Below are positions 1 to 64,000 of a stretch of 64,000 bases of DNA, one piece after another (position 1 is the stretch's first letter; each line of letters begins with the position of its first letter). Position numbers and translations under genes: made by a program. The notes beneath the pieces were generated by a model, which saw nothing but the letters and a program-made list of their open reading frames with translations, did not search any database and had not been told where the DNA came from. Origin of the DNA: a virus; the IMG/VR virus record IMGVR_UViG_3300033233_000019, positions 34,913 through 98,912 of that record; one strand, 5' to 3'.

Positions 1-1
1 T

Positions 2-73
2 AGACTTGGCTCGTTTGAAAACAATTTAGACTGGCTTAGAGCCGCCCTAGACTACTTGGGAGTTAGTCTCTAA
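2..73 (+). CDS. 3' end of an EndoVII-like HNH endonuclease (partial)
   Basis: Frame 2 reads RLGSFENNLDWLRAALDYLGVSL*, matching the LG..E/D....L..A..YL C-terminus of the other EndoVII ORFs; its TAA overlaps the next ATG. Confidence 0.6.
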   Translation, partial: RLGSFENNLDWLRAALDYLGVSL

Positions 74-1503
74 TGACTACCACAAATTATACTCTTGTAG
101 TTACTTCGTGCGAAAGACCTGAACTTCTTAAGCAAACTTTATTATCGTTTGCAATGTATGCCGACATAGAGCCGATTGATACCGTTGTCATTGAAGATGG
201 CAATTCGGACGCTCCAGCTTGGTTCGAGAATATTCAAGGGCTTGGCAAACTTAGATGGCTAAAGAACGGTGTTCGTCGAGGGCAGACCTATTCTATCGAT
301 AGAGTTTATTCGGAAGTTAAGACCGAATATCTTTTCCATTCAGAAGAAGATTGGTTGTACACCCGCACAGGATTTATCAAAGAGAGTCTTGATATCTTGG
401 CAAAATACTCAGATATCTCTATGGTTGGCATTAGAGGAAAATCCGAACATCCCGAATTTTTTGACGCAGAGCGCGGGTTCAATATTCGGCAGAAAGATTG
501 GAATGGATGGGGCGGTATTTCTTGGAATCCCGGCCTTCGCCGTTTGGAAGATTACAATCGAATCGGAAAGTTTGGCAATCATGTCGATTACGACCTGACA
601 TGCCATGAGCATAAGATTAGTACAATTTACCGCTCGTTAGGATTCTTCATGGCGAGTCTCCCGGTTGCCTGCAAGCACATCGGAGCAGATCACAAAGTTT
701 GGAGTCGAGCAGTTGTATTACCCAAAATTCTGGTAACTATACCCGCTTGTCACCAATACTATGTCGGTAATTTGGCACATGAAAATTACGACAAGCATCA
801 AAACACTTTTGTCGGCGATCAGATTTTGGCGTGTCGTGAAACGTGGCTTAAGGATTCAAAATTAGACTACAAGTTTTTCTATGGGCAGGGCGCTGATCGT
901 GAACCGGGCGAAGATGAAGTTTTTCTCGATGTACCGGACGATTATCGCAGTCTGACCAAGAAGCTGAAAGCCACTTGTAAATGGGCGCTTGATCACGGAT
1001 ATGAATACATTTTCAAGTGTGACGACGATACTTACGTTTGGGCTGACCGTCTGCGTACAAGCGGGTTTGAACATCACGATTATGTTGGCTACGATTGGGC
1101 TTGCAATTCATCGAACAAACATCATTGTTTTGCTGGTGGATTCGCGTGTTGGTTTAGTGCGAAGGCCGCGAAAGTAATTGCCGATGCACTGGACACAACT
1201 GAACCTGCGGACGATGTTTGGGCTGGTCACATGCTGCGGGATGCAGGAATAAAGCTCGTGCATGATGCCCGGTATCATCCGAACAACGCGAACAAGTTCA
1301 TCAACATTGAAGACGTTCCTTTGCAGCACGCATACATTGCACTTCATGCGTGTGACTCGGAGACGATACGTCAGCTTCACGAAAGAGCGTGGATGTTAAG
1401 TGATTCTCCGGTGAGCAACGCAACAGGGTTTACGGAAGCAGACAGACAGAGTAAAACTTTTGAGCAAGAGCTTGCAGACCTAATGGGAGGGTTACAGGTA
1501 TGA
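73..1503 (+). CDS. Two-domain glycosyltransferase (GT2-like N-terminus + GT31/galactosyltransferase-like C-terminus)
   Basis: VVTSCERPELL..EDG..HSEEDW; then RETW, DDYRSL..K, FKCDDDTYV (DxD), ADDVWAG. Confidence 0.8.
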   Translation: MTTTNYTLVVTSCERPELLKQTLLSFAMYADIEPIDTVVIEDGNSDAPAWFENIQGLGKLRWLKNGVRRGQTYSIDRVYSEVKTEYLFHSEEDWLYTRTGFIKESLDILAKYSDISMVGIRGKSEHPEFFDAERGFNIRQKDWNGWGGISWNPGLRRLEDYNRIGKFGNHVDYDLTCHEHKISTIYRSLGFFMASLPVACKHIGADHKVWSRAVVLPKILVTIPACHQYYVGNLAHENYDKHQNTFVGDQILACRETWLKDSKLDYKFFYGQGADREPGEDEVFLDVPDDYRSLTKKLKATCKWALDHGYEYIFKCDDDTYVWADRLRTSGFEHHDYVGYDWACNSSNKHHCFAGGFACWFSAKAAKVIADALDTTEPADDVWAGHMLRDAGIKLVHDARYHPNNANKFINIEDVPLQHAYIALHACDSETIRQLHERAWMLSDSPVSNATGFTEADRQSKTFEQELADLMGGLQV

Positions 1504-1667
1504 GCGACACAACGGTTGTTACGCAGGAAGAAATAAAAGAGCTAAAAGCTAAAGTCAACAAGAGTATCGAGCAGTTGGTTCGCATGGTCTTGCAAGTAAA
1601 GAAGAGGGTTGACCAATTAGACGAGCGTATAGCCATATTCAACGCTAGGGCGGGTCATAAGCTATGA
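1500..1667 (+). CDS. Hypothetical 55 aa coiled-coil protein
   Basis: ATGA overlap with the upstream stop, GGAGG upstream; MSDTTVVTQEEIKELK... Confidence 0.6.
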   Translation: MSDTTVVTQEEIKELKAKVNKSIEQLVRMVLQVKKRVDQLDERIAIFNARAGHKL

Positions 1668-1713
1668 ATTATTTCTGGCCGAACATGATAGGGGAGTCTC
1701 TTTGGCATAAGAC

Positions 1714-2373
1714 ATGAAAATTCTAATTGCGATAATGGCGTGTTGGCATCGTGAGAATTACGCGGACGCACAACGAGAGACATGGATACGGGACATTCCG
1801 GCAGGAGTAGATTACAGATTTTTTTTCGGACCTAACGACAAACGTTTACCGAAAGCCGATGAGGTTTTTGTAACTTGCAAAGACGACTACCGCAGCCTTC
1901 CTTTGAAGGTAAAAGAAGCAATGCAGTGGGCCTATGAACAAGGCTATGATTACGTATTCAAAACCGACGACGATGTTTATGTACGTCCTGACAGATTAAT
2001 GCTTAGTGGTTTTGAGAAGTACCCATATTCCGGGTTTAGTTTTCAGGAGTATGGTGCAGTAGGTTTGGCGTATTGGTTAGATCGAGACTGCGTGAAGTTA
2101 GCTTCAGACAGCGATCCTTGGCTTGACGCCGAAGATTCTTGGATCAGCCAATTGATGAAAAGGAATGGAGTTCCATTCCGACACGATCCAAGATATAGAC
2201 TGGTTATCGTGGATCGTTTAGGTAGCAAAAACATAATTCAAGGTATGCCGGGATTTGAAAACGACATGATTGCCGTTGCAGAATTTCCCGGTCAAACAAT
2301 GCATGTGCCACATCAGCATTGGAAGGATTCACTTGAGGAATACAACGAGATAATGGAGAGAGTTTTAATCTAG
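1714..2373 (+). CDS. GT31-like glycosyltransferase
   Basis: RETW, DDYRSLPLKV, FKTDDDVYV, EDSW; paralogous to the C-terminal half of 73..1503. Confidence 0.8.
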   Translation: MKILIAIMACWHRENYADAQRETWIRDIPAGVDYRFFFGPNDKRLPKADEVFVTCKDDYRSLPLKVKEAMQWAYEQGYDYVFKTDDDVYVRPDRLMLSGFEKYPYSGFSFQEYGAVGLAYWLDRDCVKLASDSDPWLDAEDSWISQLMKRNGVPFRHDPRYRLVIVDRLGSKNIIQGMPGFENDMIAVAEFPGQTMHVPHQHWKDSLEEYNEIMERVLI

Positions 2374-2381
2374 GAGGATAA

Positions 2382-3380
2382 ATGGTTTTCGAGGGGGAGA
2401 GCGTACTAATTTCAGGTGGAACAGGTTCAGTAGGTAAGACTCTGGTGCGCCGCTTACTAGACAGTACAGGAACACAAGGAACACCACGTAAGATTGTGGT
2501 TCTGTCGCGGGGAGAAGCTGAGCAATATGCGATGCGCGAGTATTACCAGCGCAAAGGTACTGCGGTCAGCAAGTTGGATTTTGTAATAGGCGATGTTCGT
2601 GATTATTCTACGTTAAGTGCTTCTCTGCGCGACGTGGATATTGTCATTCATGCGGCGGCAATGAAACAAGTTCCGGCATGTGAGTATTTCCCATATGAAG
2701 CGGTTCGTACTAACGTCGAAGGCACGGAAAACATCATCAGGGCGATTCAGAACCAAGATTATCCGGTCAAGACAGTTCTTGGCATTTCAACGGATAAGGC
2801 GTGCAAACCGACTTCGTGTTATGGGATGACAAAGGCAATTCAAGAACGCCAATTAGCACATGCAAATATGCGTCATCCCTCCACGAGGTTCATCGGTGTG
2901 CGATATGGCAACGTTCTAGCATCAACTGGATCAGTCATACCACTGTTCAAGGAGCAGATTGAGAAGGGTGGCCCTGTCACCGCAACATGTGAAGAAATGA
3001 CTCGATTTTTTATGAGTCTCGACGACGCAGTGGATATTATTTTTGCAGCAATTAAGGGAGCATTGCCGGGAGAGACATACATCCCTCGTATGCCAGCCTT
3101 ACGGATTTCTGATCTAGCAAAAGCCATGATTGGCAAGAAGAAAACAGAATTGAAGTACACAGGCATTCGACCCGGCGAGAAAATGCACGAGATTTTGATC
3201 AGTGCAGACGAGATTTACCGAACTTCAGATCGCGGCAAGTATTACTCTATTGCCTCAAACCTGCCTGAAATTCAGATGCTACCCGACGAACTTTGTCTCG
3301 ACAAAGAATACAGTTCTTCAGATGTGGTATTGCCGTCGAACGAAGTGATTGGGTTTTTGAAGAAAAACAGCCTTTTATAG
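2382..3380 (+). CDS. UDP-GlcNAc 4,6-dehydratase (PseB/CapD/FnlA-like, Polysacc_synt_2)
   Basis: SGGTGSVG, HAAAMKQVP, STDKAC, YGMTK, VRYGNV, GIRPGEKMHE. Confidence 0.9.
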   Translation: MVFEGESVLISGGTGSVGKTLVRRLLDSTGTQGTPRKIVVLSRGEAEQYAMREYYQRKGTAVSKLDFVIGDVRDYSTLSASLRDVDIVIHAAAMKQVPACEYFPYEAVRTNVEGTENIIRAIQNQDYPVKTVLGISTDKACKPTSCYGMTKAIQERQLAHANMRHPSTRFIGVRYGNVLASTGSVIPLFKEQIEKGGPVTATCEEMTRFFMSLDDAVDIIFAAIKGALPGETYIPRMPALRISDLAKAMIGKKKTELKYTGIRPGEKMHEILISADEIYRTSDRGKYYSIASNLPEIQMLPDELCLDKEYSSSDVVLPSNEVIGFLKKNSLL

Positions 3381-3510
3381 AGTCACGATTCATAACAGAA
3401 TTTTAATAATGTGACGATGGCGTGAAGAGCGCCAATTTCTGATGGACGGGATGCTGCGGTATCCCGCCCACCAACGAAAGATATACACTTGCAAGACGGG
3501 GAGTTGATCA

Positions 3511-3942
3511 ATGGCAAGCAAGGTGAAGGTAAGCAGAAACGCTCTTAACTACTTTCGCAAGCTGGCAAGAAGCACCGACAAAGAAATTGAAGCCTATCTC
3601 ATAGGGGAAGTAGTTTCACCCCAACTTACCGTAATTCATCGTTTTGTATATACGAAGAAATATGAGAAGCAAACTACTGACGAGGTAAAGTGGTTTGATA
3701 AAGAGACAGATGCATTGAAACTAGAAGCGGGAGAGCAGAAGTTAGCAGTTGTAGGAAGTATCCATAGCCATCCGAATTATTGGCCGATTGTTTCGGCAAC
3801 GGATCATATTGCACATGTCACTGATCAAATGAGGATCATGGGAGTTTGTGCGACCATGAAACGCAAGACGATGGTCTGTTTTTGGGTCACCGAAAGCTGT
3901 TTACCCTGCGAAATAATCTACAATGAAAAAGGGAACGACTAA
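3511..3942 (+). CDS. JAB/MPN (JAMM) metallo-isopeptidase-like protein
   Basis: EIEAYLIG ... VGSIHSHP ... S.TD JAMM motif. Confidence 0.8.
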   Translation: MASKVKVSRNALNYFRKLARSTDKEIEAYLIGEVVSPQLTVIHRFVYTKKYEKQTTDEVKWFDKETDALKLEAGEQKLAVVGSIHSHPNYWPIVSATDHIAHVTDQMRIMGVCATMKRKTMVCFWVTESCLPCEIIYNEKGND

Positions 3943-4216
3943 TTTACTAAAGGGTGAGATTCGCAAGGCGCTGAAGAATGAGCGTCTGACTCCGAATCAG
4001 CGTCGTGAGTACATCTGGATGCTGGCCGAACTTGACGGGTATGTTTTCAAGTTCAAGGAAACAAAATCGCCCGAGGAATTGCCGACTGAGGATGAAATAT
4101 TCGCACGAGACTCGCAAAAACGAATCAGGGAATTGCTTGGTGGAGAGGAGACACATGCAAGTACCAATGGTGAGCAGAGCGGAAGCAAAGAGGTTCTCAA
4201 AGGCGTGGAGTCATAA
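3923..4216 (+). CDS. Hypothetical protein
   Basis: Overlapping operon-like packing. Confidence 0.55.
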   Translation: MKKGTTNLLKGEIRKALKNERLTPNQRREYIWMLAELDGYVFKFKETKSPEELPTEDEIFARDSQKRIRELLGGEETHASTNGEQSGSKEVLKGVES

Positions 4217-4358
4217 AGGCGTTGCGCTTGTTATTGATGATCCATTATGCCAGTTCGCAGCAGACTTTGCGAATGTGGTGTTGAAGTCATTCGTACAGAG
4301 CTTCGTGCAGGAGAAAGCCGAAGCCGCAAAGCCAAAAGTCAAGATCGTGGAGGGATAA
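4155..4358 (+). CDS. Hypothetical protein (start re-assigned to ATG 4155)
   Basis: GAGGAG RBS just before ATG 4155. Confidence 0.6.
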   Translation: MQVPMVSRAEAKRFSKAWSHKGVALVIDDPLCQFAADFANVVLKSFVQSFVQEKAEAAKPKVKIVEG

Positions 4359-4359
4359 C

Positions 4360-4518
4360 ATGAACGGGATGCAATATCTACAACACAGTTTTACACTGCC
4401 AGCGGGATCGACCAACATTTCCTCGCAGAAATGGGATTTGGCGTTCATGTCTCGTGAAGAGTTTGTGGCGAAGTACCAAATCTCCAACAAAGAATATGAC
4501 AAGCTTGTGAAAGGGTAA
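4360..4518 (+). CDS. Hypothetical 52 aa protein
   Basis: GGAGG RBS; fills the gap exactly. Confidence 0.55.
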   Translation: MNGMQYLQHSFTLPAGSTNISSQKWDLAFMSREEFVAKYQISNKEYDKLVKG

Positions 4519-4519
4519 C

Positions 4520-5008
4520 ATGGAAGAAGTTTACCCTAAGCTTTGGATTGGCGACGACCAAGATTATCTGAAGATGAAAGACCGGGAAGGTTGGGCATTC
4601 GTAAGAGCGTGCAAAGAAGGGCCGGGCGGTCACCGTTCTATGGTGGGCTACACGACTCGTGGCGCTCCGAAAGGTCCGAACTATTACGCGGCGTGGAAAG
4701 ACAATCATATCGCGCTGAACCTGATCGACTCCGATGATCCGTCACATATCCATGATGAGTCAATTCTTCCTGCTCTTGAATTTATCAAGAAATTCTTGAG
4801 CGAAGGCAACAATGTTTTGGTTGCGTGCAACAAAGGCCACAGTCGAGGCCCAAGCATCACAATGATGTTCTTGGGAATGATTCACGATCTGCCCTCAAAC
4901 TTCAGAGAGGCATTCCGGGTCTTCAAGATTTTGTATCCGAAGTACGATCCGGCACAGGGAATTGAGTTCTACGTGAAGCATAAATACGCTTCTCTGACAA
5001 AGGAATAA
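4520..5008 (+). CDS. Dual-specificity/tyrosine phosphatase-like protein
   Basis: EVYPKLWIG N-terminus, VLVACNKGHSRG = CX5R. Confidence 0.8.
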   Translation: MEEVYPKLWIGDDQDYLKMKDREGWAFVRACKEGPGGHRSMVGYTTRGAPKGPNYYAAWKDNHIALNLIDSDDPSHIHDESILPALEFIKKFLSEGNNVLVACNKGHSRGPSITMMFLGMIHDLPSNFREAFRVFKILYPKYDPAQGIEFYVKHKYASLTKE

Positions 5009-5009
5009 C

Positions 5010-5555
5010 ATGGCAGATGATACCAGAGTTTCGGAAGAGCAGAAAGCGCAGTTGTCCAAACGGCGCGGACAGGCGGCGGCACAGATCGTCGATCCTGAAG
5101 AGCGCAGAAAGTTCATTTCGGCGCAGGGAGACGCGGAAGCGGCCAACAAGGGCGAACTTCCCGTTGCGAAGGCAAAGAAAATGAGTGAAGAGTCTGGACT
5201 GATGGGCTACAAGAAAGGCACACCTTATGTGCCGAAGACTGGTGCAGCAATTGTTCACAAAGGTGAGCGCGTTGTACCCGCCGAAAAGAATAACCCGATG
5301 GGCCTTGCGGAAGCAGCTTTGGGTCACCAAGATCGTGAACCAGCAGATAAGCCAGCAAAGCGCATCAAAGAAATTCGTACTCGTAAGACTAAAAACGGCG
5401 CTTTCATACATGAACACCATCACACACGACCGGACGTGCATCCTATGGAAGAGCACGCATCGGCGGATCAGGAAGCCATGCTTTCTCATATGGGATCACA
5501 GGCACCTAATATGGGTGAGTCTGAACCTGCACAAGCGGAAGGCGCAAGCGAGTAA
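5010..5555 (+). CDS. Hypothetical protein with GTPYVP..G.A.VH.GE.V.P motif and His-rich segment
   Basis: AAGGA RBS; motif seen in translation. Confidence 0.65.
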   Translation: MADDTRVSEEQKAQLSKRRGQAAAQIVDPEERRKFISAQGDAEAANKGELPVAKAKKMSEESGLMGYKKGTPYVPKTGAAIVHKGERVVPAEKNNPMGLAEAALGHQDREPADKPAKRIKEIRTRKTKNGAFIHEHHHTRPDVHPMEEHASADQEAMLSHMGSQAPNMGESEPAQAEGASE

Positions 5556-5557
5556 AC

Positions 5558-7525
5558 ATGAAATACGCGAAACTCTTGGAGAACGAGTCCGACGCATTAA
5601 CCCTCAATCCGAATTGGCAGCATGTTGGTAAGACCAAACCGGATTTGATGGCAAACGCGAAGGCAAGCTTCAAGAGATTGACAGCACCAGATCAGACATT
5701 GGTCGATGCGTCATGGACAAAGTATTGTCTTGCTGAAAAGATTGCGTACAATCTGGAAGATGCAGTTTGGTTTCGTTATCTAGCGCAGACAAATTTGTTC
5801 TTTCTCTGCAACTTGCTTGAGAAGTACCAGCACATTACGTTTGACGCGCACGAAGAAATTTGCAACAAGTTTTTCGTCCGCAAAGACCCGACGTTCGCAA
5901 CGTTCCGCGACTTCGCATCTGCATACGTCGAATTGAAAGAACGGTTGCTGCTCGTACCTCGTGGCGGCTTCAAGTCGTCGATTGACATTGCAGACTGTAT
6001 CCAGTACATCATCAATTATCCAGAAGTAACCATCTTGATTATGACTGGTGTGTACAAACTGGCGCAAGACTTCGTGGGTGAATTGCGTGGACACTTTGAG
6101 AAGGCAGTAGCCAGCGTAGATTCAAAAGACAAGAAAACCTATGGTCACCGGATCATGGATGATGGCACCGTCAGTTTGTTTCAGGTATTGTTTCCTGAGC
6201 ACTGCGTGATCCCCACTGAGGGGAGCAGCCTTGAGTTTCAAACGCCAGCCTGTAAGGTTCCTGACAAGGAGCCAACAGTCATGGCGGCATCTATTGAGCA
6301 GTCATTGTCAGGTTGGCACTTTTGTATTGTGAAAGCCGACGACGTTGTGACTAACGAAAACTCGCAGACAATCACTCGTTTGCAGACAGTAGAACGTCAG
6401 TTGAGTATCAACAAAGCTATGTTGCACCCGTTCGGTTTTTTTGACAAGATTGGAACGTGGTACGACGAAGCAGACATTTACGGCATCGATATTAAGCGTG
6501 CCGAAGACCTTATCAAAGAGAACTTGCAACCTGACACTATCATCTACTTGAAGGCGTGTTGGGAACCGACAGAACAAGCAAAGAAGCTTGGTAAGATCGA
6601 AGAAGAAATGGTCGAAGCCGATTGGAAGCTTTGGTTTCCAAAGGATCGCAGTGGTATCCAACGTTTGTCTTACAAATTTCTGATGGCAGAAAAGCGTAAG
6701 AACGTTGAAATGTTCGCAATTAAGTATCTCAACGATCCACGCAAGGTTCATCAGGTCAAGTTCCCGCATGAACTTCTGATGCGTAGAACGATCCCTGCTT
6801 CGCAGCTTCCCCATACCGGGATGATTGTGCAGACATGGGATACAGCGTATTCATTGCAGAGTTGGGCCGACTACACGGTTGGCGTTACTGCGTTGATCTA
6901 TGCTGGCAGGTTCTACATTATCGATTGCGTGCGCGGCAGGTTCAATGATATTGAACTTCCACGCATTATCGCAACGACTGGCTACAAGTGGAAGCCGAAA
7001 AGAATTGCAGTTGAGGAATCAGTAGGAGTCAAGTGGATGAATCGAGAGATTCGCCGCGAAATGGACAAGCTGAACATCAGCATTCCTATTGAGTATGTTC
7101 CTCTTGGGGTAGGTAACAAGACTCGCGCCAAGGAAATGAAGGCAAAACCAGTTCTTAGGTTACTTGGCGACGAACGGTTGTTTTTCAGCAAGTCGTCCGC
7201 GTCATTAGAGGAAATGTTCACTGAACTGGAAGGTTTCCCGAACAAGACGCACGACGATGTTGTGTCGGCGCTGTCAATTCTGGTAGAACAGTTTGGCGCA
7301 TACGCTGACATGGAAGCGCGGGTAAATTTTGCAGCTTCCGATTTCACAGCCGATCAAAAGTCTAAGGCGCAGCACGAGCGTATGTACTGCGATGGTGCTT
7401 ACTCAAAGTACAACCAGAATTTCGCTCTGACTGAGGACAACATGATGGACATATCCTCACGACAGGAAATTCCTCAAGCACCTGACCCGATGGACGTGAA
7501 TCCATTGGCCGATCTAGGAATATAA
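5558..7525 (+). CDS. terL: Terminase large subunit
   Basis: Walker A-like VPRGGFKSS, Walker B KADDVV, nuclease motifs WDTAY, DYTVG, AVEE, HDDVVSALS. Confidence 0.9.
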   Translation: MKYAKLLENESDALTLNPNWQHVGKTKPDLMANAKASFKRLTAPDQTLVDASWTKYCLAEKIAYNLEDAVWFRYLAQTNLFFLCNLLEKYQHITFDAHEEICNKFFVRKDPTFATFRDFASAYVELKERLLLVPRGGFKSSIDIADCIQYIINYPEVTILIMTGVYKLAQDFVGELRGHFEKAVASVDSKDKKTYGHRIMDDGTVSLFQVLFPEHCVIPTEGSSLEFQTPACKVPDKEPTVMAASIEQSLSGWHFCIVKADDVVTNENSQTITRLQTVERQLSINKAMLHPFGFFDKIGTWYDEADIYGIDIKRAEDLIKENLQPDTIIYLKACWEPTEQAKKLGKIEEEMVEADWKLWFPKDRSGIQRLSYKFLMAEKRKNVEMFAIKYLNDPRKVHQVKFPHELLMRRTIPASQLPHTGMIVQTWDTAYSLQSWADYTVGVTALIYAGRFYIIDCVRGRFNDIELPRIIATTGYKWKPKRIAVEESVGVKWMNREIRREMDKLNISIPIEYVPLGVGNKTRAKEMKAKPVLRLLGDERLFFSKSSASLEEMFTELEGFPNKTHDDVVSALSILVEQFGAYADMEARVNFAASDFTADQKSKAQHERMYCDGAYSKYNQNFALTEDNMMDISSRQEIPQAPDPMDVNPLADLGI

Positions 7526-7534
7526 GGATACCCA

Positions 7535-9658
7535 ATGGCAGACGAACAAAGATTGGAAAAAGACGGTAATCCAAACGCCCAACTTGGTGCTGAAGATTAC
7601 ACATCGACGGGCGAAATCAAGACACTATCTGGTGATTTGGCACTCGTGGTTGGGTCAGCGCAAAGTGCAGAACAATTCATTGCGAATAAGCAGTGGCATT
7701 TGCTCTGGCGTGATGCGGATTTGCTGTATCAAGCGCCACGTCCAATGTCTGTGTATGAGAACACATACATTCTGGAACCTAACGTTCAGCGATTCACCGT
7801 CGCTAAAGTGTGCAACGCAGTTGTACCGCAGTTGTACAAAGGTCTTTTCTACGATGATCCTCCGATGGTTCTGCGCCCACGCGCAGGTACACGTCAGGAA
7901 ATCGTTGACGCAAACTCAACTCTGTTCTCCTATATGTTGGACGCTTGCAATTTCAAGCGCGAAACCAAGTGGGGTCTGGAACAGATGGCTCATCTTGGAA
8001 CATCGATTTGGAAGTGGGGTCTAAAGTACGAGAAGGTATTGGTTCAGAAGCGCACGGCGACACGCATCAACATCACACAAGGTTCCGCAGAGTCGGAAAC
8101 TTCGGAAGTAGTTGTGTCTGACGATCTGCCTAACATCACCACTACCGAAAAGATCGTTCCTCGTCCGTTCTTTGAGTACCGGGAAATCTCCCGCGTGTTG
8201 CTTGATAGTCATACCGAAGTCGGTGATATCCGTGAAGCTAAGTGGGTATGCGATGTTCGATACATGGACTTCTATGACATGCAGGACTTGCAAGAGTCCA
8301 TGACTGACAAAGACGGAAAACTGACCGAAGACGGTTGGGATTTTCCAAAGGACATGAAGGATTTGTGGTGTGAGCCTAGCGGCGGTGCATCCGAAGCGCC
8401 AGCAGTACGCGCCTCTGAGCAGCAGTCTATGGTTCGTGGCGTAGTTCATCACGCCGAAGACGTAAATGTGAAGAATAGTCCCGATCCGCTTCGCAAGAAG
8501 CTGGAAGTTTTGGAATATTGGGACAAGAAACGAAAAATTCTCGTGTTGGGTCGCAAGAAAGTGATCTACACAGGGAAAAATCCGTTCAACCAGATTCCAT
8601 TTCTCAGCGCAAACTGGTGGAATCGACGTAAAGCATTTTATGGCATGGGTCTTGGCCTGATCGTGGGTCAAAATCAGCGCGTTGATCAAGGAACAATCAA
8701 TGCAATTCTGAAAATCCTCAGTTTCGGCATCAATCCGATCTATCTGCGTAAGCGCGACAGCAATTCGCCCACACAGATGATCAGAACTGGTCTAGGAAAG
8801 ATTCTGACCGTCGATGGCGAAGTCGAAAAGGCTTACAAGCTGATGGATACTCCGAAAGTACCGAACGAAGTTTGGTCGGCACTTCAGGAATCAGAACGCG
8901 CAACAGAATCTTCTTCTGGTGCAGATCAGATGCTTGTGCAGGGCAGCACCGCTGGCCCACGTACATCGATGGGGCGTACAGCGGGTGGTGCAAACATCCT
9001 CGCGGGTGCTAGTGCAACTCGTTTGGACGGGCCGCTTGACAATTTCATTGGTCAAGTGTTCACTCCGTTCCTGTACATTCTCGACTTTCTGATTTTCAAC
9101 TACGTGCCAGATAAGGAAATCGTTTCCATTCTTGGTGATGAACTTGGCAAGGAATATGCCAAATCGCTCGACATGCAAGAGTTCCACGATGCCAAGTACG
9201 AGTACGAAGTTCTCGCTGGCGCAAGTCTGGCTGCAAAGCGCACAATGGCACAGTCCATGACGCTGATCACTCAGATTTTCTCGCAGCCGAACATCCAAGA
9301 GAATTTGGCAGACATTAACGAAGAGTACATCGACTTCAAGCCAATCTTGAGTATGTGGATGGAAGCTTCGGAGTGGAAGAACAAGCAGGATATCATCAAG
9401 AAAATGACTCCTGCAATGAAACAGAAACGCGCAGCAGCACAGCAAGCGGCGCAGCAGCAAACCAAGGCAGCTATTCAGCAGCAGACTGATCAGCAAAAAT
9501 TCCAGCAGAAACAGCAGTTGGAAGATCAGGCAACTGAGGGCCGAATCAAGCGTGACTTGGTGAGAGAAGCTTTCCGCAAAACGTCAGGCAGTCAAGCTTC
9601 AGAGGGAGTTTCCAATCCTAAAGGTCTAGGCGGCGAAGAGACACCGTTTGGTGCATAA
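7535..9658 (+). CDS. Portal protein
   Basis: Follows terL; 707 aa; FYGMGL motif, Q-rich helical C-terminus like P22/T7-type portals. Confidence 0.8.
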   Translation: MADEQRLEKDGNPNAQLGAEDYTSTGEIKTLSGDLALVVGSAQSAEQFIANKQWHLLWRDADLLYQAPRPMSVYENTYILEPNVQRFTVAKVCNAVVPQLYKGLFYDDPPMVLRPRAGTRQEIVDANSTLFSYMLDACNFKRETKWGLEQMAHLGTSIWKWGLKYEKVLVQKRTATRINITQGSAESETSEVVVSDDLPNITTTEKIVPRPFFEYREISRVLLDSHTEVGDIREAKWVCDVRYMDFYDMQDLQESMTDKDGKLTEDGWDFPKDMKDLWCEPSGGASEAPAVRASEQQSMVRGVVHHAEDVNVKNSPDPLRKKLEVLEYWDKKRKILVLGRKKVIYTGKNPFNQIPFLSANWWNRRKAFYGMGLGLIVGQNQRVDQGTINAILKILSFGINPIYLRKRDSNSPTQMIRTGLGKILTVDGEVEKAYKLMDTPKVPNEVWSALQESERATESSSGADQMLVQGSTAGPRTSMGRTAGGANILAGASATRLDGPLDNFIGQVFTPFLYILDFLIFNYVPDKEIVSILGDELGKEYAKSLDMQEFHDAKYEYEVLAGASLAAKRTMAQSMTLITQIFSQPNIQENLADINEEYIDFKPILSMWMEASEWKNKQDIIKKMTPAMKQKRAAAQQAAQQQTKAAIQQQTDQQKFQQKQQLEDQATEGRIKRDLVREAFRKTSGSQASEGVSNPKGLGGEETPFGA

Positions 9659-9667
9659 TGGAGGATT

Positions 9668-10027
9668 ATGAATATCGAACCGGATGTTGAACTAACAGGG
9701 ATCGAGAGAGCGCACTTGTCAGTGTGGCTGTCTGATCCAAGCTTCAAAATCGTGCAGAAACTTTTGGAAGATGAGGTTAAGAAATTCAACATTAGCCTCA
9801 TCAATGCTACTACCCCGGAAGAAGTTGTGGTTCGTCACAGCTATGCTAAGGTAGCGGCGCAGATTTATTTGGGGCTGATCAACCGGATACAAACTGAAGT
9901 GGAGTTTTACACAAAGTCTCCGAAACCTTCAGACAAGCCAGTTGACCCGACAGAAGAATCGTTGGATTTGGGCGACCTTGCAGAAGCAATGGCCGATGTA
10001 CCAAATCTGATGGAAATTGAGCCGTAA
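9668..10027 (+). CDS. Hypothetical head-module protein
   Basis: GGAGG RBS; lies between portal and scaffold. Confidence 0.7.
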   Translation: MNIEPDVELTGIERAHLSVWLSDPSFKIVQKLLEDEVKKFNISLINATTPEEVVVRHSYAKVAAQIYLGLINRIQTEVEFYTKSPKPSDKPVDPTEESLDLGDLAEAMADVPNLMEIEP

Positions 10028-10088
10028 GCGGAACGTCCGCTATAGAAATCGTAGAGCGTAACAAACGCGCTATAAATGTGGAGTAATT
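10028..10088 (+). promoter_or_regulatory. Tandem hairpin + ATA(G/T)AAAT element, copy 1
   Basis: gcgg-aacgt-ccgc-tatagaaat ... gcgt-aacaa-acgc-gctataaatgtggagtaat; repeated at 13925. Confidence 0.6.
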
Positions 10089-11051
10089 ATGTCAGACGAA
10101 ACACCCGTTGTGGAAACACCCGTCGTGGAGCCAGCCGCTCCTGTAACGCCAACTGAGGTTGTGTACGAATACCAACCCGTAGATGATCTTGGTCGCCCGT
10201 TGGGTGCCAAGCAGGTTTTCAAAGGAAAAGATTTTCAGGAAATCGCAAACAAGATTGCCGAATCGAATATGAATCTGGTGAAGCTCAATCGTGACCTGAA
10301 CCGGAAGAATCGTCTTGGCGAGTTTGTTCCCGATAACATTCCTGAGACAGCAAAACGCATCAATCGTGACGCTGTGGACTTTCGTCCGCGTCCGTTGACC
10401 GACGAGGAGCGCATTTCGTTGGCGCATGACATGGCTGATCCGGCCAAGTTTGATGAGGCTTCGGATCGCTTGTTTACAGCCAAGATTGGCGCAAGTCCTA
10501 AGCGCATCAGCGAAGTGCTGACAAGCGCACAAGACGATATCGCGGCAATGCGAACCAAAGAGGAAGGCGACCTTTTCGTTAAGGCCAATCCTTCTTACTA
10601 CGTTTGCATGGAAAATTTCAGAACCATCGCTAACTGGATGATGAAGAACGATCTAGCACCAGTTCGTGAAAACTTTCAACTTGCATTTGACACGCTGAAA
10701 CCAGTCGGATTACTGGTAGAAGCTCCAATCCCGCGTGAGGATCATCCACCTGTCGTTGCGGCACCAGTCGTAGCGCCTGTAGTGGAACAACCTCCGGTAA
10801 ATTCGCAACCGGAGCCGGAACCCGTTAGTCGGATTACTAACGACGAGCCGCAGACGCAGCCAAAGCGTACACCTAGAGTAGCATCTGGATTAACCCGTGA
10901 CCAAGGCTCAGACTTTGGCACACCTTCCAAGAGCAATACTCTAACGGTGGCAGAGATCGAAGCAATGTCTTCGGAAGTTTACAAGAAGCGTTTATTGACC
11001 GAACCCGGCTTTTCAAAAGCTGTGGATGAGGCATACGCTCCAAAGAAATAA
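10089..11051 (+). CDS. Capsid scaffolding protein (probable)
   Basis: Immediately before MCP; acidic, Pro-rich, with IEAMSSEVYKK C-terminal helix. Confidence 0.7.
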   Translation: MSDETPVVETPVVEPAAPVTPTEVVYEYQPVDDLGRPLGAKQVFKGKDFQEIANKIAESNMNLVKLNRDLNRKNRLGEFVPDNIPETAKRINRDAVDFRPRPLTDEERISLAHDMADPAKFDEASDRLFTAKIGASPKRISEVLTSAQDDIAAMRTKEEGDLFVKANPSYYVCMENFRTIANWMMKNDLAPVRENFQLAFDTLKPVGLLVEAPIPREDHPPVVAAPVVAPVVEQPPVNSQPEPEPVSRITNDEPQTQPKRTPRVASGLTRDQGSDFGTPSKSNTLTVAEIEAMSSEVYKKRLLTEPGFSKAVDEAYAPKK

Positions 11052-11088
11052 CCGATCATTCAACTTCGTCTCAGGATAGGGTAACTAT

Positions 11089-12120
11089 ATGAGTTTCTCT
11101 CCTAGCTCCAACGCGCAGTCGAATCTTCCACAGAGCACCGTGAAGTATTACGACAAAAAGTTCCGCGAGAACTTGAAAGCGCAGACCCCATTCGTCGCTT
11201 GTTCGGAACGTCTCGACCTGCCGATGAAGTCTGGTAACCAGTACCAGATGTTTATGTACGTTCCCCTGGCGGCAAACGTGACCGCACAGACTGAAGGTAC
11301 AGTCGGCAACGGCATCGCGGTGTCCGTTCTGACAAACACAGCGACCATCGGTGAGTACGCCGATTACGCTAACTTCTCTTCGCTGTCTCTCGCTACCGCG
11401 ATTGACAACACCGTCGAGAACGTTGCGCGTGAAATGTCGTACCGTCTTGGTGAGTCTCTGAGCGCACTGGTTCGTGCGACTGCTGATGGCGCAAGCGCCA
11501 TTGACAGTTCCGTGCTGACCTCGCTGGCTGCAACTTCCACGACTTCGTTTACGGCCCTGAGCCTGTCTCAGATTCGTAACAGCGTGCAGAGTATGGCTGG
11601 CCGCTCGATTCGTCCTTTCGACGAAGCAAGCAAGGCATTCTGTGGCGTTATCCACCCGTTCGCCCTTGGCGACGTGCTGGCTGACAACAGCAACGATGCC
11701 CCGCTCGACATGCTGAAGCACACCCCCGTGGGTCTGGCACGCATGGAAGAGCTGATTTCGGTCGATCTGACTGAAGTGATTGAACTGCCGTCCAGCGGTG
11801 TTCAATTCTTCCAGACGAACCAAGTCACCACGACAGGGACATACAAGTCCGTGTCGAACCTGACTGCACTGCGTACCTACATCTTCGGGCGCGATGGGAT
11901 TTACTCCATCAACCTTGGAGCACAGGGTGACACAGGCTTCGGTGATGGTGAATGGCGCAACATCAAGTGCAACATCGTTCAGAACGCTGAACCGACTGTT
12001 GCCGATCCTGAAGGGCTGATCCCCGGATGGACAAGCTATCGTGTTCACTTCACGACTTCGCTTGGACCGGATACCACTATCCGTATGCGTCAGATTGATG
12101 CTGCTTCGGCAATCAGCTAA
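11089..12120 (+). CDS. Major capsid protein (N4-gp56-like)
   Basis: YYDKKFRENL, LPMKSG, TEG, IGEYADY, GVIHP motifs; strong codon bias. Confidence 0.85.
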   Translation: MSFSPSSNAQSNLPQSTVKYYDKKFRENLKAQTPFVACSERLDLPMKSGNQYQMFMYVPLAANVTAQTEGTVGNGIAVSVLTNTATIGEYADYANFSSLSLATAIDNTVENVAREMSYRLGESLSALVRATADGASAIDSSVLTSLAATSTTSFTALSLSQIRNSVQSMAGRSIRPFDEASKAFCGVIHPFALGDVLADNSNDAPLDMLKHTPVGLARMEELISVDLTEVIELPSSGVQFFQTNQVTTTGTYKSVSNLTALRTYIFGRDGIYSINLGAQGDTGFGDGEWRNIKCNIVQNAEPTVADPEGLIPGWTSYRVHFTTSLGPDTTIRMRQIDAASAIS

Positions 12121-12141
12121 TCACTGATAAGAAGAAATTGA

Positions 12142-12180
12142 TGAGGGTGTCAAAATCATTGGCACCCTCACAATCGTTTT
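12142..12180 (+). terminator. Stem-loop after MCP (terminator/stabiliser)
   Basis: tgagggtgtca-aaatcat-tggcaccctca; T run is offset. Confidence 0.45.
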
Positions 12181-12195
12181 GAAAGGACAAATTCT

Positions 12196-12684
12196 ATGGC
12201 AGATGTACAAGAATCTTATCCTCTACCGACAACTGGTCTTCTGAAGCCGACTGAAATCGTGCTGACTGGTTCTGGTCTTTCCACATTGGTTACCGCGAGA
12301 CGCTACATGGTCACGCTGTCGCTTAATGGAACCAGTTCCGTCGCCGTGACTGCGGCTGCGAAGGACATTGCTGGTGCCGATCCGTCTTACACAGGAGCGT
12401 TTCATTGGGTTGCGCGGAATGCTGCGCCTCAAGCTGCAAACGCTGGTGATGTGGTCGAGTCTTATCCGGTTTCCACTGACGGTGTTGTGGCGAACATTGC
12501 TTCGTTCAACTCCGACAAGTCGGTTGCGGCTCTGACTTCGGCTTCTAATCCGCCTACTGTGTATGCACACACGGTTGGTGAAGCACTGGTCGAGTGCTTC
12601 GTTCCGTCCTTCGACGTTGACGGTGCAAACGACTACCTGAAGGGTGGCGTTTACACAGAGTTGATTGTCATTGTGACTCCGTAA
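12196..12684 (+). CDS. Probable capsid decoration/Ig-like protein
   Basis: Follows MCP; beta-rich, high-expression codon bias. Confidence 0.55.
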   Translation: MADVQESYPLPTTGLLKPTEIVLTGSGLSTLVTARRYMVTLSLNGTSSVAVTAAAKDIAGADPSYTGAFHWVARNAAPQAANAGDVVESYPVSTDGVVANIASFNSDKSVAALTSASNPPTVYAHTVGEALVECFVPSFDVDGANDYLKGGVYTELIVIVTP

Positions 12685-12754
12685 TTCAAAATCGGGGCAG
12701 TGAAATTGAGAAAGTAACTGCCCCACTAACTAAGCGGAGAGGAAAGGAAAGCTA

Positions 12755-13081
12755 ATGTCTGAAGTAAACGCTTCATTAACAAAACGTGTTGGTACAAGCG
12801 ACATTAACTACGAGAACTATCAGGTTGCGGCAACTTCTAGTTCCTTCCCTAAGACCATTGTCTCCCGTGACACAGGTACGATTTTGGGTACAGTTCCACC
12901 GGGTCAGGCTGGTCTGAAGTTGGTTGATGGAACGCAGCAACAGTCTGTTGCTCGTGTATGCGCCGTTCCTCGTCAGACTGTTGGTGGAGTCGCAATGGAC
13001 GGTGATGGTAACTTCATCCGTAAGGAAGATGATGCCACTTATCGTGGTAATGCGGCTGGCTACAGCAATCTTGGCGAGTAA
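12755..13081 (+). CDS. Hypothetical virion protein
   Basis: AAGGA RBS; codon bias. Confidence 0.6.
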   Translation: MSEVNASLTKRVGTSDINYENYQVAATSSSFPKTIVSRDTGTILGTVPPGQAGLKLVDGTQQQSVARVCAVPRQTVGGVAMDGDGNFIRKEDDATYRGNAAGYSNLGE

Positions 13082-13091
13082 GAGAGTTTCA

Positions 13092-13260
13092 TTAGCGAGT
13101 CACTTGTGACCCGCTATTAAAGCTTTCTTTTGGATAACTATCAAAAGGGATGTAAGGTCGGATTACCTGAACCCTGAGTAGACGGTGAGTCCAATAGGCA
13201 AGCATTCATCCGGCCAGATGGTGTCTTGCTGCCCAATACGAAACGTAGATTGCCATCCCA
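13092..13260 (+). ncRNA. Candidate structured RNA (multi-stem junction)
   Basis: gggatg...catccc closes three hairpins including tacgaaacgta; two more hairpins upstream. Confidence 0.4.
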
Positions 13261-13312
13261 ACAATCACTGTACAGGCGTTTTCGTGTTGCGGTCTTTTCT
13301 TAGGAGGAAAGA

Positions 13313-13924
13313 ATGGGGAGCACAGTAGGCAAAGAAAAAGCACCGTGGGAGTCGTATTCAGCTACGTTTGAAGAGAAGCTCGATCCGCAGTTGGAAGAAG
13401 CTATTAAACGATATGCTGAAACTGCACACGGAAAAACAAGCAACCAAAACGCCGAAGAGTTGTGTCGGCAAAAAGAAATCAGTGCCGAAGTTGCAAAAGA
13501 GTATCAGTGGGTAACTCCCGACGAGTATGCAGACGAAGGGCCGCGAATAGGCAAGGTTCTGCATTCATCGGAATTGATTACGCTGCTGAGAAACAAATGC
13601 AAGCTTCGCTGTTGGTATCGTGACCATCCTCAAGCTAGAAAGGTCACGCTCGTTGTTCAACGTTGGGCGCAGATTCCCGAAGTCGGCTGTTGGGTTCAGC
13701 TTGGCTTCATGCCAGAGTACACGATCATGGGTTTCGACGATCATGGCGTGCCATTGGCAGAAAGATATCGGGGCTGGCGCACATGTATTTTGCAGTTGAT
13801 TTTGAAGGGGCTTATCGCTGAAGAACTTGCCAACAAGGTCTTCGGATATGCTCATGGGACTGTTTCAGAGCGGTATCTTGAAACGCTGTATGGTTTCAGG
13901 AATCGCCGTTTTGCAGTGATCTAA
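13313..13924 (+). CDS. Hypothetical protein
   Basis: AGGAGG RBS. Confidence 0.75.
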   Translation: MGSTVGKEKAPWESYSATFEEKLDPQLEEAIKRYAETAHGKTSNQNAEELCRQKEISAEVAKEYQWVTPDEYADEGPRIGKVLHSSELITLLRNKCKLRCWYRDHPQARKVTLVVQRWAQIPEVGCWVQLGFMPEYTIMGFDDHGVPLAERYRGWRTCILQLILKGLIAEELANKVFGYAHGTVSERYLETLYGFRNRRFAVI

Positions 13925-13988
13925 CCGGAACGCCGGAATATAAATGTGATGTAGCCGGAACAACCGGGATAGAAATTGTGGAGTAATA
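13925..13988 (+). promoter_or_regulatory. Tandem hairpin + ATA(G/T)AAAT element, copy 2
   Basis: ccgg-aacg-ccgg-aatataaatgtg ... ccgg-aacaa-ccgg-gatagaaattgtggagtaat. Confidence 0.6.
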
Positions 13989-13990
13989 CA

Positions 13991-14536
13991 ATGACAGAAG
14001 AAAATCAGCAAGAACAGTTGTCACCCGAAGAGTTTGAGAAGAAACGTCAGAGACTTGAACTTCGTCGGTTGGAAGCGGATACGCAGGACATTGAAGAGCG
14101 TTTGGCAGAGCGCGAAATGAAGCGCGAAACCAAGCGTCAACGCAGCATCAACAACGGCCAGACATTGCGCCAGATCGAAGCCAGCACAAAGGCTGTGCAA
14201 GAACATTGCAACCATAAAAAGGGCGGCAGTGGAGCACAGGGATTTATTGCCGGTGAGGGCGATGATTCTCAGTACTCCGTGCTGAAGCATCGTATGCCCA
14301 TGGGCGACGTGTGGGTTCGCTGTCTGCGCTGCGGTAAAACATGGAAGCCACCCGTGGAGTCGAAGTACACGGTTAAGGGCAAGTTTGACCAAGACGCATT
14401 CAACGCTGCCGTGCGCGAGTACGAGTCAGCAGTTGCGTTTCAGACTCGTAACCAGACGAGCGGATCGATTCAGTTCCGGGCTTCTGACGGCGGTAAGCAC
14501 TTCCGTGAAGTCACCAAAGATGTGAATTTGCGTTAA
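13991..14536 (+). CDS. Coiled-coil protein with CxH...CxxC zinc motif
   Basis: GGAG RBS; HCNH, CLRCGK. Confidence 0.7.
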   Translation: MTEENQQEQLSPEEFEKKRQRLELRRLEADTQDIEERLAEREMKRETKRQRSINNGQTLRQIEASTKAVQEHCNHKKGGSGAQGFIAGEGDDSQYSVLKHRMPMGDVWVRCLRCGKTWKPPVESKYTVKGKFDQDAFNAAVREYESAVAFQTRNQTSGSIQFRASDGGKHFREVTKDVNLR

Positions 14537-14637
14537 CCTGCGGTAAGCATGTCGGCCTACAGTGCCGACTACGTGCCTATAAAAGGCATTCGGTGAAACT
14601 CCGAGCAATCGCCCGTTATAGCCGGGCGCTAAATTTA

Positions 14638-15042
14638 ATGATAAAAACACACTGCAAGAACGGTCACGCATTGACCAAGGATAATTTAGTATTACGAAAG
14701 AACGGTTACGCGCAATGCCGTGTGTGCTTTAATAAGTCGGCTAAAGAATGCACCAAACGCTGGCGCACTAGGCATCCAGACAAGGCTAAATACAGTAAAC
14801 TAAAATATCGTTACGGTGTTACTCCTGAACAGTATGAAACAATGTATGAACAGCAAGAAGGAAAATGCATTTTGCCTTCATGTGGTCGCCCTATAAACGC
14901 AACCAATCACGATCACGTTTCTGGATTGCTTCGTGGTTTGATGTGCAAAGAACACAATATAGCACTTGGATTATTTTCTGATAGTCCTAAGCTGCTAAGA
15001 GAAGCGGCTGAGTATTTAGAAAGGTTCATTTATGGCAGGTAA
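14638..15042 (+). mobile_element. Free-standing EndoVII-like HNH endonuclease (degenerate NHDH)
   Basis: KTHCKNGH N-terminus, YRYGVT, NHDH..GLLRGLMC..HN.ALG. Confidence 0.85.
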
Positions 15043-16144
15043 CTCGACTATTTCCTTACAGAGCGTGGTTGATGATGCCCTGTCAATGGGAGACATTGCG
15101 CCAGCTTTGTCTACAGGTGGCTTCAGCGATCAGCCAGCACTCTCGATTGCTAACGACGTTTTAAACGCAATGCTTTTGGGTGGCCCCGGTGGGGAGCCGT
15201 TTAACTGGAAGTGGAACCGTTTCTTCGTCCAACCTTTCGCAACGATTTCGTTGCAGCAAGACTATTTCGTACCCGGTAACATTAGGCTTGGGTGGTTAGA
15301 GTCTGCCTTCGCAGTAGATATCAACAACACTTCCATTCCAAAACCTAAGCGTTCCATCGAATGTCATCGTGACCTTCTGCCTACGGACGCGCAAACAGGC
15401 TATCCCGGCAAAATGTGCTGGATTCCAAATGATCAGTGTCTCACAGGAACATGGGGTCAACATCCGTTAGGCCCGACTTCTGTGGGTTCACCCGGTGAGC
15501 AAACTGGCGGGGCAAGCATCACAGGTGCTCAGAACCCCGGCCCGAATGTGATATACACCGATCCTGTTGGAACAACCAATCAGCCAGTCAACGCGACCAC
15601 AATCATCACCGATCCCAACGGCAACCTTTGGGTTGTCACTACATACGGTCAGTGCGGCGCTACACAACCCGTGTGGCCTACAAATCCGGTGTACCCGACT
15701 CTCGCAAGTCCAAATACAGTTGCGACTACGCAGACCGATGGGTCAGTCGTGTGGACAGCCATCAACCCGAAAGGGCAGGGCTTCCGGTTGAATCCGATTC
15801 CGCCCGTTACAGGCATTAGCTGGTTAGTCCAGCCAATCGCTCAGTTGCGTCCGACGCGCTTCACTGCGCTGGCAAACACGCTTGAGCCGATTCCCGACGA
15901 CTACGAGAAATATTTCAAGCAGGGATTCTTTGCACAGTGCTATCGCAGAAATCCCGATCAAAAAGTTCGCGCTCGATTCACAGAAGAGTGGGCGCTGTTC
16001 ATGCGTGATTTGGACATGGCAGTTCGTTCCGGTCAGCGTGAAATGGATGACTTCGGATTCTATCCGGGTCAGTCAATCATGGATGCAGGTACTGCTTTTA
16101 ATCCCATAAATCCAGCCATGCCATATGGGGTTTGGAATGGCTAA
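15032..16144 (+). CDS. Head-tail adaptor/tail tubular A-like protein
   Basis: PFNWKWNR, PIPDDY; paralog of 17299; position. Confidence 0.6.
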   Translation: MAGNSTISLQSVVDDALSMGDIAPALSTGGFSDQPALSIANDVLNAMLLGGPGGEPFNWKWNRFFVQPFATISLQQDYFVPGNIRLGWLESAFAVDINNTSIPKPKRSIECHRDLLPTDAQTGYPGKMCWIPNDQCLTGTWGQHPLGPTSVGSPGEQTGGASITGAQNPGPNVIYTDPVGTTNQPVNATTIITDPNGNLWVVTTYGQCGATQPVWPTNPVYPTLASPNTVATTQTDGSVVWTAINPKGQGFRLNPIPPVTGISWLVQPIAQLRPTRFTALANTLEPIPDDYEKYFKQGFFAQCYRRNPDQKVRARFTEEWALFMRDLDMAVRSGQREMDDFGFYPGQSIMDAGTAFNPINPAMPYGVWNG

Positions 16145-16565
16145 CATAAAGACGCATTGCAAGAATGGTCATGAATTCACAGAAGAAAATAGTCGTTGGA
16201 CTATTAAAGACAATGGAAAACGCCGTCGTATTTGTCGTATTTGCAACAACGAGTATCATCGCCAAATACGACATACAAATCCTTCTGCTAGAGACAAGAT
16301 TCGTAAATACGAACGCGAGTACAAATTAAAATATAAGTACGGTGTTACCGCCGATATGTGGAGAAACATGTTTGAGAAACAAGGCGGCTGTTGTGCCGGA
16401 TGTAACACTTCATTTGAATTTGTAACGCCCTGTGTGGATCATTGCCACATTACTAATGATTTTCGCGGACTACTTTGTCATGCCTGTAATCGCGGAATTG
16501 GTCTTTTGAAAGATAGTCCTGAACTTTTAGAAAAACTGGCAACTTATTTGAAAAATAACCACTGA
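16137..16565 (+). mobile_element. Free-standing EndoVII-like HNH endonuclease
   Basis: KTHCKNGH, CAGC, VDHCH, RGLLCHACNRGIG. Confidence 0.9.
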
Positions 16566-16648
16566 ACAGAGGAACCCTAATTCAAGGGTACAGTGGCTTT
16601 ACCGTTGTCGTGCTCTGGTTTAGAAAGACGGTAAACAGGAATTACATC

Positions 16649-17290
16649 GTGAAACATTTTTTGCTGTCTATCATTCTTGCATTGTCACTGTTGACACAGA
16701 CCTGTGTCGCGCAGCCAAACATCAGAGAAACTCAACACGCAGCAATGCACTGGCTGCTGTTTCAAACTGAAAAAGATGCATGGTATTGCACCGGATATGC
16801 AATTTCGGAGCACGCAGTTTTAACAGCGGGACATTGTGATGAACCCGGCATGTCGGTATCATTTGATAAGGAACTGGAACTAAAGCCAGCACCAACTGAA
16901 ATCACTGCAAAGTATTTTGATGGCAATGATCATATGATTTTTGTGGTGCCTTCTATTACATTTGCTGATACAGTATACTATAACCCAAAAAAATATAAGC
17001 TGCCCAAGCAAGGTGAGCATGTTTACTATTGGGGTAATCCTGAACGTCACCGAGATTTGTATCGTGAGGGTTATATGTCAGGTATTGATCCCGATCCCGA
17101 TACCGATCTACGCACAAAAGATGCAGGAATTTACTTCATCATAAACGCTGCTCCCGGCGATAGTGGTTCAGTTGTTTTTGCCGAAAATGGTCGCATTGTT
17201 TCAATGGTTAGCGCATCGGGCGACAGTACAATTATGCTTGGTTATCCGCTGGCATTCACACCAGAGCAGGTAGCTGAAGCCGAAAAGTAA
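16649..17290 (+). CDS. Trypsin-like serine protease with signal peptide
   Basis: GTG start with AGGA RBS; LTAGHC, D, PGDSGS triad; hydrophobic N-terminus. Confidence 0.85.
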   Translation: MKHFLLSIILALSLLTQTCVAQPNIRETQHAAMHWLLFQTEKDAWYCTGYAISEHAVLTAGHCDEPGMSVSFDKELELKPAPTEITAKYFDGNDHMIFVVPSITFADTVYYNPKKYKLPKQGEHVYYWGNPERHRDLYREGYMSGIDPDPDTDLRTKDAGIYFIINAAPGDSGSVVFAENGRIVSMVSASGDSTIMLGYPLAFTPEQVAEAEK

Positions 17291-17298
17291 AGGAATCT

Positions 17299-18198
17299 AT
17301 GGCAAGTACAATCACGCTGCTGCAAACAATGGAGTGGGCTAAGAAGCTGAACTTCAATCGTAGTTCTGCTATCGGGAACTATCTTGAACCAGCCATGACG
17401 AGCGCAAACATTGTGAAGCAAGCAATCCTTGGCGCACCGTTTGAGTGGCGCTGGAATCGCAAAGAATACGCTTGGACATGTGTCAACCCGGCAACAGTTT
17501 GGGCCGCAGTCACCGTGTACGCTTTGAATTTTCGTTTCAAAGACCCGAATGGAAACATTCAGATGGTCACTGCTATCGGATCGGCTCCGCACAAAAGCGG
17601 TGTTGTCCAGCCTACTTGGAGCACCAACACAGCAGGTAACGGAACAACCGCAGATGGCGATCTAGTATGGACGGTGTTTGATCTTCAGACATACCAAGTG
17701 AGCGTTCCTGATTTTGGCTGGATCGAGCACGCATCCGTGCAAGATATCGGCCAGTCTCCTGCTAAATGGTATTCAGTTCAGCCACAGTTGTCTTTAGCTT
17801 TGGATTCTTCCCAAGCTCGTCCAACAAAGATTTCGGCACATACAGATGATCTTAACGGCAACATTGGTTTCGTGCTTATGCCTGTACCTGACAAAGCATA
17901 CCCGATGAACATCCACATTCAGAAGAAAGCTTCGCTGTTCACGAGCGTAAACGACACATGGTCACCGATCCCCGATGAGTATTCTTACATCTACAGTTGG
18001 GGTTTCTTGGCGTTGATGTACATGTTTGCTGATGATCCAAGATTCAACATGGCTAATCAAAAATTCGTCGCACATCTGTTGGCTAACAACGAAGGTCTGA
18101 CTGAGACTGAAAAGAATATGTTCTTGGGTAATTGGGGTGGTATTACAGGCTCCGAAATCGCCAGAGGGCAGCAAGGCGCTCAAGCAAGACAAGTTTAA
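17299..18198 (+). CDS. Head-tail adaptor/tail tubular-like protein (paralog of 15032)
   Basis: STITL, PFEWRWNR, PIPDEY. Confidence 0.6.
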   Translation: MASTITLLQTMEWAKKLNFNRSSAIGNYLEPAMTSANIVKQAILGAPFEWRWNRKEYAWTCVNPATVWAAVTVYALNFRFKDPNGNIQMVTAIGSAPHKSGVVQPTWSTNTAGNGTTADGDLVWTVFDLQTYQVSVPDFGWIEHASVQDIGQSPAKWYSVQPQLSLALDSSQARPTKISAHTDDLNGNIGFVLMPVPDKAYPMNIHIQKKASLFTSVNDTWSPIPDEYSYIYSWGFLALMYMFADDPRFNMANQKFVAHLLANNEGLTETEKNMFLGNWGGITGSEIARGQQGAQARQV

Positions 18199-18254
18199 AC
18201 TTGAAGAAGGAAATTCTGCATAGGCGAGAATGCCGGAAAGACACGGTATAATCT

Positions 18255-18557
18255 ATGGCAGCACCAACTTTTGTTGATCCATCCGGCGCACCAATTGCCA
18301 ATGGCGTTATGGTTGTCAGCTTGAATGCTGACGCAAAATCGTCACTTGGGCAGGTTCACAGCCAGCGCACAAGATTTGCACTCGACTCTACAGGTACACC
18401 TGATGTGTCCGCAGTGCAACTTTTGTCGTCTCTAGCAAACAACTATGACAGCAACAACACTCCGTCGTATTCCGTAACGGTGTACAACGCTTTAGGTGAA
18501 CGAGTTTGGGGGCCAAGCATTCCGGGCGATCCGGCGCTTCCGTCTCCTCTTCAGTAA
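18255..18557 (+). CDS. Short paralog of the N-terminal domain of 18566
   Basis: F.D..G....G....L..D, LxxxG, Y.V..Y.A.G...WGP shared. Confidence 0.6.
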   Translation: MAAPTFVDPSGAPIANGVMVVSLNADAKSSLGQVHSQRTRFALDSTGTPDVSAVQLLSSLANNYDSNNTPSYSVTVYNALGERVWGPSIPGDPALPSPLQ

Positions 18558-18565
18558 AGGAAAAC

Positions 18566-19474
18566 ATGCCAGCAACAAAAACAAAATTGATTGGTGGATT
18601 GTTCCAAGACGCAGACGGTGTTGTCCTGAACAAAGGCTATTTGCTCTTTGAGTTGTCACACGACTCACAGGTTACAGGATTGATCACTCAGGTTTGCGCT
18701 GGTGTGAATATCAAGATCACCCTAAATTCCAGTGGTAGCGTTGACCAGACTGTAGCCCAATACATTTGGGGTAACGACGATCTGCTTCCAATCAACAGTT
18801 TTTATACAGTCGCGGGTTACACTGCGGCTGGTCAGCTTGCTTGGGGGCCGAATCACCAGCAAGTAACAAGCGGCGCAACGTTCGACGTTGGCACTTGGGT
18901 TCCTGACCTGTTGACTAATTGGAATCCTCCTCTTCAGTCGCCAGAACTCGACACAAACGGAGTACTGAACGGCAATCAAGCCAAGCTGAATTTGAAAAAC
19001 GGTAAGAACATCGCCATCACGGATGCGGGTAACGGTGACGTTACAATCGCTGGCCCAACATTCGCTGGCGGAAAAAACATCACGGTCACAGGAAACACTT
19101 CAGGCGGCGCTGGAACAGTAACTATTGCTGAGATTTCTACTCCTTACGACATTGGTATTCCGATTGTCGGACAGCCAGATGCCAGCGAGTCAATCGGCTA
19201 CATCATTCCACGAGCAGTTACCTTCCTTGGAAATTTCTCAGGATCGTATGCTACGAGCGCAGTAGCTTCTGCCGGAACGATTGTTTTTGTGATCAAGAAA
19301 AACAATGCTCAGGTCGGCACTGTCACTTTCACTGCAAGTGTGACAGGTGTTTTTGCTTCAACAAGCGGCTTACCAGTATCGTTTGCCGCAGCAGATTTGC
19401 TTGAATTAGTTGCCCCGGCAGTTGTCGATGCAACGTGGGCGAACGGAAGATTTACGATTGTTGGGAGCCGATAA
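18566..19474 (+). CDS. Tail fibre/structural protein
   Basis: AAGGA RBS; G/T/N-rich; repeated GKNI.(I/V)T. Confidence 0.65.
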   Translation: MPATKTKLIGGLFQDADGVVLNKGYLLFELSHDSQVTGLITQVCAGVNIKITLNSSGSVDQTVAQYIWGNDDLLPINSFYTVAGYTAAGQLAWGPNHQQVTSGATFDVGTWVPDLLTNWNPPLQSPELDTNGVLNGNQAKLNLKNGKNIAITDAGNGDVTIAGPTFAGGKNITVTGNTSGGAGTVTIAEISTPYDIGIPIVGQPDASESIGYIIPRAVTFLGNFSGSYATSAVASAGTIVFVIKKNNAQVGTVTFTASVTGVFASTSGLPVSFAAADLLELVAPAVVDATWANGRFTIVGSR

Positions 19475-20568
19475 TGAGTACACCTGTCGTTTACACAATT
19501 TCGTCGCCAAACGGCAGCGCAGATAGATCAGTTACAGGCTATGCCTCCGCATTGAAGCAGCTTTTGTTATTCAACGCTGCATCAGGAACTTTCTTAAATG
19601 TGGACGGAACAGCCTTCACGCTTTCATCGTTTACTCCTGATCCTAATGCTGGCGGAAGTCAGTTTCAATGTGCTGGCCCAATGTCTTCGGGCTGCGATGC
19701 TGCGGGAAATTGGTACAGTAACCTTGATAGTAGTCCTCATTATGTCGAAAAGTATGATAAGGCTTCTAAGCTGAAGCTTACGTCTAACACAGACTTTCCG
19801 ACAGTAGGTTCGTTAGGGCCACCATCGGTCAACGTTCAAAAAGACAATTCTAGCATCGAGCACGTCGTGGCATTCGAGGACAATGCGGGTCAAATCGCAG
19901 TGTGGGATACAGGTATGCTGTTGCAAGGTTATGCGTTTGTTCGCAATCCTTCTGGTGCTGTATCGAACTCGTCATTCACTTCATGCTACGACAAAAACGG
20001 TTTGCTTTGGGGATTGACCAACACTTCACTTAGCAACAACGGAAATTCCAATCTAGTGTCTATCGATCCGGCTGGCGGTTCAACTGGAAACAACTTCAAC
20101 ACTGTGGCATGGTTTACTGTTGCAGGAGTGACATACGGGCAATCGATGGCAATGTGGTATGTTGCTTCTGATCACTCATTGGTCTTAGCAACTCGTACCG
20201 GGTTTTTGATCAAATGGGATATCGCCACTCATTCTATTGTCGCAAACGTTGATCACTCAGCACAACTTGGAAGTCAAGATTATGGAACTGCTGCTGGATG
20301 GGCAAAGACCGGAACCCTGCTAAACGATAAGATTCACTTTGGCGGACTGAATGGCGTTCTGTATGTGTTCAATGCAGTGACTTTGGCAATTGACACTACT
20401 TACAATTTCCGAACAATTCTAAGCAACGGTACGTTTGGCTGGCCTGTTCTTCCGCTCCAATATTTTCCTGAGCAACAGCTTGTAGTAATCAACTACACTG
20501 GAAATACTTGGAAGATTGTGCAGCTTGCCCCTAAAACGCATCGAAGAATGATTTTCATCAACACATAA
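19474..20568 (+). CDS. Beta-propeller-like structural/receptor-binding protein
   Basis: TAATG coupling; repeated D..G..W units. Confidence 0.55.
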   Translation: MSTPVVYTISSPNGSADRSVTGYASALKQLLLFNAASGTFLNVDGTAFTLSSFTPDPNAGGSQFQCAGPMSSGCDAAGNWYSNLDSSPHYVEKYDKASKLKLTSNTDFPTVGSLGPPSVNVQKDNSSIEHVVAFEDNAGQIAVWDTGMLLQGYAFVRNPSGAVSNSSFTSCYDKNGLLWGLTNTSLSNNGNSNLVSIDPAGGSTGNNFNTVAWFTVAGVTYGQSMAMWYVASDHSLVLATRTGFLIKWDIATHSIVANVDHSAQLGSQDYGTAAGWAKTGTLLNDKIHFGGLNGVLYVFNAVTLAIDTTYNFRTILSNGTFGWPVLPLQYFPEQQLVVINYTGNTWKIVQLAPKTHRRMIFINT

Positions 20569-20577
20569 GGATAGAAC

Positions 20578-20943
20578 ATGGCTAATAGATTACCTGATGG
20601 CGAAGCTTCTTGTAATTCGGTTTATGATAACTACATTCAAAACTCCAAAAGACGGGGTTTGTCGTTTGAGCTAACCAAAGAAGAAGCAAAAAGTCTGTTT
20701 ACATCGAATTGTTATTATTGTGGTGTTGAGCCATCAAAATTTCGCCAGCCTAAAAACAGGATTCGTTCAGGATTCATGTACAACGGTATCGACCGGGTAA
20801 ACAATGAAATTGGGTACACGGCAGATAATTGTGTAACATGTTGTTTTGTCTGTAACCGCATGAAATACATTTTGTCGCAAAAAGAGTTTTTGGAACATAT
20901 AAGCCGAATTGCAGCTTATAGGATTGGCGGATTAAATGCCTAA
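20578..20943 (+). mobile_element. HNH endonuclease (CYYC...NGIDR.NN..GY..NCV.CC..CN..K type)
   Basis: Motifs seen; paralog of 60847..61449. Confidence 0.85.
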
Positions 20944-23900
20944 TCAAATCGGGTTATCTGGTGGTCAGCCACAAAAACAAACCAGATTCGCACCACTATA
21001 TACTGGCAGATGGAGTTCAGGTTTATGGACTAATCGTTCTCCTCTTCGTGATGGCAACACATCGCGCATCGTGGAAAAGTTCTATGGTGCTGCGGGTGAT
21101 GCTCTGATCGACGGCCTGAACGTTGAAATCACAAACAGACTGACATTGGCTCGTAGACCGGGCAATCCAGTGTTCGATTCAAACACCTACACTGGTGTTG
21201 ACAACATCCAAGCATTCAGCATGTTCTCTCCGACTACGGAGCAGATCGATGTGATGATTGACGAAGCTAATCAGCTTTCGTCTCTGTTCGGCGGCGTTAA
21301 GTCACTCGTATGGAATAAGAGTGTTGGCGCTGGACAGACATACATGCAGCCAGTTGGCAACAGTCTGTATTTTGCCAACGGCATTGACAACAAGAAATGG
21401 CTCCAAAGTCTAGTGACTTGGGCCGCAAGCACACAATGGAACGGGCCAACATCGCCCTACATGACTACGTTTCTGATTGATTCCAACGGGAACATTCAGC
21501 AATTGACTGCTTGCATCATCGGCATCACTTCGACAACTGTAGCCAGCGGTGTCCTGACTGTGACTGCCACAGAGACATTGCAGCCCGGTGGTCTACTGAG
21601 CGATCTTGTGACACCCGGCTTGCAGGTAAAGTTTCCTGCGGCTCTAGCGGCAACAACTCTTCAAGGATTGATAGTCACCGTTGACACAGTTAGCGGTTTG
21701 ACATTCACTGCAAAAGTCACCCTTGCCAACTACGCTTCGACTCCTGAGACTGCCAAAACGATGAACGTGTTTGGCGGCTTTCCGGTTTCTGGTGTAGGCG
21801 TTCCAACATGGTCAACAACTCCACTGACGCCCGGTATGGCAACGCCATCCGATGCCCTCACGCTTGATGGAACAGTTCAGTGGACTAATCGCGGTACTCC
21901 GGTTGAGAATTGGGGCATCAAACCGCCCACAACGACAATGCCGAAGCCGGGACTCAACTCTTCGCGTGTCGCGTGGAACACGAATACATTCTACTCCAAT
22001 CCGGGTGTGATCATCGACGCTAACGGGAACATTCAGTTAGTCACCATCGATGGCATTTCTGGTGCCTCAGTACCTACATGGGGAACGAACGTCAACGATC
22101 TAACGGTTGATGGTGGAGTAACGTGGAAACTTATCCAGAAGGCTCCTTTAGGATGGGCCGCTGGAACAGCATATACGCCGGGAGTATTTGTCACTGGCGC
22201 AACAGCCGGAACAGGCACATGTTTGTTTCGCCTTCGAGCCTTCTCACAGCCATTGCTCAAGAACGGCAACATCGACGTTTGGACGTGGAATCACGATCAT
22301 AGTCGCGGTGTTGGATCGTTCGCTCTTTTGGCTCCCGTGGTAGCTGGCGTTTCAAACGCTGGTACTCACACCACAACCAACACTTATGTTGGACATGCAA
22401 CAGTCAATTGCATTTCAAAGACAACCCCAGTATCTTCTTCTCCCGGTAACGGCGATGATGGATTTTGGGATCAGCAAAGCAACGCTGGTGAGTGGGTTAG
22501 CAATAGCCGTATCTATGCGCCGCACGCTGACACGAGCAGTGTCATTAGCGGCACGCTAACCGTTGGAGTACCCGGACAGTATACTTTCGCGCTGAATCAC
22601 CATGATGGTTGTTTCATCGGCTTTGGTGGCGGCGCAACGAAAGTGTCTGGCGTGCTCATCGACGACGCAGCGGTTTCCCCTGCCAGAACCACAACAGCAA
22701 TGTTCGGTTATCCGATCTTTGGTGGTACTGACACTGGTCTATCAGGAAACGCAATCTGGAATGACACGGTTACAGTCAATTTTCCTGTAGCTGGTGACTA
22801 TCCGTTTGAAATCGACTATGCGTACTGGTATCACTCTTCGTCGCACACTGAGCAGCCTGTAATGAAAGGTGCTCCCAACTCCGAAGTGTACATGGAAATG
22901 GTTTGCAACGGCAAGACCATCATTCCTACCACACCAGTGAGCGGTGCGACACAACCTATTTGGCCGGATTGGACAACTGCTTTTGCAGCATACGATTCGA
23001 CTGCGAACGACACAAAATACCCCACAGTAACCGATGCATCTGGAACAATGGTTTGGGAAAATCTTGGGCCAGTAACCGATTATGTGTGGGTGGCAACAAC
23101 CACATTCACGCTGCCAAATCAGATCATCATTGATCCTAACGGCAACCAGCAAGCGCCGTATCGAACAGGCGTAACTGGTTCCGATGCCTCAACTGAACCT
23201 TCAGTGTGGGCAACAGGAATCGGGCAACTGACCAACGACAATCCCAACCTTATATGGATATGTCATGGTGGAGCATCCTCGTCCGCGTTAGGTGGAACGT
23301 TAAGCACGTTCTCCGATCAAGGATGGGAGTATTGCATCGCTTTGGTTAACACGCTGGACAACACTGTGTCGAACTGTGGTAAGTTGTCAGTCGGAACAGG
23401 AAAAATCATCGGCGCGAAGAGTTTGAACTTTGCGGCTGGTGACGGTCTTCCTCCTGCATCGCAGATCGATCCACAGGTCGATTATGTGGCGATATTCAGA
23501 ACGACTGACGGTTTGGGCGTGCCGTTCTTGATTCCGGGGTTGGAGAATAACACCTTCTACACAATCTCACTGGCAGAATATCTGGCAAACGGATACTCTG
23601 ATACGACACCGGATACGTCGCTCGACAACCTTATTCAAGGCCCGATTTCGGGAGAAAACACTCCTCCCGCTGGCGGCGCTCAGAATTTGACGTACCATTT
23701 GAACCGCATCTTCTTCAGCGTTGGCAACGTGGTCTACTGGACTTCTGGCCCGGACGATCCCATTGGCAACGGTCTGAACGGTGTGTCACCTTTGAACTTC
23801 GACCAATTACCGTCGCTGGTAAAGCGCATTGTGCCAACTGGATTGGGAGCACTGGTATTCACAGTTTCCGATATCTTCATCATCAACGGAACTGGAACGT

Positions 23901-24751
23901 CAAACAATCCTATCCAGAGTGCTCAACCGTTTATCTCTGGTATTGGTCTGCTGAGTTACAACGCTTTGGCGCTCAAGGGAACAACGATTGGCATGTTCAC
24001 TACGGACAAGCAATTCTTGATCCTTGACCCGACGAGCGGCGTTTCAATCGCTGGATTCCCAATCGGTGATCGTCTTCGCAAGAACAACGGTCAGCCGGGA
24101 ACAGCATGGAACCCTAAGAATGTGTATGTGACGTGGCACGCTAACGGCGAAGACCACGCATGGTATCTTTCGGATGGAGCGAACGGTTGGTACAAACTAA
24201 TCGACACTCCTGCTCCTGAAGACCCCGGACACTACACATGGTCGCCATTCGCTAACATCGTTGGCGGTTGCAAGGCTGTCTTGAGTATCGAAGTTAGTCC
24301 CGGTGTTCACGAATTGTTGCTTGGCCCAACAGGGTCAGGAGAGATTCTGCACAGAGACTTGACTACATTCACGGACGGTGCAAGCAGCACGTATGGCGCT
24401 TGGGCGGTTATTGGTTCGGCTGTGTTAGCACAACCGGGTCAAGTTGCCGAAGTCATGTTTATCACAACTGAGTCAGTTCGGACTGGTACTTCGCTTACGT
24501 TGGGAATTTTGGTTGACGAAGCGTTACCGTACTACACTGGCCCATTTGAAATATTGAAAGTTTGGGAAGACGATCCTACGGGTATTCCACCAAGCCGTTC
24601 AATATTTGGTCAGAGATTCTACATGTCAGAATCGAAAGACAAGCCAGCAATTTGCCGCCACATGCAGTTCCAGATTAATTGGGTGAAGGAAGAAGTAGCA
24701 AGCGAACTTCTGACGCTCACAGTATTCGGTGCGTACAACCAAGAAAGTTAA
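20936..24751 (+). CDS. Tail nozzle/tubular B-like protein with inserted carbohydrate-binding repeats and a PA14-like domain
   Basis: NVEITNRLTLARRPG, RIFFSVGNVVYW; DxNGN..T.P.W repeats; G.YTFAL.HHDG. Confidence 0.65.
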   Translation: MPNQIGLSGGQPQKQTRFAPLYTGRWSSGLWTNRSPLRDGNTSRIVEKFYGAAGDALIDGLNVEITNRLTLARRPGNPVFDSNTYTGVDNIQAFSMFSPTTEQIDVMIDEANQLSSLFGGVKSLVWNKSVGAGQTYMQPVGNSLYFANGIDNKKWLQSLVTWAASTQWNGPTSPYMTTFLIDSNGNIQQLTACIIGITSTTVASGVLTVTATETLQPGGLLSDLVTPGLQVKFPAALAATTLQGLIVTVDTVSGLTFTAKVTLANYASTPETAKTMNVFGGFPVSGVGVPTWSTTPLTPGMATPSDALTLDGTVQWTNRGTPVENWGIKPPTTTMPKPGLNSSRVAWNTNTFYSNPGVIIDANGNIQLVTIDGISGASVPTWGTNVNDLTVDGGVTWKLIQKAPLGWAAGTAYTPGVFVTGATAGTGTCLFRLRAFSQPLLKNGNIDVWTWNHDHSRGVGSFALLAPVVAGVSNAGTHTTTNTYVGHATVNCISKTTPVSSSPGNGDDGFWDQQSNAGEWVSNSRIYAPHADTSSVISGTLTVGVPGQYTFALNHHDGCFIGFGGGATKVSGVLIDDAAVSPARTTTAMFGYPIFGGTDTGLSGNAIWNDTVTVNFPVAGDYPFEIDYAYWYHSSSHTEQPVMKGAPNSEVYMEMVCNGKTIIPTTPVSGATQPIWPDWTTAFAAYDSTANDTKYPTVTDASGTMVWENLGPVTDYVWVATTTFTLPNQIIIDPNGNQQAPYRTGVTGSDASTEPSVWATGIGQLTNDNPNLIWICHGGASSSALGGTLSTFSDQGWEYCIALVNTLDNTVSNCGKLSVGTGKIIGAKSLNFAAGDGLPPASQIDPQVDYVAIFRTTDGLGVPFLIPGLENNTFYTISLAEYLANGYSDTTPDTSLDNLIQGPISGENTPPAGGAQNLTYHLNRIFFSVGNVVYWTSGPDDPIGNGLNGVSPLNFDQLPSLVKRIVPTGLGALVFTVSDIFIINGTGTSNNPIQSAQPFISGIGLLSYNALALKGTTIGMFTTDKQFLILDPTSGVSIAGFPIGDRLRKNNGQPGTAWNPKNVYVTWHANGEDHAWYLSDGANGWYKLIDTPAPEDPGHYTWSPFANIVGGCKAVLSIEVSPGVHELLLGPTGSGEILHRDLTTFTDGASSTYGAWAVIGSAVLAQPGQVAEVMFITTESVRTGTSLTLGILVDEALPYYTGPFEILKVWEDDPTGIPPSRSIFGQRFYMSESKDKPAICRHMQFQINWVKEEVASELLTLTVFGAYNQES

Positions 24752-24753
24752 CA

Positions 24754-25455
24754 ATGGCAACATTAAAAGAATCCTTGGCAACCGATTTAACGGGTTACGA
24801 GCCAGTTGACGTATCCAAGAACTTTGGACTCCCTCCAATGAGGGAAGGTCAACCTACTAAGAATCCGTTTCTTCGCTGTCCAATGCCACCTGTTACGGTT
24901 ACGCCGGATTCTCTTCGACAGTACTATATCGGGGGTCAGGTTCCTCAATTTCGTATCTTGACTCCCAACAACAACCAAAGTGGCGGCGGCAATGGTGGCG
25001 GAACAACAATCGTTGGCGGCGGCGGTACGGTAGTTACTCCCGCAGCCGGATCAAGTTCCACACCAGCAGCTATTGCAGCAACATCAGTATCGTTTACGAC
25101 TCCGAACCTGAATAACGGCCAGACATACGAAGCAATTCTGCCCATGTCTAAATCGTTCCAGCTTCTTCAGCTTGCCGCAAACGATACATGCCGTGTTGAG
25201 ATATACGGAAACGGCACAGCACAGAACAACGATCTGGCACGCGCACTCGATGCACCACCGCTGCCGGGATCACAGCAGGACTTGATCACGGACGTTGTGC
25301 TCGACACAGCGCCGTTCAAATGGACATTCCAGAATCGAGTGGGAGCCAATTCGGACAGCCCGCAGCAATCATTGATCTACATCACGATCACTAATCTTGA
25401 TGTTAGTAGCATGACGATTACGATTACGCTGTTCTATGTGCCGCTTGAAAGCTAA
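24754..25455 (+). CDS. Structural protein (C-terminal domain paralogous to 49549)
   Basis: SF..L......RV.(I/L)Y...A....D..R....PP.......I.D.VLD shared. Confidence 0.65.
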   Translation: MATLKESLATDLTGYEPVDVSKNFGLPPMREGQPTKNPFLRCPMPPVTVTPDSLRQYYIGGQVPQFRILTPNNNQSGGGNGGGTTIVGGGGTVVTPAAGSSSTPAAIAATSVSFTTPNLNNGQTYEAILPMSKSFQLLQLAANDTCRVEIYGNGTAQNNDLARALDAPPLPGSQQDLITDVVLDTAPFKWTFQNRVGANSDSPQQSLIYITITNLDVSSMTITITLFYVPLES

Positions 25456-25457
25456 TT

Positions 25458-25727
25458 ATGAATCGTGAAATCACAAGTTCGTTGTGGCCCTTGACGGGTG
25501 ATGTGGATGCTGAAGCGGGTAACACGTTAGTCCGCGTTATCGGCATTCAAGGTCGAACCGTTGACAATCCGACGCTGTTTGGCGGCGAACACATCGCCTA
25601 CGATCCAGTGACAAACCATTGGATACCCTTTCTTGAGGCAACGATCCAAGTGAACGGTATGACGGTCAGCGATGATCCATACATCAGTGTCAATGTGCCA
25701 AAGCCAGTTTTGGTGAACGGTTCCTAA
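25458..25727 (+). CDS. Small tail-fibre-like protein
   Basis: LTGDV...V.GIQG motif. Confidence 0.55.
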   Translation: MNREITSSLWPLTGDVDAEAGNTLVRVIGIQGRTVDNPTLFGGEHIAYDPVTNHWIPFLEATIQVNGMTVSDDPYISVNVPKPVLVNGS

Positions 25728-26101
25728 TGACTAAAAATCAGAGGAATAGCTACATGCGGGAATACAGCAAACGTTGGAAACCCGGCTGTGATTTCAACAA
25801 AAACAGAAATCTAAAGCACAAATACGGGATCACACTGGATCAATATCAACAGATGTTGGTTTTGCAAAATAATTTGTGCTTGTTGTGCAAACAGACTTTT
25901 GATTTTAACGACAACGTTGGTTATGGCAGTCCAGTAATAGACCACGATCACGGCTGCTGTTCTGGAACTAAGTCTTGCGGAAAATGCATTCGTGGAGTGA
26001 TTCATCGCCGTTGCAATATCGGCTTAGGAGCGTTTTCGGACGACGCTGTGCAATTGAGACTAGCCGCTGAATATTTGGAGAAATTCAATGTTAAATCTTA
26101 A
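25727..26101 (+). mobile_element. Free-standing EndoVII-like HNH endonuclease
   Basis: KYGIT, CLLC, IDHDHGCC...CGKCIRG. Confidence 0.9.
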
Positions 26102-26504
26102 CGATACAACTCCTGCGGCACAGGCAGGATATCAGAATGGCGTATGGCAGGAAGATTCCTCTGGCAACGCTTCAATTGCTATGAAGTTCCAAGGCTTCGG
26201 CGGCAAGACAACAATCGCCCCGGTAGCTGGCGCATTGACTGTTGATTGCTCATTAGCAAACAGCTTCTATATCAATGTGAATGCAGCGATCACATCTATG
26301 AACATCACCAACCCGGTTGACGGGCAGGAGATTACAATTCTGTGGGTTCAGGATGGCACTGGACATGCAATTGTGCTGGCAGGAAACATGCAAGGTGCGA
26401 CTGCACCGACGACAACCGCCAACAAAGTAAGCTGCCAAAAGTTCACGTACAACACTGGCAACGGCAACTGGTACGCAGTTTCCGCTGGCGTTGTAAACAT
26501 GTAA
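26088..26504 (+). CDS. Structural protein
   Basis: GGAG RBS lies inside the upstream HNH; QDGTG motif. Confidence 0.65.
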   Translation: MLNLNDTTPAAQAGYQNGVWQEDSSGNASIAMKFQGFGGKTTIAPVAGALTVDCSLANSFYINVNAAITSMNITNPVDGQEITILWVQDGTGHAIVLAGNMQGATAPTTTANKVSCQKFTYNTGNGNWYAVSAGVVNM

Positions 26505-26512
26505 GGAGAGAC

Positions 26513-26917
26513 ATGGTAACAACACGATGGATTCAGCCGGAAGACCACGACTTGATTACTGAGTCGCTAAAGACCGACGAGTATCACTTCGGAAATGAAG
26601 CCGATTTTTTCTATGATCCAGATACCTGTTGCAACGTCTACGAAGACGAAAACGGGCCGATCATGTATTTGAGGGGATACGTCGATTCCCAAGTCGGTGA
26701 GAGAAGCGTTTGTATCGATATTCAGTTCTTGTCGAACATCGACGCGAGACGCAATATGGAAGCACTGCTGTTCGCCAACAAGTATTTCGTGGCAAACTGC
26801 AAAGAGCAAGGATTTGAAGAACTGGTCTTCAGTACCAAGTCTACAAGACTGAAGAAATTTTGCACGAAGTATCTTGGCTTTGCCGAAGTAGATGGCAAAA
26901 TGCATAAGGTTTTATAA
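26513..26917 (+). CDS. Hypothetical, possibly GNAT-fold assembly protein
   Basis: AAGGAG RBS; position before ejection genes; C-terminal LGF. Confidence 0.5.
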   Translation: MVTTRWIQPEDHDLITESLKTDEYHFGNEADFFYDPDTCCNVYEDENGPIMYLRGYVDSQVGERSVCIDIQFLSNIDARRNMEALLFANKYFVANCKEQGFEELVFSTKSTRLKKFCTKYLGFAEVDGKMHKVL

Positions 26918-26985
26918 CTGCCAGCTTAATTACCTGTGCAGCGGGGAGTGCCCTTTCACTCCCCAATTTTCTAAAGGGAGAAATC

Positions 26986-27402
26986 ATGAAAATGTCTAAA
27001 TGTCACCCAAATAGATTACATTGGGGAAAAGGATTATGCAAAAGGTGTTGGAGTAAAAAGTGGTACGCTCAGAACAAAGCAAAATGGGAGCGATACTATC
27101 AGAAAAACAAGATAAGAATTTGCAAACGAGTAAAACTTCGTGCCAAAAGTATACCGGATAGGCATATTGTGGAAAGATACGGCATTACTTTGGAACGCTG
27201 GATTGAAATATTTGAAAATCAAGGCCAAGTTTGTGCTATATGCAAAACTGGCAAACCTAACGGACGTGGATGGCATACTGACCACGATCACGACACTGAC
27301 AAGGTGAGAGGCATATTATGCCACCACTGCAATGTCGGTATAGGAAACTTAAAAGATAGCATTGAGCTATTAAACAGTGCTATAAGCTATTTAAGAGAAT
27401 AA
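26986..27402 (+). mobile_element. Free-standing EndoVII-like HNH endonuclease
   Basis: CAIC, TDHDH, VRGILCHHCNVGIG. Confidence 0.9.
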
Positions 27403-27410
27403 GAGGGCAC

Positions 27411-28268
27411 GTGGGATTTTGCGGCGGTAATGTTTCAAGTCAAGAAAAAACGGCGCAAGCTAATCAGGCTGCATTGTCGAACACATTGACGCAACAGGCA
27501 CAGACAATCATGGGTGCCAGTTCCAAAGTGTTCAACGACCTGATCGCTGCATTTGCGCCTATCGTGGCGGCAGGGCCATATCAGGAAGGCTTCTCGCTCT
27601 CCCAATTGGCCGAAATGAAATCTCAGGCGGTCACGCAGACAGGCGTTGCTGCTCGAAATGCCATGACTGCGGTCAAGCAAGCTGCATCTGCCCAAGGCGG
27701 CGGAAACATCCCGCTTCCCGGTGGTGCGACAATCGGCGCTGAAATTGGTGTTGCCAATGCTGCCGCTCAGACGGGCGCAGCGCAGCTAACAGGCATCGAC
27801 CTTGCAAGCAAAGAGCAAGGTCTGAAGAACTTCTATGCTGCCGCTGGTGTACTTGGCGGTGCTCCCGGCGCAGCTTTCGGTGTGGCTAACCAAGCGGGTC
27901 AGGTGGCAACAGGCGCAGCAGCGGCCTCTGCGCAGACAGCCGAAGATATCACAAAGGTTCAAAACCAGCCCGGATGGGGTCTTAGCTTGCTGAGTGCAGC
28001 TTCCTCCCTTGGCGGCGCGGCAATCGGCAAGTGGTGCTGGATTGCTGAAGCACTATACGGTGTTGACGCTCCGAAGACGATATTGGTTCGTAAGTGGATC
28101 AATAACGTTTACGCGAAGACGTTCGTTGGTAAGATCGTGTTGTTCTTCTACGGTCTGCTTGGCAAACAGGTTGCCAAGTTAGTCAAAGTTAGTCCTATGT
28201 TGCAGCGGGTTTTCCACCCGATTTTCGACAAGGCGCTGGCAAAGGCAGAAGCATTCTACAAGGAATAA
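27411..28268 (+). CDS. DNA ejection/pilot protein (probable)
   Basis: Ala/Gly/Gln-rich; C-terminal CWIAEALYG domain. Confidence 0.6.
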   Translation: MGFCGGNVSSQEKTAQANQAALSNTLTQQAQTIMGASSKVFNDLIAAFAPIVAAGPYQEGFSLSQLAEMKSQAVTQTGVAARNAMTAVKQAASAQGGGNIPLPGGATIGAEIGVANAAAQTGAAQLTGIDLASKEQGLKNFYAAAGVLGGAPGAAFGVANQAGQVATGAAAASAQTAEDITKVQNQPGWGLSLLSAASSLGGAAIGKWCWIAEALYGVDAPKTILVRKWINNVYAKTFVGKIVLFFYGLLGKQVAKLVKVSPMLQRVFHPIFDKALAKAEAFYKE

Positions 28269-28270
28269 TT

Positions 28271-31072
28271 ATGGCAGAAGAAACTGAACAGAAAATCGAC
28301 AGTCCCACAGTTGAGCCGACTGAAGAAACGACAGACAACAATCAGCAAGCTGAAGCTGATGTTCAGCCGAAGGAAGAGTCTACTTCAGGCGCAGAGGACA
28401 AGACTGCCGCTTCTGAACCCGCTACTGCACAGCGCATGATTGGTGCGCGTGAAGATAACGCACAGTACGCCAATGCTCCGACGTATTCATCGGACGAGGC
28501 TGTCAGCACTGTTTCTCAACAGTTGTCGCCTGAGCAGCAAAAGATGATGGCGCAGCGTGCAGCAGAGCATGAAGCTATCGATCATACCGCGAGTAAGTGG
28601 AGACATGCAGCCGAAGCTATGGCTGGCGGTGAAGCCACTACCTACAAGTATGACGCTGCAACCGGAGAACTGAAGTCCGAAAAGAAGCCGTTGACCAAAG
28701 GCCAGATTATGATAGGCATTCTTGCCAACGTGTTAGGCGGCATGGGTGCTGGCGCAGGTGCGCGTAATCCGGCTGAAGCCATCGGTCAAGGATTCCAGTA
28801 CGGTGCCAATCAGGTGAAACAGCGTGACGAACAGGCACGTCAGCAAGCGACTGACGACTGGAAGCGTCGTGTTCAGACTATTCAGACTAACTTTCAGATT
28901 CACCAGAACGAAATGGCTCAGAACAAATTGGGATGGGACGCCAGCATGGAAGATGTTAAGCTTGGCGCTCCGCTCTACAAGATGCTGACCGATGGTGAAG
29001 CTGCTGGTGAGTTCAAGGACGAAAACGGCAAGCCGATCAAGGTCATTCAGAAAATCATTTCAGGCAGCGATTTCCAGAAGGAAATTGCCAGCGATCCTAA
29101 TTGGTCGTCTACACATAGCGCCATCAAAATCGGGCAGGAATGGGACATAGACCCGAAGACCGGGAAGCCACATCAGAATCCTTATGGTGACGCTGCAATC
29201 AATATGAAGTACGCGATCATCGACAAACAAGCACTGGAAACCAAGGTGGCTATTCCACCTGAGTTCAGAAAATACATCAAGGGCAACGTTCCTGAAGACT
29301 GGAAAGTTCGTCTTGGATTTCTCAACGATCTGAAGTCCAAAATATCCGCAGCAAATGACAGCAAGCACTACGCTGGTCAACTTACTGGTAAGGATAAAGA
29401 CACAACTTCAGATCGTGCAAACAAAGGAACAACTGAGTCCGGCAAGCCATTTGCTGAAGTGCAAAACGACCCTAACGCTTCGATTTGGGATCGATACCCA
29501 AACCTGAATCAACTGGCAGATGTTATGTCCAAGGTTGAGTCGGGTGGTAAGCCTGACGCGATTAGTGTTCGCAACAATAACCCCGGCAACATCACTAATC
29601 CTGATGGATCGATCAAGAAGTTCAATTCGCCGGAAGAAGGCAGAGCAGCACAACTTGCATTGCTTGGCCGTTTGAAAGAGAAGTATCCTGACCTGACCGC
29701 TCAAGACCTGATCGATGGCGGCAAGGGATATGCAGGATATGCTTCAACCAAGGCACCCGGCAATTCGCCGGAATCGGTTAAGAATTACGTTGACAGCATC
29801 AACCACAACGTTCCGACTGCCGGATTCTCTGGTGCCGCTCCGAAAGACATGCCAAAGGGATTGGAATGGTCTGAACCGGATACCAGCGAGTTAGAGTTGT
29901 CGGCGCACAATGCCCTGAAGAGACTTGGCGGATTCAACGCATTCAGAATCTATCCGGGCGAATCGAAATCGTTTGCGAAGTCACAAGCGGATTCCGGTAA
30001 GATCAACGCCGAAGATTACTCGTCGATACTCAACCTTATGGAGAGCAAAGACGGTAAGTTAAAGGGCGCTGACGCGATCAACGAAGACAAGCAGATTATG
30101 GCTGTTGCTGCGGACGTTAGAAAGAAACGGGCAGAAGCAGGAGTCGCCGTTGACAAGAAACAGGCAGACTTGGATGCCCATAACAAAGCATTCATCAAAG
30201 CCAACGAGCCAATCATCACCGCAGTCGGTGAAGGTAAGCTGTTCAACATTGCTCACATTGTCGGTCTGCGTAATGAAGATCGTAGCGTTTTGGAAAACGA
30301 GATTAGCAGCCGTTACCCGAACTGGAATCCTGAAGAGATTGGCGCAAAGGTTGATCTGTTCAAGGATGCGGCGGGTGCAAAGAAAATGACTGCTGGATCG
30401 TTCGCAAACTCTGTGAACGTCGCCAACACTTCGATTGGTCATATTGCTGGCGCTATTAGCTCTATCGAGCAATTGAAGGCAAAGTATCCTAGTGAATTTT
30501 CAGACACGAGCATGGGATCAAATTCACTGCAATGGTTCAATAAGAAGTTTGGCAATGAGCCAGCATGGAATAGATATCGTGTCGCGTTGGAAACTGGCAT
30601 CACCGATTGGCAGAACTTGCTGAATAATCAGCACGCTCTGACAGACGTTGTGCGTAAACAGACCGACGAATACATGAGTCCGACTTCCCCGCTTGTTAAC
30701 AGCGTGAATGGACTTCAGGAAATGGCTCACACTGCGGCTGTTCGTATTAAGCCTCTGAACGAAACGTGGAAAACCACGATGGGCGCAGATCACCCGAATC
30801 TGATCCAGAATGAAACTCTTGGAGCTATTCGCAAGATCAACAACCCGGAAGTTTCGCGCATCCTTGGCGAAATGAGTACGGGCGGAACGATAACAGGCAG
30901 TAGCGATGGTCGAGGCCAAGGCGGTACGAAAGTTGCCGATTGGGTCAAACCGTTGGAAGCAGGTTACGTTCGCGTTAAAGGCCCGGATGGTCTACCACAC
31001 GACATTAAGGCCGACATGTTGGATGCGGCAAAGAAACAGTATCCGACATTGCAGGTAGTTTTTGAGAAGTAA
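28271..31072 (+). CDS. Internal virion/ejection protein with lysozyme-like domain
   Basis: KVESGG...RNNNPGNI...F.SPEEG..A...NYV. Confidence 0.7.
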   Translation: MAEETEQKIDSPTVEPTEETTDNNQQAEADVQPKEESTSGAEDKTAASEPATAQRMIGAREDNAQYANAPTYSSDEAVSTVSQQLSPEQQKMMAQRAAEHEAIDHTASKWRHAAEAMAGGEATTYKYDAATGELKSEKKPLTKGQIMIGILANVLGGMGAGAGARNPAEAIGQGFQYGANQVKQRDEQARQQATDDWKRRVQTIQTNFQIHQNEMAQNKLGWDASMEDVKLGAPLYKMLTDGEAAGEFKDENGKPIKVIQKIISGSDFQKEIASDPNWSSTHSAIKIGQEWDIDPKTGKPHQNPYGDAAINMKYAIIDKQALETKVAIPPEFRKYIKGNVPEDWKVRLGFLNDLKSKISAANDSKHYAGQLTGKDKDTTSDRANKGTTESGKPFAEVQNDPNASIWDRYPNLNQLADVMSKVESGGKPDAISVRNNNPGNITNPDGSIKKFNSPEEGRAAQLALLGRLKEKYPDLTAQDLIDGGKGYAGYASTKAPGNSPESVKNYVDSINHNVPTAGFSGAAPKDMPKGLEWSEPDTSELELSAHNALKRLGGFNAFRIYPGESKSFAKSQADSGKINAEDYSSILNLMESKDGKLKGADAINEDKQIMAVAADVRKKRAEAGVAVDKKQADLDAHNKAFIKANEPIITAVGEGKLFNIAHIVGLRNEDRSVLENEISSRYPNWNPEEIGAKVDLFKDAAGAKKMTAGSFANSVNVANTSIGHIAGAISSIEQLKAKYPSEFSDTSMGSNSLQWFNKKFGNEPAWNRYRVALETGITDWQNLLNNQHALTDVVRKQTDEYMSPTSPLVNSVNGLQEMAHTAAVRIKPLNETWKTTMGADHPNLIQNETLGAIRKINNPEVSRILGEMSTGGTITGSSDGRGQGGTKVADWVKPLEAGYVRVKGPDGLPHDIKADMLDAAKKQYPTLQVVFEK

Positions 31073-31081
31073 AGGAGCATC

Positions 31082-32887
31082 ATGCCGGAACCAGAACAAG
31101 CAGTAAAACCCGCCACTTCTCAGTCAGCAGGGCCAGCGCAATCTGGCCCCGTTGATTTCTCTGCATTTGGCGAGAAGCCGAAAGATGGTTCGACACCATC
31201 TACGCCACAAGCGTCACCACAGGGTGCCGTTGATATGTCGGCGTTTGGTGAGAAGCCGAAGGGACAGGAACAAGCTGCACCGGAAGCACAAGGTACACCG
31301 GAAGAGAAGCCTAGTGGTATGGAAGCCGTTTCTGGCTTTGAAGCTGGCGCTACTCCTGAGACTGGTTATCATCCGGGGCCACTTAATAAGGGTGTCACTG
31401 GCGGTATGGGTGCCGAAGCTCTGGACATGCTCAAAGGTCTGCCTAAGATGACATTGGGCGTTCCCGGCCTTGCATACGAGCATCTGAAATACGTTCCTTC
31501 ACAGTATCGTGCATACGAAGCCGCCCGTCAAAAGGGATTGTCTCCTGTGGAATCGATGAAAGTTGTTCAGCAGGAGATTCAGAAAAAGGGCAACGCTTAC
31601 ACTCAGTTAGTGCAGCGTGTCAAAGATTTGAGAAGCGCAGATTCGGAAACGTCAGCCAGAGCTATTGGCAAGACGATCATGGATTTGGTTCCTATCGCAT
31701 TAGGTCTTGCTGAAGGCGTTGCGCCAGCGGCAGAGGAAGCTGCTATTCCGGCTGCGGCTGAAGCCACGGCTCCAATTGCGGCTGAAGCTGCTCCTATCGA
31801 AGCTGCGGCTGCGAGAACTGCACAGCAAGTTACACATCGTTACAATCCAGCAACCAAATCAGTCGAGCCTATTCAACAGGCAGTGGCTAAGGGCGCTGGT
31901 CAGGTTGCGGAGAAAGTTGGTCTGCCGGAAGGTACGGCAGCAACCGTAGCTCCGTCTGGTGAAGCAATTCAGCCAGCAATCGAGCACGGTCTGAATGAAG
32001 TATCGGAAATGGCAGCAAAGGATGCTGGTGTTCCGTTCGCTAAAGGCGCTGATGTTCGTGATTCAATCGGAGCCACTGCTAGAGCTACCAAGGCAAGCGC
32101 CAGTGCAGATTACAAAGCACTGGACAACGCTTCGGAAGGTCGCTGGCAGCGTTTCGATGATTCTATCGAGAACATCAACAAAGAAATCGCTGAAAAGGTT
32201 GGCATCGACGACGAGAAAGTTACTCGTTTGGAAGCACGCCGTGATGATATCTTGGCTTCGCAAGAAAACATGCTCAAAGACATGGTTTCCGAAGGCAAGG
32301 TCGATCCGTCTATCGCTGATCGTGCCAGAGCAGCATACAAGAAGTCAATGGCATTGCACGACGTTAACGCCGCTGTTCGTGGCGCGACCAAGCGCACTGT
32401 CGTTGCTGGTAAGTCCGCGAACGTGACCGATCCTGATGGATTGCTCAATCGTTTGAACAAACTCAATGATGTTCCTCCGTCCGGTGGCCCAAGTCGCTTG
32501 CAGCAAGCATTAGGCGAGAAGGGTGCAAAGACAGCTATCGAGCACGCAGAGAATGCTCAGATTGCAAAGGCAGCGATCAAGGAATTTACTCCGACTTCCT
32601 CTACTGGTAAAGTTGCTCTTGAAGACATACTTAGAAAGCATACAACTGCCAAGCCGGGAATAGTCACTGGTGCTAAAGGCAAGGTAGACTGGAAAGCAGC
32701 AATGAATGATTTTGAACAGCTTGAACCAGCAGAACGTAATGCTATGTTTGGTAACGATGTGCCTGCTCTTCGTTCAATGTTGGCTCGTAATGCCAGAATA
32801 CAAACTGCAAAAGAGTGGATACTGAAATACGGAGGGTACGCCGCAGCCGGTGCAGCGGGTGCTGATATTCTTCGTATGACTTTTTAA
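31082..32887 (+). CDS. Internal virion/ejection protein
   Basis: Ala-rich helical; N-terminal repeat VD(F/M)SAFGEKPK x2. Confidence 0.6.
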   Translation: MPEPEQAVKPATSQSAGPAQSGPVDFSAFGEKPKDGSTPSTPQASPQGAVDMSAFGEKPKGQEQAAPEAQGTPEEKPSGMEAVSGFEAGATPETGYHPGPLNKGVTGGMGAEALDMLKGLPKMTLGVPGLAYEHLKYVPSQYRAYEAARQKGLSPVESMKVVQQEIQKKGNAYTQLVQRVKDLRSADSETSARAIGKTIMDLVPIALGLAEGVAPAAEEAAIPAAAEATAPIAAEAAPIEAAAARTAQQVTHRYNPATKSVEPIQQAVAKGAGQVAEKVGLPEGTAATVAPSGEAIQPAIEHGLNEVSEMAAKDAGVPFAKGADVRDSIGATARATKASASADYKALDNASEGRWQRFDDSIENINKEIAEKVGIDDEKVTRLEARRDDILASQENMLKDMVSEGKVDPSIADRARAAYKKSMALHDVNAAVRGATKRTVVAGKSANVTDPDGLLNRLNKLNDVPPSGGPSRLQQALGEKGAKTAIEHAENAQIAKAAIKEFTPTSSTGKVALEDILRKHTTAKPGIVTGAKGKVDWKAAMNDFEQLEPAERNAMFGNDVPALRSMLARNARIQTAKEWILKYGGYAAAGAAGADILRMTF

Positions 32888-32940
32888 TTTCAACCTAACT
32901 GTCGTTTCGTCCAATCCGACAGTTATTGGCGGCTTACGCT

Positions 32941-32969
32941 TTGCAAGGTGTAAGCCGCAGTAGTATGAT
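32941..32969 (+). promoter_or_regulatory. Sigma70-like promoter of the HNH gene
   Basis: TTGCAA-17-TATGAT, -35 within inverted repeat gcggcttac/gtaagccgc. Confidence 0.6.
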
Positions 32970-32988
32970 TGGATGAGATTGGGCGGAT

Positions 32989-33387
32989 ATGAAAAAGTTA
33001 GAACCGGATTATGAGAAAAGTAGGCATCACAAGTATTATGAAGAGCACAAAGATCAGATAAAGGCACGAGTAAAAGAGTATGACAAGACACACAAGCGAG
33101 ACTCGAAAAGTAAGAAACTTAAACACAATTTTGGCATTACTTTAGAGCAATACAACGACATGCTTGTGTCACAAAACGGTGTATGTGCGATCTGTAAGCA
33201 AGTGGAAACTCACAAGCACAAGAGCGGCGTGCTGTGCAAATTATCTGTCGATCACTGCCATACAACAGGTAGAAATAGAAAATTGTTGTGTCACAAATGT
33301 AATTTAGGACTTGGGATTTTTAACGATAATCCAGTCGTATTACACGATGCGGCTCGATATCTGGAAGAATGCAATTATGGCAACTAA
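32989..33387 (+). mobile_element. Free-standing EndoVII-like HNH endonuclease
   Basis: FGIT, CAIC, VDHCH, LLCHKCNLGLG. Confidence 0.9.
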
Positions 33388-36300
33388 TGCACCGACACCT
33401 AATTTTAGCGTAACAGGGTTTGAACAATCTCCGCCGGAGCAGGATCAGGCAACAGTGGCCAATACCTCTGCCAGCGTTGAGCCAACTGGTGCAACGCCAG
33501 ATATATCAAAAAACATCGCTGAATCGATTAAATCGATGAAGACTGTTGGCGAATATGAGCCTTCTCCAGCGGTTCACGCCAATCTGCACTATGATCCAAA
33601 ATCTCACAAGTACGTAGACCTTGGTGTTCCGAATGTTTCTTCAATTGGAATACCGCACGACGCGGACGCCAATGCTGTTTCGGATGCAGTCTACAGTGCG
33701 TACAACAAAATCTTTCCGTTTCGGTCTGCCGAAGACAAAGATTTGCTGACTGACGTTGGCAAGGTCGTCGGCGCAACCGAAGCTATGTCTCGCAAAGGTG
33801 CTGAAGTTGGTGGCAAGGTAGCACTGGGAATGCTGACCGGACAGGGGACAGTCACAGGATTTGAACCTGTCGAAGATTTGCCAACCGTTACACCTGAAGA
33901 GTTCAAGAAAAGCAATCCAGTTGCGGCTGGTATCGCACAAGGTCTTGGAGAAACAGTCGGCGGCTTTGTGGCCGATCCTAAGAACTGGCCTTTGATGTTC
34001 TCCGCTTCAGCAGCACCGTTGCTTCGTAGCTCGATCCAATTTGGATTCGCAATGCTTATGGGCAAAGGAATGGTTGACGAAGCTAATCAATTGGCTGAGA
34101 ATTGGGACAATCTTACACCTGACGAACGCGCCAAGGAAGTTACCAAACTTGGACTTGGCACGATCATGGCGGTAGAAGCCACTCGTCACGCAACAAACAA
34201 CGGTGTCGATGCTATCACTGGAACCAAGATTGGTGAAGCTTCGCACGTTGCTGTTGAAATCAACGGCAAGAATTACGATCTGCCGAAGGAGCACGCTGGT
34301 TGGATGGCGGAAGCTATCCACAAATACACTGCGGAAAACGAACCTTTATTCCACGGCCCTTATCCTGAAGCAGAAGTTAAACAGCCAATCGCTGAAGGTC
34401 TGACTCCTGAAGGCGCGAACTTCTCTAACGAAGAGATTGCGCGTCAGGCTCGTGGCGAGAAGTACTACACCGTTTCAAAGGGCGGCAACATCACAGCCCA
34501 AATGTCGCAGCCGGATGCGGCCAGTGACTTGAAGGGCGGCGCGGTAGTAAAAGTTCTGCCGGATGGAACATACGATGTTCAGCGTGGCGATTCATCCATC
34601 GCTGAGAAGTACAAGGATCGTGTTCTGGAAGCAAACAAACCGCCGAAGGATTTGTCGGTAGCCGACGACTGGCAAAAGATTGTCGAGTCAACGGAACCCG
34701 GCACAGAGCATGTTCAAACAGCATTTCCAAATTCCGATGTGAGTAGACTGACCGACAGCAGTTGGAAAGTTAAGACTCCTGCTGGACACGACATCATAGT
34801 GGTTAAAACGCCAGAAGTTTCGACTGAAGGTTCTGGTATCACACTAAAGAATAATCAGTATGCGGCAGGCTCATGGCAGCAAATTGACACAGGCGGTATC
34901 ATGTACTTGGCAAAGATTGCTGGTCAAGACACCGTTCATCACGAAGCATTTCACGCAGCAATGGATTTGGCATTAAGTAAAGCCGAGCGCAAATCAATCA
35001 TTGATCGTTACGGTAATGAAGAAATGGCTGCGGAAGCGTATGGTAAATGGAAACCACAAGCAGAGACAAATACTTTGTTTGGAAAAATTCAAGCATACTT
35101 TGGTCGTTTGTACAATTCTATATTAAACCCGGCAGAGAATGTTTTCTCAGACATTCGCTCAGGCAAAGCGTGGGAAAAATCAGCAAAGCAGGCCGGACTA
35201 GATAATACAGTAAATCTTTCGATTGGTAAGAAACCTGTAAGCGATGATAATTTAACAAAAAAAATCATGGCAGAACATGCCCTCGGTGGGTCAACGTTCA
35301 ATGCAAAGACCGGGGAAAATCAAAAAGATTCTAACACTTACGCAGTCAGTACTGAGCCAGACAGAACAAGAGTTATCAACGGACCTATTACTGATAAACA
35401 TATCGCTGACTTTAGAAAAGATAATGCCGATAAACTTATAAAAGATTCGGATAACTATTCATTAGGCACATGGAAAGCTGGTGACGGTAGTCATCAGTTG
35501 GATGTGGTTAGACACGTAAAGACAGAGGCAGAAGCACAGAAATTGGGAAGAGAGAATCGTCAGATAGCAGCATACCACTTGGGTGATAAGGGCGAAGTAC
35601 CAATACAATATCCTCTTACTAACGCGTTAAGAGAAAAGTACGGTACTGACAATAATCCGGCACAGACAGGATTTGTGTCTGTAAATGGAGACTTTATTTC
35701 TCTTGGTCCTACCGAACATCCTCCCGCTTTGATGGCGGCTTTTCGTGATGCTGGAATTAAACTTCCCAAAGACATTACTATAAATAACGTACTTCCTTGG
35801 TTTTTGGATCAAGAGGGTGCTGTCCGCGTGCGTATTCGTCGTTCTCCCGCAGGATGGGAGATGGCAATTAGTTCTCCAACAAATATTCGTCCAGAAACAG
35901 TTGATACACTTAAACGTGGTCTTGAAAGTATGGGACCACATGCGAATGCATATGTAGAAAAAACTACGCCTGACGAATCCTCCAATCAATATAAACGAAT
36001 TGAGGAAGCTAATCCCGATAAACTTGAGACTGCTTTGCGTGATATTAAAGCATACACAGCGAAAGCACCAGAGGTAGTTCCAGAAATTAAAAATCCACTA
36101 GCGGCGGCAGCAGAATCTTTAGGTGGTAAAGAGGCAAACGATCCTATTGATTTACTACGTCCTGAAGAGAAGGCACGTTTGACCCCAAAGGCGCAAGCTA
36201 AGCTTCGTGATGAATATGCACGTCTTCAAGGTAGTATACCTGAACAGGCCGCTGCGGTTCGTGTTGGTATGACAGCATCAGATTGGTGGGATCGTGGGCA

Positions 36301-37261
36301 TAAAGTATACCATGCTATGTCTGATGCTGACCCGGCAAGTTTTCCTCCTGAGTTACAGACACAATTTGCGAATGTAGTGGGTTCAACGTCGCCACACCAA
36401 TCAGTTGAAATGGCAACACTGGAAGCTTTACATGTTTGGAATCAATGGATGGAAAAAATTTATGAACCGAGCAAGCCAAATACGGAAGCCAATATTCGTA
36501 AATATGTTAAGTTTTTTTCATTGGAAGCCGCCAAAATGCCAAACCTAGTTAGAGCACTTAGAGGCGAAGATTTATTCGCTGGACGTACTAAGTCCTTCAA
36601 AGCCCCAACTATGGGTCAAGCATTACAGGCACCGACAACGATTACAAGAGAGTCCGGTGTAATGGATTCCCATATGGGAGATATTCACGGTATCAATCAA
36701 GAGGCAATGGCAAAGCCCCAAACTTACTATGCTATGGTGGCTAATAGTCGAGCGGTTGCTAATGAAGTAAGTCGCCAGATTGGTGAGCGGATTGACACAA
36801 GGGATGTGCAAGCGGCTCAATGGGCGACAAAACTTGCAATCAAAAACCTGTTGCAAGAGACGCCAACAGCCCCGGCTGGCAAAATTTTGGAACGCTTAAC
36901 CCCGGAAGTCATTGATTCTTATAAAAAAGATATTGTTGACATTTTGGGAAGTAATGATATAATCAGGTTTCAGGGTAAAGACTACCGAATCCCTGAAATG
37001 CTAAAGGAGCTTTATGGAGAAGAATTTGTCACAAAACTCAACGAAGGACTCGCAAAAATCCCCAAAACGACTCGGAAAGGAAGCCCTGCGTCAGGTTATA
37101 TTCCAGAGCTTACTCCGCTTGTCGAAAGGCTCCGTACAAAATACGGAAAGCCGGTAGAACCGGAGATAGAGCCTGAACAGGCAATCGAAGAGGGAGATAC
37201 TAGTTTTGATTTCGGGGCAAATGTCATTAAAGCCGCCAAAAAGCCGTTAGGCGGTCAATAA
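33377..37261 (+). CDS. Large polyvalent-type internal virion protein (HExxH peptidase-like + C-terminal helical glycosylase-like domain)
   Basis: HHEAFH; DWW..., STSPHQSV, MDSHM, VQAAQW. Confidence 0.6.
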   Translation: MATNAPTPNFSVTGFEQSPPEQDQATVANTSASVEPTGATPDISKNIAESIKSMKTVGEYEPSPAVHANLHYDPKSHKYVDLGVPNVSSIGIPHDADANAVSDAVYSAYNKIFPFRSAEDKDLLTDVGKVVGATEAMSRKGAEVGGKVALGMLTGQGTVTGFEPVEDLPTVTPEEFKKSNPVAAGIAQGLGETVGGFVADPKNWPLMFSASAAPLLRSSIQFGFAMLMGKGMVDEANQLAENWDNLTPDERAKEVTKLGLGTIMAVEATRHATNNGVDAITGTKIGEASHVAVEINGKNYDLPKEHAGWMAEAIHKYTAENEPLFHGPYPEAEVKQPIAEGLTPEGANFSNEEIARQARGEKYYTVSKGGNITAQMSQPDAASDLKGGAVVKVLPDGTYDVQRGDSSIAEKYKDRVLEANKPPKDLSVADDWQKIVESTEPGTEHVQTAFPNSDVSRLTDSSWKVKTPAGHDIIVVKTPEVSTEGSGITLKNNQYAAGSWQQIDTGGIMYLAKIAGQDTVHHEAFHAAMDLALSKAERKSIIDRYGNEEMAAEAYGKWKPQAETNTLFGKIQAYFGRLYNSILNPAENVFSDIRSGKAWEKSAKQAGLDNTVNLSIGKKPVSDDNLTKKIMAEHALGGSTFNAKTGENQKDSNTYAVSTEPDRTRVINGPITDKHIADFRKDNADKLIKDSDNYSLGTWKAGDGSHQLDVVRHVKTEAEAQKLGRENRQIAAYHLGDKGEVPIQYPLTNALREKYGTDNNPAQTGFVSVNGDFISLGPTEHPPALMAAFRDAGIKLPKDITINNVLPWFLDQEGAVRVRIRRSPAGWEMAISSPTNIRPETVDTLKRGLESMGPHANAYVEKTTPDESSNQYKRIEEANPDKLETALRDIKAYTAKAPEVVPEIKNPLAAAAESLGGKEANDPIDLLRPEEKARLTPKAQAKLRDEYARLQGSIPEQAAAVRVGMTASDWWDRGHKVYHAMSDADPASFPPELQTQFANVVGSTSPHQSVEMATLEALHVWNQWMEKIYEPSKPNTEANIRKYVKFFSLEAAKMPNLVRALRGEDLFAGRTKSFKAPTMGQALQAPTTITRESGVMDSHMGDIHGINQEAMAKPQTYYAMVANSRAVANEVSRQIGERIDTRDVQAAQWATKLAIKNLLQETPTAPAGKILERLTPEVIDSYKKDIVDILGSNDIIRFQGKDYRIPEMLKELYGEEFVTKLNEGLAKIPKTTRKGSPASGYIPELTPLVERLRTKYGKPVEPEIEPEQAIEEGDTSFDFGANVIKAAKKPLGGQ

Positions 37262-37277
37262 ACAATATGGAGGTAGT

Positions 37278-37460
37278 ATGACTTTTACACAGAGAACAAG
37301 GCTGATTAATATAGCAAATCGTCTCAGGGATTTAGAAGCCGATATTCGAAACTTGGTAACCCCTGTGGTTTGTGAGCGTTGGATTAGCGGAGCAGATTAT
37401 GAGGAATTGGCGATAGCCACTGATTCAGAATTGAAGATAATGCTTGACAAACTTCGGTAA
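37278..37460 (+). CDS. Hypothetical 60 aa protein
   Basis: GGAGGT RBS. Confidence 0.6.
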   Translation: MTFTQRTRLINIANRLRDLEADIRNLVTPVVCERWISGADYEELAIATDSELKIMLDKLR

Positions 37461-37472
37461 CTGTGAGATAAT
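37444..37472 (+). promoter_or_regulatory. Sigma70-like promoter
   Basis: TTGACA-17-GATAAT with TGn extension. Confidence 0.7.
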
Positions 37473-37545
37473 GCTTGTACAGTGATACTTGAACCATTCA
37501 ACTTGCTGATTCAGCAGGCCGCGCTTGCTGTAGAAGGGGTGTTCA

Positions 37546-37953
37546 ATGCTGCGTCAAGATGATTTCCAAAAAGGGCAATTGGTTCTTTATGCGTGGCAAT
37601 ACTCTCACGAATATGGCGGTCCCAAGCCAGCCATAATGGTAATGAATGCTATTATGAATCGGGTAAAAGTAGGGCAGGGATCGCTGTTAGAAGTTTTATC
37701 GCGTATCCCAAAGTACGCCGCAGAATACAAACAACCAGATGGATTTCCTAGCATATGGGATCAGACACTCGTGCGTCTCCTGCACGAAGTTGAATCCGTC
37801 TTCGACAATTCTGGCAAAGATATTACGGACGGCGCACTGTTTTGGTGCGATCTTCGCCGGGTAGAGACTGAGTGGTTCAGGAACACGATTCTCGGCAATC
37901 CCACACAGCACCCCCGCGTAGCGGACTTCAATTCGCTGACGTTCTTTCGGTAA
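37546..37953 (+). CDS. Cell-wall hydrolase (SleB/Hydrolase_2)-like protein
   Basis: V.N.I.NRV, DITDGALF, C-terminal TFFR. Confidence 0.6.
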   Translation: MLRQDDFQKGQLVLYAWQYSHEYGGPKPAIMVMNAIMNRVKVGQGSLLEVLSRIPKYAAEYKQPDGFPSIWDQTLVRLLHEVESVFDNSGKDITDGALFWCDLRRVETEWFRNTILGNPTQHPRVADFNSLTFFR

Positions 37954-37975
37954 ACGATATGAAAACAACGAAGCT

Positions 37976-38308
37976 TTGATTATACTGAGTGACGCAATCG
38001 ACCTGCAAAAAGAGACGCTCCAAATTTTGAGAGAAGCGTTAGCAGTTTTGAAGGCGGCGGTTGAAGAGTTGAAGGCATCGCGTGTGCCGCCGATTCACAT
38101 CACTCCGTACACGTCTCCGGTAATCGCTCCATACACATGGCAGAATATCCAACCGAATCGGATAGGTGATCCGTCGCCCAACATAACGCCGACGATTACA
38201 TGCGAAGGAAAGTACGCGAACGCAATCTCTAACGCTCACACATGCGAAGCGAAAGGCGTGAGCGTGTTCTACAGCAACACAAAGGATGTATGTGGCAAAA
38301 GCTTATAG
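37976..38308 (+). CDS. Hypothetical protein (start uncertain)
   Basis: Fills the gap in the operon. Confidence 0.5.
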   Translation: MIILSDAIDLQKETLQILREALAVLKAAVEELKASRVPPIHITPYTSPVIAPYTWQNIQPNRIGDPSPNITPTITCEGKYANAISNAHTCEAKGVSVFYSNTKDVCGKSL

Positions 38309-38541
38309 GTTGGTGTCAAGGTCGTCACACAGCTTTCGCAATTTATTTCACAATTGCAGGGACGGTCTTGGCAGTGTTTCACAAACTCGACGTTAACTTT
38401 ATCATGCTTATCGGTGCCGTGCAGGGCTTAGTTTTGGGACACTCAATTAAGGAAGATGTAATGGATTACATGAAAGCTAAACAGCCTTCCTCTGAAATTG
38501 CCGTAATTGACAATAATGCCCATAATGGGGCTGACAAGTAA
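38290..38541 (+). CDS. Small membrane protein, holin-like
   Basis: Two hydrophobic segments; AAGGA RBS. Confidence 0.5.
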   Translation: MWQKLIGWCQGRHTAFAIYFTIAGTVLAVFHKLDVNFIMLIGAVQGLVLGHSIKEDVMDYMKAKQPSSEIAVIDNNAHNGADK

Positions 38542-38996
38542 TGTCTCACAATGACGATACAAGGCGTTGGCGATTAGCCCATCCTGAGCAGGACAAAGCA
38601 GCCAAAGAAAGTTGGAAACAAAGTAATCCAAATCATCACGCCACTTGGAGAAAGAACAATCGAAGCAGGATTCGCGGATATGCATTGAAGCGAATTTATG
38701 GTATCACACTCAAACAGTTTGATGCAATTTTTGAAGCACAAGGAAGTTGTTGCAAAATTTGTAAATCGACTGACCCGAAGGGACGACACAATTCGTGGCA
38801 TGTCAATCACGATCATAATTTAGAGGGCAAAAACATTCGCGGTATACTTTGTCAGCGGTGCAATCTTACACTTGGGCAATTGGAGAACAACAATTTGTTG
38901 CAATCTATGTCTGCTTATCTTGAGAATGCCAGCCACAATATACAGACAAATCGTGACCTGTGCCTCAAGGAAGAAGAAAATGGTAATACAAAGTAA
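38541..38996 (+). mobile_element. Free-standing EndoVII-like HNH endonuclease (VNHDH variant)
   Basis: YGIT, CKIC, WHVNHDH, RGILCQRCN. Confidence 0.85.
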
Positions 38997-39345
38997 CGAA
39001 GTACATCTGGCTTGGCATCAAGCAATCGCACCTTGGCTAACTGTACTAACGCCATTAACCATCATCGGGATCGCATGGAAATTGCGTGGTTGGATCGATG
39101 ATTTCAAAGCTGGAATCGCCAGCTTCAAAGCCGGGATCGAAAACAAAATTGATGTTCTCGCTAATAATCATTTGGCTCATGCCAAGATGGATATCATCGA
39201 AGCAGTTAACGAGGGAGTGAAGGTTGAGTCGGCACAGCATCATGGCATTATCGACGCGGTAAGAGAAGCGAACGCGGACACAGCAACGGCAGTGCGCCAG
39301 AGCGGTGATCGTATCGTGGACACATTGATCGCTCTGAAGAAATAA
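38980..39345 (+). CDS. Single-TM membrane protein
   Basis: N-terminal TM followed by helix; NNHLAH. Confidence 0.6.
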   Translation: MVIQSNEVHLAWHQAIAPWLTVLTPLTIIGIAWKLRGWIDDFKAGIASFKAGIENKIDVLANNHLAHAKMDIIEAVNEGVKVESAQHHGIIDAVREANADTATAVRQSGDRIVDTLIALKK

Positions 39346-39346
39346 C

Positions 39347-39375
39347 TTGACAGAACTGCACAGCGGCGGTACACT
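39347..39375 (+). promoter_or_regulatory. Sigma70-like promoter overlapped by inverted repeat
   Basis: TTGACA-17-TACACT; ctgcacag/ctgtgcag. Confidence 0.75.
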
Positions 39376-39411
39376 GTGCAGGAAAGGTGACAAATCTAAT
39401 GACGGAGGCAA

Positions 39412-39828
39412 ATGCTGTACGACCCGAAGCGAACTAAGCAGTGCTCGAAATGTAAGAAACGGTTTAAGCATGTAAGGTTTAACAAGAACGGCAAACATGC
39501 CTCATCTTATTGTAAAGGTTGCGCCAAAATTTACAGCCAAAATTATTGGAAGAATGTACGAGCACCGAAGATATCATATAATTACGGCATAACTGAAGAG
39601 CAGTACAAACTGTTGTTGAGGCTACAGCGCAAAGTTTGCGCTATTTGTAAATGTCCTGATAAGCGGCGTTTGGGTATTGACCACGACCACATAACAGGAC
39701 AAGTACGAGGGTTGTTATGCACACGGTGTAACTTGATGTTGGGCTTGTCCAAAGACAGCATTGACCTTCTGCAAACATCCGTTGAGTATTTGAAAAGAGG
39801 GGTTAATGGTAAATCTAAAGCAGCCTAA
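39412..39828 (+). mobile_element. Free-standing EndoVII-like HNH endonuclease
   Basis: CSKC..YCKGC, IDHDH, VRGLLCTRCN. Confidence 0.9.
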
Positions 39829-40576
39829 GGTTCTTTTTTTAGACATTGAAACTCTGCCAAACATCGGATACACTTGGGGAAAATGGGATCAAAATGTGAT
39901 TGAGTTCACACAGCAATTATGCGTTGCAACATACGCAGCACGCTGGAATGATGGGCCGGTCTTTGCCAAGGCTCTACCTGATTATAAAGGGTATGTGCCG
40001 GGTTCTTACGACGACAGAGCCATTGTCGAGGATTTGTGGAAGCTGTTCGACGAAGCTGATATCATTGTCGCGCATAACGGCGACAACTTCGATGTTCGCA
40101 TGGTGCGTGGGCGCTTCCTTGTTCACGACATGAAGCCGACAGCGCCGTTCAAAACAATTGACACGAAGAAAGCCGCGAAGAAAGTCGGGCGATTCAACTC
40201 AAATTCTTTGAACGATCTTGGAAAGCTTCTGCTTGGCGAGAAGAAAATCAAGACCGACTTCGACCTGTGGAAAGGCTGCATCGAGGGCGATCCGAAGTGT
40301 TGGGCCAACATGGTGAAGTACAATAAGCAGGACGTTTGCCTTCTGGCAAAGTTGTACCACCGCTTAAAGCCTTTTATGCCCGAACACCCAAACTTCGGAT
40401 TATTCAATCAGGACGCAATTTGTCCGAAATGCGGATCAAACGATGTGCAATGGCGCGGTTATGCTCAGGCTGTCACCAGAGTATATCGACGCTTCCAGTG
40501 TAACAAATGCTCGTCTTGGGGGCGTGCTATTCACAGCGAAAAAACTAGCGGAGCAAAATACACTAATGCGGGGTAA
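39806..40576 (+). CDS. DEDD/RNase H-like 3'-5' exonuclease with C-terminal zinc ribbon
   Basis: LDIET, AHNGDNFD, YNKQDV, CPKC..CNKC. Confidence 0.85.
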   Translation: MVNLKQPKVLFLDIETLPNIGYTWGKWDQNVIEFTQQLCVATYAARWNDGPVFAKALPDYKGYVPGSYDDRAIVEDLWKLFDEADIIVAHNGDNFDVRMVRGRFLVHDMKPTAPFKTIDTKKAAKKVGRFNSNSLNDLGKLLLGEKKIKTDFDLWKGCIEGDPKCWANMVKYNKQDVCLLAKLYHRLKPFMPEHPNFGLFNQDAICPKCGSNDVQWRGYAQAVTRVYRRFQCNKCSSWGRAIHSEKTSGAKYTNAG

Positions 40577-40967
40577 GAAAGGTAAAATAACTGAATGCAT
40601 TCATGTGAATCGCTCACATTATAGCAACGGTCTGTGTAAGAGTTGCTACGTCATTCAATGGAACAATAAAACAGAAAGCCGACGAATAGAGTTCTTACAA
40701 AAGAACCGTGACCGCTCGACCAGTCGTGATTTGATGAACAATTTTGGGCTGACTGTCAGTGATTATGAATCGTTGCTAGCACAGCAGAATGGCGCATGTT
40801 TAATTTGCAAAGGCAATGCCTGTAAATACCGATTAGCTGTTGATCACAATCATAAGACAGGTAAAATTCGCGGCTTATTGTGTATGCGCTGTAACACAAA
40901 GTTGGGCTGGTACGAAAAATTTGCAAAGCAAATAGCCCAATATTTGAGTCAATCAAAGGAGGATTGA
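40566..40967 (+). mobile_element. Free-standing EndoVII-like HNH endonuclease
   Basis: CLIC, VDHNH, IRGLLCMRCN. Confidence 0.9.
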
Positions 40968-40968
40968 T

Positions 40969-41505
40969 TTGAAAGTATACTTAGCATCGGCATGGAGCCG
41001 TCGAGAGGAAATGCAGGGCATCGCTGATAATCTCAGATTGATGGGACACGAGATTACCTCTCGCTGGCTTGTCAATGAGAAAGATTCCAGCACGTTCCCG
41101 GATGACGGGAAAGCTTCGCAGATCGACAATGATGCACGCGAAGCTAAACACACGGTCAACGCTCTTCACGACGTTGAAGACGTATTGGCTGCAGACGCAA
41201 TTGTTCGTTTCTCAGACGCACCTGAAATGGTGTGGCCGTTAGTGCCAGCACGCTTGCTTTCGGGCGCACGCAATTTTGAGTTTGGTGTCATGTACACCGC
41301 TGACGTTATTGCGAATAGTTTGGAAGACAGAACAGTTCAGGCTTACTACAACGGTAACATAGTTGTCGGAAAGCGCAGGTTGATGTTCGTGGTAGATGGC
41401 AAGCAAAATATCTTTGACCGATTGCCGGAAGTCATGCACGTAAAAGACGTGAATCAGTTGTACGAAGTATTCAAACGGGCAGCGGAATTAGAACGGGGAG
41501 AATAG
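40969..41505 (+). CDS. Nucleoside 2-deoxyribosyltransferase-like protein
   Basis: KVYLAS, D...ADAIV, G...EFG. Confidence 0.65.
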   Translation: MKVYLASAWSRREEMQGIADNLRLMGHEITSRWLVNEKDSSTFPDDGKASQIDNDAREAKHTVNALHDVEDVLAADAIVRFSDAPEMVWPLVPARLLSGARNFEFGVMYTADVIANSLEDRTVQAYYNGNIVVGKRRLMFVVDGKQNIFDRLPEVMHVKDVNQLYEVFKRAAELERGE

Positions 41506-41507
41506 GC

Positions 41508-41927
41508 ATGGCAAGCGTTGTGATCGATAGTGTTAAAGATTCGGGCGAACGGCAGGAATTCACAACCGGAGCGGTAAGAGACACACAAGGCAAAAAGGGA
41601 TTTTTTTATTTGCTGCCGATGGTATCGCTGTTCTTGGTGTCTCGTGTCTACGAAGACGGAGCGACTAAATATGCTGCGCGAAATTGGGAAAAGGGTATTC
41701 CGATTAGCCGTTTTATTGATTCGGCTATGAGGCATCTAGCGAAATACATGGATGGACATCGTGACGAGCCGCATCTTTCACAGGCGGCATGGAATATTCT
41801 TGGAGCGTTGTGGACAGCGGCAAAGATTCATCTTAGTTTGTTACCAAAAGAGTTAAACGATCTTCCCAATAATGCTGCGCCATTGTCGCCGCACGAAGAA
41901 GAAAGCTTGAAGACTTGGACGGCGTAA
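41508..41927 (+). CDS. dATP/dGTP diphosphohydrolase-like (DUF5664)
   Basis: F.TGAVRD, GA.KY..RNWEKG, SAMRH, HL..AAWN. Confidence 0.85.
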   Translation: MASVVIDSVKDSGERQEFTTGAVRDTQGKKGFFYLLPMVSLFLVSRVYEDGATKYAARNWEKGIPISRFIDSAMRHLAKYMDGHRDEPHLSQAAWNILGALWTAAKIHLSLLPKELNDLPNNAAPLSPHEEESLKTWTA

Positions 41928-42101
41928 ATGCCATATAGTGACAAAAACAAAGAAAAAGCGTATAGACTCACGACAAACGGAAAGACAATGCATAACTTCA
42001 ATTGGGTAACGGTTTCGGAGAGAATCGTGGCCGGGTTTATTAGCGGCATTCTGTCAGGCATCGTTGTCGCCGTGATCTTGATGCATTTATTGAAACACTA
42101 A
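41928..42101 (+). CDS. 57 aa membrane protein, possibly chimeric
   Basis: MPYSDKNKEKAY N-terminus + C-terminal TM. Confidence 0.45.
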   Translation: MPYSDKNKEKAYRLTTNGKTMHNFNWVTVSERIVAGFISGILSGIVVAVILMHLLKH

Positions 42102-42102
42102 T

Positions 42103-42177
42103 CAGGGTATAGCTCAGATGTAGAGCACACCGTTTGGGGCGGTGGGGTCGGAGACTCAAGCCCTCCTACCTTGACCA
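42103..42177 (+). tRNA. tRNA-Pro(TGG), non-canonical T arm
   Basis: cagggta/taccttg, caccg-tt TGG gg-cggtg, CCA; T loop ctcaagc. Confidence 0.8.
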
Positions 42178-42185
42178 TTTATAAA

Positions 42186-42345
42186 GCCAGCGCGTCTACG
42201 CGGATTCGTAGACCCCGTGCTGCCGGGGCCGTGAGGCGGGTGGCGCAAATTTGAATTGCAAGCAGGTTCGCCCTTGCTCGTGAGAGCGTAAATCCAGTCG
42301 CCTGTGTACGGTTGGGAAGCGCGTATAGGCAACCGACGAATTTAT
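42186..42345 (+). ncRNA. Candidate structured RNA between tRNAs
   Basis: Hairpins gtctacg/cgtagac, ccccg/cgggg, two GTGA tetraloops. Confidence 0.5.
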
Positions 42346-42422
42346 AGCGGGATGGAGAAGTCTGGTATCTCGTCTGGCTCATAACCAGAAGATCGAGGGT
42401 TCAAATCCCTCTTCCGCAACCA
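42346..42422 (+). tRNA. tRNA-Met(CAT), initiator-like
   Basis: 1:72 mismatch, tctgg-ct CAT aa-ccaga, GTTCAAATC, ACCA. Confidence 0.9.
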
Positions 42423-42567
42423 CTGAGACGGAGACACGGGTTCGACTCCCGTACTGGCACCGACTAACGATTAAGTCCGTAAGCGGATACGCTGTAAGGA
42501 CAGTGCCGCAAGGCTGAAAATAATCCGTTAGTCCCGGTTAGTTCAATGGAAGAACACCGTCATTATT
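42423..42567 (+). ncRNA. Circularly permuted tRNA-like RNA (YrlA/Y-RNA-like or split tRNA)
   Basis: 3' tRNA half (gacgg-agac-acggg TTCGACT cccgt-actggca) precedes 5' half (ccggt-ta-gttc aatggaa gaac-a-ccgtc). Confidence 0.75.
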
Positions 42568-42642
42568 TGTAGGATGGCAGATTGGCTATGCGCGGCACTG
42601 TTAATGCCGACGAGACAGGTTCGATTCCTGTTCCTACAGCCA
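42568..42642 (+). tRNA. tRNA-Asn(GTT)
   Basis: tgtagga/tcctaca, cggca-ct GTT aa-tgccg, GCCA. Confidence 0.9.
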
Positions 42643-42650
42643 TTTGAAAG

Positions 42651-42756
42651 TGTCTTAGACTAACAACCTAAGACGTGGTACGTTCTCAGACGTAAACTGA
42701 ATTGGCTGGCTCCTGCACTACCGTTAGGCTACACTAGAGTATGTGCGAACTGCCAT
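42651..42756 (+). ncRNA. Candidate structured RNA after tRNA-Asn
   Basis: gtcttag/ctaagac; gtggta..gttc / gaac..tgccat enclosing tcag-acgtaaa-ctga. Confidence 0.4.
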
Positions 42757-42787
42757 CGAGAAGTTGAATACGAAAAGGACAACTCCC

Positions 42788-43117
42788 ATGAAATACGAAC
42801 ATGAGAATCTAATCGAAGAAAATCTTGAACCCACTCAAGAAGAAAGTGAAGAAGTAATACATTGTGGTCAGCCACTCGATCCCACAAGCGGTTTTGTCAG
42901 GGAGCATGACTACATCATCAGCCGTACAACTGGTGCAGCCGTGGAAGTAAAATTTGGTCCACAGCCGGGAAATCTTGTACCTGCTAACCCTTTCGCTAGT
43001 TTAGCGCAAGCCGGATACTTACATAGTCATCCCGAAATTCTTGGTAAAGATAAGCTTGCTGAATTCGACAAGGCTTCCAAAGGGCGCAAGATTCCTTACA
43101 AAGTAAAGAAAGGGTAA
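42788..43117 (+). CDS. Hypothetical protein
   Basis: AAGGA RBS; C-terminal PF.S.AQ..Y.H.HPE motif. Confidence 0.65.
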   Translation: MKYEHENLIEENLEPTQEESEEVIHCGQPLDPTSGFVREHDYIISRTTGAAVEVKFGPQPGNLVPANPFASLAQAGYLHSHPEILGKDKLAEFDKASKGRKIPYKVKKG

Positions 43118-43119
43118 TC

Positions 43120-43425
43120 ATGCCGATTGGCAAAGTTAACGACGATTTGAACATCACGGGCGATACTTTCAAAAACGGTACTCCTATTAACGAACCACAT
43201 GAGTTTGGAACACCAGTGACGCTGCCGCACGATTTCGGCAATGATATCCCCATCTCTGATCCTACAAAGAATTCTAATCCGGTGACATGGCCTACACCTG
43301 ACCCAAAGCACTTCGGAAATGTTTTTAATTTAGGGCCATTAGTAACTTCTGGTTTTGAACTGGAAGACGGATTAGGCGTGTCATTGTTAGAGAACGGCGA
43401 CATTCTCCTATTGGAAGTACAGTAA
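43120..43425 (+). CDS. Hypothetical protein with PH(E/D)FG repeats and LLE.GD.LLLE tail
   Basis: Translation. Confidence 0.6.
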   Translation: MPIGKVNDDLNITGDTFKNGTPINEPHEFGTPVTLPHDFGNDIPISDPTKNSNPVTWPTPDPKHFGNVFNLGPLVTSGFELEDGLGVSLLENGDILLLEVQ

Positions 43426-43434
43426 AGGAAAATT

Positions 43435-44007
43435 ATGGCAAACACAAAAATTTCAGCTTTAACAAATGGCAATCCCGCACAATCCGGTGACTTGATTCCT
43501 ATCGCTCGGGCAGGTTCTAATTTTTCAATAACTGCGGGGAGTGTCACTGCGTTGGCTACAAAAAGCATAACTGTGCATCTAACTAGTTCTGATATTTTAG
43601 CTCTTAATTCCATTCCTTTTGAAATTGTGCCTGCTCCCGGTCCCGGAAAAGTTATCGTACCTTCGATGATAAAGTGGTCTTATGTCTTTGATACTCAAGC
43701 TTATGTCGGCGGAAGCGACTTATTCTTAATTTTGAATGCTAATTCAAATACATTTATCTTCTCGACTGTAAGTGCTTCCAGTGTGACTAATACTGCGATA
43801 GCTTCGGGATTTATTGAAATGAATGAAAGTGTAAAAGGAATCACATCTGTAATGGCTGCGGAAGACACGTTTGGTTATGTGCTTTCTAATCCCAACGCGT
43901 TAATGACGAATATTCCTTTGATGATTTTTGCTTCTGGAGCAGGATTTACGATAGGCGATGGCACTCTTGATATAAGCGTCGTCTATACCATCGAAGACAT
44001 GCCATAA
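43435..44007 (+). CDS. Tail-fibre-like protein (MANTKIS family), copy 1
   Basis: KISAL...DLIPIAR fibre N-terminus. Confidence 0.65.
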   Translation: MANTKISALTNGNPAQSGDLIPIARAGSNFSITAGSVTALATKSITVHLTSSDILALNSIPFEIVPAPGPGKVIVPSMIKWSYVFDTQAYVGGSDLFLILNANSNTFIFSTVSASSVTNTAIASGFIEMNESVKGITSVMAAEDTFGYVLSNPNALMTNIPLMIFASGAGFTIGDGTLDISVVYTIEDMP

Positions 44008-44048
44008 ACAAAGTTCCTACCGGATTTTGAAGAAAGAGGGAAAATAAA

Positions 44049-44180
44049 TTGTGGGAATTCCAACAGTCAACGGGCACGATTCTTCACAACGGAACCGTGA
44101 AATTCTCCGGCTACGCTGGTAGCGGCGCAGGAGTAATTCTTTTGGAAAACAGCGACATCTTATTGTTGGAGATTCAGTAA
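44049..44180 (+). pseudogene. Chimeric ORF: Tlde1/DUF2778-like N-terminus fused to LLE.SD.LLLE tail
   Basis: TTG start with GAGG RBS; MWEFQQSTGTILHNG...GYAG.GAG then VILLENSDILLLEIQ. Confidence 0.5.
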
Positions 44181-44767
44181 TGGCGAATACTAAAATTTCA
44201 GGACTCACAGACGGCAATCCCGCACAATCCAACGATCTCATTCCTATCGCGCGCGGCGGTGCTAACTTTTCGGTTTCAGCAGGCAGTATTTCGTCCTTGA
44301 CGGAGCAAGTCGCCGTTGTACCCGTCAGTGCTGCACAATTGAAGGACACGCTGGCGAATCCTATTGTGCTGATTCCCGCACCGGGGGCGAACGAGGTTAT
44401 CGTACCTACACAAATTCAAATCGGATATATATTCAACGGAACCCCATTTAGCAGCCCAACGGATGGGGCAGCCTGTAATGGGGCATACAATGTCAGTGGG
44501 ACGCTTATTACTACATCGTCAACTAGAGACGACGATGCGGTATGGGCGGCGACATTAGCCACTTTCTCTGGTCTTACTTCATTACTAAAAAATGCGGCGG
44601 CAAATGCAAACACGATTGAGTATAACATCCTCACAACGAGTGATGCACCATTGGAACAAATAAAGGGTCTTGGGCTGTTGATTATCAATGAAGGTTCAGA
44701 AGACTTCAACGCCGGAAATGGCTCACTGATATTCACGATTCGCTACCGCATCATTACGTTGGTGTAA
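44180..44767 (+). CDS. Tail-fibre-like protein (MANTKIS family), copy 2
   Basis: Paralog of 43435. Confidence 0.65.
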   Translation: MANTKISGLTDGNPAQSNDLIPIARGGANFSVSAGSISSLTEQVAVVPVSAAQLKDTLANPIVLIPAPGANEVIVPTQIQIGYIFNGTPFSSPTDGAACNGAYNVSGTLITTSSTRDDDAVWAATLATFSGLTSLLKNAAANANTIEYNILTTSDAPLEQIKGLGLLIINEGSEDFNAGNGSLIFTIRYRIITLV

Positions 44768-44775
44768 GGATTAAT

Positions 44776-45099
44776 ATGATTTATTTATTCATTTTAGTTT
44801 GCATGTTTTTAATTCTGTCAGACATTGCCGACACAGAGACGAGCGTCAAGATTCAGCGCGACATGGGTTACGTTGAATCTACACCGATGTATGGCAAAGG
44901 CACTCGCCCATCACGGCTAAAATTCTACACTATCTCGATGTCGCTAAATGCAGTGGCAATTGTGTTTGGTTATTTATGCTTTCATTATTTGACGCCTTAC
45001 GTTCCGGTGTGGGCAATCATCCCGATGGTATGGGGCATAAAGCACTGCATCCCGGCATGGAGTTCGTACAAGACGCTGAAGGCAGCAGGAAAGTGGTAA
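44776..45099 (+). CDS. Membrane protein
   Basis: Three hydrophobic segments. Confidence 0.6.
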   Translation: MIYLFILVCMFLILSDIADTETSVKIQRDMGYVESTPMYGKGTRPSRLKFYTISMSLNAVAIVFGYLCFHYLTPYVPVWAIIPMVWGIKHCIPAWSSYKTLKAAGKW

Positions 45100-45130
45100 T
45101 GAGCAACACACGGAGATTGGAGAAGGAATC

Positions 45131-45841
45131 ATGGACATAAAATCCGAACTGTCATGGTTGCAGAAACACGAGCGCATAATCATTGTGTTTATGGTTCTAC
45201 TTGTTGGCTGTTTCTTAGGCAACAAATGGATCAATTACAGCGCTGCTAATGCCGATGCGAAGTACGCCGCGCTGGTCGAGAAGCTTGACGAACAGCAGAA
45301 GCAGAATACTGCGAACGCCCAGCAGACCGCGTTAGCAGTTAGCCAATACCAGTCAGCAATAAACAATATGCAGTCGCAGATTACCGCATTGACCGGGGCC
45401 ATTGCCAGCCGGGATGCCGCCCTTGCCAAGAAACAGCAGCAGATCGCCAGCATGACGCTCCCACAGGTCGCGCAGGAGTGGGAAAAAGCGCTAGGATTGC
45501 CTATAAACGCTCTGCCCGTTCAAGGGGTATCTGTGGTGGTTTCGGAGCCAGCGGCACGCCAGACGGTCAGCCAATTGACAAAAACAGCCACTTTGGAAGC
45601 TAACCTGACTGACCAGAAAGCCATAACAGGTAATGTTCAGTCTGGTTTAGACTCTGCAAATAAGGTGATTTCTTCGCAAACTACTGAAATTGCAGGACTT
45701 AAATCAACAGCCGTGCTTCAGGATCAAACCTGCAAAGCAGAAGTGGCAAAAGTCAAGGCAGACGCTCGTAAATCGAAGCGAACGTGGTTCATTCTTGGAT
45801 TCGTTTCCGGGGTAGCGACACGTCTTCTGGTGAAGTTCTAA
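45131..45841 (+). CDS. Spanin-like membrane-anchored coiled-coil protein
   Basis: N-terminal TM, long coiled coil, C-terminal TM. Confidence 0.5.
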   Translation: MDIKSELSWLQKHERIIIVFMVLLVGCFLGNKWINYSAANADAKYAALVEKLDEQQKQNTANAQQTALAVSQYQSAINNMQSQITALTGAIASRDAALAKKQQQIASMTLPQVAQEWEKALGLPINALPVQGVSVVVSEPAARQTVSQLTKTATLEANLTDQKAITGNVQSGLDSANKVISSQTTEIAGLKSTAVLQDQTCKAEVAKVKADARKSKRTWFILGFVSGVATRLLVKF

Positions 45842-46185
45842 TGAAGCGGGGCAGCACACGCACGACAGTTTTGTTTACGCTGGCACTGAAGTATGGATGG
45901 GTTTGCTGGTATTGCAATTTGCCGTTGCGCCCGTCTCCAAATCGGCCCTTGGCCGAAAGCTGCCATCATGCACAATGGATTGTGAAAGACCCGGTTGTTC
46001 ACATCGATCACATTATTCCAGTTTGTGCTGGCGGCACAGATGATATCGAGAATCTTGCATTGGCTTGCGAATTTTGTAATCGCGCCAAGCTGAATCTCGA
46101 TGCAGCAACATTTTTAGAATGGCTTGATCGAATCCGAAGTGTTGATGCATGGACACCGATTCGTGATGGTCGTAAAAAGTTCTAA
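45841..46185 (+). CDS. HNH endonuclease (HNHc)
   Basis: CWYC, HIDHIIP..GG..NL..ACEFCN..K. Confidence 0.9.
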   Translation: MKRGSTRTTVLFTLALKYGWVCWYCNLPLRPSPNRPLAESCHHAQWIVKDPVVHIDHIIPVCAGGTDDIENLALACEFCNRAKLNLDAATFLEWLDRIRSVDAWTPIRDGRKKF

Positions 46186-46188
46186 CGT

Positions 46189-46262
46189 GGGCGGTTCGTT
46201 TAACGGGAAGATTATTCGCTTGCACCGAATGGATCAGGGTTCGATTCCCTGACTGTCCACCA
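46189..46262 (+). tRNA. tRNA-Ala(TGC)
   Basis: G3:U70, attcg-ct TGC ac-cgaat, GTTCGATTC, ACCA. Confidence 0.85.
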
Positions 46263-46318
46263 AACTTTGTAATGCAGAAAGGAGTCACATGACTATAGTA
46301 AAGTAGTGAGGTAGTCAT

Positions 46319-46555
46319 ATGGCTGGAAACGCGCATGGCAGTCGCCACCGCAAACACTTCGGCGGGATCACTCCCGCTGACTGCATGTACTGTGAAAATG
46401 GTACTCACCAAAACAAAAACGGTCACCGTCACAATCCCGCAAGCAAACGCGCTGGACGACGTAACGAGGCCGCAAAGGTTCAAAAGCATCAGGGCAAGAT
46501 CGTTTACCACAAGCAGGAAGGTTACGATTTCCATTCCCCTGTGTTCCGTAAATAA
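46319..46555 (+). CDS. Small basic His-rich protein
   Basis: GAGGT RBS; CMYC. Confidence 0.5.
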   Translation: MAGNAHGSRHRKHFGGITPADCMYCENGTHQNKNGHRHNPASKRAGRRNEAAKVQKHQGKIVYHKQEGYDFHSPVFRK

Positions 46556-46704
46556 CTCGCGGCCCCACCATGTGTGGGAGTCGTTTTAGATGCCGTTAGC
46601 CCGGTTAGCGGCATTGGTCTTGACGGGCTGGTTGCCCGGATATCGCCTTCAAGGGCGGAATAGCGGAAGGATTTGATGCCTTTCGGGGTTTCGCCAAGTT
46701 CTGA

Positions 46705-46778
46705 GCGGACATGGTATAGAGGCTGTGCCGTAGGTTACCACCCTGCTGACGCGAGTCCGACTCTCGCTGTCCGCTCCA
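46705..46778 (+). tRNA. tRNA-Gly(ACC)
   Basis: gcggaca/tgtccgc, U73-CCA, gtagg-tt ACC ac-cctgc. Confidence 0.8.
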
Positions 46779-46796
46779 ATTCTTTTCTGAGGATCA

Positions 46797-47837
46797 ATGG
46801 CAACTAAAATCAATATCAATGGTGTGCATGAACTAGATTTTACATTGCCGGGTACAACTACGGCAACAATCGCCGCAGGAGTAACATCAATCATAAATGC
46901 AGGATTCAATGGAGTCCGCAAAGTCGCCAGTTCTCCTGACACGATTCTAACTTCCGACAACCAAAAACTTGTTGCTTACAACAGTGGTTCCGCAGTCGCA
47001 GTAACTTTGCCGCAAGCTGGCACTGCTGGCTTCGACAGTCATTTCGTATTTTGGGTTTCCAACATCGGCGCTGGCAGCGTCACAATCACATCGACAGCTT
47101 GCACAATCGATGGCAATGCAACGCTTGTGCTTGATCAGGGATCGGGCGCTACGATCTTCAATGACGGGACTAACTATTTCACCGTCGCTGGCGGTGGAGC
47201 GGCGACAGGCTTAGTTACCACCGTCCATCAGGTCGCCCACGGCTTCGCCACAGGTGACGCAATATACTTTACTGGCTCTGCTTGGGCAAAGGCTAAGGCA
47301 GACGTTGGCAGCACACTTGGCATCGGGATCGCAACGCTTGTCGGCGCAGACGATTTCAAAGTCACGACAGCCGGGTTCATCAAGAATCTTTCCGGTATGA
47401 CCGCAGGACAGTATTACTTCGTGTCCGATGCGACTGCTGGATTGCTGACAAGCACAGAGCCAACGACAGCGTTACACTATTCTAATCCGTTGTTCTTTGC
47501 ACTGAGCACGACAACCGGATTCGTTCTGCCCTTCCGTCCTAGCAAGATCGAGTTAGCCCCGTCCGTCGTAACAAAAACGGGTAACTGGACAGCGATTGCG
47601 AAGCAGACAGTTCTATGCGATACATCGGCTGGCGGCTTTACAGTTACACTTCCGGCATCAGCAAGCAATGCAACGTTTCCGATCACAGTTAAAAAGATTT
47701 CTTCCGACTTCAACGTGTTGACCGTAGCCACAACTGGCGGCGACACGATTGATGGTGATGCAACAAAAGAGATTCTGACACCCCAAACATCGCTGACCGC
47801 GCAAGCAGACGGCGGTACCACATGGGAAGTTGTCTAA
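46797..47837 (+). CDS. Tail fibre/structural protein
   Basis: Two (T/V)VTLP domains flanking a DUF2190-like segment. Confidence 0.65.
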   Translation: MATKININGVHELDFTLPGTTTATIAAGVTSIINAGFNGVRKVASSPDTILTSDNQKLVAYNSGSAVAVTLPQAGTAGFDSHFVFWVSNIGAGSVTITSTACTIDGNATLVLDQGSGATIFNDGTNYFTVAGGGAATGLVTTVHQVAHGFATGDAIYFTGSAWAKAKADVGSTLGIGIATLVGADDFKVTTAGFIKNLSGMTAGQYYFVSDATAGLLTSTEPTTALHYSNPLFFALSTTTGFVLPFRPSKIELAPSVVTKTGNWTAIAKQTVLCDTSAGGFTVTLPASASNATFPITVKKISSDFNVLTVATTGGDTIDGDATKEILTPQTSLTAQADGGTTWEVV

Positions 47838-47846
47838 AGGAATACC

Positions 47847-49547
47847 ATGAGTTATTTCCCTCCACAACCAAGCATCAAAGACACAAACAATAGCTCGTCC
47901 GCTACATTAGGCATCGGCGGTGTGTTCACTGGAACAGCAACCGATGTGTCGGCATATGCTACTGTCCAAGTCGGAGTAATCTCTGATGTTGCTAGTGCCA
48001 CAAATGGGTTGTCGCTTCAGTTCTCTGATGAAGTGGTTCCTACGAATTGGGACTTCGTTGCTGCGACAACTTATCCGGGCGGCAGTGTTGGTGTGACTGT
48101 TCCAAGCGGTCGTCGTGCAAGATGGTTCCGTATCGTTTACACAAACGGCGTAACAGGCCAAGCATCATTCAGACTGACTACTCGTCTGACTCCTATTGCC
48201 GTTGAAGCGACGAAGAGATTTCTGTCGCAGCCCCCAACAGATTCACAGTTAGCGGCACTGGTTAATGCCGTGATTACTGGTAAGAACGTATTCGATAACA
48301 AGTACATCAATGTTTTGACTGATAATGCTGGCAATTTGCAAGTCGGTTTCGGTACAGGTGGTAGCTCTGTAGACGCATTCGGCAGAGCACGAGTCGGTAA
48401 TCCGACCACATTATTCAATTCAAATTTCATCTACAACGCACAGCCTCTTTTGTGGGATACAGTTGTTACAGGCGGCGGAACAGCAGCGAAGACCGCTAAC
48501 GTTTCCTCAGTCACTCTGAACACAGGCGGCACCACAAACGGCGACGGCGTGTACATGCAGACGCATCGTTACTATCGCTACGAACCGGGCAAATCGCAAC
48601 TCATAATGTTCACTGGCGTGCTTGGAGCACAGAAGGCCAACGTCCGCAGTCGGTACGGCTATTACGAAGTAAACGACGGCTGCTACTTTGAAATGGACGG
48701 AACCAATGGGCCAGCGGTAAACATTCGCACGCACACATCTGGCTCTCCGGTAGATACTCCTGTTCTTCAAGCAAACTGGAATCTTGACAAGATGGATGGC
48801 ACCGGGAACACCGGAATCACCCTCGACTTCAGTAAGCAGCAGATTTTCGTTATTGATCTGCAATGGCTTGGTTCAGGACGTGTACGATTTGGATTTGTGG
48901 TCAATGGTGTGCTAGTCTACGCACATCAATTTTTGAACGATAACAGATTCACCTTACCATACATGAATACTGCACAGCTTCCATTGCGTGCAGAAATTTT
49001 CAATACTGGAACAGCCGCATCCGGCACGATTATGACAATGGTCTGCGGCTCGATTGTTTCAGAAGGCGGCGAGGAATCACCAAATGCTTTGCAGTTCACT
49101 GCTAACAACGGTGTTACTCCTATCGCTGTAACGACTCGTAGAGCGATTCTTTCGATTCGCCCTAAGACAACTTTCAATAGTATTGCAAACCACGTTCCTC
49201 TACGTAATCTTAATGTGTCCTTATATGCTGATGCAACAGTTTTGTATGAGGTTATTCACGGCGGATCGCTTGGCGGCGCACCTTCATTTGCAGATGTTGA
49301 CACGACAAACTGCGGGGCAGAAAAAGATGTGGCCGGGACAACTGTGACTGGCGGTGTCGTGATTGCGTCTGGTTATCTGAGTGTTTCTGGTGGCTCAAAT
49401 AAAAATAATATCGACATTCCACTGACACAGGAACTTCTTTGCACGATCAGTGCAGCGGGTGTACAAGACAACTTCAGTATCGTCTGTACATCATTCACAG
49501 GCACCGCGAATTGCGCTGCCTCGATTGTGTTCCAAGAGAGACGATAA
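47847..49547 (+). CDS. Virion structural protein (DAFGR...P.TLF family)
   Basis: DAFGRARVGNPTTLF, YEPGKSQ, QWLGSGRVRFG. Confidence 0.7.
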   Translation: MSYFPPQPSIKDTNNSSSATLGIGGVFTGTATDVSAYATVQVGVISDVASATNGLSLQFSDEVVPTNWDFVAATTYPGGSVGVTVPSGRRARWFRIVYTNGVTGQASFRLTTRLTPIAVEATKRFLSQPPTDSQLAALVNAVITGKNVFDNKYINVLTDNAGNLQVGFGTGGSSVDAFGRARVGNPTTLFNSNFIYNAQPLLWDTVVTGGGTAAKTANVSSVTLNTGGTTNGDGVYMQTHRYYRYEPGKSQLIMFTGVLGAQKANVRSRYGYYEVNDGCYFEMDGTNGPAVNIRTHTSGSPVDTPVLQANWNLDKMDGTGNTGITLDFSKQQIFVIDLQWLGSGRVRFGFVVNGVLVYAHQFLNDNRFTLPYMNTAQLPLRAEIFNTGTAASGTIMTMVCGSIVSEGGEESPNALQFTANNGVTPIAVTTRRAILSIRPKTTFNSIANHVPLRNLNVSLYADATVLYEVIHGGSLGGAPSFADVDTTNCGAEKDVAGTTVTGGVVIASGYLSVSGGSNKNNIDIPLTQELLCTISAAGVQDNFSIVCTSFTGTANCAASIVFQERR

Positions 49548-49548
49548 C

Positions 49549-50331
49549 ATGGCGAATAGTGCAGCAACAGGTGAAGTACAAGGACCGCAAGGTCAGCAGG
49601 GCACAGCAGGAGTTGCTGGTGCTACTGGTGCTCCCGGCGCTACAGGCGCAGCGGGTGCTAACGGACTAAATGCCGATATGACGCGCACGTCTACTACGTC
49701 AGTTACGGTTGGCTTGGGCAGTAAGACGTTCACCTATGCGTCTTCTACCAATCTTGGCTGGCTGCTTGGCACTCGTCTTCGTGCAGCATCGAATGCAACG
49801 CCGACTGATTATATGGAAGGCGTGATCACTGTCGTGTCCGCGATTTCGGTAACCATCAATGTTGACACGATCAGCGGAAGCGGAACGCACATCGATTGGG
49901 ACATTGCTGTGAATGGCAATCCCGGCACAGTGGCATCGAGAGCAAATATCATTTACACAACCGGAACTATTGCTGCTGGAGGTTTTGAAACAGGAAGTCT
50001 CGCTATAGCAAGAAGTTTCGCCATTATTGCCGTATCAGTAGATCGCTCGTCAAGAGTACGGCTGTATTCAACAGCAGCGCAGCGAACTGCGGACATAACA
50101 AGAGGAGCGTTTTCTCCACCTCCTGTAAATACAAGCCATGGAGTGATTATGGACATGGTTCTCGATGGTAGCGTCACTGCCCCATTGAGCAACTTCATTT
50201 GTAGCCCCGAAGTATATGGAGCTAACGGTGATGCTTCTCCTACGAGCACTATATATTATACTATCACAAACAACACTGTTTCAAACAGCACTGTACAAAT
50301 AACTTTGCTGACCAAGATTGAGGAAATCTAA
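49549..50331 (+). CDS. Collagen-repeat fibre protein
   Basis: About 10 Gly-X-Y triplets; C-terminus paralogous to 24754. Confidence 0.75.
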   Translation: MANSAATGEVQGPQGQQGTAGVAGATGAPGATGAAGANGLNADMTRTSTTSVTVGLGSKTFTYASSTNLGWLLGTRLRAASNATPTDYMEGVITVVSAISVTINVDTISGSGTHIDWDIAVNGNPGTVASRANIIYTTGTIAAGGFETGSLAIARSFAIIAVSVDRSSRVRLYSTAAQRTADITRGAFSPPPVNTSHGVIMDMVLDGSVTAPLSNFICSPEVYGANGDASPTSTIYYTITNNTVSNSTVQITLLTKIEEI

Positions 50332-50332
50332 T

Positions 50333-51424
50333 ATGGCAACTTACACAACTAACGTTGCACCTAGTAACGCTTCTATAGCTGCATTCGATGCATGGAGTCT
50401 AGCCATCAGTACGGCTCTTGGCAATTTCGGATGGGTACAACAAAACGACACAGGTCAGTTTGTTCAGACTGCCACAGTTTTGACTTTGACACAGGTGACT
50501 GTTGGCGCTAATGCCGTCTACTCTTATTCTAGTTTCACTGGACCTTCGCCGCGTGTTGGAATGTCTATTATCGTCACTGGCTTCGTAACAGGCGGCAATA
50601 ACGTAACCGCTACGCTCACGGCTGTTTCGGGCGGCGCTAGTGGCACCGTGACTGTCGCTCTGACTACACAGGCCAACGAAACTCATGCTGGTTCAGGAAC
50701 CACTACCGCTTTGGCGGCTCCTCCCGGTACAGGCGCTTATGTTTACGAAATTTGGAAGACAAGCGACAGTGTTGGGTTCCCGGTATTCCTAAAAGTTGAA
50801 TATGGCACCCACAGTTCCACAGCCAACACCCCAAGCATTGCCATGACTATCGGAACTGGTTCAAACGGAGCAGGTACACTTTTAAATCCGAGTTCTAGGT
50901 TCGGAGCAGACAACGTACAATCTAACTCTGCGACTCTTTATGCCTGTCATTTCTCGGGAGACGCCGGAAGATTTTCAATGATGATGTGGCATGGACAGGG
51001 AAACTTATCTTTCATTTATGTGTTCTCGCTAGAACGCAGTTATGACAACACAGGAACCGCCACGGGCAGCTACTATACTATCAACATGTATAGTGCGAAC
51101 TTGACTGGTAAGAATCAAACTCTGTTTCCATCTGGCGCTATTACTGTTGCTGAAACTGGTGGGTGGTGTGTAGCTATTCCCAAGACGGCTACTACGGGCA
51201 ACCTTGGAAGCACGACACACGTTAGTCCTACATTTCCGATGGTAGGTGGTATTGGAAATCCCGGAACTAACATTATGGTTTTTAGAGGAACCGATTTTTC
51301 TGACAACCAGATTGTGTTTATCTCAATCTACGGTGTGCAGCAAACTTACATAACATTTGCATCAAACAACGCGAACGTAACTTCCACCGCCGTTACAGTC
51401 GGCACTATGACTCGCTACAGTTAA
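50333..51424 (+). CDS. Tail-associated structural protein
   Basis: GAGGA RBS; T/G/S-rich. Confidence 0.6.
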   Translation: MATYTTNVAPSNASIAAFDAWSLAISTALGNFGWVQQNDTGQFVQTATVLTLTQVTVGANAVYSYSSFTGPSPRVGMSIIVTGFVTGGNNVTATLTAVSGGASGTVTVALTTQANETHAGSGTTTALAAPPGTGAYVYEIWKTSDSVGFPVFLKVEYGTHSSTANTPSIAMTIGTGSNGAGTLLNPSSRFGADNVQSNSATLYACHFSGDAGRFSMMMWHGQGNLSFIYVFSLERSYDNTGTATGSYYTINMYSANLTGKNQTLFPSGAITVAETGGWCVAIPKTATTGNLGSTTHVSPTFPMVGGIGNPGTNIMVFRGTDFSDNQIVFISIYGVQQTYITFASNNANVTSTAVTVGTMTRYS

Positions 51425-51432
51425 GGACAACT

Positions 51433-52497
51433 ATGTCAACATGGAGTGTACCAACAAACAAACAGCAGACGGCAATTGTGGCTGGTCCATCATCTAGTCA
51501 GACATTAACTATGGGAACACCTATTGCCCATTCATTGCTGGTCTGTGTTGTGGCATGGACGGGAGCAGTTACCGTAACAATAGCCGACAGCGTAAACTCG
51601 TGGTTATCCATACCAACTATTACGAATGGTTCTAACCATGTGCAGATGTGGTACTGTTTGGACTCTCTTGCTTCAGCAAGTACATTGACAGCTACATTTT
51701 CTGCTAATGCTACTAACATACAAATTTTCAACGCAGAGTATCCAGTTGGTGCGACTAAACTGGCGATTACGGCAGCTTCGCAATCTGGAAGCATTACTAC
51801 TTATACCTGTTCGATAACAGAAGGTTCTCCTGTACTTGCTGGTATGCCGGTTGTTATCACTGGAATGGCCGATGCTGGCAACAATACGGGTGGTTCCAAC
51901 CCGGCATTCTTCATTATTCAATCTGTAGCTGGTGGTCCTCCGATTACCAGTTTCACGGTTGACAATCCTAATGGAGTTACTCGGGCAAGTCAAAGTGGCA
52001 CAGGAATTGTTGGACAGCAGCAAGGGTTAATTACTGTATCGGTTGATGCTGATTTACACACTGCTACAGGAACAAGCACTGCTCCATCAAGCGGCGCACC
52101 AATCATTACTTTTGGTGACGAATTGTGGATAGGATATGCTGATGCTGGAACATCCCTTACGTGGGCTGCTGCTGGTGGATCGCCATATACATTACGATCT
52201 ACAGCCGCAACAAGCAGAGGAGCATATGAAGATGTTCTGAATGCATCCGGGTCAGTTGCAGGAACGGCAACGTTCGCAATTACAAGCAATCCGTGGGAGG
52301 CAGGAGTAATTACTTTTTCGGTAAGCTCAGTTGGGACAAGTCTTACATTACCAGCAGTAGAATCAAACATATCAATGCAAGGTCCGCTAATAGCAACACC
52401 AAACGCTAGATATTCAATTAATACCGATCCAATGGGCAGTAGTAATTCGGGCTCTGGCAATGGAGTCGGTCAGATTTATCCAACAGGCAGGAATTAA
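51433..52497 (+). CDS. Tail-associated structural protein
   Basis: AAGGA RBS; T/S/G-rich. Confidence 0.6.
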   Translation: MSTWSVPTNKQQTAIVAGPSSSQTLTMGTPIAHSLLVCVVAWTGAVTVTIADSVNSWLSIPTITNGSNHVQMWYCLDSLASASTLTATFSANATNIQIFNAEYPVGATKLAITAASQSGSITTYTCSITEGSPVLAGMPVVITGMADAGNNTGGSNPAFFIIQSVAGGPPITSFTVDNPNGVTRASQSGTGIVGQQQGLITVSVDADLHTATGTSTAPSSGAPIITFGDELWIGYADAGTSLTWAAAGGSPYTLRSTAATSRGAYEDVLNASGSVAGTATFAITSNPWEAGVITFSVSSVGTSLTLPAVESNISMQGPLIATPNARYSINTDPMGSSNSGSGNGVGQIYPTGRN

Positions 52498-52513
52498 AAT
52501 ACGGAGAGGGAAC

Positions 52514-52549
52514 AGGGCTATCGCAATAGCGATAGCCCTTTTTTCTTTT
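52514..52549 (+). terminator. Rho-independent terminator ending the + strand operon
   Basis: agggctatcgc-aata-gcgatagccct + T tract. Confidence 0.85.
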
Positions 52550-52589
52550 GCAGTTCGTTCATTTGCAGATTGGTTACATCGGTTACGAC

Positions 52590-52956
52590 TCCGCGAAGAG
52601 TCAAGGGCTTGAACGTAATTGGACACCTCTCGAACCGCGGCATATTTGTCGTTGCGTGCAGTGCCTAGAGCCTCGTAAGACAAGAGGTCAGAAAGTGATG
52701 CGATCGTGCCCTCGATCTTGCTTGAGAGAAGCGCTTCGCGGCGGCTGAATGGCCCGATCAACAGATGCGGATTGGGCAATGTACGTGCCGTACCAGCGAG
52801 TTCGCTCAGTTTTCTGTCAGCCTCGCTGATTTGGGACGAAAGCTCCCACGTGGGTTCAATGATGGGCGGTAGATCGTTAGGAACAAAAGACCACAGGCCC
52901 TCAGTGTTCCGGACAAATTTACCGGGTTTGTTTTTTGAGAACGATTCAGTGTCCAT
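52590..52956 (-). pseudogene. Truncated Fic-family gene (N-terminal DUF4172 part only)
   Basis: FVPNDLPP, REALLSSKIEGT, EVSNYV.AL, then unrelated sequence; no HPFxxGNGR motif. Confidence 0.8.
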
Positions 52957-52979
52957 CGGTCTATAAGCCTGCTTTTGGT

Positions 52980-53008
52980 ATTATCTGCTAATAAAAGATT
53001 GTTGGCAA
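52980..53008 (-). promoter_or_regulatory. Sigma70-like promoter of the fic remnant
   Basis: TTGCCA-17-GATAAT on minus strand. Confidence 0.55.
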
Positions 53009-53121
53009 AACCTTTTATTATCCCTTGACAGCATGACCGCTCAAGCATGTAGTTATTTGGTAGCTTGGGGGTCACATGAACCACCTAACAAATAGGAAAG
53101 AATCCGAGTGGTGGGGGCCAT

Positions 53122-53895
53122 TCATGCGCCCTCGTTTTCGAGCAGCGGGCCCATATCTCCGAGGGAGGCATCCATCCATTCTTGATCTTCCTCGTCCAAC
53201 GCCGGAATCTGACATGCCGCCTCGACGTTGGGAATGCGCAGCGCGACACCGCGACGCACCCACGTATATGCGTTGACCATAGACCGCAGGCAGTCAGTCA
53301 GTTTTTCTAACACTTCGGGATAGATAGCAATGCTGTTGTCAAGCGCCATATTTAGGGAATCCAATCCAAACTGTCCACGAATGGCGTGATAGTTAAATTT
53401 CCAGCAACACTCTGCATCTTGCTGTTTGTCAGCATATTTAAGTTCCGCTGCAGCCAGTTGGGTCGTGAGGTCGGCGACCTTACGCAATGTCCAAGCCGTG
53501 AACATTGCCTGGTCACGAACGGCCGAGCCGAACGCGTCTGTGCCCTTATTGCGGAAGTCCGCTTCCAATTCGCAGATTGACTCGCGTGTGAGGCGCTGCA
53601 CAACATCCTGCGGAACAACAGCCCTGGCGAATTGCGACATCGCAAGCGTTAGAGCGAAATACTTCGGGAATACTACTTCATACACCCGATCATATTCTGC
53701 CGCTGTCTTGGTTTCGATCACGGTCAGCAAAAGTCGCTTTACTTCATCCGACATTCCCTTAAATACTTCACCTGCGGTTGCGGATAGCGCACGTGTCGAA
53801 TCCTTCGAGCGCGACGCCAAGAAAGCCAGCACGCCGTCAAGCCTCTCGCCACTGAGAGCTAGCTTCGCTTCGTCCATGGTCGCAGCAGGGTTCAT
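53122..53895 (-). CDS. Hypothetical helical protein, probably host-derived
   Basis: 257 aa ORF with AGGA RBS, inside the decayed island. Confidence 0.7.
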   Translation of the reverse strand: MNPAATMDEAKLALSGERLDGVLAFLASRSKDSTRALSATAGEVFKGMSDEVKRLLLTVIETKTAAEYDRVYEVVFPKYFALTLAMSQFARAVVPQDVVQRLTRESICELEADFRNKGTDAFGSAVRDQAMFTAWTLRKVADLTTQLAAAELKYADKQQDAECCWKFNYHAIRGQFGLDSLNMALDNSIAIYPEVLEKLTDCLRSMVNAYTWVRRGVALRIPNVEAACQIPALDEEDQEWMDASLGDMGPLLENEGA

Positions 53896-54162
53896 TGGTT
53901 CCTACGCCTCATTCAATGCAGATTTTTCCGACAAGTATGTAACGAAGATCACCGCTGTTTGTGCCAACGAGCACGATTTGCCTTCAAAGTAATCTTGCGT
54001 CGTTCATCCGGTGATGCACGTGCAGCGCCACCGGCGCGGCCGTCGAGGTAATGACGAGTGGTGTAGATTTGGGCGTCGAGCGTGTTACGCTGCGTTAGCG
54101 TCATTAGCAGGAGCCACAGAACGACCAGCAATCGAAACAGAGTCTTCATTTAGCCCCTTCAG

Positions 54163-54828
54163 TCAGCAGCCCGCAACCTTCACCTTCGTGTCAGGCACAA
54201 CTTTGAACTCGCACAGGACAGCTTCGTCGTACATGTCCATGTCCATCTTTTGCGCGTAGTGATCTGTAATCCACATCCGACCACCTACCGTCTTGATCGC
54301 CCACCACTGGTTATCGTTTGTGTTGTACGCCACAGCGTAGCCTAGAGGCATTCCGTCGCACGTCTCGTCCTGCTTGACCACCATTGCGTTCTGGAAGTAG
54401 GGCGGAAACGGAGGAAGTCTGTCGTCATATGCTGGCGCGGAGTATTCCTGAACGATGTTCATATCGTTTAAGAACAACTCATTGTACCGTTCAAGCTCTC
54501 CCCGCCATGCCACACGAAGCTTGATCCACGGGCCTTTGCCGCCAGAACTCTTCGCCAGATACGGAACGCCATTGTCACGGTTGGGCATTTGCTTGGTCGG
54601 CTTATCGCAGACCGTGTTAGCGCAGTTATCGCAGTCCGAACAATCCTCGCCTTCAAACTCGTTCAGGATGCCAACGGCCAGCACGTCCCATGGCTCGATG
54701 TTTCCGGTCTTGTCGAGTCCAATGATCTTCGGGTTGAGCAGCCACGAAGGGAACGGCGGCACGTTTGGATATGGGGAGGGTACAGGTTTTGGTTCCCGTG
54801 CGTCAAATTCTTCTTCAAGTGTCTTCAT
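54163..54828 (-). CDS. Hypothetical protein with CxxCxxC
   Basis: AAGGA RBS. Confidence 0.7.
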   Translation of the reverse strand: MKTLEEEFDAREPKPVPSPYPNVPPFPSWLLNPKIIGLDKTGNIEPWDVLAVGILNEFEGEDCSDCDNCANTVCDKPTKQMPNRDNGVPYLAKSSGGKGPWIKLRVAWRGELERYNELFLNDMNIVQEYSAPAYDDRLPPFPPYFQNAMVVKQDETCDGMPLGYAVAYNTNDNQWWAIKTVGGRMWITDHYAQKMDMDMYDEAVLCEFKVVPDTKVKVAGC

Positions 54829-54961
54829 TTGTTTTCCTTATAAAGTTCGCATCCCTTTACTCCCATCGACCATTGACAATTCTTTGATGGGCAGTAATGA
54901 CCAACGCAGTCTTTACGCAGCTTGGCACCACAGTATTTGCATCGTACTTCGTGCGTACACT

Positions 54962-55231
54962 TCATTGGAAAATCTCAATCAACATGTCCATGTAGTTCAG
55001 CACTTCCGAAAAGCCACATGAGTGACCTTCAGACCAAGCGTAGCTCACAACCTTTGCAGCGTAACGCTCTGGCACTCCGCTGTTGATCACATAGGCTCTG
55101 GCATCAGCGTAGAACTTGTCCATCAAGCTCGATTGGTCTGCTCGATACGCTTCTCTGTTGTCCTTGTAGGGCAACTTAGTTTCATACGCGCCAGAACGAA
55201 CTCTGTCTTCAAAACATTTTTCTTCGATCAC
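54962..55231 (-). CDS. Hypothetical protein
   Basis: GTGA coupling; AW..GH motif. Confidence 0.65.
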   Translation of the reverse strand: MIEEKCFEDRVRSGAYETKLPYKDNREAYRADQSSLMDKFYADARAYVINSGVPERYAAKVVSYAWSEGHSCGFSEVLNYMDMLIEIFQ

Positions 55232-55737
55232 CGCGATCCTCCATCGGCCATGTACATGTCGTAAACTGCAATCACCTTTTCAGCACGCTTCGGATCAGTT
55301 GACCATTTGGCGCTGACACACTTGACGTATGTCACGCTGTCAGTCGCGTTAAGAGCGTCCATGTAGTGCTCAAAGCCTGAGACAGTTGATAGCCTCACGA
55401 GTGTGTCCTGACGATCCTTGAAGCACGAAGGCCAATCAGGATACACAATCCATCCTGCCACAACTTGAATCCAACCGTCAAGAACACCATCCGGCGTTCC
55501 CATCGCTTGCTCTTTAGGAATACCGACATACTCTCGCGTAGGCAGGTTGTGCGTGCCGTAAATCGCGTGCTTGTGCTGCTTCATTCCGAACAGATTGTTG
55601 TCTGACCGGGCTAACGCGGACGTTCCGTAGCCTGACTCTAGCGCAGCTTCGCACGCTGCCATCGTAGGAAAGATGCAGCCAGCGTCTTCTGCGGCTTTAG
55701 CTGCTCTATCCAGAAATGCTCGATTGTGGTTCTGCAC
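55228..55737 (-). CDS. Glucosaminidase (FlgJ/GH73-like) peptidoglycan hydrolase
   Basis: AALESGYG, NNLFGMK, TREY, WSTDP. Confidence 0.85.
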   Translation of the reverse strand: MQNHNRAFLDRAAKAAEDAGCIFPTMAACEAALESGYGTSALARSDNNLFGMKQHKHAIYGTHNLPTREYVGIPKEQAMGTPDGVLDGWIQVVAGWIVYPDWPSCFKDRQDTLVRLSTVSGFEHYMDALNATDSVTYVKCVSAKWSTDPKRAEKVIAVYDMYMADGGSR

Positions 55738-55909
55738 GCTGCGCCTCTTTGCTTTCTAGGTAGGGATCAATCTCCACGACCAAGTTTCCCTGCATATCCC
55801 AATACTGCTCGATCCTGCGGCACGGATCGCCTTTGATGCCTTCACCGCGAACTGTTAGACGAGTGCGAATCATTTGCACAACCGCCACGTCACGAAACTT
55901 GTTTTCCAT
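55706..55909 (-). CDS. Hypothetical protein
   Basis: RGEG...DPCR...QYW. Confidence 0.65.
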   Translation of the reverse strand: MENKFRDVAVVQMIRTRLTVRGEGIKGDPCRRIEQYWDMQGNLVVEIDPYLESKEAQRAEPQSSISG

Positions 55910-56049
55910 TATCTACCTATCGCTTTCTCGACAAGGTTTAGCACGCGATTCAGAAACCACGCCACGCCAAGAGCGTAGGCGGCAATCACGATAATCCACA
56001 TGCTGAAAATCGCAAGCACGGCTTTCGTTGCTGTTCTCACTTTCATCAT
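55909..56049 (-). CDS. 46 aa single-TM protein, probably leaderless
   Basis: ATG 6 nt after the -10 box; TAATG coupling to the next gene. Confidence 0.55.
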   Translation of the reverse strand: MMKVRTATKAVLAIFSMWIIVIAAYALGVAWFLNRVLNLVEKAIGR

Positions 56050-56055
56050 GGCTAC

Positions 56056-56084
56056 AGTCTACACCTTTTCAGGCTTTCTGTCAA
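56056..56084 (-). promoter_or_regulatory. Sigma70-like promoter
   Basis: TTGACA-17-TAGACT on minus strand. Confidence 0.75.
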
Positions 56085-56268
56085 GGTTTTTCTGAACGAT
56101 CACCTTGCACTTCCGGCTGCATCGTGGACAATGCCATGTGCCAAGCGTTGCCTCATCGAATTTATCTTCAGCCTTATCTTCCTTGCTACGTTCGCAAGGT
56201 TCTTTGTCGGCCTGAACATTGCAGCACACGCTGATGTACAGGTTAACTGGATTTTTGGACTTGCTCAT
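56059..56268 (-). CDS. Small zinc-finger protein
   Basis: SVCC, CPRC..C. Confidence 0.65.
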
Positions 56269-57283
56269 TTGCTTTCTCCTTTTGTTCCTTGATCGTCCTG
56301 CTGATTTCCTGAGTCACCTTTTTCATTAGCGACTTTCTAAGCTTGAGTACTTCTATGGTTTTTGGTAGACCTTGGCCGATGTTCGCACCTTGGAACCGAT
56401 ACCATGCACCAGCCTGATTGATTACTTCCAGCGTGACACCGTACTCAACAAGACTCTTCATCGTGTCGAATCCTGATCCGTAAATCAAGTCAATGTCGGT
56501 TTCCTTCAACGGTGTACCGACTTTGTTCTTCACGCACTTGATGTGAATCTTGTGGCCGATTACGTCGTTGCCTTCCTTGAGTACGTCACGGCGTCTCGTG
56601 TCGAGCCTTACACTCGCGTAGAACTTGAGCGCCCTGCCGCCCGTTGTGGTTTCAGGACTGCCGAACATGACGCCGATCTTTTCACGAATCTGGTTGATGA
56701 AGATCACCGTCACCTGATTCTTCGCACAGATTCCGGTTAGCTTCCGGCACGCCTGAGACATTAGACGAGCCTGTAATCCCATGTGACTGTCGCCCATGTC
56801 GCCTTCTAGCTCCGCACGCGGAACTAACGCGGCAACGGAATCGACAATGATAAGTGTGACCGTCTGTGACTCGACCAACGCTTCCACAGTATCGAGAGCG
56901 TCCTCACCAGAATCCGGCTGACTAACAACAAGATCATCGACGTTCACTCCTAGCGTGTTCGCGTATGTCGGATCGAGTGCGTGCTCTGCGTCTACAAACG
57001 CGCAGATGCCGCCGTTCTTTTGCTCACATCCGATGATGTGAAGCGCCAGAGTAGTCTTGCCACTCGACTCAGGGCCGAATATTTCAATAATTCGACCACG
57101 GGGAATCCCGCCTGTTCCAATGACACCAGAATCCAAAGTAGGAAGCTGAGTGCAGATAGAGGGAATATCAAGTCCAACCTTATCCCCCAATCGGACTAGC
57201 GATGTTGTTGTCTTCAGCTTCTCGTTGAGGGTCTTCTCCAATTCGCGTAGGCTCTTGAACAGGCTTTCCTTGGTTTCCGCCAT
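56243..57283 (-). CDS. recA: RecA recombinase
   Basis: [39 protein letters not shown]. Confidence 0.97.
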
Positions 57284-57710
57284 TCGATCCTTTCTCGTCG
57301 GCAGCTTTCCAGCTTGCGACTGTGCTCATAAACCGCAAAAACATTTTGGTGAACTTCGCGCCGCGTAACGCTGGCAGCATGTTCTTGCCATTCGGACTGC
57401 GCCACAACTCGTCGAGCGACTTCGTGAACTCACCGTTCTCGTTGAAGTACGCGAACCAGCAGAACTGGCAATTCGTTCGTGGCTCTTGACCAGTGAACTT
57501 GTGACCGCACGCTGCGACTCGCTTGTGCTGCACAGTGAAGAACTGACGCATCATTTTCTTGTACTCGCGCAGACCCGGCACTTTTTCAATTACTTCTGGT
57601 GTAGGCTTCACGCCCTCTTCGGCCACAACGTCTGATGGCGGCACGCCAATGATGTGTTCTGGCACCGCATCTAGTATCGCCTTGACTTGTTCCTTCGTGC
57701 TATCGTCCAC
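57180..57710 (-). CDS. Hypothetical protein with CGH..CxxC
   Basis: GAGGAG RBS, GTG start. Confidence 0.6.
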
Positions 57711-57866
57711 GTTTGCGCTCCTCTTTCGTAATGATGTGACGTTCTTGTGCCGTTAACTGCGGCGGAATGATTCCGAACTTTTGCAGGATCATACGCTTCT
57801 CTTCCTTGCCAAGTTCATCGTCTCCGATTTCCAGTGCCATTTGCTGTTTTAGTCCGTCGATGATAG

Positions 57867-58319
57867 TCATTTCTTCTTTCTCCTAGACCGCTTGAAAATC
57901 TGGTGAGCAATGTCTTCGTATAAATTGCCGATAGCGAAGGCAAAAAATTCTTGGCTTTCGATGGTCACAGGGATGTTGTTGAAGTCCCATATCTTGATGA
58001 TCGTGTGAACTAATTCGTGGATAAGAGTCCCTTGACCAGAGATTGTCCAATCAAAGTCGCTGACAGCAACAGCCCATTCACGGGGTGTTCCTTTGATATC
58101 CCACGAAGTTGAAAACGCCGCGAAGTTATCATCGAACTCGTCTCGCGGTTCTTTGGCAAGCGTGCCGCCCTTCTTCTCGATGTACTTTGCCAGCCAAGCA
58201 TTGAATTGCTTATTGTTGTAGTTGATGAAGACATGCACAGGTCTTTGGAAGATACAATCCTTCACCTTGAAACAAAGTTTACCGGGTTTGGGTCGTCCTT
58301 TAGCCTTTGGCATGTCCAT
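57867..58319 (-). CDS. Hypothetical HExxH protein
   Basis: LIHELVH ... E.FA. Confidence 0.65.
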   Translation of the reverse strand: MDMPKAKGRPKPGKLCFKVKDCIFQRPVHVFINYNNKQFNAWLAKYIEKKGGTLAKEPRDEFDDNFAAFSTSWDIKGTPREWAVAVSDFDWTISGQGTLIHELVHTIIKIWDFNNIPVTIESQEFFAFAIGNLYEDIAHQIFKRSRRKKK

Positions 58320-58674
58320 TCCTAATGCTGATGAAGTACTTCGCTGTCGGCCAAATGTGATTCTGAATGAAGGCCAAGCCGATGCGCTGTTCGTAATAGT
58401 TCTTCTGCTCTTTGTCTAGTTCCTCTTTGCCCAAGAGAAACGTGCCGGCGAACTTTCGGATCATGGCATCGTCGTGTATGATCGCGCTGATGGTGTTCTC
58501 AACGTCGCAAACAAAATCACTTGCTGACGGTCTGGCCGGATTGGGTGTCCCACCGCCACCATATCGCTGCTCTTCCGTGTTCTGAGCAATCAATTTTGAC
58601 TTGTACTTCAGCTTCTCGTACTGCTCTAACACATCGTTGAACGCCAACAAATTTCGATTCGTCTGTCTCGACAT
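58300..58674 (-). CDS. Hypothetical protein
   Basis: Operon packing. Confidence 0.65.
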   Translation of the reverse strand: MSRQTNRNLLAFNDVLEQYEKLKYKSKLIAQNTEEQRYGGGGTPNPARPSASDFVCDVENTISAIIHDDAMIRKFAGTFLLGKEELDKEQKNYYEQRIGLAFIQNHIWPTAKYFISIRNGHAKG

Positions 58675-58675
58675 T

Positions 58676-59044
58676 CTATCCTTTCGGCCCGTACTTCATA
58701 ATGCGTTTGACCTTGGCTTGACCAAGAAGTCCGTAAACCTTTCGGCCCAACGCTTGAACTGCTGGCGGGTTGTCGAGGTAGTCTGCCGCTGCTCTGAGCA
58801 ACGCAGGATCGTCGTTGAAGTAACCCAACCCTTTGTTCATTGTCATAGTGAGCAATCCCCGGATCAAACCGTCGCCATGCCGATGATCGATATTCAGACG
58901 CAGGTTGAGCGGACGTTTACCGGAGATTGCACACTTCCCACCTTGTGCTGCCGTCATCTTCCTGAAGTCGTCAGGCGTTAAACGATATAGCTTCCACAAT
59001 CTAGCCGCCCAACTCTTCGATGTTTTCTTCGTCTTTGGTGTCAT
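58676..59044 (-). CDS. EndoVII-like endonuclease lacking most zinc cysteines
   Basis: CAIS, IDHRH, IRGLLTMTMNKGLG. Confidence 0.8.
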   Translation of the reverse strand: MTPKTKKTSKSWAARLWKLYRLTPDDFRKMTAAQGGKCAISGKRPLNLRLNIDHRHGDGLIRGLLTMTMNKGLGYFNDDPALLRAAADYLDNPPAVQALGRKVYGLLGQAKVKRIMKYGPKG

Positions 59045-59535
59045 AGCAGCCCCAAGTCGATTATCTTGAACTCGCCCTCGCGGGTCTGCATGATGTTGTA
59101 GCCAGCTATGTCACGATCATCGCCTTCGTCGTCGAAGATCGCATCGGCAACTTGCTGAAGAACGTGTCCCACAAATACAGCCTTGCTCTGTCCTACTTTG
59201 TGGTAGTAATCCGTCAACAACACACCATTCCGTGTGTCCGCATAATACATGGCCGGAATGAAAGGTCGAAGCGCGGCGAACTTCTGTATCCGCGTAATCT
59301 TCCTGATTACGTAGATTTCATGGCGTGCGTGCTCAAGGTTTCCCTCTTTCGATGCGCCACTAATTGGGAACTTCACAACCAGCCGATTCGCTGAGTCCTG
59401 CTTGTTGATTGCGTACACTTCTCTGAACGCACCACTGGCAAGACGTGTGAGACTCAAGCCAATGTTACGAGCCTCTTTAGCGGTCTTTGGTTTGTACTCT
59501 TTGAACAGCTTAATGATTTCAGTTTTCGTGCTCAC
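59041..59535 (-). CDS. Minimal protein-kinase-fold protein
   Basis: LASGAFREVY, VVKFP, HE, DIAGYNIM, KIIDLG. Confidence 0.75.
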   Translation of the reverse strand: MSTKTEIIKLFKEYKPKTAKEARNIGLSLTRLASGAFREVYAINKQDSANRLVVKFPISGASKEGNLEHARHEIYVIRKITRIQKFAALRPFIPAMYYADTRNGVLLTDYYHKVGQSKAVFVGHVLQQVADAIFDDEGDDRDIAGYNIMQTREGEFKIIDLGLL

Positions 59536-59686
59536 TTGGCTTCCTTTACCAGCTTTCCTGCACGCTTGATAGCTTCACGTAACCGCTTGGCCGCAGATGC
59601 ACTCAGCTTCGATTCAGGAAGCCATTGGATCACGATGTTCCCGGCCCGTATGAGCATTCTCAGGTCTACCACTCGTAGCCCGGACA

Positions 59687-59983
59687 TTAGTCACCGATCA
59701 TCGAGTAGGAATAGTCGCCAGCAATTCCTACATCCTTCAACGGACGAGTATTGAAGAAACTTCCAAGGTCAGGGTACTTGACTTCCACAGAGTCCCCATC
59801 AAATTTGATGCTGTCGGCAACCAAGATGAAGTTGTAGGCCGACCAATTACGCAACGCTTGCCAGAACCGCTCAGTCGGGTGCGCTTTGCAGTAGGCGGCG
59901 AAGCTTTCCAAGACCTTATTGTTTTTGTTTTCCGGCTGTCCATCGTACTCTCTGCCGTATCCATCACTCGCTCTGTATGGCAT
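59687..59983 (-). CDS. Hypothetical protein
   Basis: YC..HP.ERFWQALRNW. Confidence 0.6.
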   Translation of the reverse strand: MPYRASDGYGREYDGQPENKNNKVLESFAAYCKAHPTERFWQALRNWSAYNFILVADSIKFDGDSVEVKYPDLGSFFNTRPLKDVGIAGDYSYSMIGD

Positions 59984-59984
59984 G

Positions 59985-60293
59985 TTAGTTCACCGTCCTC
60001 GATTCAAAATCTTCAAACATCTTGTAGCCGACTTCCGTGATGGCGAACACGCCGAACTCACGATTATTGTTGATCCGTGATTGAGCGATGCTTTCCTGAA
60101 AATCCTTCGACACGTTCTGCACGTATCCAAGACCTTCCAGTTCGCCAATCTCACGCATGTCCTGACGAATGCGCTTGGCTTTTTCTTCGGAATCTTTATT
60201 CGACTCAAACATAACAACGAAGACTCGTGTCGGCCCATTCGCCGCCGTGTTGAGCGTGTCATATTGGTACTTCGTTAGCTCAAGGATGCTCAC
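59985..60293 (-). CDS. Hypothetical protein
   Basis: GGAGG RBS. Confidence 0.65.
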   Translation of the reverse strand: MSILELTKYQYDTLNTAANGPTRVFVVMFESNKDSEEKAKRIRQDMREIGELEGLGYVQNVSKDFQESIAQSRINNNREFGVFAITEVGYKMFEDFESRTVN

Positions 60294-60484
60294 ACAGCCT
60301 CCGTTAATTGATCGACCTTGGGGCCACCGCTAACGATATCCTCGACCAGCTTGAACATGCCCATTGCTCGTTCCTCGACTTCCTCTTTGTAGCCAGCCGC
60401 ATGAATGTTCCGGCCACTGAGCCTGTCCACTTGGTACAGGTACATCTGAATCGCGGTCAGCAAATTATGTTCAATTTCGTTCAT
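60290..60484 (-). CDS. Hypothetical protein
   Basis: AAGGGA RBS downstream of promoter. Confidence 0.6.
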   Translation of the reverse strand: MNEIEHNLLTAIQMYLYQVDRLSGRNIHAAGYKEEVEERAMGMFKLVEDIVSGGPKVDQLTEAV

Positions 60485-60508
60485 AAGTCCCTTTCCGATC
60501 CTGACAGC

Positions 60509-60537
60509 ATTCTACCACTACTCGTCAGTCTTGTCAA
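60509..60537 (-). promoter_or_regulatory. Sigma70-like promoter
   Basis: TTGACA-17-TAGAAT with TGn extension. Confidence 0.8.
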
Positions 60538-60850
60538 CATCAAAATTCAGGTCGCCCATCCAAGGCTCGATCACAGCGTGTACATTTGTCTCAAGCCAGA
60601 CCGCCTTGGACTTCTTCGCCAATAGCCCGTCAATCGCCTTAAACGCCTGTTCTAGCCCCTGCCGGATGCCTGTATGCCACTTACCCCGATACTTCAGCGC
60701 CATGCGCCAGTCGCCAATATCGTTTAACGGTTTCAGTGTCGCCAAGACGTGAGCGGCCTCTAATCGGTAACCCGTCCCGGCCTGAACCCATGCCCACTTG
60801 CACAGCGGCTCCGGTTGCTTTTTTGCTGGACGAGTGACTATTAAGCTCAC
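60518..60850 (-). CDS. Hypothetical protein (GTG start coupled to HNH stop)
   Basis: GTGA overlap; N-terminus duplicated at 61408..61449. Confidence 0.7.
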   Translation of the reverse strand: MSLIVTRPAKKQPEPLCKWAWVQAGTGYRLEAAHVLATLKPLNDIGDWRMALKYRGKWHTGIRQGLEQAFKAIDGLLAKKSKAVWLETNVHAVIEPWMGDLNFDVDKTDE

Positions 60851-61449
60851 CTTGTTCGCCAGCCATTTCTCAAGCAATCTGTCATACTATGCCACTCAGG
60901 GTAAGTAAACATGGACGATTTTCCACGATTACATCGCCAGCAGCACACTACACAATTCGGCTCGCTGTAGCCAAAATTATTGTTTTTACGATCTAAATTG
61001 TGCTTTGCACCGTTTTTGGTAATAGCGAAGCTTGACCATGAAACTTTAGCATCACAGTAATGGCAATTATGTTGTTTAGTAAACCTTAAAAACTCTTCAT
61101 AAGTTATAGTACAAGTGATTGATCTGTCTTTAGCACTATGTACTAAGTAGTTGTAAAGTGCTTCATATGGACGAAGCTTGTTGCCCTCTCCCTTTAGGCA
61201 ACCACAACTTCTAGTCTTGCCTCTTCTAAGGTGATCCGACCGAACAACGACTTGCTTGCCACACTTGCATTCACACAGCCATCGTGTTCTATGTTTGAGC
61301 AATTCTTCAAACTTTAGCACCGTCAGTAGGCCGAACTTCTGCCCTAATAGATTTTTGATTGCTGGCATTCTTCGCTCTTTCTTGTTTTTCTTGTTCACGA
61401 TAAATTCTTCAGGCTGCTTCTTAGCGGGTCTGTTAACGATTAGTGGCAT
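60847..61449 (-). mobile_element. HNH homing endonuclease fused to the neighbour gene's first 14 codons
   Basis: GQKFG.LTV, WLCECKCG, SCGC, CHYC, LDRKNN..GY..NCVVCCWRCN. Confidence 0.9.
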
Positions 61450-61793
61450 ACGGTCAACGGAGGCGTCTTCATGATTTTGTCGATGATGCTACCCATTGTT
61501 TCCTCCGTTTGTATGTGTTGAACTGCATGTTTAACGGAAATTCCACACGCATGTACTTTGCCGTGTACCATAGACCACCCTGTGTCGCTGGCCGGATGTG
61601 TTCTTTGACGCCTCGCAACGTCACAGCACACCACTGACGCCCTCTAATACTCAAGTGTGGCGCAAACGGCTTTGCAGCCGCGTGCCAGCCCGGTCTAAAT
61701 GCGAATCCCGGTGTCGGTACGGATTCGGCCTTGAGCCAGACTCCGGTATTGATCACCCGGCTTCGGTCAATGAACAACGGCCCATACGAGCCA

Positions 61794-62075
61794 TCACGCC
61801 GATGCCGCAGGAGTTTGAACGCTCTGACGGTTTTTGCGCTCTTCCTCACGCTGTTTCTTCTCCTGTTCACGGTAGACTCCCGCATTCAAATTGAAATGAA
61901 TCTGCACCTTCTGAGCGTCAGTCAACGCATCATAAGGCTTGTTATGATCCTGCTTGGCGTACTTGTCGAGACGCGCCCAATTACGCACTAGAACATCGGA
62001 AGGTTTCACGTCCCAATCACAACGCAGGTAGACGATGTAAAGCGGCTTGCCAAGATGCTTAGTTGTCTTGCTCAT
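61794..62075 (-). CDS. Hypothetical protein
   Basis: GGAG RBS. Confidence 0.55.
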   Translation of the reverse strand: MSKTTKHLGKPLYIVYLRCDWDVKPSDVLVRNWARLDKYAKQDHNKPYDALTDAQKVQIHFNLNAGVYREQEKKQREEERKNRQSVQTPAASA

Positions 62076-62225
62076 TGTCTTTCACTCCTGTCTTGAACCA
62101 CATCTTCGTTTCAGCATCCCATGTTTGCTTGGTTTCGGCATTAGCGGCGTGCTTGCGCTCCTGCCACTGGTCATTGGCGTGCCCGTTCTTCTGTGTGTTC
62201 GTCTTTTTACCCGGCATTGTTCCTC

Positions 62226-62660
62226 CTAAAAATTTCCTTCGGCGCATTGAAAAACTTTGTAGCCCTTTGACCTGTACATATTTACAACCTGATACCGATC
62301 ATCGAATATACCCACGATGCTTGACAAGTCATACGCCTCGCCAACCTTGCGGAGCATTTGCTCTTTGACGATGTTGTCCGGGCGGTGATCACCAGCCTTC
62401 CGCATGAACAGATCGTCGTATGGCACGTCATACCGACGTAGCCACGCTCTCGTGGCGGCTTTGCACTCGTCGCTTCTGCCGCTCATCATTATGATAGTGG
62501 CACCAGCGGCCTTGAGCAGCTTGATCGTCTGGATCACAGGCCAGATTGGACTGTCGAGATTAACCGCACCAAAGAATCCGCGCCAGTCTTTCTCAGCGAT
62601 GAAATGGATGCGATGCTGGCAATCAGCAATCGTTCCGTCAATGTCACAAAGATAAATCAT
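62226..62660 (-). CDS. HAD phosphatase (PseT/polynucleotide kinase phosphatase-domain-like)
   Basis: DIDGT, SGR, LFMR, D..VK, FDDR, AEGNF. Confidence 0.85.
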   Translation of the reverse strand: MIYLCDIDGTIADCQHRIHFIAEKDWRGFFGAVNLDSPIWPVIQTIKLLKAAGATIIMMSGRSDECKAATRAWLRRYDVPYDDLFMRKAGDHRPDNIVKEQMLRKVGEAYDLSSIVGIFDDRYQVVNMYRSKGYKVFQCAEGNF

Positions 62661-62881
62661 GCAGACACCACTCTCGTGATCTTCATTTCGGGCCAATGGT
62701 AGCCGTGCTTTTGCGAATATGTGTTCGTGCGACCGATGGCGTTACGCGCAGCGTCGTATGTGGGAAACAGTGTCGCGTAATGGTTTAGCCAAGTCACGTT
62801 TTTGTAACCGAGCGTCTTGGTACGACCTTCGACAGTTGTAACCAAGTACCCGACTGTTTTCTTAGATGAATAGGTCTTCAT
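62657..62881 (-). CDS. Hypothetical protein
   Basis: GAGGA RBS. Confidence 0.55.
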   Translation of the reverse strand: MKTYSSKKTVGYLVTTVEGRTKTLGYKNVTWLNHYATLFPTYDAARNAIGRTNTYSQKHGYHWPEMKITRVVSA

Positions 62882-63222
62882 GTTCCTCTTCCTTTTCTGG
62901 CTTCTTGAAGTAGTCCAGCTTGTCAGGCCGAAATATGCACATCGCTAAGATTGGTACGGTGACCGCCAGCCACACTGCCAAAATCAAGAACAGTGTGAAG
63001 TTATCGGACGTTAGCTCATCAGTCATACGTTTATTGCCGCTTCCTTTTTATCCAACAAGCAAATCTCGGAAACCAATTCGGCAACCATTGCCTGAGTAAC
63101 TTCCAATGCTGCCTGTGCGTCTTCCCGAGCGTCTTCGGCCTTGCGGACTCGTTCCGCTTGCCACGAGACGATGAAGAACGCCATCACGAAGATTACGATC
63201 ATTCCGACTGTGCCAATGTCGA

Positions 63223-63666
63223 TCATAAAGTATCCCTCCATTTTTCTAGGTACACAATTGCCGCTTTCAAGTTCTTTGACAATTCACTAGCAAATCCTAG
63301 CATTAAGTTGCACTTCTTGCAAAGCAAATCTCTAACTTTTCCGTTACTATGGTCATGGTCTACGACCAGCGGTTTTACTACTTTGCAAATAGCGCACTTA
63401 CGCTCCTGCCTTTTCAATTTACGCTGATACTCGTCCGGGTGTAACCCGTATTTATATTTTCTGTGCGCTGCTGCTAGCTTCTCAGGATTATTTCTTTGCC
63501 AGTTTGCTAAGTAATCGGGATGCTCTTTAGTCCATGCCGCATTTTTCTTACGGGCAGTTTTCCTGTGCTTATTGCTATAGTCACGATTATAGCATTTCTT
63601 GCACAAACCGTTTCCGTAATTTCTTAACTTCGGGTGACACTTAGAGAATGTAATTGGCTTACTCAT
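63223..63666 (-). mobile_element. Free-standing EndoVII-like HNH endonuclease
   Basis: SKCHP..GLCKKC, CAIC, VDHDH, VRDLLCKKCN. Confidence 0.9.
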
Positions 63667-63926
63667 GCTGGTTTCCAGTTTCTCAATCTTGTAAATTTCG
63701 CAAGTTCTTTAGTTACCTCTAACTTCAAAAATCCGTCGTGCAACGCCCGGTGACACTGCCAACACAGCGTGATCAGATTGTCGAGCCTGTCGCTGCCCTG
63801 ATGTGACCGATAAACGATATGATGGACGTGCAACCCGTCTGTCCATTGGCACGAGCGGCACTTCCAGCCGTCTCGTTCCATTACTTCCCGGCTAGTGGTT
63901 TGACTCAGCACGCCGCATCCTTTCAT
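63663..63926 (-). CDS. HNH endonuclease (HNHc)
   Basis: RDGWKCRSC, HVHH, NLITLCWQCH. Confidence 0.85.
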   Translation of the reverse strand: MKGCGVLSQTTSREVMERDGWKCRSCQWTDGLHVHHIVYRSHQGSDRLDNLITLCWQCHRALHDGFLKLEVTKELAKFTRLRNWKPA

Positions 63927-64000
63927 CTGTGAAGTACTCTAACGGGTACGGCATTTGTTTCCCCGTCAGGTGGCGGTAAGCACGCCTAAGAATGACAACA

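Follow-up and report, generated by a model that had tools for sequence, protein, structure and literature searches.

An HNH homing nuclease gene between two copies of its target gene's start in a phage genome

A small phage gene, conserved and here called gene X, has an HNH homing endonuclease gene lodged in its 5' end, between two differently spelled copies of its first 14 codons. The most probable reading, to which we assign a probability of about 0.7, is insertion behind codon 14 of X of a cassette of ~599 nt (61407..60809, minus strand), which comprises a leader, the nuclease gene and a foreign start for X, and whose entry stranded the resident start upstream. A second case of the same geometry was found in the large terminase gene of a crAss-like contig, at which nuclease-free alleles are available for comparison.

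Two differently spelled gene starts flank the nuclease

The locus was analyzed in a 64,000-nt stretch of DNA (the window, to which positions refer unless stated otherwise) which covers bases 34913-98912 of an IMG/VR virus record; the record has 98,912 nt and is rated complete. The whole window is contained in one run only, a sediment metagenome. On the minus strand, the ATG at 61449 opens a 200-aa ORF with the N-terminus MPLIVNRPAKKQPE, which continues into an HNH endonuclease and stops at the TGA at 60849-60847. Gene X, 110 aa long, starts at the GTG at 60850 with the N-terminus VSLIVTRPAKKQPE, and ends at 60518. The nuclease stop and the GTG of X overlap as GTGA at 60850-60847, with two bases in common, precisely the junction that an earlier note on this DNA had described. 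The upstream copy (61408..61449, minus strand; MPLIVNRPAKKQPE) is open in frame into the nuclease ORF, and is interpreted as the relic of the first 14 codons of X. The downstream copy (60809..60850, minus strand; (V/M)SLIVTRPAKKQPE) provides the working first 14 codons of X, and is interpreted as cassette-borne.

The two 42-nt copies share 12 of 14 residues if both initiators are counted as Met (11 of 13 otherwise), 25 of 42 bases, and a single codon out of 14 (AAG, at position 11); coordinates, translations and codon counts all agree with what had been noted before on the paired starts. Similarity runs from the start codon through codon 14, and gives way to EFIVNKK in the upstream and PLCKWAW in the downstream copy. 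Synonymous choice is possible at 11 positions, at which 3.9 identical codons are expected if choice is random and one is seen (P(<=1) = 0.048), so that the silent divergence of the copies is saturated, and only marginally beyond. The downstream copy had been called recoded: the difference in codons holds, and the spelling would most simply reflect ordinary divergence of a donor allele rather than designed recoding. A transposon target-site duplication was considered as well, and is ruled out by a 42-nt repeat at 60% identity in which the protein sequence is kept.

All six frames of the whole 98.9-kb genome were searched for pairs of 14-aa windows no more than 1.5 kb apart that agree at 11 or more residues. 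Besides this pair, the scan retrieved only a few others, whose DNA identity is higher and which for the most part are repeats of paralogues or low-complexity sequences. When the N-termini of all ORFs of the genome were compared, only this pair and one pair of tandem paralogues emerged, the latter beginning with MANTKISALTNGNP and MANTKISGLTDGNP (window 43435-44220, both strands). The match between the two gene X starts is not due to chance.

Gene X

Homologue and profile searches identify gene X (60518..60850, minus strand), the target gene, as a conserved small phage protein. Three close homologues were found, and a profile search collected 45 family representatives of ~105 aa, confirming that the gene whose 5' end houses the nuclease is real and conserved. 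Family members are ~35% identical overall and share a conserved N-terminal motif, many starts having the form (M/V/L)S(L/I)IV(K/T)xPxKK, while P at position 2 also occurs. Since both the S2 and the P2 forms are represented, both copies are bona fide N-termini of the X family, and conservation of the motif explains why 12 of 14 residues are alike in two alleles saturated at silent sites. Alignment with the homologues covers the whole of gene X, starting at residue 1, and shows the gene to be intact, bearing out the idea that the target gene had been restored whole.

The structural model of X is confident (pLDDT 83.6), and predicts a five-stranded sheet plus helices. Residues 1-18 have low model confidence, which would place the insertion point in a flexible tail. 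A Foldseek search of the model against the PDB gave no match, and VIA-align returned only Z scores of 5-6.6, AP2 and WGR domains being among the ties, hence no clear solved fold. No DNA relatives of the locus or of X were found in phage records by blastn and tblastn, and no X locus was found when X and its alignments were searched against IMG/VR, JGI metagenomes and GTDB genomes.

The nuclease and its start

The core ORF of the HNH homing endonuclease (60847..61368, minus strand; 173 aa from M28, starting MPAIKNLLGQKFG) was delimited by gene call, homologues and domain matches, and comprises a Cys-rich part for DNA binding at the N-terminus, and a His-Me finger at the C-terminus. Its assignment to the HNH endonucleases, already proposed in the earlier note, is well supported by the match to phrog_374 (HNH endonuclease; E 3e-24), by 633 homologues, and by the similarity of residues 88-172 to the HNH restriction enzyme PacI (3ldy; E 4.5e-5). 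Cys, His and Asn positions are invariant in 19 homologues, the invariant residues listed being C102, Y104, C105, D126, R127, N138, C142, C143, C146, N147 and K150; together with the phrog_374 and PacI matches they place the protein in the HNH (His-Me finger) class, defined by a beta-beta-alpha-metal motif with conserved His/Asn and Cys pairs. A Pfam search of the nuclease gave no match. Read depth over the nuclease (60807-61340) is lower than over X, but is not evidence, because the contigs counted are at only 80% likeness.

For this contig, the called gene product (P0005) is 173 aa long and begins with M28 (ATG 61368). The two closest homologues, P0006 (82% identity) and P0007 (65%), are also 173 aa long and begin at the same Met. 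The 27-codon extension of the 200-aa ORF is thus an add-on, formed by 14 X-like codons and by a purine-rich leader of 13 codons. The leader (61369..61407, minus strand; 39 nt, EFIVNKKNKKERR if translated) contains a weak ribosome binding site, GAG, 6 nt before ATG 61368; the probability that it is open in frame by chance is estimated at roughly 1 in 5, so its openness is weak evidence. Given a nuclease start of its own at M28, as used by the gene call and by the closest homologues, the in-frame fusion to the upstream copy proposed earlier is no more than possible: the frame is open, and a fused product may be made. Genes of the intergenic seg/mob type likewise would have their own start, here M28 as backed by the 173-aa homologues; yet 14 codons of gene X lie upstream of this nuclease, which sets the insertion point inside the gene.

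Initiation at the relic start may depend on a small ORF located immediately upstream. ATG 61449 itself is not preceded by a Shine-Dalgarno sequence. An 18-codon ORF read from the sequence (MGSIIDKIMKTPPLTVCH; 61440..61508 including the Shine-Dalgarno sequence, minus strand) has its ATG at 61496, preceded at a distance of 5 nt by a perfect GGAGG (61506-61502), and its TAA at 61442-61440. With this stop 7 nt beyond ATG 61449, ribosomes probably come to the relic start by termination-reinitiation. The statement that the element had captured the ribosome binding site of the gene is accordingly too loose: what the relic start has is an overlap with the stop of an ORF endowed with a strong Shine-Dalgarno sequence. 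The segment ACGGAGG (61508-61502) can pair with CCTCCGT (61463-61457), hiding the Shine-Dalgarno sequence of the 18-codon ORF; RNA folding around this ORF is not significant (z-score 0.84).

The same geometry in a terminase gene

Sixty-five loci of the same nuclease clade were fetched, and flanking peptide repeats were sought at 63 of them. L098 was the one clear case, with 9 of 12 residues identical, the maximum in 120 mismatched pairs being 8 of 12. L098 is a crAss-like fragment, and its nuclease, also phrog_374, is 40% identical to the nuclease described above. The gene upstream stops at position 1172 of the fragment, and the relic start, MFELDISEINT followed by seven unrelated codons, begins at ATG 1175, 2 nt after that stop. 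The TGA of the relic ORF overlaps the nuclease ATG at 1228 (ATGA). The nuclease ends at 1980, and the large terminase gene (terL) starts at 1968, inside the nuclease 3' end, with MFQLDISSINT.

The L098 terminase gene has 24 nuclease-free relatives in IMG/VR, which were used as comparison set. In 23 of them terL starts where the L098 relic lies, a few bases past the upstream stop; the closest relative, L118, has an extra small ORF at the relic spot. This ORF (L118:2301-2515, ~70 aa, MEMNYKK...) lies between the upstream gene and terL, and its stop overlaps the terL start. All 24 relatives are nearer in sequence to the relic than to the cassette copy, matching 22-28 and 18-25 of 33 nt, respectively, and codon 2 is TTT in all of them as in the L098 relic, TTC in the copy in use. 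L098 and its nearest relative are 96.8% identical in the upstream gene and ~93-97% identical from nt 211 of terL onward, and only 78% identical over terL nt 1-210 (63-97% per 30-nt window). A divergent segment between near-identical flanks indicates that the L098 nuclease arrived with a foreign gene start of ~200 nt, and that the resident start was stranded. The comparison of empty alleles set in advance, which expected them to carry the upstream codon set, could thus be run at the terL gene of L098, and came out as predicted both in position and spelling.

Polarity of the insertion and alternative explanations

The layout at gene X is that of a gene-end-replacing element, with a nuclease inside the gene, two copies of the gene end and an intact host ORF. 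Which of the copies is resident is a separate question. A reverse polarity, in which the downstream copy is resident and the nuclease inserted just upstream of X carrying a relic from an earlier host, is unlikely. Residues S2 and T6 of the closest homologues P0002 and P0003, and also of P0125, recur in the downstream copy and are not matched in the upstream copy, and the latter, as said, lacks a Shine-Dalgarno sequence. S2 and T6 are expected, however, in any copy still serving X, under either polarity. The upstream copy has N at position 6, found in none of the family N-termini listed (T in the closest relatives), which fits the relaxed constraint of a copy no longer serving X. The downstream copy shares the GTGA bases with the nuclease ORF, the two thus forming one physical unit, and its GC3 (0.38) is like that of the nuclease (0.40) and unlike that of the body of X (0.68); the match is weakened by the fact that GC3 is often low at gene starts. 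At L098 the upstream copy, again contrary to the reverse order, agrees with nuclease-free alleles in place and spelling. At gene X itself the case for a resident upstream copy is thin, and would rest on analogy and on weak composition signals. Two further contigs touch the edges of the insert. In one from run X5, X is joined from 60817 to 61806 without a nuclease; the letters between the two sides are unknown, and the neighbour gene is skipped too. In one from run X3, the nuclease side aligns to exactly 61407, the predicted left edge, and then leaves, a weak match, since the side is only 30 long.

The upstream codons might alternatively be what insertion of the nuclease and a deletion left of the first of two tandem X paralogues. 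Tandem paralogues do exist elsewhere in the genome (window about 43435/44180), but no two of the four listed X homologues are on one contig, the relic ends cleanly at the start of the nuclease leader, and the same geometry recurs at a terminase gene present in single copy; we regard this origin as very improbable. Still less can be said for a self-splicing element in which the nuclease would reside, the upstream copy representing exon 1. Phage HNH nucleases are often found in group I introns. Here no Rfam family was detected at E <= 1 except for one sub-threshold sRNA hit, in agreement with the earlier proposal of homing without splicing, and X has a start of its own, its alignment with the homologues beginning at residue 1; nor is the element an intein, because the nuclease reading frame is closed by a stop codon and differs from that of X. 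Accidental resemblance and a chimeric assembly may both be practically dismissed. The record is a metagenome assembly, but an independent sediment study provides a 443-nt contig which crosses the nuclease/X junction (60657-61099) at 87.6% identity, with 55 differences and no gaps, implying that the layout is inherited and not an assembly artefact; as to chance, no other flanking pair in the genome-wide scans has so little DNA identity.

A model for start replacement and its frequency

The cassette preferred here would consist of a short leader, the nuclease gene, and foreign X codons 1-14 fused to the nuclease 3' end, the foreign start probably deriving from the X allele of the donor phage itself. 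Because the foreign start reads on in frame into the remainder of X, and shares bases with the nuclease stop through its GTG, translational coupling keeps X whole, and splicing is unneeded. The stranded resident codons, placed behind the resident initiation signals and in the frame of the nuclease, may feed ribosomes into the nuclease. Judging from sequence, the nuclease would cut nuclease-free X alleles near codons 14/15, repair would copy the cassette, and the different spelling beside the junction would protect the occupied allele from cutting. The relic was probably formed on entry of the cassette into a genome sharing with the donor only the target gene: the right side of the break would have been repaired by homology and the left joined illegitimately, resident codons to the left of the cut surviving, so that the relic end would mark the break. 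Afterwards the whole insert could home normally.

The position of nuclease stops relative to the next gene start was surveyed at 39 clade loci: stop and start overlap at 24, and are within 20 nt at 7. The frequency with which the nuclease stop overlaps or abuts the next start suggests that nuclease and gene start travel as one unit, as in the co-conversion seen in intron-less homing. Relics are in contrast rare, being found at one of 63 other clade loci and at one of the five paralogues in this genome, and the layout is therefore sporadic. The four further HNH paralogues of the same clade (32-48% identity), located at window 20617-20865 (plus strand) and at 26377-25874, 21358-21098 and 778-464 of genome C1, have no flanking peptide repeat, and no comparable flanking repeat was found at upstream-gene loci and remote-nuclease loci (L002-L040). 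Both relics are connected through their reading frame with the start of the nuclease, the one at X by fusion and that of L098 by ATGA, which hints at selection for borrowing the initiation site of the target. A recurrent class of start-replacing HNH cassettes, which would land in the first 10-15 codons, bring a foreign start and have the stranded start drive nuclease translation, the relic end corresponding to the cleavage site and the jump occurring into a genome sharing only the target gene, is a tentative generalization, to which we give slightly less than even odds.

Relation to known mobile nucleases

The closest parallel is offered by the mORFs of fungal mitochondria, which form gene hybrids at atp6 in Allomyces macrogynus, and at atp6, atp9, cox2 and nad3 in Glomus (PMC3630166, citing Paquin et al. 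1994). In mORFs as here, an endonuclease ORF is located inside the host gene beside a duplicated gene end, and splicing is unneeded; in the mORFs the inserted end is diverged in DNA and nearly identical in protein, and the native end matches that of element-free relatives (PMC3630166). Differences are evident. mORFs replace the 3' end of the gene and strand the native C-terminus downstream, whereas the 5' end is replaced here; they encode LAGLIDADG or GIY-YIG enzymes in organelles, in contrast to an HNH enzyme in a phage; and only here is the stranded start linked to translation of the nuclease. Comparable too are the WHO elements found at FBA1 in Torulaspora and Lachancea yeasts (Coughlan et al. 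2020, PMC7282813; bioRxiv 10.64898/2026.08.13.744650), which replace the 3' end of a nuclear eukaryotic gene, encode an intein-like endonuclease, and leave clusters of old ends. Allele-specific cleavage has been shown for WHO elements, and is predicted here from the spelling of the two copies.

Among phages, intron-less homing is known for the free-standing seg and mob endonucleases of T4 (SegB, PMC2330249; mobE, PMC2790892). By analogy, the element at gene X would be a free-standing phage nuclease with its own start, which cuts a neighbouring conserved gene and has flanking sequences copied along with it (co-conversion). Unlike the nuclease analyzed here, T4 seg/mob genes lie between genes and are not accompanied by a duplicated gene start. 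The T4 mobA/gene 60 cassette likewise has additional sequence within its target gene (bioRxiv 10.1101/2022.08.31.505936). According to the citing accounts, mobE of phage Aeh1 splits nrdA into two working pieces, rather than leaving one gene restored (PMC10448857, PMC8351571). The phage literature features intergenic seg/mob genes, introns, inteins and one split gene. A literature search found no phage report of gene-start replacement, in line with the earlier view that replacement of gene ends is known from fungal mitochondria and not as well described in phages; the yeast WHO elements are to be added to the comparison.

If the reading is correct, a free-standing phage nuclease can occupy coding sequence without recourse to an intron, an intein or a split gene, and a route is suggested into genomes which share only the target gene with the donor. 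Relic starts would then be scars from which the cleavage site can be read, and would betray foreign segments in essential genes, the terminase gene among them, with consequences for recombination maps, gene calling and phage phylogenies. The coupling of relic and nuclease start, through fusion or ATGA, suggests that when and how strongly the nuclease is expressed is borrowed from its target gene.

Neighbouring genes and X-like domains

The upstream neighbour gene (phrog_12224; 61469..61885, minus strand) ends 19 nt before the relic start. Its homologues, of 100-110 aa, cover ~70% of it and end ~20 codons (61469-61530) short of its own end.

In three related phage records an X-like domain forms the C-terminal domain of a superfamily-2 helicase of 560-600 aa (L041:145-1878; L042:2349-4151; L048:2518-4194). 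Each helicase gene is followed immediately by homologues of window genes 59985-60293 and 59687-59983, which in this genome come after X; no such helicase was found in this genome by tblastn. Seven stretches resembling the helix region of X were found in P0143 (1040 aa), and P0004, a 60-aa call, corresponds to X in the C-terminal half only. At 60509-60537 on the minus strand, the last codons of X are overlapped by a near-consensus sigma-70-type promoter (TTGACA, 17 nt, TG, TAGAAT; 11 of 12 positions), which is directed into the genes downstream of X.
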